40,339 nucleotides of DNA, taken from the NCBI GenBank assembly GCA_947630955.1, contig CANRJK010000001.1, forward strand, positions 1 to 40,339. Reading direction: 5' to 3'. This DNA comes from an uncultured Bacilli bacterium (lineage in GTDB: Bacteria; Bacillota_I; Bacilli_A; RF39; UBA660). The notes beneath the pieces were generated by a model. The model was given only the letters and a program-made list of their open reading frames with translations. It was not told the DNA's origin and did no database searches. A program made the translations under genes and the position numbers. Below, piece after piece: positions 1 through 40,339 of this stretch (position 1 is the first letter of the stretch; each line of letters starts with the position of its first letter).

Positions 1-56
1 TTTCTACAATTTCTATTTGGCATATCCATTATACCACTTTTTTGTTTATCAGTCAT
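1..56 (-). CDS. 5' end of an unidentified gene running off the left edge (MTDKQKSGIMDMPNRNCR...)
   Basis: Minus-strand ATG at 56-54 opens a frame that stays open to position 1. No clear Shine-Dalgarno and only 18 codons visible. A later ATG (MPNRNCR) behind a TGgTATAAT-like box is equally possible. Confidence 0.2.
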   Translation of the reverse strand, partial: MTDKQKSGIMDMPNRNCR

Positions 57-74
57 AAAGTTTAACACAACTTT

Positions 75-515
75 TTATAAATAGAAACTATCTACCTCAG
101 TATCATCTTCATTACTTTCTTCTTCATAGATATTTTTTAATGTGTTTAAAACATTTTCACTATAATCACTTTTAATAATATCACTAATACTTATAATACC
201 TATAAATTCATTATTTTCTTCTACTAATAATCTTTTAACTTGTCTTTTACCCATAATGTCTAAAGCTATTTTGATATCACTATCAGAGTTAATGGAAATA
301 ATATCTCTAGTTAAAAGATTTTTTATTTTCCTTTTATGTTTACTAATACCACGAGTAACAATGTCACGATCGGTAATTACACCAACAATTTTACCATTAT
401 CTTCAATGGGTAAAAAACCAATATCATTTTCACTCATTATTAAGCTAATGTCGGTTAGTGATGCATCTATTTCACCAGTTATAATTTTTCTTTTGTATAT
501 ATCTTTAATTAACAT
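75..515 (-). CDS. CBS-domain pair protein (146 aa)
   Basis: C-terminal 146 aa of the 75..872 ORF show two CBS-like modules (DIGFLPIEDNGKIVGVITDRDIV and RLLVEENNEFIGIISISDII). The upstream part of that ORF is low-complexity antisense to yunB. Start placed at ATG 515 (MLIKDIY). Confidence 0.7.
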   Translation of the reverse strand: MLIKDIYKRKIITGEIDASLTDISLIMSENDIGFLPIEDNGKIVGVITDRDIVTRGISKHKRKIKNLLTRDIISINSDSDIKIALDIMGKRQVKRLLVEENNEFIGIISISDIIKSDYSENVLNTLKNIYEEESNEDDTEVDSFYL

Positions 516-576
516 ATTATCACCATTTATATTATTTGTTTTTAATATATGATTTATACTTATAATATAATGTAAT

Positions 577-1296
577 ATGAAAAAGCATAGTCGAAATACT
601 GGTATTTTTTTAATATTTATTATTATTTTTGGTATTATTTTAGGATTTAGATTAATTAAAAAAAAAGTAACACCAATTGTCATGTTAGCAGCTAAAGAAG
701 AAACCAATAAGTTATCGACACTTATTATTAATGACGCTATTAAAAAACAAGTTGTTGATGGCATTAGTTTTGATAAATTATTTATTATTACGTATGAAGG
801 TGATGAGATAGCCACTATTGATTTTGATTCTGTGATGGTTAATAAAGTATTATCGACAATTACGAATACCATTCAATTAAATATTAAATATTTAGAGCAA
901 GGAAATATTGATATGTTACAGTTGTCTGATAATGTTTTAGCGCATTATAATCATAAAAAATTAAAAAATGGTATTGTTTATGAAATACCATTAGGTTTAG
1001 TTTATAACAATCCTTTTTTATCTAATTTAGGACCTAAAATTCCTGTCCGTATTAGTTTAATGGGAAGTGTTAATAGTGATGTTAAAACCAAAGTGACTAA
1101 TTATGGTATAAATAATGCTTTAATTGAAGCTTATGTTGATGTTGAAGTTAATTTACAAGTTATTTTGCCTTTTCAATCAGAAGATACAATTGTTAAAACA
1201 AGTGTCCCTTTAGCGCTTAAAATGATTAGAGGTAAAGTTCCACAATATTACGCCAATGGTAGTTCTAATTCATCGATAAGTTTACCAATTAGTTAG
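577..1296 (+). CDS. yunB: sporulation protein YunB-like, N-terminal membrane anchor
   Basis: 239 aa with a single N-terminal TM (GIFLIFIIIFGIILGF). Size and layout match YunB, and it sits next to a yutD homologue as in Bacillus. Recognition by eye only. Confidence 0.5.
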   Translation: MKKHSRNTGIFLIFIIIFGIILGFRLIKKKVTPIVMLAAKEETNKLSTLIINDAIKKQVVDGISFDKLFIITYEGDEIATIDFDSVMVNKVLSTITNTIQLNIKYLEQGNIDMLQLSDNVLAHYNHKKLKNGIVYEIPLGLVYNNPFLSNLGPKIPVRISLMGSVNSDVKTKVTNYGINNALIEAYVDVEVNLQVILPFQSEDTIVKTSVPLALKMIRGKVPQYYANGSSNSSISLPIS

Positions 1297-1355
1297 AATT
1301 TGTACAAATGTTATGCAAATAATGTTATAATATATTTATTAAGAAGGTGTAGTTA

Positions 1356-1643
1356 ATGAGTAAAAAAGTAAAATTAGATGATTATGAATGGGAACTAATT
1401 GAAGAATATAAAGATGGTTATGATGAAAAAGCCTTAAAAGAAAAATATACTGACTATTTTGAGCCATATGATTATATAATTGGGGATTGGTCTTACGGTA
1501 AATTACGCTTAAAAGGTTTTTGTAAAAAAATAAATAAAATTTGTAATCGTATGAACGATATTAAATTCAAAGATGATTACATTAAAAATCTTTGTAGTTA
1601 TGAGTGTAAATATTTTATCATTCAAAAGGTGAAAGACAAGTAA
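1356..1643 (+). CDS. yutD: YutD family protein (DUF1027)
   Basis: 95 aa with the YutD-like core YDYIIGDWSYGKLRLKGF. RBS AAGAAGGTG lies upstream. Confidence 0.6.
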   Translation: MSKKVKLDDYEWELIEEYKDGYDEKALKEKYTDYFEPYDYIIGDWSYGKLRLKGFCKKINKICNRMNDIKFKDDYIKNLCSYECKYFIIQKVKDK

Positions 1644-1692
1644 TTACTTGTTTTTTTACTATAATAATGTTATAATCCTGATAGTAGGTGAT

Positions 1693-1947
1693 ATGGTGGA
1701 AGGAAGAATAATAAGGGTTGTTGATACTGATGGAACACAATTAGATGTTGAACTTATTTCCATTTTAGAAAATGATAATAATAAATATTTAGTTTATACT
1801 AAGGGTGAAAAACAAAAAAGTGGAAATATTATCATATATATTACAAAATTAGTTGTAAAACAAGGTGAGTATTATCTAGATAATATTGTCAATGATAAAG
1901 AGTGGGATAGTGTTAAATCACTAATGAGTAAGCTTATAAATAAATAA
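1693..1947 (+). CDS. DUF1292-like small protein
   Basis: VVDTDGTQLDVELISILENDNNKYLVY resembles the DUF1292 pattern (D-E-x-G-x-E-x-x-F-E-V-L...Y-L-V). Start moved to ATG 1693, behind TAGGTGA. Confidence 0.5.
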   Translation: MVEGRIIRVVDTDGTQLDVELISILENDNNKYLVYTKGEKQKSGNIIIYITKLVVKQGEYYLDNIVNDKEWDSVKSLMSKLINK

Positions 1948-1966
1948 TACTTGGGGAGTGTGTGAT

Positions 1967-2716
1967 ATGAAGCTAGGTTACAGTAATCCAGTTATTACGT
2001 ATGAAGAAATAGTAAATGCTCTAAAAGCAATAATTGATTGTTCTTTAAATGACAATTATTTAGATGATTTTAATTATTTAAATGTGAAATATGAATCTGA
2101 GGTTAAAACAGATTTAGATGAAAAATGGGAAGTTGCTTTAAGAAAAGCTATCAAAGATTTAGAAAAAGCAATAGATTCTTCTAGTAAGGTTATTAAAAAC
2201 AATCTAGAAAAAGAATTACAACGAATTGAAAATGATGTTTTAAAGATGAATAGCCTTTATTTAATAGGTCAAGAAAAAAGAAAACTTGCATCACAAGAAG
2301 TTTTTGTTCAGAAATTACGTGAAAAATCTTTAAAAACAGATGTTTTGTATGAAATACCAAAGGAAGATTCTTTTTCTAACATAGATAACATTGATACTAA
2401 TAAAATATTTAGTGATTTTGAAAGAAATGCGATTATTAACTTTCCAGACTTCTTTAAAGAAGAAATTGCCATCGCTAAAGGTGAAGAAGAAAAAGATGAT
2501 GTTTCACTTAATGACTTATATAATACAATTGAATTAGAGCCTATTCCAATTGAAGATTACGCTAAACCAGAAGAACTAAAACCAGATGGTGATGTTGATC
2601 TTTATCGTGTTTCTTTAATTAGAAAAGCAATTGATAAAGCTAAAGAGAAAAATGATCCTAAATTAGTTCAAATGCTTGAAGAAAGATTGAATAAAGAATT
2701 AGGAAATAATAAATAA
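1967..2716 (+). CDS. hypothetical acidic coiled-coil protein
   Basis: Long ORF with RBS GGGGAG before ATG 1967. No motif recognised. Confidence 0.55.
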   Translation: MKLGYSNPVITYEEIVNALKAIIDCSLNDNYLDDFNYLNVKYESEVKTDLDEKWEVALRKAIKDLEKAIDSSSKVIKNNLEKELQRIENDVLKMNSLYLIGQEKRKLASQEVFVQKLREKSLKTDVLYEIPKEDSFSNIDNIDTNKIFSDFERNAIINFPDFFKEEIAIAKGEEEKDDVSLNDLYNTIELEPIPIEDYAKPEELKPDGDVDLYRVSLIRKAIDKAKEKNDPKLVQMLEERLNKELGNNK

Positions 2717-2747
2717 TTTCTCTTTTTCTTTTAGATTTTAGAAAAGG

Positions 2748-3830
2748 ATGATTAATGATATGAGTAGTACTGGTGTAATGGACCATAAATGTAAAAATTG
2801 TGGTGCCGTATTGAAATTTAATCCACATGATCAAAATTGGGTATGTGAGTTTTGTAAAAGTACTTTTAATAAAGACGAAATAGCATCTTATGAAAAAAGT
2901 CGTGGTGTAGAAGAGTTAACAAAGGAAACAGAAGCTGTCAAACTAGATACTAATTGGGAGGGAATGGATGTTTATTCTTGCCCAAACTGTGGTGCAGAAA
3001 TTGTAGCAGATGAAAATACTTCAGCAACTTTTTGCGTTTATTGTAAAAATACAGCTATCTTAAAAAATAAATTAGTAGGTGAATTTAATCCTAATAAAAT
3101 AATTCCTTTTTATAAGACTAAAGAAGATGCTATTGCAGCTTTCAAAAATATTGGTAAAGGAAAAATTCTAATGCCTAAATTTTTTAATAACAAAAAAAAT
3201 ATTGATGAAATACGTGGTGTTTATATCCCTTTTTGGTTATATGATTATAATGTAGCTGGCAATATTGTTGGTGAAGCAAAAAATATTAGTACGTGGACTT
3301 CAGGTGACCGACAATATACTAAGGTAGATACGTTTGCTGTAACTAGAGGGGGTTCAATGTCATTTCAAAAAATACCTGTTGATGGCTCTAATAATTTTGA
3401 TAATGACACTATGAACTCTATTGAGCCTTTTGATTATCAAGGTTTAGTTGATTTTAATCACTCTTATTTATCAGGTTTCTTAGCTCAAAAGTACGATGTT
3501 GGTAAGGATAAAGCTAGTGAAGATGCTTTAGTGCGTGCTAAAAATTCAACTAATGAAGTTTTAAAAAGAGATATAGTGGGATATGATGAAGTTATTATTA
3601 CTAACTCTAATCATAATGTTAGCTTAGTAAATTGTGATTATGTATTATTACCAGTATGGTTATTAAATATAAAGTATAAAAATAAAATTCGAACTTTTGC
3701 GATGAATGGTCAAACTGGAAAATTAATAGGTGATTTACCAATTGATTCTAAAAGAGCAATTTTTGTATGGTTATTAAGTTTTGCTATTTGTATGCTTGTA
3801 GGTTCACTTATTTGGTATATGATAGGGTGA
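2748..3830 (+). CDS. double zinc-ribbon protein with C-terminal membrane anchor
   Basis: Two CxxC...CxxC ribbons (CKNCGAVLKF..WVCEFCKS and CPNCGAEIVA..FCVYCKN) and a C-terminal TM (IFVWLLSFAICMLVGSLIWYMI). The start could instead be ATG 2760. Confidence 0.65.
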   Translation: MINDMSSTGVMDHKCKNCGAVLKFNPHDQNWVCEFCKSTFNKDEIASYEKSRGVEELTKETEAVKLDTNWEGMDVYSCPNCGAEIVADENTSATFCVYCKNTAILKNKLVGEFNPNKIIPFYKTKEDAIAAFKNIGKGKILMPKFFNNKKNIDEIRGVYIPFWLYDYNVAGNIVGEAKNISTWTSGDRQYTKVDTFAVTRGGSMSFQKIPVDGSNNFDNDTMNSIEPFDYQGLVDFNHSYLSGFLAQKYDVGKDKASEDALVRAKNSTNEVLKRDIVGYDEVIITNSNHNVSLVNCDYVLLPVWLLNIKYKNKIRTFAMNGQTGKLIGDLPIDSKRAIFVWLLSFAICMLVGSLIWYMIG

Positions 3831-3835
3831 TAGAA

Positions 3836-4660
3836 ATGAAAAAATTTATACTTGTTTTAGTTACACTTTTTTCCATTACTTTTGGTATGGGAAGAATCCA
3901 AGCAGTTGAAAGTGTTAATTCTAGTGAAAAAATTTATGATTATGGCAATTTATTAACCGAAACAGAGAAATTAGAAATAAAAGATTTAATTATGAATTTT
4001 ATTAACACATACAAATTAGATATGGTTGTAGTAACGCAAAGAAATTATTATGGTGATTTAAAAAGTTATGCACAAGATTTTTACGATTATAATGATTTTG
4101 GTGAAGGTAAAACTAATGATGGTATTTTACTAGCTTTAAATGCTGATGCTGCGGGATATGAAGCTCAGATAGTTACTACTGGTGAAGGTATTAGGATGTA
4201 TGATGATGAAAGAATTCAAAATTTATTATCAAGTATGTCTTATGTTAAAGCTGATGGAGCAGGTGCTATTGTAAAAAAATTTGTTAACTTATCAAGTAGC
4301 TATGCTAATCAAGGTATTCCAGCTAGTAATAAAAATACTTATATTGATGAAAATGGTAATTATCGTATTAAAAGAAAATATCCTGTTTTTAAATTAGGTT
4401 TAATTGCCGTTATTGTTTCAACAGTTATTTTATTGATATTAATAAATAAAAATAAAATGGTAAAAAAAGCTAGCAATGCAAAAGAATATTTGGATAATTC
4501 ATCAATTTCTATAGTCGATAGAAAAGATCAATTTTTACGAACTAATACAACTAGTGTTGTTATCGCAACTTCTGATGGAGGAAGTAGCGGTGGCGGTGGT
4601 TCATCGATAAGTTCTGGTAGTAGTGGTGTATCACATGGTGGCGGTGGTGGACGCCTATAA
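3836..4660 (+). CDS. TPM-domain (YgcG-like) membrane protein with Gly/Ser-rich tail
   Basis: Signal peptide, TPM-like core (YDYGNLLTETEKLEIKDLI...MVVVT...GILLAL), a TM, and the family-typical tail GGSSGGGGSS...HGGGGGRL. The ATG lies 6 nt after the upstream stop. Confidence 0.7.
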   Translation: MKKFILVLVTLFSITFGMGRIQAVESVNSSEKIYDYGNLLTETEKLEIKDLIMNFINTYKLDMVVVTQRNYYGDLKSYAQDFYDYNDFGEGKTNDGILLALNADAAGYEAQIVTTGEGIRMYDDERIQNLLSSMSYVKADGAGAIVKKFVNLSSSYANQGIPASNKNTYIDENGNYRIKRKYPVFKLGLIAVIVSTVILLILINKNKMVKKASNAKEYLDNSSISIVDRKDQFLRTNTTSVVIATSDGGSSGGGGSSISSGSSGVSHGGGGGRL

Positions 4661-4672
4661 AAAAAGATTTTC

Positions 4673-5821
4673 TCAAATCTTTTTTTCTTTAATAATAGGT
4701 TTATGAGTTATTTCTTCAATTAAAAAATTATTACCTTTAATTAAACTTAAAACTTTAGTTATTCTTAAATCTAGTGATAAATTATTATTTTTATCATTAG
4801 AATAATTAGTTATAATTGGTATATTGATGTCCTTTTTTATATTATTTAAATATTGTTGCCCCTTCTTGTTAAAACCTAAAACACGAATATAAAAGTTATC
4901 AATTAATTTATTGTTTTCTTCTTTAGTAAAGGAAAAAAGAAGGTGACTACAAGCTCGCATTAATCTATTATAAGTATAATATTTTGTTTTAACACTATTT
5001 ATAAATTCCTCTAGTGTTTGAGTATTAATTATTTTTTTCTTCATTCTGTTAGCTAGTTTTTCATCTATTGATACATAGATATCCAAATTATCTTCATTGA
5101 TAATCTTATACTTAATAAAAGGGAAAAAATCAGCTAACCAAATGGGGTCTTTTATATATTTTAAAACTAATGAGGGAACGGTATCATTTAAATCTTTCTT
5201 TTCTTTTATATGTGTTCTAATACTAGTTGCGCTACTGATTTGGCCAGAAAAGTTAGTATCGTGATAATTATTAGTTCTTAAAATTGTTATTGGTTCGATA
5301 GGATAGTTATTTTTTATTATTTCTTTAACATAGCCTAAACCAAGTAAGTCATTAGGTTTATCAAAATTATAGCCAGTTTCTTTTTCTAAAGCTTTACAAA
5401 GCGCAGTTGGATAATTTATGCCATCATTTAAAAATTTTTGAACTAGTTTTTGATAATTATTTGATTTTAATTGAGTATAAGCACATTGTTTTAAAATATC
5501 ACTATTATATGTCTCTGTTCCAAAGACAATTTTATTAGCGCCCAGTAATGATAGAATTTTTAAAGCTCCGAAACAGAAGATATCGGCAGCTTGACTAGCA
5601 TATAAATATGGCAATTCAATAACTAAATCAATACCGTATTGAAGAGCAATCTCTGTTTTTTCCCATTTATTTAAAATACTTAATTCTCCTCTTTGTGTAA
5701 CATTTCCTGACAAAACTAAGATAATAAAATCATTTGGGAACATTTCTTTTATTTTATTTAAATGGTATAAATGTCCATTGTGAAATGGATTATATTCACA
5801 AATAATACCTACGTAATTCAT
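4673..5821 (-). CDS. tmcAL: tRNA(Met) cytidine acetate ligase (YlbM/UPF0348 nucleotidyltransferase)
   Basis: N-terminus GIICEYNPFHNGHLYHL...LSGNVTQRGE...WEKTEIALQYGIDLVIELPYLYASQAADIF closely parallels B. subtilis YlbM/TmcAL. Confidence 0.8.
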   Translation of the reverse strand: MNYVGIICEYNPFHNGHLYHLNKIKEMFPNDFIILVLSGNVTQRGELSILNKWEKTEIALQYGIDLVIELPYLYASQAADIFCFGALKILSLLGANKIVFGTETYNSDILKQCAYTQLKSNNYQKLVQKFLNDGINYPTALCKALEKETGYNFDKPNDLLGLGYVKEIIKNNYPIEPITILRTNNYHDTNFSGQISSATSIRTHIKEKKDLNDTVPSLVLKYIKDPIWLADFFPFIKYKIINEDNLDIYVSIDEKLANRMKKKIINTQTLEEFINSVKTKYYTYNRLMRACSHLLFSFTKEENNKLIDNFYIRVLGFNKKGQQYLNNIKKDINIPIITNYSNDKNNNLSLDLRITKVLSLIKGNNFLIEEITHKPIIKEKKI

Positions 5822-5853
5822 AAAATCACCATCATTATCATATCATATTTTTC

Positions 5854-5882
5854 TTGCTTTTTTACTAAATATTCTGTATAAT
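5854..5882 (+). promoter_or_regulatory. sigma-A type promoter for yceD-rpmF
   Basis: TTGCTT (5854-5859), 17-nt spacer, TATAAT (5877-5882), about 20 nt before the yceD ATG. Confidence 0.55.
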
Positions 5883-5901
5883 GTTCTAGTCGGGTGATAT
5901 T

Positions 5902-6399
5902 ATGAATTTTAATCTAATGCGACTAAGAAATGGTATCGACAAACAAATAAAGGTAAATGAAAAATATACATTTCAAGAAGAACAACTTAAAAAATATGGT
6001 GTTTCTAAACTAGAGGATGTAATAATAGAAGGGGAAATAACATTAAATCCTTTAAAAGAACTATATCTTAGTCTTAATGTTAAGGGTACAATGATAATTC
6101 CTTGTGCGATAACCTTAAAACCCGTTTCTTATCCTTTTGATATTGTTATTGAAGGTGATTTATCAGAAATTTCTGATGGAGCTTTAGAAAATTCGGAAAA
6201 ATACATAAATAGTATTGATATTTTACCAATAATATGGGAAAATATATTAATGGAAATTCCTATGCGTGTTGTAAGTGAAGACGTTAAAGAGACCAAGATG
6301 AGTGGCGATGGTTGGCGTCTTATAACAGATGAGGAAGAACACATTAATCCACAATTAGCTGGATTAAAAGACTTATTACAAGATAGTGAGGTGAGATAA
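5902..6399 (+). CDS. yceD: YceD/YlbN family protein (DUF177)
   Basis: 165 aa acidic protein immediately upstream of rpmF, abutting it with no gap. This is the conserved yceD-rpmF pair. Confidence 0.75.
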   Translation: MNFNLMRLRNGIDKQIKVNEKYTFQEEQLKKYGVSKLEDVIIEGEITLNPLKELYLSLNVKGTMIIPCAITLKPVSYPFDIVIEGDLSEISDGALENSEKYINSIDILPIIWENILMEIPMRVVSEDVKETKMSGDGWRLITDEEEHINPQLAGLKDLLQDSEVR

Positions 6400-6585
6400 A
6401 TGGCAGTACCATTTAGAAAAGTTAGTAATACTAGAGGTAGAAAAAGAAGAACACATTATAAAATTAGTGAAAATGGAACTACTAAATGTCCAAAATGTGG
6501 TAGTGATATAAGACCACATCGTGTATGTTTAAATTGTGGAACATATAAAGGAAAAGAAGTTATTAAAAAAGAAGAAGAAAAATAA
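6400..6585 (+). CDS. rpmF: 50S ribosomal protein L32
   Basis: [21 protein letters not shown] plus a CxxC...CxxC zinc ribbon (CPKCGS...CLNCG). Confidence 0.95.
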
Positions 6586-6637
6586 TTTTTTTCTTTTTTT
6601 ATATTATTATGTTATAATTTTAATAGTAGGTGAGGGT

Positions 6638-7369
6638 ATGAAAAATAGTCGTAATCGTTTAACACCAATACTGATTTTTATATTATTATTACTCGTTTGG
6701 ATTTTAATCATTGTTTTAGCTTATAAATTTATTAATAATCACAAAACAAGTATTAAAAAATTAAAATTAACAGATCCTTTGGTAGCTGAATTATATTCTT
6801 ATGTTACAGATGATGATATCTTTTTCTATAGTAAAAAAGCATATGATTCTGATAATTTACCTGATGAATACCTTATAAGCAAAGCTTCAAGATATCTAAC
6901 AGTTGAGGATATTGAATTTGTAAACAATAAAGAATTTATCATATCGTATGAATCTTTAGATAACGCTATTAAAATGGCTTTTGGGCCTGATTTTAAGTAT
7001 GATTTAAGCAAGATAAATACTAATGTTTTAACCTCTTTATCGCTTAAAGAAAATAGTTATTTAAATTTAAATATTCATTATGACAGTAAGAGTAACAATT
7101 ATCTTGGAAACTATGTAGAAACAGAAAAACAAGATAAAGTAAAAGTTTATCATAAATTAGTAGAAGCAACTAAAACAGATACGGTTAATTTAAAAATTGG
7201 TTATTTATTTTATATCAAAGATAATCAATATCAAATATGTAGTGATGAGTCATGTCTTAAAGTAGTAAAGCAAGTATCTAGTTTAAAAGATATTGATTTT
7301 GATAAATTTATTACAATAAATTTAAAAAAAGCTAGTGATGAAGTATATTATTATCAAAGTAATATTTGA
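6638..7369 (+). CDS. hypothetical membrane-anchored protein
   Basis: Start moved to ATG 6638, behind TAGGTGAGGG. N-terminal TM (LTPILIFILLLLVWILIIVLAY). The upstream part of track ORF 6536.. overlaps rpmF and is rejected. Confidence 0.6.
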   Translation: MKNSRNRLTPILIFILLLLVWILIIVLAYKFINNHKTSIKKLKLTDPLVAELYSYVTDDDIFFYSKKAYDSDNLPDEYLISKASRYLTVEDIEFVNNKEFIISYESLDNAIKMAFGPDFKYDLSKINTNVLTSLSLKENSYLNLNIHYDSKSNNYLGNYVETEKQDKVKVYHKLVEATKTDTVNLKIGYLFYIKDNQYQICSDESCLKVVKQVSSLKDIDFDKFITINLKKASDEVYYYQSNI

Positions 7370-7399
7370 AAATAAATAAAATTATGATATAATTGACTA

Positions 7400-7595
7400 A
7401 AGTTTGTTTAACGCCGTTTTAGTAGTTTTATAATTAGTAAAAAGAGATTTCATGGTTGGTGAGAATGAAACAAGATTATAAAATGAATTACCTGTTAAGC
7501 CGGTAACGCGATATAGTTTTAAGTGCATAATAAGTATTATGAAATAGAGTGGTACCACGGGTAATCTCGTCTCTATAACATAATACTTTTTTTAT
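7400..7595 (+). promoter_or_regulatory. T-box leader (tyrosine-type) upstream of deoC-tyrS
   Basis: T-box sequence AAATAGAGTGGTACCACGGG (7542-7561). Antiterminator geometry: ATAGAG/CTCTAT, 7-nt bulge TGGTACC, ACGGG/CTCGT, loop TAAT. Stem I helix TTTTATAAT (7426-34) / ATTATAAAA (7475-83) with AGAGA (7443-47). GAA then UAC at 7489-91. T-run at 7587-7593. An extended -10 TGATATAAT sits at 7385-7393. Confidence 0.8.
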
Positions 7596-7606
7596 AGGAG
7601 GTATTT

Positions 7607-8278
7607 ATGGAATTAAATAGTTATATTGATCATACTAATTTAAAAGCAACTGCTAGTTTAAAAGATATTGAAAAATTATGTAAAGAAGCCAAAAAGTATC
7701 ATTTTGCTAGTGTCTGTGTTCAACCATATTATGTTCCTTTAGCTTGTGAATTGTTAAAGGGTAGTAATGTTGAAGTAGGCACTGTTGTTGGTTTTCCTTT
7801 GGGAGCAAATACAAAAGAAGTAAAAGTTTTTGAGGCTATCAATGCCGTAGAAAATGGCGCAAATGAAATTGATATGGTTATTAATTTAGGAGCTTTAAAA
7901 AATAAGGATTATGATTATGTCAAAGAAGAAATTGAAGAAATAAGAGATGCCATTGATGGCAAAGTTTTGAAAGTTATAATTGAGACTTGCTACTTAACAG
8001 ATAAAGAAATAATTAAAATGACTGAAATTTGTAATGAAACTTTTGTTAACTTTATTAAGACATCAACAGGTTTTGGTCTAGAAGGCGCTAAAGTCAAAGA
8101 TGTCGAATTAATAAGTCAACATAAAAATGAACTATTAGAAATTAAAGCTAGTGGAGGAATTAAAGATATAGAAACAGCTTTTGAAATGATTGAAGCTGGT
8201 GCGACTAGATTAGGCACAAGTAGTGGTGTTAAATTAATGCAAAGTGAAGACGATGATTGTTGTAAGGAGGAAAAATAA
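7607..8278 (+). CDS. deoC: deoxyribose-phosphate aldolase
   Basis: ASVCVQPYYV, VGTVVGFPLGA, EIDMVINLG, FIKTSTGF (Schiff-base Lys context) and IKASGGI are all DeoC hallmarks. Confidence 0.9.
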   Translation: MELNSYIDHTNLKATASLKDIEKLCKEAKKYHFASVCVQPYYVPLACELLKGSNVEVGTVVGFPLGANTKEVKVFEAINAVENGANEIDMVINLGALKNKDYDYVKEEIEEIRDAIDGKVLKVIIETCYLTDKEIIKMTEICNETFVNFIKTSTGFGLEGAKVKDVELISQHKNELLEIKASGGIKDIETAFEMIEAGATRLGTSSGVKLMQSEDDDCCKEEK

Positions 8279-9501
8279 TGACTTTATTTGAAGATTTAAA
8301 ATGGCGAGGATTGATTAAAGATATAAGTAGTCCTGAATTAGAGAAAAAATTAAATGAAGAGAAACTTACTTTTTATATTGGAACAGATCCAACAGCTGAT
8401 TCAATGCATATTGGACATTTTTCTTCATTCTTAATTGCTACTCGATTAGCCAAATATGGACATCATCCTATTTTATTAATTGGGGGCGCAACAGGACGTA
8501 TTGGAGATCCTAAACCTACTTCAGAACGTCAGATGATTACAGAAGAAGAGGTAGAAAAAAACGTTAAAGGATTAACGGAACAAGCAAAAAAAATCTTTGG
8601 TTTTGAAGTAGTAAATAATTATGATTGGACTAAAGATATAAGTATTTTAGATTTTTTACGTGATTATGGAAAATATATTAATGTTAATTATATGCTTGAT
8701 AAAGATATTATTAGCAGACGTTTAGATACAGGTATAACTTTTTGTGAATTTGCTTATACCTTACTTCAAGGAATGGACTTTGTTTATTTACATGAGAAAA
8801 AAGGTGTAACTTTACAAGTTGCTGGTTCTGATCAGTGGGGAAATATTACAACAGGAATTGAACTTGCTCGTAAAAAAAATGACATCGAACTTTTTGGTAT
8901 GACTATGCCACTTGTTTTAGATGCTAACGGTGTAAAATTTGGTAAAACAGAAGGAAATGCTTTATGGCTAGATAAAGAAAAAACATCTAGTTATGAACTA
9001 TATCAATATTTAATTAATTCAAGTGATGAATGTGTCATTGATTATTTAAAGAAACTAACTTTTTTAACTAAGGAAGAAATAGAGCAAATAGAGATTAAAC
9101 ATAATCAGAAACCAGAGGAACGTTTAGCTCAAAAAAAATTAGCTCATGAAGTCATAACTTTTTTACATGGTGAAGAAGAGTTTAATAAGGCTATTCGTAT
9201 TAGTGAAGCTTTATTTAGTGGTGATATTAGTAATTTAAGTTTGAAAGAAATAGAAGATGGACTAAAAGATGTTCCAAACTTTAAAGCTGTTGATAGTACA
9301 TTAATTGATTTACTAGTAAATAATAAAATTGCCTCTAGTAGAAGAGAAGCAAGAGAATTTTTAAATGCAGGCTCAATTACTTTAAATGGAAACAAAGTAA
9401 TGGATGAAAATATGTTAATAACTAAAGACTTAGCTATTGAACAAAAAGCTATCATTATTAGAAGAGGTAAGAAAAAATATTACATGGGTTTATTTGAATA
9501 A
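8278..9501 (+). CDS. tyrS: tyrosine--tRNA ligase
   Basis: HIGH motif (SMHIGHF), KMSKS-type KFGKT and a C-terminal S4 domain. The ATG overlaps the deoC stop (TAATG). Confidence 0.95.
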   Translation: MTLFEDLKWRGLIKDISSPELEKKLNEEKLTFYIGTDPTADSMHIGHFSSFLIATRLAKYGHHPILLIGGATGRIGDPKPTSERQMITEEEVEKNVKGLTEQAKKIFGFEVVNNYDWTKDISILDFLRDYGKYINVNYMLDKDIISRRLDTGITFCEFAYTLLQGMDFVYLHEKKGVTLQVAGSDQWGNITTGIELARKKNDIELFGMTMPLVLDANGVKFGKTEGNALWLDKEKTSSYELYQYLINSSDECVIDYLKKLTFLTKEEIEQIEIKHNQKPEERLAQKKLAHEVITFLHGEEEFNKAIRISEALFSGDISNLSLKEIEDGLKDVPNFKAVDSTLIDLLVNNKIASSRREAREFLNAGSITLNGNKVMDENMLITKDLAIEQKAIIIRRGKKKYYMGLFE

Positions 9502-9502
9502 A

Positions 9503-9529
9503 AAAAGAAACGGAAAATGTTTCTTTTTT
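9503..9529 (+). terminator. rho-independent terminator after tyrS
   Basis: AAAGAAAC / GTTTCTTT stem with loop GGAAAAT, followed by a T-run. Confidence 0.8.
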
Positions 9530-9711
9530 GTTCTTAAGTTATTTACTTTATAACACTATTTACTGATATAATAATACCATTTTACCCTTATAAAGTAAAG
9601 TGTTTTTTCTTAAATAAAAACGATAAAAAAGCAAAATGTATTATTACTATTTAGCTCATATACCTTTATTTTCCAACAAAGTAGTTGTCCTTAAGTAAAT
9701 AACTTAAGGAC
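9530..9711. repeat. 19-bp inverted repeats (18/19) flanking a 144-bp promoter-bearing segment
   Basis: Left GTTCTTAAGTTATTTACTT (9530-9548). The reverse complement of 9693-9711 is GTCCTTAAGTTATTTACTT. The right copy is also part of a perfect 10-bp hairpin (9687-9711) abutting the SD AGGTGA. TGATATAAT lies at 9564-9572 inside the segment. Confidence 0.7.
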
Positions 9712-10581
9712 AGGTGAATGGAATATGAAAAAGGTAAAAAATAAAAATATGATGGTATTATTAGTAATTGTTATAGTAACCTTAACGAGTAGTATAGGGT
9801 ATAGTGCGTTACAATCAAATTTAAAAGTAACAGCAGATTTAAATGTATTAAAAGACTATGTACCAGATGGGACACTATATGATATGATGCATCACATATC
9901 AGAAATGGATAATACAAGTAGCAAATATGTAAGTAGTCCTAGTGGCATAGAATTCTCACAGATATCATCAGATACCAATGGCAAGGGAGTGTATGAGTTA
10001 TACACAACAAAAGATGACAAATATCCTATTCATTATTACCGAGGCGAAGTAGATAACAATGTGATATTTGCAAACTTTTGTTGGAAGATAATTAGAACTA
10101 CGGAAACTGGGGGTATAAAACTAATTTACAATGGCGAACCAAGTGACGATGGCAAGTGTGATAATACGGGTGAAAATATGATGAAGCAAAATATGTAGGA
10201 TATAAATATGACAATGACGAAGTAGATAGTACCATAAAAACGAAAATAGAGTCATGGTATAAAACAAATATCGACGAAAAGAAAGACGCGAGTGGGAAAA
10301 GCTACACGACTTATCTAGAAGATACAATATTCTGTAATGATCGAAGCTCAAGAATATCAGAAAGTAATGTCTTCTATGGAGCCTATGATAGAAATTTTAT
10401 CAACAGGACTCCAAGTTTAGCTTGTAATGAAGAAGATAAGTTTACAGTAGCAAATAAAAAACTAGCGTATCCAGTAGGATTAATAACAAATGATGAAACA
10501 GTATATGCAGGAGGAGTATGGAATATAGACAACAGTACATATTATTTAAATACTGGAGAGTGGTACTGGACGATGTCACCT

Positions 10582-10665
10582 TCTCAGTTCTATGACGGCA
10601 TCGCTCGCGTGTGGGGCGTCTATTCGTCTGCTTACCTCAACATCAGTAGTGTCGTTTACGGCAGC
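10582..10665 (+). other. hypervariable patch 1 (DGR-VR-like), 28 codons
   Basis: Lies between conserved ATGTCACCT and TACGGCGTCCGCCCA. Hand count: 45/84 G+C and 13/84 A in an AT-rich gene, with many NNC codons. Confidence 0.6.
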
Positions 10666-11517
10666 TACGGCGTCCGCCCAGTAGTATCCTTAAAGCAAGG
10701 AACAAAATACTTAAGTGGAAATGGTAGCAAAGATACTCCATATTTAATAACACCAATAACTAAGTCATTATATAATGTAATAAAAACAAAATCAGTATTG
10801 GATAATATCAAAAGTAAATATGTAGAATCAGAAATAGGGATCGATTTTAGTAAGATTTCATCCGATACAAATGGCAAAGGAGTATATGAGTTACATACAA
10901 CAGCAAGTGATAAATATCCGGTTTATTATTATCGAGGAGCCGTAACAGATAATAATATAATATTTGCAAACTTCTGTTGGAAGATAATCAGAACGACAGA
11001 AACCGGGGGAATAAAATTAATATATAATGGCGAACCAAGTGATGATGGTAAGTGTGATAATACAGATGCAGCAACAGAAATAGGAACTTCAGCATATAAT
11101 GAAAATTATGATGAATCACAATATGTAGGATATAAATATGATAATGATGAAGTAGATAGTACCATAAAAATAAAAATAGATTCATGGTATAAAACGAATA
11201 TCGATGAAAAGAAAGACGCAAGTGGAAAAAGTTATACAACGTATATAGAAGATTTGAAATTTTGTAATGATAGAAGTATAACAAGTGCATCAGGAAGTAG
11301 TATATACTACGGAGCATATGGTAGGAACTATATAAGTAGAACTCCAAGTTTGGAATGTCCTCAAGACGAGGATAAATTTACCGTCGCAAATAAGAAATTA
11401 ACATATCCTGTCGGACTAATAACAACTGATGAAACAGCATACGCTGGGGGAGTATTTGGCATTGATAATAACACATACTATTTATATACAGGAAATTATT
11501 ACTGGACAATGTCACCT

Positions 11518-11601
11518 TGTTACTTCATTGGAATCCACTCTAGCGTGTGGCGTGTTAATTCCGATGGTGGGCTCAACTACTTCAACGTTAGCAACTCCAC
11601 C
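11518..11601 (+). other. hypervariable patch 2 (DGR-VR-like), 28 codons
   Basis: Same flanks (ATGTCACCT ... TACGGCGTTCGCCCA) and the same 84-nt length. Hand count: 40/84 G+C, 18/84 A. Only 45/84 nt are identical to patch 1. Confidence 0.6.
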
Positions 11602-11691
11602 TACGGCGTTCGCCCAGTCATCAATCTAATACCAAATACCCAAGTAACAGGCGTTGGTACTAGTGATAACCCGTATATCGTTCAGTAAACA

Positions 11692-11722
11692 AAAAAGGAT
11701 GAAATTTTTTATCATCCTTTTT
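11692..11722. terminator. bidirectional terminator between the convergent surface-protein gene and rpsD
   Basis: AAAAAGGATGA / TCATCCTTTTT, an 11-bp stem with A-run and T-run flanks. It overlaps the rpsD stop. Confidence 0.8.
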
Positions 11723-12323
11723 ATCTGTTGTAGAATTCGACAATTAATGATTCATTAATATCAGCATTTAGTTCACTTCTTTGTGGTAATCTTACATAAG
11801 TACCAGACATTTTCTTATCATCAAAGTTAACAAAGTCTGCTCTTTTTGCTAAAGAACTTAATGAATCTTTAACAATTTTTAATTCTTTATCAGATTCTTT
11901 TAATGCAATTACATCACCAGGTTTACAAGTATATGATGGAATATCAACTTTTCTACCATTTACTGTAATATGTCCATGGTTAACTAGTTGTCTAGCTCCT
12001 TTACGAGTTGTAGATAAACCTAAACGATAGGTAATGTTGTCTAGACGACTTTCAAGAAGAACTAGTAAATTTTCACCATGTACACCTTTCATTTTTCCAG
12101 CTTTTTCAAAAACTCTTTTGAATTGCTTTTCACTTAGACCATACATGAATCTAACTTTTTGTTTTTCTTGTAATTGAACACCATAATCAGATAATTTTTT
12201 ACCACGCTTATTCCCATGCTCACCAGGAATATAAGGCTTTTTAGCTAATTCTTTACCAGTTTCTAAAGTTGAAAAACCTAAACGACGTGATTTTTTGTAT
12301 CTTGATCCAGTATATCTTGACAT
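11721..12323 (-). CDS. rpsD: 30S ribosomal protein S4
   Basis: [16 protein letters not shown]... and an S4 domain ([31 protein letters not shown]). Start set at the MSRY ATG (12323), behind GGAGA. Confidence 0.95.
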
Positions 12324-12473
12324 CTTCATTCTCCTTTCTTTTGATGAATGAAGCAATCTTCTAGGTATATAGGGTGTTTAACTTAAATATGTTCACCTTG
12401 CAGCTAGGTTACAAATAACCCCTATAGGTAATAAACACGTTATATATCTAAAGAGAGCCCTGCATACATCGCA
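12324..12473 (-). promoter_or_regulatory. long structured 5' UTR of rpsD (candidate S4 autoregulatory leader)
   Basis: About 150 nt between the predicted TSS and the ATG. Plus-strand helices: TATAGGG (12368-74) / CCCTATA (12422-28) and CTGC..GCAG near 12460-12475. Confidence 0.45.
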
Positions 12474-12479
12474 GTTACA

Positions 12480-12508
12480 ATTATATTATTTTATTGCTTT
12501 TATGTCAA
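12480..12508 (-). promoter_or_regulatory. consensus sigma-A promoter for rpsD
   Basis: On the minus strand: TTGACA (12508-12503), 17-nt spacer, TATAAT (12485-12480). Confidence 0.75.
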
Positions 12509-12570
12509 GCTAAATTGTGGGGCTTTGTAGTGAGTTAAATAAAAAACCATCGCTAAAAGTTAGATAATAG

Positions 12571-12599
12571 TCGAAAAATCACGTTTTTTATGTTATACT
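12571..12599 (+). promoter_or_regulatory. extended -10 promoter for ezrA
   Basis: TCGAAA, 17-nt spacer, TGtTATACT (12591-12599), followed by a short leader ATAGTAGGTGA. Confidence 0.55.
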
Positions 12600-12617
12600 T
12601 AAATAGTAGGTGATGCT

Positions 12618-14351
12618 ATGAATCCAACATTGATTATTGTGACGATTTTAATTGTATCGTTGATATTAACCTTTTTAGCAATCTTTTTTGTTCGTAGTTA
12701 TAAAACAAGACGTATTAAGAAAGCTTTAAGTCAGTTAGAAATTGAAAAGAATAAGATTGATTCTTCACCAATTATTCCAGAACTTGCTAAAGTAGAAGCT
12801 TACTTAAAAAATGAAAAAGTAGAGGCTATGTATGAACAGTGGAGTAATCGTCTAAAAAAAATTAAAGATGAACAGATTCCTATGTTAGCTGATATGATTT
12901 TGGAAACAGAATATTCTTTATCACAAAAAGATTACAAAACAACCATCTATAAGATAGCTAAGTTAGAAATGGAATTGTATAAAGTAAGAACTAATTCTGA
13001 ATTTTTATTGGGTGAAATAAAAGAGATAACTTCTAGTGAAGAACGTAGTCGTGTCGTTGTAACTGATTTTAAGGTTCGTTTTCGTGAATTACATCAAAAG
13101 TTTCAAGATAATAAAGCTGATTTTGGTAATATAGCTGGGGTTGTTAATAAACAATTTGAACTTATTTCTAAACAGTTTGAAAAGTATGAAACGATTATGG
13201 ATAATAATGATTATACTGAAGTAAATAATATTTTAAAGGATATCGATGATTTACTTAAACATATGGCTATTGTTATTGAGGAAGTTCCATCAATTGTCTT
13301 ATTAAGTACTAGTGTCATTCCTAAGAAAATAGCTGAGGTTGAGGATGTTTATAATAAAATGATCAAGGCTTCTTACCCACTTGATTATTTGAATGTTGAA
13401 TATAATATAGATGAGGCAAATAAAAAATTAAATGATATCATTATTAGAACTAGAAGTTTAAATCTTGAAGATAGTTTGTTTGAACTTAAAGTTTTACTAG
13501 ATTATTTTGAATCTTTATTTGGTGATTTTGATAAAGAAAAAGCAGCCCGAGCTAAGTATGCTGAAACAAATACTAATTTTAAAAAGAAATTAGATAAGAT
13601 AAATAGTATTGTTGAAGATATTTTTTCTCAATTAGAAGACCTTAAAAATGTTTATAATTTATCTGATGATAGTACTGAGGTATTGCGTGACATACGTAAA
13701 GATTTAAATTTAATTGACGAAGATTATGCAAGTCTTTTAGAACACATTATGCAAAATAGTTTTTCTTATTCCAAAATGCTTAAAGAATTAGAAACGCTAA
13801 CAAGTCGTTTAGCTAATTTAGAAGATCATCTTGATTCAACTCTTGATACTTTAGGCAATATGCGTGAAGATGAGGTTCGTGCGCGTCAGCAATTAGAAGA
13901 AATTAAGATTGTTTTAAAAGATGCTAAATTAAAAATTAGAGAGTATAATTTACCAGTTATTCCACAAAGTTATTATGTAGAGCTTAAAGAAGCTAGTAGC
14001 GCTATTCGTGAAATAATCAAGGAATTAGATAAAAAACCAATAACTATTAGTGTTTTAAATACGCGTGTTGATACGGCTCGTGATTTAGTTTTAAAGTTGT
14101 ATTCTAAAACTAAAGAGATATTAAAAACAGCAGCTTTTGCTGAGGCTGTTATCGTTTATGGTAATCGTTATCGTAGTAGCTATGATGGTTTAAGTAATAA
14201 ACTTAATTTAGCTGAACAATTGTTTTTTAAAGGCGAATATAAAAAGTCTTTAGAGTTAACGATTAATTTGTTAAATAAAATAGAACCAGGTATATATAAT
14301 CGTTTATTAAAAATGTATAAACCAGTTACTGAAGGTGATTTAAGTGAATAA
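12618..14351 (+). CDS. ezrA: septation ring formation regulator EzrA
   Basis: 577 aa with one N-terminal TM and a long coiled-coil body. Size, layout and EzrA-like sequence. Confidence 0.85.
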   Translation: MNPTLIIVTILIVSLILTFLAIFFVRSYKTRRIKKALSQLEIEKNKIDSSPIIPELAKVEAYLKNEKVEAMYEQWSNRLKKIKDEQIPMLADMILETEYSLSQKDYKTTIYKIAKLEMELYKVRTNSEFLLGEIKEITSSEERSRVVVTDFKVRFRELHQKFQDNKADFGNIAGVVNKQFELISKQFEKYETIMDNNDYTEVNNILKDIDDLLKHMAIVIEEVPSIVLLSTSVIPKKIAEVEDVYNKMIKASYPLDYLNVEYNIDEANKKLNDIIIRTRSLNLEDSLFELKVLLDYFESLFGDFDKEKAARAKYAETNTNFKKKLDKINSIVEDIFSQLEDLKNVYNLSDDSTEVLRDIRKDLNLIDEDYASLLEHIMQNSFSYSKMLKELETLTSRLANLEDHLDSTLDTLGNMREDEVRARQQLEEIKIVLKDAKLKIREYNLPVIPQSYYVELKEASSAIREIIKELDKKPITISVLNTRVDTARDLVLKLYSKTKEILKTAAFAEAVIVYGNRYRSSYDGLSNKLNLAEQLFFKGEYKKSLELTINLLNKIEPGIYNRLLKMYKPVTEGDLSE

Positions 14352-14517
14352 TAATTTAACTGAAGAAGAATATGTTGATACTGATTATGAGGAGATTGCA
14401 ATTGATGATAATGAAACAGATTTAATAACGAAACTTAATTCACCGATAAATATCTTTTTAATTATTTTAATTGTTATTGTCATAGTACTTATTGTATTAG
14501 CTTTAGCCTTTTTATAA
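14344..14517 (+). CDS. small (57 aa) tail-anchored membrane protein, GTG start overlapping the ezrA stop
   Basis: AAGGTGA (14332-38) lies 5 nt before GTG 14344. Acidic N-terminus (NNNLTEEEYVDTDYEEIAIDDNETD) and C-terminal TM (INIFLIILIVIVIVLIVLALAFL). Below the ORF-track size cut-off. Confidence 0.45.
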   Translation: MNNNLTEEEYVDTDYEEIAIDDNETDLITKLNSPINIFLIILIVIVIVLIVLALAFL

Positions 14518-14529
14518 AAGGCTTTTTTT
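14505..14529 (+). terminator. rho-independent terminator
   Basis: AGCCTTTT / AAAAGGCT stem followed by T7. Confidence 0.75.
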
Positions 14530-14546
14530 AATTTTTTGACTTCGAT

Positions 14547-14575
14547 TTGCCAAGATTGGAAATTTATGGTAGAAT
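14547..14575 (+). promoter_or_regulatory. sigma-A promoter for the NlpC/P60 gene
   Basis: TTGCCA (14547-52), 17-nt spacer, TGgTAGAAT (-10 at 14570-75). Confidence 0.6.
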
Positions 14576-14606
14576 AGATTTCGCTGTCTATTAAATGGAG
14601 GGATTT

Positions 14607-15431
14607 ATGATTTCGAAGCGGAAGAGAAATACAATATTAGTATATTGTATGGCATCAATGATAATGCTTTTAGCTTTTGTTTCAAATGTTACTGAGGTTA
14701 CAACACAACTAAAAACCAATTCCAAAAAGGTGGTAGCAAATAACAATTATGTTGAAACAGATGAACTTTCGTATGGTTTGGTAGCTATTGAAGCATCGTC
14801 ATGCATAGAAAAAACAGAAGATGCCAAAGATGTGACAGAACAAAAAGAACAAAAAGAGGTTAAAGAAGAAGAAAAAAAAGAGGAAAAGAAAGTGTCTTCA
14901 AAGAAGACATCTGAAAATAAAAAAAGTACTAGCAAACAAAAGACAGCAACAACAAAGAAAACAGTAACTAAAACAACAACTCAGAAGGCTAATAATACAA
15001 CAAAGAAAACGACAAGTAAGAAAAAAGTTAGTACTACAAAAACAACTACCAAGGTACCAAGCAATATAGAGCTAGGTAAGAAAATTGCTAGTTACGCTAA
15101 AAATTTTATTGGTAATCCATATAAAATGGGTGGAACTAGTTTAACTAATGGAACCGACTGTAGTGGATTTACAATGAGCGTATTTAAGCATTTTGGTATA
15201 AATATACCAAGAACAGCTTCATCACAAGCTAATGTTGGTGTAAAAGTTTCCTTTAATTCTTTACAACCTGGTGATTTAGTTTTCTATAGTAATGGTAGTA
15301 GTAGAATTAGTCATGTCGCTATTTATATAGGTAATGGTAAAATTGTTCATGCCAGAACACCAAAAGAAGGAATTGGTATAAATAGTGTTAATATCATGAT
15401 TAAAGTGACAGCTCGTCGTGTTGTCAAATAA
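14607..15431 (+). CDS. secreted NlpC/P60 peptidoglycan endopeptidase with Lys/Thr-rich linker
   Basis: C-terminal GNPYKMGGTSLTNGTDCSGF...GDLVFY...SHVAIYIGNGKIVHA (catalytic Cys/His). N-terminal TM. Start set at ATG 14607, behind GGAGGG. Confidence 0.85.
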   Translation: MISKRKRNTILVYCMASMIMLLAFVSNVTEVTTQLKTNSKKVVANNNYVETDELSYGLVAIEASSCIEKTEDAKDVTEQKEQKEVKEEEKKEEKKVSSKKTSENKKSTSKQKTATTKKTVTKTTTQKANNTTKKTTSKKKVSTTKTTTKVPSNIELGKKIASYAKNFIGNPYKMGGTSLTNGTDCSGFTMSVFKHFGINIPRTASSQANVGVKVSFNSLQPGDLVFYSNGSSRISHVAIYIGNGKIVHARTPKEGIGINSVNIMIKVTARRVVK

Positions 15432-15455
15432 AAGTAGATTATCTACTTTTTTTTT
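15431..15455 (+). terminator. rho-independent terminator
   Basis: AAAGTAG / CTACTTT stem followed by a T-run. Confidence 0.7.
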
Positions 15456-15477
15456 GATATAATCTTAGTAAGGTGAA

Positions 15478-16650
15478 ATGATGAAAAAGTTAATCTTAAT
15501 TAAATATGGAGAACTTACAACCAAAAAAGGGAATCGTAATTTATTTATTAAATTGTTAGTTAAAAATATTAATTCATTATTAAAAAATGTCGATTATAAA
15601 ATAAAATATGATCGTGTTAGAATGTATATTGAAGCTGATGATATTGATTTAGTTATTCAAAAATTAAATAATGTTTTTGGTATTCATAGTATAGTAAAAT
15701 GCTACAAGGTAAATACTAATATTGATGAGATAAAACAGTCTTTGATAACGGTTTTAAATGATATTAAATTTGATACTTTTAAAGTTGAAACTAAAAGAGC
15801 TGACAAATCATTTCCTATTTCTAGTATGGAATTTAGTAGGATGATGGGAGCTTATATTTTAAAAAATGTTAATAGTAAAGTTGATGTTCATCACCCGGAT
15901 TTAGTTGTTAAAATAGAAATTAGAACGGAAGCAACTTATATCTATACTGATGAGATTATGGGATTAGGTGGATATCCTGTAGGTGTTCAAGGTACAGGTC
16001 TTTTAATGTTAAGTGGTGGAATAGATTCACCAGTTGCTGGTTTCTTGTCATTAAAAAGAGGTGTTGATTTAGAGTGCCTATATTTTGAGTCACCACCACA
16101 TACAAGTATAATGGCAAAAAATAAAGTTATTAAGTTAGCTTCAATTATTAATTGTTATTCTGGTAATATTAAAGTTAATGTAGTTCCTTTTACAAAAATT
16201 CAAGAAGCAATATATAAAAATGTTGATGAAAGTTATGTTATTACTATTATGCGCAGAATGATGTATCGTATAGCTCATGAAGTCGTAAAAAGAAAAAATT
16301 TAAATGTTATTATTAATGGTGAAAGTATTGGACAAGTTGCAAGTCAAACATTGCGAAGTATGAGTGTTATTAATGATGTAACTAATTTACCAGTTATCCG
16401 TCCTGTTGCTTGTTTAGATAAGTTAGAAATTATCGATTTAGCTTATAAAATAGGTACTTATGAAACTAGTATTTTACCATATGAGGATTGTTGTACGGTT
16501 TTTTTACCAAAACATCCTGTTATTAATCCTGTTTTAGAAAAATGTATTCAATATGAAAAAATGTTTGATTTTGAAAGTTTAATTGAAGAAGCTATTAATA
16601 ATATTGAAGTTATTAGTAATTTAGAAGAAGAAAAATCTGATTTGTTATAA
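15478..16650 (+). CDS. thiI: tRNA 4-thiouridine synthase ThiI (no rhodanese domain)
   Basis: THUMP-like N-terminus, PP-loop SGGIDSPVA, about 390 aa as in Bacillus ThiI. Confidence 0.9.
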   Translation: MMKKLILIKYGELTTKKGNRNLFIKLLVKNINSLLKNVDYKIKYDRVRMYIEADDIDLVIQKLNNVFGIHSIVKCYKVNTNIDEIKQSLITVLNDIKFDTFKVETKRADKSFPISSMEFSRMMGAYILKNVNSKVDVHHPDLVVKIEIRTEATYIYTDEIMGLGGYPVGVQGTGLLMLSGGIDSPVAGFLSLKRGVDLECLYFESPPHTSIMAKNKVIKLASIINCYSGNIKVNVVPFTKIQEAIYKNVDESYVITIMRRMMYRIAHEVVKRKNLNVIINGESIGQVASQTLRSMSVINDVTNLPVIRPVACLDKLEIIDLAYKIGTYETSILPYEDCCTVFLPKHPVINPVLEKCIQYEKMFDFESLIEEAINNIEVISNLEEEKSDLL

Positions 16651-16664
16651 CCAAAAATTACCAT

Positions 16665-16693
16665 GTATTAAATTGTATTTCCTTCACATTCTA
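16665..16693 (+). promoter_or_regulatory. candidate forespore (sigma-G/F type) promoter for the SASP gene
   Basis: GTATT (16665-69), 17-nt spacer, CATTCTA (16687-93). This resembles the sigma-G consensus GnATR-N17/18-CAtnnTA, but the -35 match is imperfect. Confidence 0.35.
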
Positions 16694-16716
16694 TTAATGT
16701 ACAGGAGGTGAATACA

Positions 16717-16920
16717 ATGAATGCTAACCAAAGTAAGTTAGTTGTGCCAGGTTCAAAACAAGCTATCGAAAAAATGAAATATGAAATAGCTAACGAATTA
16801 GGTGTTACTATGGGTCCTGACTCTACAAGTAGAGCTAATGGTTCTGTTGGTGGAGAAATTACTAAGAGATTAGTTAAAATGGGTGAACAACAATTAGGAG
16901 CCAATAATTATACAAAATAA
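16717..16920 (+). CDS. alpha/beta-type small acid-soluble spore protein
   Basis: [17 protein letters not shown] and [16 protein letters not shown] are the two conserved SASP blocks. AGGAGG lies 8 nt before ATG 16717. Confidence 0.9.
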
Positions 16921-16922
16921 TA

Positions 16923-16955
16923 AAAGATAGCCAAATTTTCTAGGCTATCTTTTTT
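16923..16955 (+). terminator. rho-independent terminator
   Basis: AGATAGCC / GGCTATCT stem followed by T5. Confidence 0.8.
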
Positions 16956-17004
16956 GACAAACAAAAACATATATGTTAGAATAACCCCACATGAGGGGAT
17001 TGTT

Positions 17005-18645
17005 ATGAAGATAAAATTTATAAATAAAAAAGCAATTAAATCTTTAGCGAAATTTATTTTAGTTGGAACTTTAGCTGTAGCGACACCAATAGGTATATCT
17101 AGTTGTAATAACAAAGAACAGATTGTAGATGATTTTAAAACAATAGATGTAACCATATCTAAAGATGATCATCTAGGACAGATTAATGATAAAGATAATT
17201 CTAATGGTAGTTATGAGTTTAGTTTAGTTGATATTACTGATTATGCTAAACAAAATAACTATGAAATTGAAGAATTAAGTGATGATACTAAAGATAAAGG
17301 TATTATAATTGATGTTTCTGTTGATAGTGATGCTAAGTTATATCAAAGAATTGACTATATTAAAGAAATTGTTAGCAGATATAAGATTACTTATCCTATA
17401 TGTTTAGATATTAATAGTTTATTTACACCAGATTATGAAGATCAATGTTTTTGGAGTTTTGAAAATAATATTGTTAAAAAATTTACTCAAAAATTAACAG
17501 AAAATGGTTGTTATGTTTGTGTTATGGGTGACCCATCAAAATTAGATTTGCTTACTGATTATAAATATAATGAAATAGCTGTTGTTTCTAATTGGGATTA
17601 TGTTGATAGAAATAAATATAACATGATTGTTTTAAATGGTGTTGTTAATACTTTAGGAACTGATTTTGCCAAAATGATTAGGGAAGAAGGATATAATCTT
17701 CCTAGTAAGTTTGTCGATGATTATGTATATAGTATTAAAGAAGGTGATACTTTATATCGCTTACAGGTAAATTATGGTTTAGGTGTTGAATCAATATGTG
17801 AATACAACAATATTAATGAAACAGATATTTTAAATATAGACCAAAAAATAGTTTTACCTAATGTTTATGGTAATATTATTAATTATTATTATAATAAAGA
17901 AAATAAAACCTTAATTGATACTGAACAAGTAAAAAAAGATTATTATATTGGTATTGATGTTTCTTTTTATCAAGGTAAAATTGATTGGAATACAGTTGCT
18001 CAAAAGGTTCAATTTGCAATTATTAGATCAGGATATGCTGCTAAGCTTGATTATAATTTTGATGAATATATGCAATCATGTAGTGAAATTGGTTTACCAC
18101 ATGGTGTTTATCATTTTTCTAAAGCTAGAGATTTAGAAGAATTAAAAGAAGAATTAGCTGTTTTGCTTCCAGCCTTAGAAAAATATCAAGATGTTTCTTT
18201 ACCTGTTTATATTGACTTTGAAACAGAAAGTTATGATAAAGAAGATAACCGTGTAAATATGTTAATAAATGGAACAAATGAAGAAAAACAACTTATGAAT
18301 GATATTATTCGTACTTTCTGTGCGACTTTAGAAAAAGCTGGTTATGCTGCTGGAATATATGTTAATAAAGATGCTATTCCTTATTTAGATAACGATATTA
18401 GATCTAAATATGCTGTATGGGCTAGTGGTGGTGAATTTTATAATCGTAGTATGGATTATGATAATATAAAACTTGGTTACCAATTAGATAAATATACAAC
18501 AGCTTTTCAAGTTTCACAGTATGGAGAAGCTTCTGATTTTGGCATTTATGATACTCATTATGTCGATATCGATGTTATGAATAAAAGTTTTTTAGATAAT
18601 TTGTTAAAGCGAATTAATCAAGACAAAGTTAAAACATTAAGATAA
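17005..18645 (+). CDS. lipoprotein with LysM domain and C-terminal GH25 muramidase domain
   Basis: Lipobox IGISSC. LysM: YSIKEGDTLYRLQVNYGLGVESICEYNNI...IVLP. GH25: GIDVSFYQGKIDWNTVAQKVQFAIIRSGY. Start at ATG 17005, behind GAGGGGA. Confidence 0.8.
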   Translation: MKIKFINKKAIKSLAKFILVGTLAVATPIGISSCNNKEQIVDDFKTIDVTISKDDHLGQINDKDNSNGSYEFSLVDITDYAKQNNYEIEELSDDTKDKGIIIDVSVDSDAKLYQRIDYIKEIVSRYKITYPICLDINSLFTPDYEDQCFWSFENNIVKKFTQKLTENGCYVCVMGDPSKLDLLTDYKYNEIAVVSNWDYVDRNKYNMIVLNGVVNTLGTDFAKMIREEGYNLPSKFVDDYVYSIKEGDTLYRLQVNYGLGVESICEYNNINETDILNIDQKIVLPNVYGNIINYYYNKENKTLIDTEQVKKDYYIGIDVSFYQGKIDWNTVAQKVQFAIIRSGYAAKLDYNFDEYMQSCSEIGLPHGVYHFSKARDLEELKEELAVLLPALEKYQDVSLPVYIDFETESYDKEDNRVNMLINGTNEEKQLMNDIIRTFCATLEKAGYAAGIYVNKDAIPYLDNDIRSKYAVWASGGEFYNRSMDYDNIKLGYQLDKYTTAFQVSQYGEASDFGIYDTHYVDIDVMNKSFLDNLLKRINQDKVKTLR

Positions 18646-18666
18646 AAGGATTATTCCTTTTTTTTC
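18644..18666 (+). terminator. rho-independent terminator
   Basis: AAAAGGA / TCCTTTT stem with loop TTAT, followed by a T-run. Confidence 0.75.
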
Positions 18667-18715
18667 TTGATAAAAATAATGATATATGATACCATTTAGT
18701 AATGGAAGTGGTTGT

Positions 18716-20131
18716 ATGAATTTACCAGATTTAAAAGAAGCTCGTAAAAGAACTAACAAAGAAATATTAGTTAAAACTAATGATTATATTGTTAAAGAAA
18801 ATTTAAAAGAACTTGGTTTAGGTAAAAAATATTACATTAAGACTTATGGATGCCAGATGAATGTTCACGATTCAGAAAATATAAAAGCTATTTTAGAAGA
18901 TATGTCTTTTGAAGAAACTGATAAGTTTGAAGATGCAGATTTGATTTTGCTTAATACTTGTGCGATTAGGGAGAATGCTCATAATAAGGTTTTTGGTTTT
19001 TTAGGACGTGTTAAACATTTAAAAGAAAAAAAGCCACATATTATTAGTGGTATATGTGGTTGTATGGCTCAAGAAGAAAATGTTGTTCAAAAAATAAAAG
19101 ATAAGTATAAATGGGTTGATATTATCTTTGGTACACATAATATTTATAATTTACCAAATATTTTATTTAATAGTATGACAAGAAAAGAACAAGAGATAGA
19201 AGTTTTTAGTATTGAAGGGGATGTTTTAGAAAATCTTCCTGTCAAACGAGATTCTAAATATAAAGCTTGGGTTAATATTATGTATGGTTGTGATAAGTTT
19301 TGTACTTATTGTATTGTTCCATATACTAGGGGTAAACAAAGAAGTAGGATGCCAGCTTATATTATTGAAGAAGTTAAAAAGTTAATGCAAGATGGATATA
19401 AGGAAGTAACTTTATTAGGTCAAAATGTTAATGCTTATGGAAAAGATTTAAATATTGATTATAAAATGGGAGATTTACTTCGTGATGTTGCTAAAACAGG
19501 TATTCCAAGAATTCGTTTTATGACTAGTCATCCTTGGGATTTTGATGATGATATGATTAAGGTCATTAGCGAATATAAAAATATTATGCCATATATTCAT
19601 TTACCATTACAAAGTGGTTCGGATCGTATTTTAAAATTAATGGGAAGACGTTATACAAAGGATAAATATTTAAAGTTATATGATAAATTAAAAAGAAGTA
19701 TCCCAGGGGTTGCTATTACAACGGATATAATTGTAGGTTTTCCTGGTGAAACAGAAGAAGATTTTGAAGATACTTTAGAAGTTGTAAGAAAATGTCAATA
19801 TGATTCAGCTTTTACTTTTATTTTTTCACCACGTGAAGGGACACCGGCTGCTTTAATGAATGATGATGTTACGAAAGAAGAAAAAGATAAGCGCTTATAT
19901 CGTTTAAATGAACTTGTAAATGAGTATGCTAATATTAATAATCAGAAATATTTAGGTAAAAAAGTTAAAGTCTTAATTGAAGGCATAGGCGAGAAGGGAA
20001 ATTTATTTGGTTATACAGAAACAATGAAATTAGTCAATGTTGATGGTGATAAATCATATATTGGCGAAATTGTAGATGTTCAAATAACAGATATTAAGAC
20101 ATGGAGTTTAGATGGAAAAATAGTTAAATAA
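18716..20131 (+). CDS. miaB: tRNA-i6A37 methylthiotransferase MiaB
   Basis: N-terminal CQMNVHDSE, radical-SAM CDKFCTYCIVPYTRG and a C-terminal TRAM domain. Start at ATG 18716, behind GGAAGTGG. Confidence 0.9.
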   Translation: MNLPDLKEARKRTNKEILVKTNDYIVKENLKELGLGKKYYIKTYGCQMNVHDSENIKAILEDMSFEETDKFEDADLILLNTCAIRENAHNKVFGFLGRVKHLKEKKPHIISGICGCMAQEENVVQKIKDKYKWVDIIFGTHNIYNLPNILFNSMTRKEQEIEVFSIEGDVLENLPVKRDSKYKAWVNIMYGCDKFCTYCIVPYTRGKQRSRMPAYIIEEVKKLMQDGYKEVTLLGQNVNAYGKDLNIDYKMGDLLRDVAKTGIPRIRFMTSHPWDFDDDMIKVISEYKNIMPYIHLPLQSGSDRILKLMGRRYTKDKYLKLYDKLKRSIPGVAITTDIIVGFPGETEEDFEDTLEVVRKCQYDSAFTFIFSPREGTPAALMNDDVTKEEKDKRLYRLNELVNEYANINNQKYLGKKVKVLIEGIGEKGNLFGYTETMKLVNVDGDKSYIGEIVDVQITDIKTWSLDGKIVK

Positions 20132-20157
20132 AAAATGTAGAATTATCTACATTTTTT
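20131..20157. terminator. bidirectional terminator between convergent genes
   Basis: AAAAATGTAG / CTACATTTTT, a 10-bp stem overlapping the stop of the minus-strand gene. Confidence 0.8.
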
Positions 20158-21232
20158 GTGTATCGTTTGGATTTTCATTAATAGGTTGACTTGAAATGTT
20201 ATCAGGTTGTGTAGCTTGTGGTGTTACTATATCGTTTGAATTTGCTTGTTCAACTGGTGCTACAGGTGTTTGCATAGGCGAAACCTGTGGCATCGATGGA
20301 TTAGGCATTTGTTCAACTGGGTTTTGATTAATTGGTTGTGCTGGTTGTGCTGGTTGTGGTTGTGGCTGTGGTACTGGATTTGTAGGTGCCACAGTTGGTT
20401 GAACAGGTTGAACAGGTGTATTTATAGTGCTATCTACTTGAGGATTAGGATTTTGTTCTACTGTTTTAGCCACAGCTGGATTTCCTTTCTTTTTATTACC
20501 ACTAATGATAACAATTACTACAATAACAACGATAGCAGCAAGAGCTATTCCACCATATAATAGTAATTGATTATTGCTAGTTTTACCATTTAACTCAAAT
20601 TCTAGTTCGATAGGTTTATTAGCGTTCTTTATTAAGTCCCAAGTTAATGTTTTACCATCATCTGAAACGCTTGTTGCGTTATGTTTAATTGGTTTATTAG
20701 GTAAACTAATAATAAATTTCATATCGAAGATAGAATCAAGGCTAACACCATTTAAGTCACTTGATGATGCTTGACTTGTTACATCATCAACATCTTCAAG
20801 CTTAATATTTAAAGAATATTTATCACCTTTTTTAACAAATAATTCTTTATTTACTAAGTCATTAGAATCAGAAATAGTTTCTGCTCCTTTTGAACCACTT
20901 ATATCATCAATATTTTTAACATTAGTGGTTAACTTATAACCTTTGAATCCATTTTCTGTATATTTTTCAACTTTGAAATTTTTAGATTCTTTATCAATAT
21001 CAAGACTTTCCTCTAAATATTTCCATTTGTCTGCTTCTGTATATGAAGCATTTGAATTATTATCATCGTCTGATAACATCATTTCAAGTAATTCATCATC
21101 CATACCGATGATAACTGATAAATCCATGGATTTATCACTTTTAATGGCCATATTATATTCAGCTTTCATTTTACATCCACTAACTAGTAAAACAGCCATT
21201 AATAAAACAACTAAATGTTTTAATTTTCTCAA
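20147..21232 (-). CDS. lipoprotein with C-terminal TM and Pro/Gln-rich tail
   Basis: Lipobox LLVSGC, TM LLLYGGIALAAIVVIVVIVIISG, and tail PVQPVQPTVAPTNPVPQPQPQPAQPAQP. The likely start is TTG 21232, behind AGGAGTG (MRKLKHL...). Confidence 0.7.
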   Translation of the reverse strand: MRKLKHLVVLLMAVLLVSGCKMKAEYNMAIKSDKSMDLSVIIGMDDELLEMMLSDDDNNSNASYTEADKWKYLEESLDIDKESKNFKVEKYTENGFKGYKLTTNVKNIDDISGSKGAETISDSNDLVNKELFVKKGDKYSLNIKLEDVDDVTSQASSSDLNGVSLDSIFDMKFIISLPNKPIKHNATSVSDDGKTLTWDLIKNANKPIELEFELNGKTSNNQLLLYGGIALAAIVVIVVIVIISGNKKKGNPAVAKTVEQNPNPQVDSTINTPVQPVQPTVAPTNPVPQPQPQPAQPAQPINQNPVEQMPNPSMPQVSPMQTPVAPVEQANSNDIVTPQATQPDNISSQPINENPNDTQKM

Positions 21233-21415
21233 TATACTCACTCCTATTCTTAACACCATTTTAACATATTTATTCTTAAATGGCTTTAAAAATTACATAA
21301 AAGATAAAATTTTTGTCAAATTTAGTAATTAATAAGTTAGAAAAAAGATAAAAAATAATATAATGAAAATCTTTATGTTTAAAGTTATACATGCTATAAT
21401 GAGTAGGGAGGGTAT

Positions 21416-22192
21416 ATGAAAAAGTGTTTAAAATATCTTGGATTATTAATAACTTTATCTTTAATCTTAACTGGTTGTGGTAATGATGATGCTAAAAAAC
21501 AGTTAGATTCTGCGATTAAAAAGATGGAAAGTGTAAAATCATTAGCGGCGACGGCTGATATTGAATTAACAACTGAGGCTTCTGATGATACAATGAGTAT
21601 GATTTTTAATGTTGATGGAACTTATTATACTGATGATAAGGTTAATACATCACATGCTAAAATTAAAGCTTCTCTTTTAGGAACAAGTAATGAGACAGAA
21701 ACTTATACTGAACTTAAAGATGGTTATTTATATAATTATACAAAAGATAATGATGGATGGGTTTATACAAAAACAAAGACGCCAACTAATATTAATAATC
21801 CTAAAGAGCAAGTTGTTGGTATTGTAAAACAATTTACTAAAGTTAGAAAACAAAAATCTGATAAAAAGGGTTACGATAAATTAGTTGTTACTATCGATAA
21901 AGATAAATTATCTAAAGTATTAGATAGTGGTTTTTTAGATAGTCTTACTGATTCATCAACTAGTGATTTAAATATTTCAGAAGATTTAGTAATTGATGTT
22001 TATTTAAAAGATGATTATATTTCTATAGTGGTTTTTGATTTAAGTGACTTATTTAGTGATGCTATGGATGCTAATGGATTAACTGGTGATATTAAAATGA
22101 CGGTAACTTTAAAGTTAGATAAGTATAATCAAGTTTCTAAAATAACTATTCCAGAAGAAATAATTAAGACCTCTAAACAACAAGATAGTTAA
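21416..22192 (+). CDS. hypothetical lipoprotein
   Basis: Lipobox LILTGCGN. RBS GGGAGGG. TGcTATAAT -10 at 21391-99. Confidence 0.7.
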   Translation: MKKCLKYLGLLITLSLILTGCGNDDAKKQLDSAIKKMESVKSLAATADIELTTEASDDTMSMIFNVDGTYYTDDKVNTSHAKIKASLLGTSNETETYTELKDGYLYNYTKDNDGWVYTKTKTPTNINNPKEQVVGIVKQFTKVRKQKSDKKGYDKLVVTIDKDKLSKVLDSGFLDSLTDSSTSDLNISEDLVIDVYLKDDYISIVVFDLSDLFSDAMDANGLTGDIKMTVTLKLDKYNQVSKITIPEEIIKTSKQQDS

Positions 22193-22195
22193 AAG

Positions 22196-22221
22196 CAAAG
22201 AGTTAATTCTTTGTTTTTTTT
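22196..22221 (+). terminator. rho-independent terminator
   Basis: CAAAGA / TCTTTG stem followed by T8. Confidence 0.7.
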
Positions 22222-22224
22222 AGT

Positions 22225-22251
22225 ACTTTTTTTTTATTTATGCATATATTA
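22225..22251 (+). promoter_or_regulatory. candidate mother-cell (sigma-K/E type) promoter for cotE
   Basis: AC (22225-26), 16-nt spacer, CATATATTA (22243-51). This fits the sigma-K pattern AC-N16/17-CATAnnnTA. By eye only. Confidence 0.35.
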
Positions 22252-22268
22252 AAGTGAGGAGTGATAGA

Positions 22269-22799
22269 ATGGCCCTATATAAGGAGATTGTAACAAAAGC
22301 AATAATTGGTAAAGGTAAGAAGTCTTTTAAGAATAATTACTCAATCGATGTTGAGGAAAAACCAGATACAATATTAGGTTGTTGGGTTATAAATCATCAA
22401 TTCGATGGATATAAAGCGGGAGATAAAGTTGGTGTTAAAGGAAATTTTGATATAAATATTTGGTATTCTTATGATAATAATCAAAAAACAACGGTTGCAA
22501 CTAAAAATATTGAATACGATGATACTTTTAATATAAAATTACGACAAGATGCTGATATTGATGGTGATACAGATATTATTGTAAGAAGTTTATATCAACC
22601 AAATTGTTCTAATGTTGATATTGACAATCAAGTTATTAAATTTGAAATTGATAAAGAATTAGGTATAGAAATAGTTGGTGAAACAAAGGTTAAGATTGCC
22701 ATCGAAGAAGATGAAGATCCTTGGGATATTATTGATGATGAATTAACGGAAAAAGAAGAAAAAGAAATAGATAATGAAGTAAATGAAAATTATCTATAA
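22269..22799 (+). CDS. cotE: spore coat morphogenetic protein CotE
   Basis: YKEIVTKAIIGKGKK...ILGCWVINHQF...NIWYSYDNNQKT...QPNC...IVGETKV plus an acidic C-terminus, colinear with B. subtilis CotE as I recall it. ATG 22269 lies behind GAGGAGTG. Confidence 0.85.
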   Translation: MALYKEIVTKAIIGKGKKSFKNNYSIDVEEKPDTILGCWVINHQFDGYKAGDKVGVKGNFDINIWYSYDNNQKTTVATKNIEYDDTFNIKLRQDADIDGDTDIIVRSLYQPNCSNVDIDNQVIKFEIDKELGIEIVGETKVKIAIEEDEDPWDIIDDELTEKEEKEIDNEVNENYL

Positions 22800-22800
22800 T

Positions 22801-22846
22801 GTGTTAACCAAAAATAGTTGACACATCTTTTTTTTTATGATATTAT
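22801..22846 (+). promoter_or_regulatory. cotE terminator overlapping the rpsP promoter
   Basis: Hairpin GTGTTAAC / GTTGACAC followed by T9. TTGACA (22818-23) sits in the 3' arm, then a 17-nt spacer and TGaTATTAT (-10 at 22841-46). Confidence 0.55.
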
Positions 22847-22873
22847 TATTTCGTTAATTGATGGGAGGTTATT

Positions 22874-23158
22874 ATGGCAGTTAAATTAAGATTAAGAAGA
22901 ATGGGTGCGAAAAAAAGACCATTTTATCGTATTGTTGCAGCTGATTCAAGATCACCAAGAGATGGTAGATTTATTGAAGAAATTGGTTATTATAATCCAA
23001 TTGAAACACCAGCTGTTGTTAAAATTGACGAGGAAAAAGCTCTTGCTTGGTTAAGTGAAGGAGCTATTCCAACCGATACTGTAAGAAATTTACTAAGTCG
23101 TGAAGGTATTATGAAAAAATTTCATGAAGCTAAAATGACAAAGAAAGAAGAAAAGTAA
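22874..23158 (+). CDS. rpsP: 30S ribosomal protein S16
   Basis: [35 protein letters not shown]. Confidence 0.95.
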
Positions 23159-23159
23159 A

Positions 23160-23402
23160 ATGAATTTAGTAGAATTAACTGAGTATTTAGTAAAAAATTT
23201 AGTTAAAGAACCAGAAAATGTATCAGTTTCTTTAGAAGAAAATGACAAAGAAAAAATTATTACAGTTTTGGTTTCCAAAGATGATATTGGTTCTGTCATT
23301 GGACGAGGTGGTAAGGTTGCTAATTCTTTACGTAATATCGTTCAAGCTTCAGCTTATATCAATAAATTAGGCCGTGTGCGTGTTAATATTGATACTAAAT
23401 AG
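23160..23402 (+). CDS. KH-domain RNA-binding protein (YlqC/UPF0109)
   Basis: IGSVIGRGGKVANSLRNIV KH motif. Conserved position directly after rpsP. Confidence 0.85.
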   Translation: MNLVELTEYLVKNLVKEPENVSVSLEENDKEKIITVLVSKDDIGSVIGRGGKVANSLRNIVQASAYINKLGRVRVNIDTK

Positions 23403-23422
23403 AATCAACTGATTCTTTTTTT
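23401..23422 (+). terminator. rho-independent terminator
   Basis: AGAATC / GATTCT stem followed by T7. Confidence 0.7.
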
Positions 23423-23594
23423 GTTTCCTAGATGTCTATTTTATGTTATAATGATATATAGTTAGGAAAATTAAAATGAACTATTTAAAAGTTATATTTC
23501 TTGATATCATTGTAAATTAGAATGTAGTGATTCAAATTTATTTGATAGGAATTTGATTAAAGATATAAAAAACGTCGATTTGGAGGAATTAATT

Positions 23595-24395
23595 ATGAAG
23601 CAAAGAATAATTAGTGCAGTAGTAATGTTGTTGATTGTCATTCCTATTTTTATCATAGGTGGGAATGTGTTTAAATTGGCTATTTTCTTGATTTCAATGT
23701 TAGGAATGAAAGAGTATTTAGATATTAAAGAAACGCAAAAGGAAATACCTATTTTAGTAAAATTGTTAGCTTATTTATTTATTCCTTTGATATTGTTTAC
23801 GATTTCAGTTAATGATAAGCAACAATTAGTTATTGATTTTAGAATTATGACAGGATTACTTTTAAGTCTTTTGTTACTCGTTGTTTTGTATCATAACCGA
23901 AAGACATATAGTATTAATGATGCTAATTACGTTTTTATGGGGGTTATGTTTTTAGGACTTGTTATGTCTTTATTTAATACTTATTTTGAGTTAAATAGAT
24001 ATTTACTAATTTATTTAATTTTAATAACTGTTATTACCGATACGTTTGCTTTCTTTTGCGGAATGTTAGTTGGTAAGCATAAATTATTAGAAGTTGTTTC
24101 ACCTAAAAAGACTTGGGAAGGTTTATTTTGGGGTTCAGTTTTTGGTGTGTTTACGTCAACTTGTTTTTATATAACAGTTGTTGACCCATCAGCTAATCTA
24201 GGTTTTGTTATTTTTGGGACCTTGATTTTATCAATTATTGGTCAGTGTGGTGATTTGTTCTTTTCCGCTGTTAAAAGATACTTTGGAAAAAAAGATTTTT
24301 CTAATTTAATGCCAGGTCATGGCGGAATTTTAGATCGTTTGGATAGTTTAATTTTTGTTCTTTTAGCTTATAGCTTTTTTCTAGATATTTTATAG
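23595..24395 (+). CDS. cdsA: phosphatidate cytidylyltransferase
   Basis: Signature SAVKRYFGKKDFSNLMPGHGGILDRLDS in a polytopic membrane protein. ATG 23595 lies behind GGAGGA. Confidence 0.9.
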   Translation: MKQRIISAVVMLLIVIPIFIIGGNVFKLAIFLISMLGMKEYLDIKETQKEIPILVKLLAYLFIPLILFTISVNDKQQLVIDFRIMTGLLLSLLLLVVLYHNRKTYSINDANYVFMGVMFLGLVMSLFNTYFELNRYLLIYLILITVITDTFAFFCGMLVGKHKLLEVVSPKKTWEGLFWGSVFGVFTSTCFYITVVDPSANLGFVIFGTLILSIIGQCGDLFFSAVKRYFGKKDFSNLMPGHGGILDRLDSLIFVLLAYSFFLDIL

Positions 24396-24403
24396 GAGGA
24401 ATT

Positions 24404-25480
24404 ATGTTAACATTAATATATTTTATTTTAATATTAGGCATTGTTGTTTTTATTCATGAATTAGGTCATTTTATCTTTGCTAAAAAAGCTGGCGTTTACG
24501 TTTATGAATTTAGTATAGGTATGGGTCCTAAAATATTAAAATACCATCGTAAAAAGAAAGTTAAAGGTAAAGATGGTAAAATAACTTATGTTGATGATGA
24601 AACTGATTATTGTTTACGCTTATTTCCAATTGGTGGCTTTGTTCAAATGGCTGGTGAGGAAGTAGAAGTAGATGAAAAAATACCAGTTTCTAAACGTCTT
24701 CAATCAAAAAAATGGTATCAGCGTTTTATGGTTATGGTTGCCGGCGTTATGAACAATTTTATTCTAGCTTTTGTTGTTTTGCTTATTATTGGTTGGACGA
24801 ATACAGTTAGTTTAAATTCAACTAAGTTAACTGATATAAATAAAGAATTATACCCAACATTAGCTGAGGGTGATGTTGTTGTTAGTGTAGCTGGTAAAAA
24901 AATTCAAAATTATGATCGCCTAGCTTTAGAATTACAAATTTGTGGAACTAAAGAGTTTAAAATGAAAGTAAAACACCAAAATGGTGATTATGAAGTTGTT
25001 AAGGTAAAACCTGAAGAAGTAAAAGATAAAAAAGGCGATTTAAAGGGCTATAAGTATGGCTTTTATATTACAGGAACAGAAGAAAAAGGTTTTCTAGCTG
25101 GCATTAAATATGCCTTTGGTAAGTTTGTTAGTATTATTGAGCAGATGTTTTTAACGGTATGGTATTTAATAACTGGTAAAATTAGTTTAAAATTATTATC
25201 TGGACCAGTTGGTATTTACGAGGTTGTTGGCCAAGCATCAAAGCAAGGTTTTTCAACAGTCTTATCATTAATAGCGTTATTAAATATAAATGTTGGTGTT
25301 ATTAATATTTTACCATTACCAGCTTTTGATGGTGGTCATGCATTATTTTTGATTATTGAAAAAATAAAAGGGTCTCCAGTTGATCCAAAAATTGAAAATA
25401 CTATCCATAATATCTTCTTTATCTTATTGATGATTTTAATGGTTTATGTAACATTTAATGATATTGTTAGATTATTTTAG
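24404..25480 (+). CDS. rseP: site-2 (M50) intramembrane zinc metalloprotease RseP/RasP
   Basis: HELGHF, an internal PDZ-like segment, and NILPLPAFDGGH. Confidence 0.9.
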   Translation: MLTLIYFILILGIVVFIHELGHFIFAKKAGVYVYEFSIGMGPKILKYHRKKKVKGKDGKITYVDDETDYCLRLFPIGGFVQMAGEEVEVDEKIPVSKRLQSKKWYQRFMVMVAGVMNNFILAFVVLLIIGWTNTVSLNSTKLTDINKELYPTLAEGDVVVSVAGKKIQNYDRLALELQICGTKEFKMKVKHQNGDYEVVKVKPEEVKDKKGDLKGYKYGFYITGTEEKGFLAGIKYAFGKFVSIIEQMFLTVWYLITGKISLKLLSGPVGIYEVVGQASKQGFSTVLSLIALLNINVGVINILPLPAFDGGHALFLIIEKIKGSPVDPKIENTIHNIFFILLMILMVYVTFNDIVRLF

Positions 25481-25501
25481 CTAAGTTTCTTAGCTTTTTT
25501 C
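25479..25501 (+). terminator. rho-independent terminator
   Basis: AGCTAAG / CTTAGCT stem followed by T-run. Confidence 0.7.
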
Positions 25502-25560
25502 TTTATAGATGACCTAAACAAAATATTTTTTATCACATATAACAAAATAGGGTGACGCTA

Positions 25561-25854
25561 ATGAAAAATATTGATTTAGATGAATTACCTAAGTATATGA
25601 GCGCTAATGCTTTATTAGTTGATGTTAGACTACCGAGTGAATACGTTAAAAATCATTTGAAGGGGGCAATTAATATGCCTTATACAAATGTTTTATCGAT
25701 GTTAAAAAATTATCCTAAAGATACACCGATAATCGTTTATTGTTCTTTGGGACATCAAAGTAAAAGAGTGGGTAATATGTTAGTATCACTTGGTTATACT
25801 AATGTCTATAATTTAAATAATGTTAGTGCTAAAAAAGACTACCGAAATTGGTAG
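25561..25854 (+). CDS. single-domain rhodanese-like sulfurtransferase
   Basis: LVDVRLPSEY...GAINMP...IIVYCSLGHQS active-site loop. Confidence 0.75.
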   Translation: MKNIDLDELPKYMSANALLVDVRLPSEYVKNHLKGAINMPYTNVLSMLKNYPKDTPIIVYCSLGHQSKRVGNMLVSLGYTNVYNLNNVSAKKDYRNW

Positions 25855-25885
25855 CTTTTTTGATATAATTTAATTAGGTGGTAAG

Positions 25886-28243
25886 ATGCATAAACAGTTA
25901 ATTAAAGATAATACAATTATTATAACGGATGTTGCTAACAAACAACGTGTTATTGAATATATTAGTAATCTTGATTATTTAGTTGATATAAGAGTAATGG
26001 ATTTTAATGAAATATTAGAAAACTATTATTTTACGTATAATGAAAAAACTATTTATTATTTAATGCGTAAATATCACTTTAAATATGATGTGGCCTTTAA
26101 ATATATTAAAAATATGTATTATATTGATAAAAGCAGCAAAAAATCAAAAATAAATAAAATATATGAATTAAAAGAAGAATTAAAACGTGAAAATTTATTA
26201 GAATTTAATCCTTATTTCAAAAATTATCTAGCTAGTAAAAATATTATTTTTTATAACATAGATTATGTACCTAAAATGATAAGAAAGATAATTCCTAATT
26301 ATGAGGTTATATTAGAACCATTTTGTAATCATAAGCATAAAATATATGAACTTGATACTTTAGAAGATGAAGTTAGTTTTGTAGCAGGTAAAATAGCATC
26401 TTTAATCCAAGAGAAAAAAGATATCAATAAAATATATTTAACTAATTTAAATGATGAATATAGATTAATTATAAAAAGAATTTTTAGTATGTATCATATA
26501 CCAGTTGCTTTAAATAGTAGTGATAATTTATATCAAACAAGAATAGGACAACTATTTTTAACGTTATATGAGTCTGATGTTAAAAATACTTTAAAAAAGT
26601 TACAACATAAGATAAAAGATGACGACATAGATATTTATAATCAAATAATAGGTATTTGCAACAAATATGTTTGGTGTAATGATTATTTAGATGTTAAAGA
26701 ATTAGTCATTCAAGACTTAAAAAAGACTAAATTAAAATCAGAATTTAAGTTGAATTGTGTTAGAGAAATTCCTTTTGGTTGTTTCATACAAGATGATGAA
26801 TATATCTTTTTACTAGGATTCAATGAGGAAACTACACCAATTACTTATAAAGATGAAGATTATTTAACTGATTTGGAAAAAGAAAAATTAGATCTTGAAA
26901 CGTCAGTTGTTTTAAATATAGCTATTAAAAACCAATTTATTAACCATATTAAAAGGTATAATAATTTGGTTATAAGTTATAAAAATAAAAGTTTAACTGA
27001 TACTTATACGATTAGTAATCTTAATGAACAATTAGAATATGAAGTTATTAAAGATAATAATTTTGATTATCATTATTCACATTTATATAATAAACTTACT
27101 TTGGCTAAATCTATTGATTTATTTAACAAATATGGAACTATAAATTCTAAATTAACTGATTTATATGGTAGTTATAAGAGTTTTGAATATCGATCATACG
27201 ATAATAAGTTTAAAGGAATAAATCCAAAATTACTATATCAGTTTTTAAACAACAAATTATTATTATCTTATTCAAGTTTGGATAATTATTATCGTTGTCA
27301 TTTCCGTTATTATTTAGCTAATATTTTGAAAATAACACCCTATGAAGAAAGTTTTATGCAACTGATTGGTAATTTGTTCCATTATGTTTTATCCAAGGCT
27401 TTTACGGATAATTTTGATTATGATACCTGCTTTGATGGCTATATTAACAAACCACTTAGTAAGAAAGAACAGTTCTTTATTAAAAATCTGAAGGAAGAAC
27501 TAAAATTTATTATCGATACGATTAAAGAACATAATACCCATACTAAGTTGACTGATGAATTATATGAAGAAAAAATATATGTTGATTTAAAACAAAATAT
27601 AGATGTTACTTTTATGGGAATTATTGATAAATTAAAATATAAAAAAATAGATGGTAAATATATTATTTCAATTATTGATTATAAAACAGGCAATCCTATT
27701 TTAAATTTAAATAATATTATTTATGGTATTGATATGCAACTGCCAATTTATCTTTATTTAGCTTTCAACCATCCTAACTTTGATAAGATTGCTGTAGCTG
27801 GCTTTTATTTACAAAAGATTTTAAATAATCAAATTAATGCTGATAAAAAATATACATATGAGCAGCTTAAGAAAAATAATTTATTACTTCAAGGTTATAG
27901 TAATGAAAATATAGATATTTTAAGTTTATTTGATGATTCTTTTGAAGAAAGCAAAGTAGTAAAAGGTTTAAAAACTAGTTCAAAAGGATTCTATGCTTAC
28001 TCTAAGGTAGTTAGTAATCAAGTAATTGATAAATTAATTAATCTAGCTAGTGAAAAAATAATGTTAGCTACCAAAGATATTCTAGAAGCTGATTTTACTA
28101 TTAATCCTAAACGAATTGGTTATAACAATGTAGGATGTGAATTTTGTTCTTTTAAAGATATTTGTTTTAAAACTGAAAAAGACATTGTTAATTTACAAGA
28201 ATATAAAAAGATGGAATTTCTAGAAGGTGATAGTCATGCCTAG
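25886..28243 (+). CDS. addB: helicase-nuclease AddAB, subunit B
   Basis: Size and position upstream of addA. C-terminal nuclease motif IIDYKTG and four Cys for the Fe-S cluster (YYRCHF ... GCEFCSFKDIC). Confidence 0.85.
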   Translation: MHKQLIKDNTIIITDVANKQRVIEYISNLDYLVDIRVMDFNEILENYYFTYNEKTIYYLMRKYHFKYDVAFKYIKNMYYIDKSSKKSKINKIYELKEELKRENLLEFNPYFKNYLASKNIIFYNIDYVPKMIRKIIPNYEVILEPFCNHKHKIYELDTLEDEVSFVAGKIASLIQEKKDINKIYLTNLNDEYRLIIKRIFSMYHIPVALNSSDNLYQTRIGQLFLTLYESDVKNTLKKLQHKIKDDDIDIYNQIIGICNKYVWCNDYLDVKELVIQDLKKTKLKSEFKLNCVREIPFGCFIQDDEYIFLLGFNEETTPITYKDEDYLTDLEKEKLDLETSVVLNIAIKNQFINHIKRYNNLVISYKNKSLTDTYTISNLNEQLEYEVIKDNNFDYHYSHLYNKLTLAKSIDLFNKYGTINSKLTDLYGSYKSFEYRSYDNKFKGINPKLLYQFLNNKLLLSYSSLDNYYRCHFRYYLANILKITPYEESFMQLIGNLFHYVLSKAFTDNFDYDTCFDGYINKPLSKKEQFFIKNLKEELKFIIDTIKEHNTHTKLTDELYEEKIYVDLKQNIDVTFMGIIDKLKYKKIDGKYIISIIDYKTGNPILNLNNIIYGIDMQLPIYLYLAFNHPNFDKIAVAGFYLQKILNNQINADKKYTYEQLKKNNLLLQGYSNENIDILSLFDDSFEESKVVKGLKTSSKGFYAYSKVVSNQVIDKLINLASEKIMLATKDILEADFTINPKRIGYNNVGCEFCSFKDICFKTEKDIVNLQEYKKMEFLEGDSHA

Positions 28244-31200
28244 TTGGACAGAAGATCAAAAACAAGCCATATATAAAAGTGGTTCTAATATTATTGTAAG
28301 TGCTGGAGCAGGTAGTGGTAAAACAGCTGTCTTAACAGAACGTGTAATTAAAAAAATAGAATCAGGAATACATATTAATGAATTACTTATTTTAACTTTT
28401 ACTAAAGCCGCTGCTAATGAAATGAAAAATCGTATTAGAAAGTCTTTAAAAGAAGGTAATTTTAAAGAAGAATTACAGTTAATAGATTCAGCTTATATTA
28501 CAACATTTGATAGTTATGCTTTATCAATTGTAAAAAAGTATCATTATCTACTTAATATCTCAAGTAATATTAGCATAGTTGAAAGTACATTAATTAATAT
28601 TGAAAAACATCGAATAATGGATGAAGTTTTTAATGACTATTATGAAAAAGAAAATCCAATGTTTGAAAAACTTATTAAATCTTTTTGTGTTCGTGACGAT
28701 GATAATTTAAAAAGACAACTTTTTACAATGACTCTTAAGTTAGAGATGATACCAGATGTTAATGATTATCTAGATACATATATATCTAAGTATTATCAAA
28801 CATCTAACCTTCAAAAAAGAATACAAGAATATGTGCAAATGCTTTTAGATAAGATAAAAGAATTAAATTTAAGTATTCAAAAATTAGCTTCTTTAGATAA
28901 TGATTATTATGAAAATGTTTTAGATAATTTAAATGGCTTATTAAACGCTAAAAACTTAGATGAAATTTTATGTTATCCTAATCTAAAAATACCTAATTTA
29001 CCACGTGGTTCACAAGATGAATTAAAACGTGTTAAAGATGATATAAGTGTCAAATTAAAACAAATAATTAATTTAGCTAGTTATGGTAATCAAAAGACTA
29101 TCTTAGAAAATATCTTGAAGACAAAAGATTATGTAGAAATAATAATTGAACTTGTTAAAGATTATTTAAACCGAGTTAATCTTTATAAAAGACAAAACGA
29201 AATGTATGAATTTACTGATATTGCTCTTTTAGCAATCAAAGTTTTAAAAGAAAATAAAGATGTTCAAGATGAAGTAAGAAAATCACTAAATGAAATATTA
29301 GTAGATGAATATCAAGATACTAATGATTTACAAGAAACATTCATCAATCTTATAAGTAATAATAATGTTTATATGGTAGGGGATGTAAAACAATCAATTT
29401 ATCGTTTTCGTAACGCTAATCCATATATCTTCAAAACTAAATACGATAATTATGCCTTAGGTAAAGATGGTATTAAAATTGACCTTGTTAAAAACTTTCG
29501 TTCAAGAGATGAAGTCTTAACTAATATTAACGAAATATTTGATTTTGTTATGGATGATTTAATAGGTGGTGCAGAATATAGAAAATCACATCGAATGGTT
29601 TTTGGGAATATGACCTATCTTCAAAAAGGAAAAACTAAGCAAGATTATAATTTAGAAATTTTAGAATATGACCATGATAAAAGTAGTGAATTTACTAAAG
29701 AAGAAATAGAAATTTTTGGTATTGCAACTGATATTAAGAAAAAAGTAAATCAAAAATTCCAAGTATTTGATAAAGATGAACAAAAACTAAGGGCTTCTCG
29801 TTTTAGTGATTTTGTTATTTTAATGGATCGAACGACAAATTTTGATTTATATAAGAAAATTTTTGAATATTTAGGCGTACCTTTAACTCTTTATAAAGAT
29901 GAAACCTTAAATAACAATGAAGATATTTATATTATTCACAATATTATAACGTTAATCATTAAAATTAATAGTAAGAAACTTGATGATGAATTTAAATATA
30001 GTTTTATTAGTGTATCAAGAAGTTTTTTGTTTGAATATACTGATGAAGAAATATTTAACTACTTTCTTTTGAACAACTTTAAAGAATCAAGTATTTATAA
30101 GTTATTTAGTAATATAGATATCAATAAGTTAACAACAATTAATTTACTTGAATTGATTATTGAAAAAACGCATTTCTATGAAAAGATTATTCGAGTAGGT
30201 GATGTTGAAGATCGCTTGATTAGAATCCAAAAAATAATGGAATTAGCAGTCAATTTATCTGATTTTGGATATGATATAATATCTTTTAACACGTATTTAG
30301 ACACTTTAGTAAAACAAGGTTATGAAATTAAGTATTCACTTAATAATGATGATAGTGATAGTGTTAAAATAATGACTATTCATAAATCTAAAGGATTAGA
30401 ATATCATATTTGTTATTTCAGTGGTTTATATAAAACTTTTAATATAAGTGATTTAAAAGATAATTTTATCTATAGTAATAAATATGGATTTATCACACCT
30501 TATTTTGAAGAAGGTATTAATCAAACAATTTATAAAGAGTTACTTAAAGATGATTATTTAAAAGAGGAAATATCTGAAAAAATAAGACTATTTTATGTTG
30601 CTTTGACACGAGCTAAAGAAAAAATGATTATGATATTACCAAGTAATATCAATGATGAGGTTACCAAAAAAGAAGATGGCGTTATAAGTGATGATGTTAG
30701 ACTTAATTATCGCTCTTTTAAAGATATTATATATTCTGTGAAAAATTACTTGGAAAAATATTGTCACCACTTAGATTTAAATAATTTAGGTTTAACAAAA
30801 GACTATCTATTTGTTAAACAAAAACAACTTGATTTAAATTTAAATAATGAAAAAATAGAAGTTTTGGAATGTGATAATATAGAAAAAAATCTCAAACAAG
30901 AACATTTTTCTAAGCAGACTAATAAACTTACAACTTTGAAAGAAAAAGAAAATATGGAGTTTGGAACTAAAATACATGAAACACTAAGATACATTGATTT
31001 TAAAGATTATAAGGGTTGTGATGATAAATTTATTGAGGAAAAGATAACAAACTTTTTAAATCATTCGATAATGAAAGATGTAAATCAAGCTAAAATATAT
31101 AAGGAATTAGAATTTACTTATATAGATGAGGACATAAAATATCATGGTATTATTGATTTAATGTTAGAGTTTGATGACTATATTAATATTATCGACTACA

Positions 31201-31337
31201 AGTTAAAAAACATTGAAAATGATGCTTATTATAACCAATTAATGGGTTATAAAAAATATATAAGTAACAAAACTAATAAAAAAATATATGTTTACTTATA
31301 TTCTCTTATAGATGGAAAAATAAAGGAAATTAAATAG
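28236..31337 (+). CDS. addA: helicase-nuclease AddAB, subunit A (UvrD/Rep-type helicase plus RecB nuclease)
   Basis: Walker A AGAGSGKT, VDEYQDTN, GDVKQSIYRFR, C-terminal GIIDLM...IIDYKL. ATG 28236 overlaps the end of addB. Confidence 0.9.
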   Translation: MPSWTEDQKQAIYKSGSNIIVSAGAGSGKTAVLTERVIKKIESGIHINELLILTFTKAAANEMKNRIRKSLKEGNFKEELQLIDSAYITTFDSYALSIVKKYHYLLNISSNISIVESTLINIEKHRIMDEVFNDYYEKENPMFEKLIKSFCVRDDDNLKRQLFTMTLKLEMIPDVNDYLDTYISKYYQTSNLQKRIQEYVQMLLDKIKELNLSIQKLASLDNDYYENVLDNLNGLLNAKNLDEILCYPNLKIPNLPRGSQDELKRVKDDISVKLKQIINLASYGNQKTILENILKTKDYVEIIIELVKDYLNRVNLYKRQNEMYEFTDIALLAIKVLKENKDVQDEVRKSLNEILVDEYQDTNDLQETFINLISNNNVYMVGDVKQSIYRFRNANPYIFKTKYDNYALGKDGIKIDLVKNFRSRDEVLTNINEIFDFVMDDLIGGAEYRKSHRMVFGNMTYLQKGKTKQDYNLEILEYDHDKSSEFTKEEIEIFGIATDIKKKVNQKFQVFDKDEQKLRASRFSDFVILMDRTTNFDLYKKIFEYLGVPLTLYKDETLNNNEDIYIIHNIITLIIKINSKKLDDEFKYSFISVSRSFLFEYTDEEIFNYFLLNNFKESSIYKLFSNIDINKLTTINLLELIIEKTHFYEKIIRVGDVEDRLIRIQKIMELAVNLSDFGYDIISFNTYLDTLVKQGYEIKYSLNNDDSDSVKIMTIHKSKGLEYHICYFSGLYKTFNISDLKDNFIYSNKYGFITPYFEEGINQTIYKELLKDDYLKEEISEKIRLFYVALTRAKEKMIMILPSNINDEVTKKEDGVISDDVRLNYRSFKDIIYSVKNYLEKYCHHLDLNNLGLTKDYLFVKQKQLDLNLNNEKIEVLECDNIEKNLKQEHFSKQTNKLTTLKEKENMEFGTKIHETLRYIDFKDYKGCDDKFIEEKITNFLNHSIMKDVNQAKIYKELEFTYIDEDIKYHGIIDLMLEFDDYINIIDYKLKNIENDAYYNQLMGYKKYISNKTNKKIYVYLYSLIDGKIKEIK

Positions 31338-31379
31338 TATTAATTCCTTTTTTTAGTCAATAGTAATAGTGGTGATATA

Positions 31380-31811
31380 ATGAATGAAAATTTAGAATTA
31401 TTAGAATATATTTATCAATCTAGTGAAATGGGTAAAACATCATTAGAAAATTTGCTTAATGCTTTAAAAGATAAGGAAAATAAAATTAAAAGTATTGTTA
31501 GTGATGAAGTTAAACTATATGAAAAGTATTATAAAAAAAGCAAAGAATTAGCTAAAGGAAATAAATTTAGTGACAACAAATTAATGGCAAAAATGATGTC
31601 TAAAATGGGTATAAAAAAAGAAGTTGAAAGTGATAATAGTGATGCAGCTATTGCTCATATGTTAATTGAAGGTTTAACTATGGGGAGTATTGATATTGAA
31701 ACAAAAATTAATAATTATAAAACGAAAGCTGATAAAAAAATTTTGAAATTAGCAAAAGATTATGCAACTTTTCAAAAACAAGAAATAGAAAAATTAAAAA
31801 TGTATTTATAA
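31380..31811 (+). CDS. hypothetical helical protein (143 aa)
   Basis: ORF with its own terminator (AAAGACAC / GTGTCTTT at 31810-31834). No motif recognised. Confidence 0.55.
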   Translation: MNENLELLEYIYQSSEMGKTSLENLLNALKDKENKIKSIVSDEVKLYEKYYKKSKELAKGNKFSDNKLMAKMMSKMGIKKEVESDNSDAAIAHMLIEGLTMGSIDIETKINNYKTKADKKILKLAKDYATFQKQEIEKLKMYL

Positions 31812-31845
31812 AGACACCCAAGTGTCTTTATTTAGTGTTAAAAGA

Positions 31846-31874
31846 TTGAACAATTTTCTATACTAGGGTATAAT
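31846..31874 (+). promoter_or_regulatory. sigma-A promoter for the 31909 gene
   Basis: TTGAAC (31846-51), 17-nt spacer, TATAAT (31869-74). Confidence 0.65.
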
Positions 31875-31908
31875 AACTAAAAGGTAAGAAATATTTGAAG
31901 GAGCAAAA

Positions 31909-32496
31909 ATGGGCGTTAAAGGAAAAAATTTAAAAAGTTTATTAGATGAAAAAATTAATATTCATGAATTTGAAGAAATTACTAGTCTTGATGCACTAAT
32001 AAATTATAGTAATAAAAATGATAAGTTTAGTATTCGTTTTGATCGTAATTATGATGCTCAAGGACTTCCATTTTACATTTATGATAAGAAAGTAAATGGT
32101 GATGATAAAATAACTTATTTTCACAAAATTATTGATGAAATGACAAACTTAAATTGTAGTTTGATTTGTTCAAATGGCTATAAATATGATAATCATTTAA
32201 AATTTAATTTTGTCATTGAAGTAAATAGTAATGATGATTTTATCTTAGAGTTATGTGATAAAAAAACTCCTTTAAGAACAATGTATAACTATAAGACAAC
32301 CATTATTAAAGGAAATTTATTTGATTCTGAAAATTATGAATATATAAATATGGGTGATAACCATTATTTAGAAGAAGATATTGATAATATCATTAATTTT
32401 GTATGTGAAAGAAAATATAAGTATATCGAGGGAACTTTGTATGATACTAAAGTGGGCATGTTCCATGACTTTTTGATATTATGGCAAACTAAATAG
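31909..32496 (+). CDS. hypothetical protein (195 aa)
   Basis: ORF with RBS GAAGGAG. No motif recognised. Confidence 0.55.
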   Translation: MGVKGKNLKSLLDEKINIHEFEEITSLDALINYSNKNDKFSIRFDRNYDAQGLPFYIYDKKVNGDDKITYFHKIIDEMTNLNCSLICSNGYKYDNHLKFNFVIEVNSNDDFILELCDKKTPLRTMYNYKTTIIKGNLFDSENYEYINMGDNHYLEEDIDNIINFVCERKYKYIEGTLYDTKVGMFHDFLILWQTK

Positions 32497-32596
32497 GATA
32501 ATTTTGAAAAAAAGAAAAAAAGTGCTACAATAGTTGACTTAAGGATGGTGTTATTATGTTAAATATGTCAGATAAGACCAACATTATGTATGTCAA

Positions 32597-33265
32597 TTGT
32601 ATAAAAAAAGCTTTGATTATTTAAAACTTGGTGAAGTTAATCCTACTTTGAGTGAATTTGTTGAGCATAATTTCAATTATTTTATGAATAATAATTTTGG
32701 AAAAACAAAACTTGATGCTCAAGGTGGGGAAGGATTTATTTTATACAAAAATTGTAGTTATTTTAAATTAATATTTGAACCTAGTCATGTAACTCCTGAA
32801 TCTATTTTCATTGAACTTGGAAGTTTTTATGGTAATTATACACAATCATTTAAAATTGACTTTAAGCGGGGTAAAGATAATTATTTAGTTATAACAGGAA
32901 AAAAACGACTTTTAAATACTAATCTTGAAGATAAAGATGATGTTACTTTACTAAAAATTATGACAGAAACATTTTATATGAATAATAAAAAGCGATATGA
33001 GCATACTCAACAAACTTTTAGTGGCAAAAAAAATTGTGACGATGGATATTCTCAGTCAGTATCTGTTTGTTATTCTGATGTTGATGATTCTTATATTCAA
33101 TCTTCTATTGTTATTGCAGAGCCAGAGGCTTTATTAAATACAGCTGTTTCATATACAAAGTTTGATGGTAGTAAAACTTGTTCAGTTCAACCACATGTCT
33201 TTGCTTCAGAATTTGATAAAATTGTACAAGAAAAAGCTAAAATTAAATCTATGCAGAAGGACTAG
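32597..33265 (+). CDS. hypothetical protein (222 aa); the true start is probably ATG 32556 in another frame
   Basis: The track start is a TTG without an SD. A well-placed AAGGATGGTG plus ATG 32556 opens a 22-codon frame that would fuse to this ORF if the A7 run (32603-32609) were A8. Confidence 0.5.
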   Translation: MYKKSFDYLKLGEVNPTLSEFVEHNFNYFMNNNFGKTKLDAQGGEGFILYKNCSYFKLIFEPSHVTPESIFIELGSFYGNYTQSFKIDFKRGKDNYLVITGKKRLLNTNLEDKDDVTLLKIMTETFYMNNKKRYEHTQQTFSGKKNCDDGYSQSVSVCYSDVDDSYIQSSIVIAEPEALLNTAVSYTKFDGSKTCSVQPHVFASEFDKIVQEKAKIKSMQKD

Positions 33266-33284
33266 TTATAAACTAGTTTTTTTT
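33261..33284 (+). terminator. rho-independent terminator
   Basis: ACTAGTT / AACTAGT stem followed by T8. A second hairpin AAAGTC / GACTTT lies about 60 nt downstream. Confidence 0.7.
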
Positions 33285-33409
33285 ATTAAATAATTACAAG
33301 AGATAATAAATATATTAAAAAATGGTAAAAGTCTTTTGGACTTTTTATTGTTTATAATTGAAAAAAAATGTTGAATATGGTAATCTATATATAGTATAGG
33401 AGTGATTTC

Positions 33410-35419
33410 ATGGTAATAGTAATGACAGAAGATAATGTTAAAGTATATGATATAAGCGATGAAGAATTTGAAAAGCTTAGAAATAACAATAATCAAAAAG
33501 AACTTGATAAACATGTAATATACCAATTATCAAAGTTGGCTTACTCACCTGAAAAAATGCAGCAACAATTAAAAGATAAATTATTAGGCATAAAATCATA
33601 CTATTTTGACGATAGCACGTTAGGCCTAGTAAAAAAGCAAATATCGACAATTAATCAGATTCGTTATCCTGATGTTTTAAGTGATCCCTTAAATGGTTTT
33701 AACGTGCCTAAAAGCAATGATATTGTCATAAATCCTATGTATGCTGAGTTAATAGCTTTAGATAATGAATTAAATGCTAGTGAACATATTACCAATCTAT
33801 TACCACCTCATCTTATCAATGAGTTTAAAAAATTTTATAGCCAAGAACAATATCTTAATGCCAAAAAAAATAGAGTTGTTCATATCGATAAACCATATGT
33901 TTTAAATTCTTTTTATGAATTTGAATCATTTTCTAAATTAATTATAAAAAATAGTAACAACAGTTTAAAAACATCACAGTTAGAAGGTGCCATTCATTTG
34001 GTTGTAGCGCCAGCTGGAATGACAGAAGATGGCAAAGTAAAATATTTTGTTGAAGAATATAAAATAACTAAAGAAGACTTACAAGATATATCATCTAGAG
34101 TAAGAAAATACGCTCGTCAAGATGGTATTAAATTAACTGATTTAACTGATGATGAAAAATATTCTTATTATGACAGAGCTGTTAGAGAGTACAAACAAAA
34201 TTTATTTGGTGAATTAACTGGTTTAAACAATAAAAAGAAAACTATTATTCAAAGTAAAACGGTGACATGGTTAGAATATAAAAAAGAATTTTTAAATAAA
34301 TATGGATATCCTGTTCCTGAATTTGATGCAACATGGTTGCCATTTGATAAGACTATTATTGATGCTAGAACAATTCATAATGGAAATATTGTTCTTATAA
34401 CAATTGAAGCTTATCAAAGAGAAGCATCTAAAGAAACACAAATTAAAATTCCTAATTTTGTTAATCGTATGCAAACAACAAGACGTTTCTTTTTTGATGA
34501 AAATAGTGGCTTATCTCCATTATCAGTTGATGAAGATGCGAGTACCCTTACACCTTTGAATGTAGTTCCTTTAAATGAAGATGGACAAAATCAAAACTTT
34601 TTTGCAGGTGATGAAGATGTTCCAGCAGCTCCAGTTTTTCCACCTGAAGATACAGATGATTTATTTGGTAGTGTTGAAGGGGAAGAAATATCAGACCATG
34701 GATTGGAAGATGCGCCATCTCAAAGTTCATTTGCAGATGATGATGAAGATGTTCCAGTAATTCCAGCTTTTCAAACAGAAGATATAGATGATTTATTTGA
34801 TAGTGTTGAGGGGGAAGAAATATCAGACAATGAATTGAAAGATGAGCCATCTCAAAGCTCACTTGCTGATGATGAGAAAGATGCCCCAGAAATTCCAACC
34901 ACTCAAACAGAAGATTTGTATGCTTTTGTTGATAATACTGGGTTGTTAACACCCAAAGAAGTAAATGATTTAATACATAATTATATTAGTGATTATAACG
35001 AAATAGTGGATAGTATAAAAAAATGTAATTTCGTATTATCTGCTGCTAAAAATAAATTACCCAAACAAATAAAAAATAATGATTTAATTGCAATTGCAAA
35101 AACAATAGAAGAAATTGAAACATCTGTTAGACAAGCAAATAACTTAATTGAAACTGAATTACATAAACTGCTGTTGGAAATAATTAAACCTAAAGATTCT
35201 AAATTTAATATACCAGATTCAGTTCAGTTTGAATATTTAAGTGAATACTTTAGAAATTCTATCAATAAAACATATAATAAAATTGTTGCTGTATATAGCA
35301 GGTTATCTGTCTTGTGTGATGAATTAGGTTTAAAGGATGCATTAGATGACACTGATAGCAATGTTGATGAAAAAATTTTAGAAACACCAGAATATACAGT
35401 TTCTTTACCAAAGATATAG
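33410..35419 (+). CDS. hypothetical 669-aa protein with internal acidic 44-aa repeats
   Basis: Long ORF with RBS AGGAGTGA. No catalytic motif recognised. Confidence 0.6.
   Translation: MVIVMTEDNVKVYDISDEEFEKLRNNNNQKELDKHVIYQLSKLAYSPEKMQQQLKDKLLGIKSYYFDDSTLGLVKKQISTINQIRYPDVLSDPLNGFNVPKSNDIVINPMYAELIALDNELNASEHITNLLPPHLINEFKKFYSQEQYLNAKKNRVVHIDKPYVLNSFYEFESFSKLIIKNSNNSLKTSQLEGAIHLVVAPAGMTEDGKVKYFVEEYKITKEDLQDISSRVRKYARQDGIKLTDLTDDEKYSYYDRAVREYKQNLFGELTGLNNKKKTIIQSKTVTWLEYKKEFLNKYGYPVPEFDATWLPFDKTIIDARTIHNGNIVLITIEAYQREASKETQIKIPNFVNRMQTTRRFFFDENSGLSPLSVDEDASTLTPLNVVPLNEDGQNQNFFAGDEDVPAAPVFPPEDTDDLFGSVEGEEISDHGLEDAPSQSSFADDDEDVPVIPAFQTEDIDDLFDSVEGEEISDNELKDEPSQSSLADDEKDAPEIPTTQTEDLYAFVDNTGLLTPKEVNDLIHNYISDYNEIVDSIKKCNFVLSAAKNKLPKQIKNNDLIAIAKTIEEIETSVRQANNLIETELHKLLLEIIKPKDSKFNIPDSVQFEYLSEYFRNSINKTYNKIVAVYSRLSVLCDELGLKDALDDTDSNVDEKILETPEYTVSLPKI
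34598..34925 (+). repeat. in-frame 132-bp tandem repeat, about 2.5 copies
   Basis: GATGAAGATGTTCCAG at 34610 and 34742, with a diverged copy at 34874. Encodes DEDVPxxPxFxxEDxDDLFxSVEGEEISDxxLxDxPSQSS. Confidence 0.85.
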
Positions 35420-35423
35420 ATAG

Positions 35424-35446
35424 GGTAAGATCTAATCTTACCTTTT
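35424..35446 (+). terminator. rho-independent terminator
   Basis: GGTAAGAT / ATCTTACC stem followed by TTTT. Confidence 0.65.
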
Positions 35447-35459
35447 AATAGGAGTAAAT

Positions 35460-35837
35460 ATGAGAAGAAAAGATGAAGGAAATATAGTTTCAAAATATGT
35501 AAAAAGTTTTTTTCATGCTTGTTCAGGCTTTATATATAGTATTAGATATGAACATAACATGATTATTATGTTAATAGCAACTTTAGTAGTAACTTTGGCA
35601 GGCTTTTATTACCAAATAGCTACATATGAATGGTTATTTATCTTATTTGCCGTTGGTAGTGTTATAGGAGCTGAACTTATTAATTCTTCAATCGAAGCGA
35701 CAATCGATTTAGTTACTACCAAAACACATCCTTTAGCTAAAATTGCTAAAGACACAGCATCCGCAGCAAGTTTAGTATTATGTACAGTATCATTTATTGG
35801 AGCTTGTATTATTTTTATTCCTAAAATGATTTCCTAA
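35460..35837 (+). CDS. dgkA: diacylglycerol/undecaprenol kinase (DgkA family)
   Basis: 125 aa, three TMs, with GAELINSSIEATIDLV and HPLAKIAKDTASAASLV typical of prokaryotic DAGK. Confidence 0.85.
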   Translation: MRRKDEGNIVSKYVKSFFHACSGFIYSIRYEHNMIIMLIATLVVTLAGFYYQIATYEWLFILFAVGSVIGAELINSSIEATIDLVTTKTHPLAKIAKDTASAASLVLCTVSFIGACIIFIPKMIS

Positions 35838-35851
35838 AAGATGGTGATGTA

Positions 35852-36379
35852 ATGAAAAAAATATTAATATTACTTATTAGCTTTTTGTTGGTTGGTTGTA
35901 GTTTAAATAAGCAAGAACATGAAGATTATAAAGAAATTAATAATATAAATGAAACTTTGGAAGCTTCAAAAGATATGCAAAATTCTATTGATCAACTAAG
36001 TCAAACAGGGGATAGTAAACAATTAACTCTTTACCTTTTTTATAGTTCTAGTTGTATGCATTGTCATAATGAAATTGAATGGCTAGATAGTATTAAAGAT
36101 AAATATAAAAATTTAACGATTATAAAATATGAAGCCAGTGAAAATTTTGCTTTCTATGAAGAAGTAGTTGAAAAAATGAAAATCAATGATTATCATGTGC
36201 CTTTAACTATTGTTGGTAATGATTATCTGATTGGTTATGCTGATTCAAAATCTGATGACATTTTATCTTTAATTGATCGTTATTCAAAATTTGAAAGTTG
36301 CGATGTGGTTAAAACGATTCAAAATCATGGTGATTTAGCAAAATGTCAAGAAAAAAATAAGGGTGGTACAAATGATTGA
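35852..36379 (+). CDS. thioredoxin-fold lipoprotein (CxxC)
   Basis: Lipobox LLVGCS and CMHCHNEIEW redox motif, followed by a glutaredoxin/thioredoxin-like layout (PLTIVGNDYLIGY). Confidence 0.65.
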   Translation: MKKILILLISFLLVGCSLNKQEHEDYKEINNINETLEASKDMQNSIDQLSQTGDSKQLTLYLFYSSSCMHCHNEIEWLDSIKDKYKNLTIIKYEASENFAFYEEVVEKMKINDYHVPLTIVGNDYLIGYADSKSDDILSLIDRYSKFESCDVVKTIQNHGDLAKCQEKNKGGTND

Positions 36380-37982
36380 AAAATATATGTTAGAATGTAG
36401 AAAAATTCAAAATTTATTACCTAAGGAAATGGCTAGATTTTTACTGACTAATAACTTAGGTATGGATGAAGAAGTTTATGTTTATTTAAAACAAATGATT
36501 TTGAGTCAATTACATTTAGATGAACATATGCAATATATAATTGATTGTTATTTTCAAGTTGATACGATGTGTGGAGATTTATTTTATGTCAGTGAAGATG
36601 GCACGGTAACAAAAGTACCACACGAGCAAGCAAGAAAATCATGTCATAACTTTCTTTTTGATATGATGAGAGATATAGCTAAATTAGATTTTAGAAAATT
36701 CGATGATGTTTTAAATTTTGCTATTGAATATTCACAGATAAACTTAGAATATTCTGAAGAAGATAAAGAGTTTTTACAACAACACCCTGTACCATCATCT
36801 TTAAAATCTGAACTAGAAAGTTATACTTCTCGTGTTATTTTTAACTGGCGTAATTTTAGTAAAAGTCTAAAAGAAAAAGAAATGGCAACTAAAGATTTAG
36901 AAAAACACCAACTTATCTTAAAAAATATTGAGGATGAGTTAAAAGGTACAAATCAATCAGTGGTTGGAAAAATAAAAAATTACTTATTAGATCAAGAAAA
37001 TCGTCAAAAATTAAGAAAAGCTCAAGAACAAGAACAGGCACAAATTAATGGATTGCTTTTAAAAATTGATACTTTAAATCAACAATTTAGTAAATCAGTA
37101 GAAGAATATTTAAGTCCTGATGAAGTTAGACATGATTTAAATGAGAAATTAAATCTCTGCTTTCATCTTTCAACTAGTAAGTTGAATAGAAAACGTATAT
37201 TGGAATTAGAGCAAATATTGACAAGTGATATCGATTTAAAAAAGGACTTTGAACTTTTAACTTTAAGATTAAGAGATGCTGTTGACTCCATTAAAAGGAA
37301 TAGTTTCTTCCTTATAAGATGTAATGAATTATTTTCTGACATTTACTTTCAAACAAAATTAAATGCTAATCTTTTTAGTGAGGACAACTTACAAAGCCCT
37401 GACTTATTAACTTTAATTTACAATATTAGACAGCAAATGGTTAATAGTAGTGCCTTATTTAATCATAATATTGAAGTAGATTACCGAAGAAAACCGATAA
37501 AAGGTAGTAAATATATTAAGGGAGCTAATTTAGATTATAATCAAATAGCTGAGCAAATGAAGATATTAAATAAACAATTTGCAAAAGCTAAGAAAGCAAA
37601 AGATAATGTAGTTTATATCAGAAAATGTGCAGATATTTTTCAGAAATTTTTAATGATTCATCCTTTTGCTGATGGAAATGGTAGGACTTCAAGAATGATG
37701 TTAACAGTAATGTTAGCTCAAAAAGGTATCTTTATTCCTAGCGTTTATAGTAGTTATATTGAAAGAGATAAAGATTCTATGTTTATGGTTATTGGCGATG
37801 AAGTAGCTGCTAGTGGAAATTTCAAATTATTTCAAGATTATCTTTTAAATCGTGTTTCAATATATAATCCTGGTTTAATTGATGGAGATTATTCTTATAT
37901 AACTCAGGCTTATAAAGAGCTTTTAACTAAAAAATATACTACTTCGCTAGAGGATAATTTACCTAATGTAGTTAAAAAATAG
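36372..37982 (+). CDS. Fic-domain protein with about 400-aa unknown N-terminal region
   Basis: Canonical Fic motif HPFADGNGRTSR at 37669-37704. ATG 36372 overlaps the upstream stop (ATGATTGA), behind AAGGGTGG. Confidence 0.85.
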   Translation: MIEKYMLECRKIQNLLPKEMARFLLTNNLGMDEEVYVYLKQMILSQLHLDEHMQYIIDCYFQVDTMCGDLFYVSEDGTVTKVPHEQARKSCHNFLFDMMRDIAKLDFRKFDDVLNFAIEYSQINLEYSEEDKEFLQQHPVPSSLKSELESYTSRVIFNWRNFSKSLKEKEMATKDLEKHQLILKNIEDELKGTNQSVVGKIKNYLLDQENRQKLRKAQEQEQAQINGLLLKIDTLNQQFSKSVEEYLSPDEVRHDLNEKLNLCFHLSTSKLNRKRILELEQILTSDIDLKKDFELLTLRLRDAVDSIKRNSFFLIRCNELFSDIYFQTKLNANLFSEDNLQSPDLLTLIYNIRQQMVNSSALFNHNIEVDYRRKPIKGSKYIKGANLDYNQIAEQMKILNKQFAKAKKAKDNVVYIRKCADIFQKFLMIHPFADGNGRTSRMMLTVMLAQKGIFIPSVYSSYIERDKDSMFMVIGDEVAASGNFKLFQDYLLNRVSIYNPGLIDGDYSYITQAYKELLTKKYTTSLEDNLPNVVKK

Positions 37983-38037
37983 ATAAACTAGAACTCAAAG
38001 TATATTTTTAACTTTTTGAAAAAAACTAAAAATAGTA

Positions 38038-38066
38038 TTGTCAAAAACAAGCAGATGTGATATATT
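38038..38066 (+). promoter_or_regulatory. sigma-A promoter for tRNA-Met
   Basis: TTGTCA (38038-43), 17-nt spacer, TGaTATATT (-10 at 38061-66), about 16 nt before the tRNA 5' end. Confidence 0.65.
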
Positions 38067-38082
38067 TATATTGCTTGCTTAT

Positions 38083-38159
38083 GGCGACGTAGCTCAGTTG
38101 GCTAGAGCACATGGTTCATACCCATGGTGTCGAGAGTTCGAATCTCCCCGTCGCTACCA
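38083..38159 (+). tRNA. tRNA-Met (anticodon CAT), elongator-like, encoded CCA
   Basis: Cloverleaf readable by eye: acceptor GGCGACG/CGTCGCT, D-arm AGCTCAGTTGGCTAGAGC, anticodon arm CATGG-TTCATAC-CCATG, T-arm GAGAGTTCGAATCTCCC. No initiator GGG/CCC anticodon stem. tRNA-Ile2 (lysidine) cannot be excluded from sequence alone. Confidence 0.9.
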
Positions 38160-38202
38160 AGAGGAATTCTGCTCGAGCTTTTATTGTTTGAGTTTGATAA
38201 AT

Positions 38203-38232
38203 AACTAATTCAGAAATGGATTAGTTTTTTTG
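38203..38232 (+). terminator. rho-independent terminator after the tRNA
   Basis: AACTAAT / ATTAGTT stem followed by T7. Confidence 0.7.
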
Positions 38233-38268
38233 TGTTATTAAAAACTATTCGAAAGAAAGGAGGGCATT

Positions 38269-38932
38269 ATGGTAAATATTATTAAAGAAGAATTACCTAT
38301 TGAAGAATCATTAAGAAAGAAATTAGAACTAATATGTGAGTTTGCAAAAACTACATTTAAAATCATTAATGTTAATATAAGAAAAATAGATAGAACTAAT
38401 TTAACTTATATTGAGCTTAATAGAATTATCATCAAGAAAATTTTCTTAGTATTCAATTATTCTAACGAGGTCTTTATTGGAAATTTATCTAATAAGATTA
38501 AATTATATGAATTTGAAGATTATTTAAAGAATACCTAACACTATTATTAATGTTTATGAACAGTTAAAAGATAAAAATAACAAAATTAAAACTCTTACTA
38601 AAAATAATGAAGCACTTAATTTAAGAGTTAGAACTTTAAATGATACGATTAAAGAAAAGGATAATGAAATATCATTTTTAAAATTTAAAATACAAGATTT
38701 AAAAAATACACTAGATTATTGGAAAGATAAGTTTGAAAAGTTAATATCTTTCTTACATGATAAACTTCATAGTTGGTATGGTAAAGATGATAAATATATT
38801 GATGTTGTTAATGATATGTATGATGATAATGTTTTAGATGATGATGACATTAGAGGATTAGATTTAAGCAAAAAAAAGATGACTTTGAAAGATAAATTCT
38901 CATTGCCATCTTTTATATTAATTCAATTCTAA
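38269..38932 (+). pseudogene. probable frameshifted gene: 89-aa ORF (38269-38538) plus a start-less coiled-coil frame (38528-38932)
   Basis: Frame 2 is open from 38528 with no ATG until near its end, and it overlaps the stop of the frame-1 ORF by 11 nt. It encodes YEQLKDKNNKIKTL...LDYWKDKFEKLISFLHDKL. An A8 run (38870-77) lies near the 3' end. Confidence 0.4.
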
Positions 38933-39254
38933 TTCCTAAAACACCATATTGTTCTTGTTTTTCTTTAGTATAGAATTGCTCAAGAACGCCAATTAATTCT
39001 TCTTTAGTCATGGACTTATCAGATAAAACAGAAATATCGAAATCCTTAAACATATCTTCAAAAGAATTATATCTTAATAATCCAATAACCTTAGCATTAA
39101 ATGATTCATTCAATTCAGGCTCTTTTAAAAATTTAATTGTATCTCCAATCTTAATTTGCTGTCTTTTTTCATCAAAAAGTCTTATTTCAATTCTTTTAGT
39201 ACCATTAAGTATAAAATTATAATACTCAGGTTGTAATTTCATTTCGTGTTCCAT
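38913..39254 (-). CDS. ASCH-domain protein (113 aa)
   Basis: MKLQPEYYNFILNGTKRIEIRLFDEKRQQIKIGDTIKF matches the ASCH N-terminal beta-barrel pattern. Confidence 0.65.
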   Translation of the reverse strand: MEHEMKLQPEYYNFILNGTKRIEIRLFDEKRQQIKIGDTIKFLKEPELNESFNAKVIGLLRYNSFEDMFKDFDISVLSDKSMTKEELIGVLEQFYTKEKQEQYGVLGIRIELI

Positions 39255-39255
39255 A

Positions 39256-39795
39256 TTATTTTTTTCCTTTCATTCTAGCTTTTTGCAATATCATTTGTTT
39301 TGTTTTGCTAGGATTGTCACATAAGTTTCCATCTAAACTAAATGCTTCATCCCATTCTCTAATAACTTCATATAATGGATCATTATCATAAATAAATTTA
39401 ATGTATTGTGACATACCAGCTTTTTTTGAAATACTTATCATATCTCTTAATGATAAATATTCTTCAAATTCAGTAACATCATACAAATGTAAAGCATAGC
39501 AATTCGGATTATTTTTTCCATAATATTCAATTATTTCATGACCATCTTGTCTCTTATCATATCCTGTAGCACGTAAAATCTCATCTGTGTTACCATTTAA
39601 AATATCGCTTACTTTAAAATATCCAATAATTGCTTTATCTTCTTTGGCAGAATATACATAAATTTTTTTGTTAAGTAATTCATCTCTCAATGGTGATTTT
39701 CTAAATTCATAAAGTTTAGTTTCATCGAATATTTGTCTAGCATAATATGTCATTATTGAAATAATAGCAATTCTATTTCTACGATTTTTATCCAT
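39256..39795 (-). CDS. ASCH/PUA-like domain protein (179 aa)
   Basis: IISIMTYYARQIFDETKLYEFRKSPL...IYVYSAKEDKAIIGYFKV resembles ASCH-type regulators. Its stop lies 1 nt before the next gene. Confidence 0.45.
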   Translation of the reverse strand: MDKNRRNRIAIISIMTYYARQIFDETKLYEFRKSPLRDELLNKKIYVYSAKEDKAIIGYFKVSDILNGNTDEILRATGYDKRQDGHEIIEYYGKNNPNCYALHLYDVTEFEEYLSLRDMISISKKAGMSQYIKFIYDNDPLYEVIREWDEAFSLDGNLCDNPSKTKQMILQKARMKGKK

Positions 39796-39829
39796 TTAAT
39801 CCCTTCCTGCGTAAGTATTATATCATAAA

Positions 39830-39858
39830 TTGACAAATATGGCAAAAATTGGTATCAT
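39830..39858 (+). promoter_or_regulatory. sigma-A promoter for the GNAT gene
   Basis: TTGACA (39830-35), 17-nt spacer, TGgTATCAT (-10 at 39853-58). Confidence 0.65.
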
Positions 39859-39889
39859 AAACAACAAATTTTGAGGGGGAAAAGCTAAT

Positions 39890-40339
39890 ATGATAAATAT
39901 TGAAAGTTTAAAAAAATATGTAGGAATTATTCAAGAAGAAGAAATTATGGAACTTGCTACAAAAATTTATATGATAACAGATTTTATTTGTGATGATTAC
40001 CCAAAACATAAAGAATGGTATTTTACTAAACAATTACCAGCAACTATAAATGGTGATGAACGAAATATATTATTTGTTAGAAATCCTGAAAATGATAATG
40101 AAATAATTTCCATGGCTTGTTTAAAAAGAGACGAGGAAGAACAAAAAATATGTACACTATATGTTTCTGATAAATGTAGAGGTTTAGGAATAGGTAAAGC
40201 AATTGTTGAAGAATCAATGAGATGGTTAGGCACTACTAAACCACTTATAACATTCTCTGACTATAAATTAGAAATGTTTAAACCAATTATTAATAAATAT
40301 GGTTGGGAATTAACAGAAGTAGTTTCAGGATTATATAAC
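39890..40339 (+). CDS. GNAT-family N-acetyltransferase, 3' end outside the window
   Basis: ATG 39890 behind GAGGGGGA. The frame is open for 150 codons to the window edge. Acetyl-CoA loop RGLGIGKAIVEE. Not in the ORF track because no stop is reached. Confidence 0.7.
   Translation, partial: MINIESLKKYVGIIQEEEIMELATKIYMITDFICDDYPKHKEWYFTKQLPATINGDERNILFVRNPENDNEIISMACLKRDEEEQKICTLYVSDKCRGLGIGKAIVEESMRWLGTTKPLITFSDYKLEMFKPIINKYGWELTEVVSGLYN

Follow-up and report, generated by a model that had tools for sequence, protein, structure and literature searches.

The stretch of DNA that we analysed (hereafter the window, 40,339 nucleotides in length) comes from an uncultured, spore-forming, low-G+C member of the Bacilli. 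Between tyrS and rpsD it carries a chromosomal gene, at positions 9725-11688, that probably encodes a secreted or surface protein composed of two tandem DUF6273-type domains of about 300 amino acids each, and that is frameshifted in the assembly. Near its end each domain contains a short, compositionally aberrant patch, which we interpret below as a putative variable region (VR) of a diversity-generating retroelement (DGR). The features of the locus are as follows.

9725-10198, + strand: first open reading frame (ORF) of the disrupted gene, encoding a signal/anchor peptide at the N-terminus (MKKVKNKNMMVLLVIVIVTLTSS...) followed by the initial third of repeat unit 1, and ending in a TAG made by the frameshift
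9860-10758, + strand: repeat unit 1 (limits approximate), an extended DUF6273-type domain of about 300 amino acids, read in two frames because of the deletion
10172/10173, + strand: point at which 34 nt are missing as compared with unit 2 and with every full-length homologue, seen in the unit alignment, the three-frame translation and the protein alignment
10564-10686, + strand: VR1 footprint (putative extent of template homology), consisting of TACTGGACGATGTCACCT, 29 codons of hypervariable pattern and GGCGTCCGCCCAGTAGTA; core 10582-10668
10573-11688, + strand: second ORF of the split gene
10666-10679, + strand: 3' boundary motif of high G+C, TACGGCGTCCGCCC, which may be an IMH-like element or mark the 3' end of the template homology
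10759-11688, + strand: repeat unit 2 including the stop codon, an extended DUF6273-type domain by AF2, Foldseek, BFVD and Pfam
11500-11619, + strand: putative VR2 footprint, with lower G+C (48%); core 11518-11604
11602-11615, + strand: the same 3' boundary motif at VR2, TACGGCGTTCGCCC
11692-11722, + strand: hairpin with 11-nt arms (AAAAAGGATGA / TCATCCTTTTT) directly past the stop codon, likely a transcription terminator common to the target gene and the convergent rpsD

The loss of 34 nt from unit 1 between 10172 and 10173, which splits the gene into ORFs 9725-10198 and 10573-11688, had been missed in the preliminary description of this DNA. The first of these ORFs aligns at the protein level with the N-termini of homologues of about 660 amino acids (P0001-P0012). 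The deletion causes a frameshift, and the gene is either a pseudogene or the site of an assembly error. A sequence nearly identical to the window's protein was absent from the protein collection.

The two-unit protein matches the Pfam family DUF6273 (PF19789) with 37.7 bits against a gathering cutoff of 23.5 (E = 2.5e-9); the match covers profile positions 127-170 of 172, with the patch at the C-terminal end of the domain. Unit 2 alone scores 21.7 bits, slightly under the 23.5 cutoff and limited to the last ~45 profile positions, and 23 of 61 single-unit homologues match DUF6273 at E <= 0.001. The window protein is a divergent member of DUF6273. In the AF2 model of unit 2 (pLDDT 94.9) the patch forms a beta-hairpin and strands; the best Foldseek match to this unit in the PDB is 9qa6 (E = 9e-5 over 320 alignment columns), and a structure search of BFVD matched the unit to phage DUF6273 proteins. 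Direct Foldseek matches to classical C-type lectins are marginal (E about 3), and a sequence profile search of the PDB returned nothing at E <= 10. The N-terminal part of the extended domain (CWKIIRTTETGG motif) was not found in IMG/VR, and a search of viral contigs for related loci with the unit alignment gave no relative. An initial impression of similarity to DUF1566/Fib_succ domains was not borne out, the Lcl_C/DUF1566 match being below threshold (12.8 bits against a cutoff of 34.9, E = 0.15) and confined to the C-terminal end of that profile. The accompanying proposal that the patches sit at the C-terminal end of a lectin-like domain agrees with Pfam, AF2 and Foldseek. DGR variable regions have been placed at the C-terminus of DUF6273, whose fold has been termed C-type-lectin-like (PMC11792537, PMC10743442, bioRxiv 10.1101/2024.10.15.618418).

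The patches occupy positions 10582-10665 and 11518-11601 and lie between identical flanks (ATGTCACCT on the 5' side and TACGGCGTYCGCCCA on the 3' side of both), as first described. They match each other at 45 of 84 nt, the number originally counted, whereas the remaining unit alignment is identical at 533 of 675 positions (79%; Fisher p = 2e-6 against the patch; binomial P(<=45/84 at p = 0.79) = 2e-7), which lies at or just under the lower end of the 80-90 percent given earlier for the units. The differences fall on first, second and third codon positions in the claimed ratio of 15/14/10, as compared with 28/29/85 elsewhere in the units (p = 2e-4), and transitions to transversions number 12:27 in the patch versus 81:61 in the rest of the units. 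Recounting gave 23 rather than 24 changed codons and 20 rather than 21 non-synonymous ones, while the third base is indeed kept in 13; the invariant codons are TTC, GTG, TGG, CTC and AAC. Neither lysine nor glutamate occurs among the 58 patch residues, versus 11.6% across the protein. A third patch of equal length is supplied by unit 2 of a homologue on L001, a contig of a related rabbit-gut MAG: all 29 codons of the three patches align without gaps, whereas four indels occur elsewhere in the unit alignment. Indels in the patch do occur among more distant members of the family.

The G+C-rich 3' motif is kept at the DNA level and closes the patch in all lineages examined. In the form TACGGCGTNCGNCC it ends the G+C-rich patches of both window VRs, of L012 (two patches), L013, L059, L061 and L068, with GGC in place of TAC in the unit-2 patch of L001; the genomes bearing this motif are otherwise of 27-33% G+C. 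No hairpin common to the 3' side of both patches was found. Assembly error might be invoked here, through a chimeric or mis-assembled metagenomic contig in which two repeats or several strains were collapsed or mixed, and in a MAG-type contig tandem 0.9-kb repeats with a 34-nt deletion are a typical site for it. However, both patches are in frame, equal in length and conserved in their scaffold residues and flanks, and the same architecture with G+C-rich patches recurs in assemblies obtained independently from rabbit, human and other samples; we regard such an artefact as most improbable.

The G+C content of the patches is 53.6% and 47.6% and their adenine content 15.5% and 21.4%, in agreement with the earlier hand count; the gene has 34% and the window 26.8% G+C, and the patches rank first and third in G+C among all 84-nt windows of the 40-kb stretch. 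The other G+C peaks of the window were rejected as further VRs, as they correspond to a Gly/Ser-rich tail, a tRNA-Met and a low-complexity repeat. The ORF at 33410-35419 was rejected as a member of the family. GC3 of the two 119-nt patch segments is 65%, whereas the remainder of the gene has 21% and housekeeping genes have 14% (p = 2e-14), and the G/C excess extends to silent 4-fold sites (ACN, TCN, GTN) within and beside the patch. The composition of the patches is out of equilibrium with the genome. An explanation that dispenses with a retroelement would treat each patch as a ligand-binding loop under ordinary diversifying selection, perhaps with gene conversion among paralogues as in cassette-based antigenic variation. 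We consider this improbable: selection at the protein level leaves the silent-site G/C and the NNC bias in a 27% G+C genome unexplained, and gene conversion could relocate such patches but would not generate their pattern.

Adenine usage was tested indirectly, without a template repeat (TR), on the three patches of equal length, two from the window and one from L001. Adenine occupies only 3 of the 38 sites that are invariant across them (expected 39.5%, p = 1e-5), a depletion that selection on a binding loop likewise fails to explain, and the 49 variable sites use G/T/A/C almost uniformly (42/36/36/33). Setting the variable positions to A gives a template rich in AAC and AAT, as had been predicted. 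Adenine-depleted invariant sites, even base use at variable sites, restriction to substitutions and a predominance of NNY-type residues together amount to the DGR-like behaviour that the preliminary description proposed. Several of the template codons reconstructed in this way are AAA; such codons are unusual in DGR templates, as their mutation can yield stops. Unit 1 of the L001 homologue has a patch that is AT-richer and one codon shorter; it was rejected as the template because its length differs.

The third codon positions carry information on the history of the patches. VR1 and the unit-2 patch of L001 belong to different genomes and to different units. Their third positions match at 25 of 29 (4 of 29 differ), versus a background divergence of 39% (p = 0.003), as would be expected if near-identical templates had overwritten both. 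Between VR1 and VR2, 10 of 29 third positions differ, which equals the background, so the two were not both recently rewritten from one template with adenine-free third positions. From these comparisons VR1 looks recently re-templated and VR2 older; VR2 may have been written earlier or from a different template. The same observations bear on the possibility that the patches are relics, written by a DGR in an ancestor and now drifting with a decaying gene in a genome that no longer has a working reverse transcriptase (RT) and TR. This would share the DGR origin with our preferred reading and differ from it solely in present activity. Relics would be consistent with the frameshift, with the background-level divergence between VR1 and VR2 (C/T changes make up 6 of the 10, in keeping with AT-biased decay), with the lower G+C of VR2 and with the unit-1 patch of L001, which looks like a decayed VR. 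However, the agreement of VR1 with the L001 patch, which belongs to a different genome and a different unit, points to re-templating after the units had diverged, and GC3 is still 65% in a genome whose housekeeping genes have 14%. We hold the loss of activity to be possible, if somewhat doubtful.

Among homologues, the hypervariable columns contain K, E, Q, M or W in 3-4% of cases versus 14-17% elsewhere (sets of 12 and 61 sequences), and Y, S, N, G and D predominate. The relatives used for tests of polymorphism are about 50% identical to the window's protein. In two clusters defined at 90% identity, the density of amino-acid differences is 7.6x and 15x higher within the patch (p = 3e-8 and 5e-10); K, E, Q, M and W are absent from the variable columns of both. 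Three orthologous alleles of a human-gut relative (L068, L078 and L079) are 98-99% identical in their flanks, 98.7-99.6% in the gene body from nt 361 to the patch and 100% after the patch, and only 76-80% in the patch itself. Polymorphism confined to the patch, as had been anticipated, is thus found in this relative, with 25 variable sites distributed 12/13/0 over the codon positions; at 20 of the 25 at least one allele has A. For this Candidatus Alloscybalousia-like relative the alleles yield as predicted template aaC TaC TTC AaT GGT AGT aaT GCG aGC GTG TTC aaC GTG aaC TCG aCT GGC AaC CTC aAC aaC AaC aaC GTC AaC aaC aCG aaC GGC GTT CGG CCT. Eighteen contigs of separate samples carry one and the same allele of the relative, which implies that any diversification is no more than episodic. 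A flank pattern recovered from viral contigs a single phage contig with a VR-like DUF6273 gene, and a phage copy of the patch bears an in-frame TAG, an outcome that blind mutagenesis would sometimes give.

These relatives also bear on the loop under ordinary selection. Donors for gene conversion do exist: the family is large and often tandem, with, for example, three paralogues in L012 and two on one 13-kb contig. Some members, such as P0005 with its 15-amino-acid insertion, have indels in the patch, and the failure to find an RT or TR would also fit a mechanism of this kind. Nevertheless, neither selection nor conversion explains why third positions are perfectly kept in the 12/13/0 split among alleles with flanks 98-100% identical, nor why a phage copy should contain an in-frame stop.

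The preliminary description had placed the RT and TR outside the window, and indeed none of the 30 ORFs in the window is an RT by Pfam and no TR copy is present; blastn-short with both patches and their flanks returned only reciprocal flank matches. The pattern of invariant bases, searched in 185,579 species-representative genomes (including the related MAG GCA_947632255.1 but not the window's own genome), recovered only the VR itself, on the contig of the related MAG. The same pattern gave nine chance matches in JGI metagenomes, all in contigs of 46-72% G+C and none relevant, and no match in the viral contigs of IMG/VR. An A-biased repeat pair was found in none of 58 sequences (57 loci and the window), and the loci added later were examined only for RT domains and copies of the VR. 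Within 10 kb of the related targets there is no RT, and two patch-bearing phage contigs contain neither RT nor TR in the 88-90% that was inspected (29.2 of 33.2 kb and 21.5 of 23.8 kb). The predicted TR of a relative found no match by blastn in phage and plasmid collections, where the low-complexity filter may have masked runs of AAC, and neither the lectin end nor the phage protein gave a useful match by tblastn against GenBank phages. The RT, Avd-like gene and template repeat for which a search had been suggested were accordingly found neither in the window, nor near related targets, nor in public collections, the latter without the window's own genome. The lack of a TR in the pattern search of the related MAG fits relic VRs, as does the report that some phages keep DUF6273 targets without a DGR (bioRxiv 10.1101/2024.10.15.618418); however, MAGs often lack mobile elements, and the absence of a TR is therefore weak evidence.

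Taking the sequence evidence as a whole, the patches, which take up the ~29 codons directly preceding the conserved GVRPV in each domain, are probably DGR-type variable regions. We infer DGR membership, and with it a template and a reverse transcriptase, from support that is strong but indirect. Against it speak the failure to find an RT or TR in the sequences searched, the background-level divergence of VR1 from VR2 at third positions, the AAA codons of the reconstructed template, the frameshift, the allele shared by 18 contigs and the lack of a hairpin common to both patches. Under this preferred reading, cDNA from an adenine-rich template repeat would have replaced the patch, the template adenines being copied as random bases; the scaffold residues F, VW, V, S, L and GVRP would have been retained, and alternating ligand-facing positions would have become NNC/NNT codons. 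The template would read approximately TAC TGG ACa ATG TCa CCT TaT aAa TTC aaT Gaa aaC aaC aCT aaC GTG TGG ... aaC GGC GTa CGC CCA GT, and the repeat would be expected to span 110-130 nt and to match TACTGGACNATGTCNCC ... GGCGTNCGCCCAGT. The RT and template would not lie beside the target; they may lie elsewhere in the genome or on a mobile element, which would make the gene a remote target, or have been lost. Remote targets and several VRs per DGR are documented (PMC8144416, PMC3521204, PMC11661182, PMC4891356).

A more far-reaching proposal is that one DGR, encoded by the host or on a mobile element, acts in trans on a large family scattered through the genomes of uncultured gut Bacilli of low G+C. 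The family would consist of chromosomal DUF6273 surface proteins, some with two VRs, and of small DUF6273 genes that resident prophages carry in their early regions, every member being marked by the same G+C-rich 3' motif, TACGGCGTYCGSCC. We consider this rather unlikely. If true, it would constitute a genome-wide 'DGR regulon' whose targets never adjoin the RT and would hence be invisible to cassette-based DGR surveys.

Both the mechanism and the target domain are already known. By Pfam and fold the window gene belongs to the same domain family as the DUF6273 targets of gut-phage DGRs (tentaclins and Mtd-like second targets; Faecalibacterium prophages Lelie, CP11, Roos and Pioen; Toutatisvirus), which also have the VR at the C-terminal end of DUF6273; it differs from them in being chromosomal, in its extended domain of ~300 amino acids, in the tandem duplication with a patch in each copy and in having no RT or TR nearby. 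With the Mtd/Brt/TR system of Bordetella phage BPP-1 it shares adenine-type substitutions, the AAC-to-NNC logic, restriction to substitutions and a VR at the C-terminal end of a C-type-lectin-type fold. BPP-1 also has a G+C-rich IMH element at the 3' end of its VR, to which the 3' motif of the window may correspond. In contrast to the contiguous mtd-avd-TR-brt of BPP-1, no cassette was found here, the G+C content is 27% and several reconstructed template codons are AAA. For the phage DGRs with DUF6273 targets, a second target lying over 17 kb away from the TR has been reported, as have phages that keep the target without a DGR (PMC10743442, PMC11792537, bioRxiv 10.1101/2024.10.15.618418), and the VR has been described as a surface beta-hairpin (PMC10743442), like the beta-hairpin and strands of the window model. 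In cellular DGRs such as that of Treponema denticola, a single template has been proposed to act on several surface-protein genes that are dispersed and distant from the RT (PMC4891356, PMC8144416). The paralogues of the window gene are likewise dispersed, scattered among housekeeping genes; however, the RT and TR are known in the Treponema denticola-type systems, whose targets mostly have DUF1566 or FGE-sulfatase-type lectin folds rather than DUF6273. The structure 9qa6 is that of a Thomasclavelia ramosa IgA peptidase, whose N-terminal domain (residues 31-322) was annotated as DUF6273 by its authors and was found dispensable for catalysis (PMC12402451). No other solved structure matches the ~300-amino-acid unit over its whole length, and 9qa6, too, comes from a low-G+C gut member of the Bacillota and is surface-anchored (PMC12402451); it differs in its 14% sequence identity, its fusion to an M64 peptidase and in that no hypervariable patch has been reported for it.

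Surveys that demand a VR beside the RT miss remote targets (PMC8144416). Detection without a template could make use of the composition signature seen here, namely a patch of high G+C and NNC codons within an AT-rich gene, invariant sites that are poor in adenine, and a conserved 3' motif. If our reading is right, the gene is one member of a family of surface proteins that is widespread among uncultured Bacilli of the gut (in samples from rabbit, human and chicken) and has not been described before; the lectin-like tips of these proteins would be rewritten by a retroelement far from its targets. Two VRs in one protein are rare, with 4 genes reported (PMC11661182), and would make the protein a bivalent binder in which each site could vary independently.

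The two hypervariable patches are most likely variable regions (VRs) of the type found in diversity-generating retroelements (DGRs), one at the tip of each of two lectin-like DUF6273 domains arranged in tandem. The surface-protein gene that carries them lies on a chromosomal stretch of 26.8% G+C from a spore-forming Bacilli bacterium, whose genes include yunB, tyrS, rpsD, ezrA, thiI, miaB, cotE, cdsA, rseP and addAB:

8278-9501, tyrS, preceding the surface-protein gene
9725-11688, plus strand, surface-protein gene, between tyrS and convergent rpsD
11721-12356, rpsD, convergent with the surface-protein gene

A hydrophobic signal/anchor peptide opens the gene, and two units of about 0.93 kb follow in tandem. 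Compared with unit 2 and all ~660-aa homologues, 34 nt are missing from unit 1 between 10172 and 10173, a deletion that the preliminary description overlooked; it shifts the frame, so that the gene appears as a pair of ORFs (9725-10198 and 10573-11688). The gene in this contig is either a pseudogene or mis-assembled. Directly upstream of its ribosome-binding site, a 27-nt stem-loop at 9686-9712 (TGTCCTTAAGT...ACTTAAGGACA; 11-nt arms, 5-nt loop) was flagged on the minus strand by a terminator scan.

The patches, VR1 (10582-10665) and VR2 (11518-11601), have the equal length, the common flanks, the 45 of 84 identical nucleotides and the 54% and 48% G+C that the preliminary description had claimed. 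Outside them the units align with 79% identity, and identity in the patch is lower (Fisher p = 2e-6, binomial p = 2e-7). Differences at codon positions 1/2/3 number 15/14/10 in the patch versus 28/29/85 outside (p = 2e-4), and transitions to transversions 12:27 versus 81:61; two independent random draws give a ratio of 1:2. The number of changed codons had been slightly miscounted as 24, with 21 non-synonymous: 23 differ, 20 non-synonymously and 3 synonymously, and the third base is indeed kept in 13. Ranked by G+C, the patches come first and third of all 84-nt windows in the 40 kb, and GC3 is 65% in the two 119-nt segments, compared with 21% for the remainder of the gene and 14% for housekeeping genes (p = 2e-14). 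The remaining G+C peaks of the window are trivially explained:

38083-38159, tRNA-Met gene
4572-4655, Gly/Ser-rich C-terminal tail of a TPM-domain protein
20333-20416, minus strand, low-complexity repeat within an LppM-domain gene

A template-free test used three patches of exactly equal length: both window patches and the unit-2 patch from a two-unit homologue on the rabbit-gut contig L001. Only 3 adenines occur among the 38 invariant sites of 87 aligned (39.5% expected, p = 1e-5), and base use at the 49 variable sites is near uniform (G/T/A/C = 42/36/36/33) despite the 27% G+C genome. If every variable site is replaced by A, the resulting template has many AAC and AAT codons, as had been predicted, and also holds the A-ending four-fold codons ACa, TCa and GTa; because these mutate silently, G and C are found at silent positions within the patch and next to it. 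Lysine and glutamate are absent from the patches, compared with 11.6% in the protein. In sets of 12 and 61 homologues, K/E/Q/M/W amount to 3-4% in hypervariable columns versus 14-17% elsewhere, and the dominant residues there are Y, S, N, G and D.

The polymorphism confined to the patch that had been proposed as a check was found in relatives about 50% identical to the window protein. Single-unit family members in two clusters at 90% identity (13 and 12 sequences) show a per-site density of amino-acid differences that is 7.6-fold and 15-fold higher in the patch than elsewhere (p = 3e-8 and 5e-10), and K/E/Q/M/W do not occur at the variable columns of either cluster. Three orthologous alleles from a human-gut relative (contigs L068, L078 and L079; nearest named organism Candidatus Scybalousia intestinigallinarum, now Candidatus Alloscybalousia in the NCBI taxonomy) share the locus ftsY-ylxM-DUF87-target-ffh at 32% G+C. 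Their DNA is 98-99% identical in the 3.5-kb flanks, 98.7-99.6% in the gene body between nt 361 and the patch, and 100% after the patch, versus only 76-80% in the patch. The 25 variable sites are divided 12/13/0 among codon positions 1/2/3, and at 20 of these sites one or more alleles have an A, the textbook AAC-to-NNC pattern. No RT (reverse transcriptase) was found within 10 kb of this target gene. In its first 360 nt (the end with the signal peptide and N-domain), L068 is only 85.6% identical to L078 and L079, which do not differ from one another in that part; a second mosaic is thus present, of recombination type and unrelated to the patch.

Ordinary selection or paralogue conversion, acting alone, cannot explain these observations: the silent-site composition of the patches, their adenine-poor invariant sites and the 12/13/0 allele pattern all lie beyond either process. 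We consider a DGR origin of the patches quite probable.

Instead of the DUF1566-type lectin end suggested earlier (Lcl_C/DUF1566 is sub-threshold), the Pfam domain is DUF6273, with the last ~45 residues of each unit matching positions 127-170 of 172. The whole two-unit protein scores 37.7 bits (E = 2.5e-9, cutoff 23.5), and unit 2 by itself 21.7 bits against the same cutoff. An AlphaFold2 model of unit 2 (60 homologues used, mean pLDDT 94.9) predicts the patch, residues 254-282, as a beta-hairpin followed by strands. The single significant Foldseek match of this model in the PDB is 9qa6, an IgA peptidase of Thomasclavelia ramosa (E = 9e-5, 320 columns), whose residues 31-322 its authors annotated as DUF6273 (PMC12402451); matches in BFVD are phage DUF6273 proteins and receptor-binding proteins. 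Three papers describe DUF6273 as C-type-lectin-like and place DGR VRs at its C-terminus (PMC10743442, PMC11792537, bioRxiv 10.1101/2024.10.15.618418).

Of 8,000 candidates scored in a protein search, 5,527 are relatives at E <= 0.001; the closest among them are two-unit proteins of 61-73% identity from NCBI MAGs, one located on the rabbit-gut "uncultured Bacilli" contig L001/L002. The segment from YWTMSP to GVRPV is hypervariable in every homologue, with conserved scaffold residues interleaved with variable ones. That the patches stem from an assembly artefact is unlikely, because independent assemblies repeat the same architecture. The family forms arrays within genomes, as on the 22-kb contig L012 (GCA_964637865.1), where three single-unit paralogues each combine a camelysin-like N-domain with one DUF6273 unit and a G+C-rich hypervariable patch:

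771-2252, single-unit paralogue
10001-11488, single-unit paralogue
11579-13060, single-unit paralogue

Two other ORFs of the window were noted. ORF 33410-35419 (669 aa, no Pfam match), considered as kin of the surface protein, is unrelated; it contains two copies of a ~45-aa acidic segment (DEDVP..P..ED.DDLF.SVEGEEISD...PSQSS.ADD). ORF 2748-3830 (360 aa) has sub-threshold zinc-ribbon matches only (TFIIB Zn-ribbon; Cas12f1-like TNB domain, E about 2e-5).

The RT and the template repeat (TR) had been placed outside the window, and within it there is neither an RT nor a template-like copy. Among 185,579 species-representative genomes the invariant-base pattern matched only the L001 contig; the window's own contig went unmatched by its own pattern, and its genome is therefore absent from that set. 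The same pattern gave only chance sites in JGI metagenomes, on contigs of 46-72% G+C, and zero matches in IMG/VR. An A-bias repeat scan of 58 sequences was negative, no RT or TR was found in the neighbourhoods of L001, L012, L058 and L059, and the predicted templates had no blastn match in phage and plasmid collections. The flank pattern led to a temperate-phage contig with integrase, repressor, ERF, SSB and a small early-region DUF6273 gene, of which a second temperate phage has an intact homologue:

L013/L014 6391-7048 (IMGVR_UViG_3300029619_000274), phage DUF6273 gene, flanked by the genes for ERF recombinase and SSB in the annotated contig L013
L061 1932-2549 (IMGVR_UViG_3300045988_158321), intact homologue in the early region of the second phage

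Both phage genes contain a G+C-rich VR-like patch whose flanking DNA is the same as that of the window patches; an in-frame TAG lies inside the L013 patch (6913-6915). No RT or TR occurs in the 88-90% of each phage contig examined. MAGs often come without mobile elements, and because of this and because remote targets are known, the missing RT and TR are not a refutation. Such remote DGR targets are documented and have been overlooked by cassette-based surveys (PMC8144416, PMC4891356).

The G+C-rich motif TACGGCGTNCGNCC stands at the end of the patch in the two VRs of the window, two L012 paralogues, L059, L068 and the two phage contigs, and in the L001 unit-2 patch GGC replaces its leading TAC. 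It is kept despite backgrounds of 27-33% G+C and otherwise diverged sequences. The IMH, the 3' element of the prototype DGR, starts with a G/C-only stretch. After the motif, the two patches of the window have no hairpin in common.

At third codon positions VR1 differs from the L001 unit-2 patch at 4 of 29, versus 39% between units (p = 0.003), as expected if both were overwritten from near-identical templates once the units had diverged. From VR1 and from the L001 patch, VR2 differs at 9-10 of 29, the background level, and 6 of the 10 differences between VR1 and VR2 are C/T changes; VR2 was therefore written at an earlier time, or with a different template, and then drifted. VR1 thus looks recent and VR2 older. 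A single template without third-position adenines could not have rewritten both VRs recently.

The mechanism, the target domain, remote targets, and multiple VRs per DGR (PMC3521204) and per gene (PMC11661182) are already published. Full-text searches on DUF6273, and on DGRs with Erysipelotrich*, turned up no description of this chromosomal family of uncultured gut Bacilli as DGR targets. One allele of the human-gut relative is unchanged on 18 contigs from different samples, and rewriting is therefore episodic. The relatives' alleles show that hypermutation of the family takes place in nature without an RT within 10 kb.
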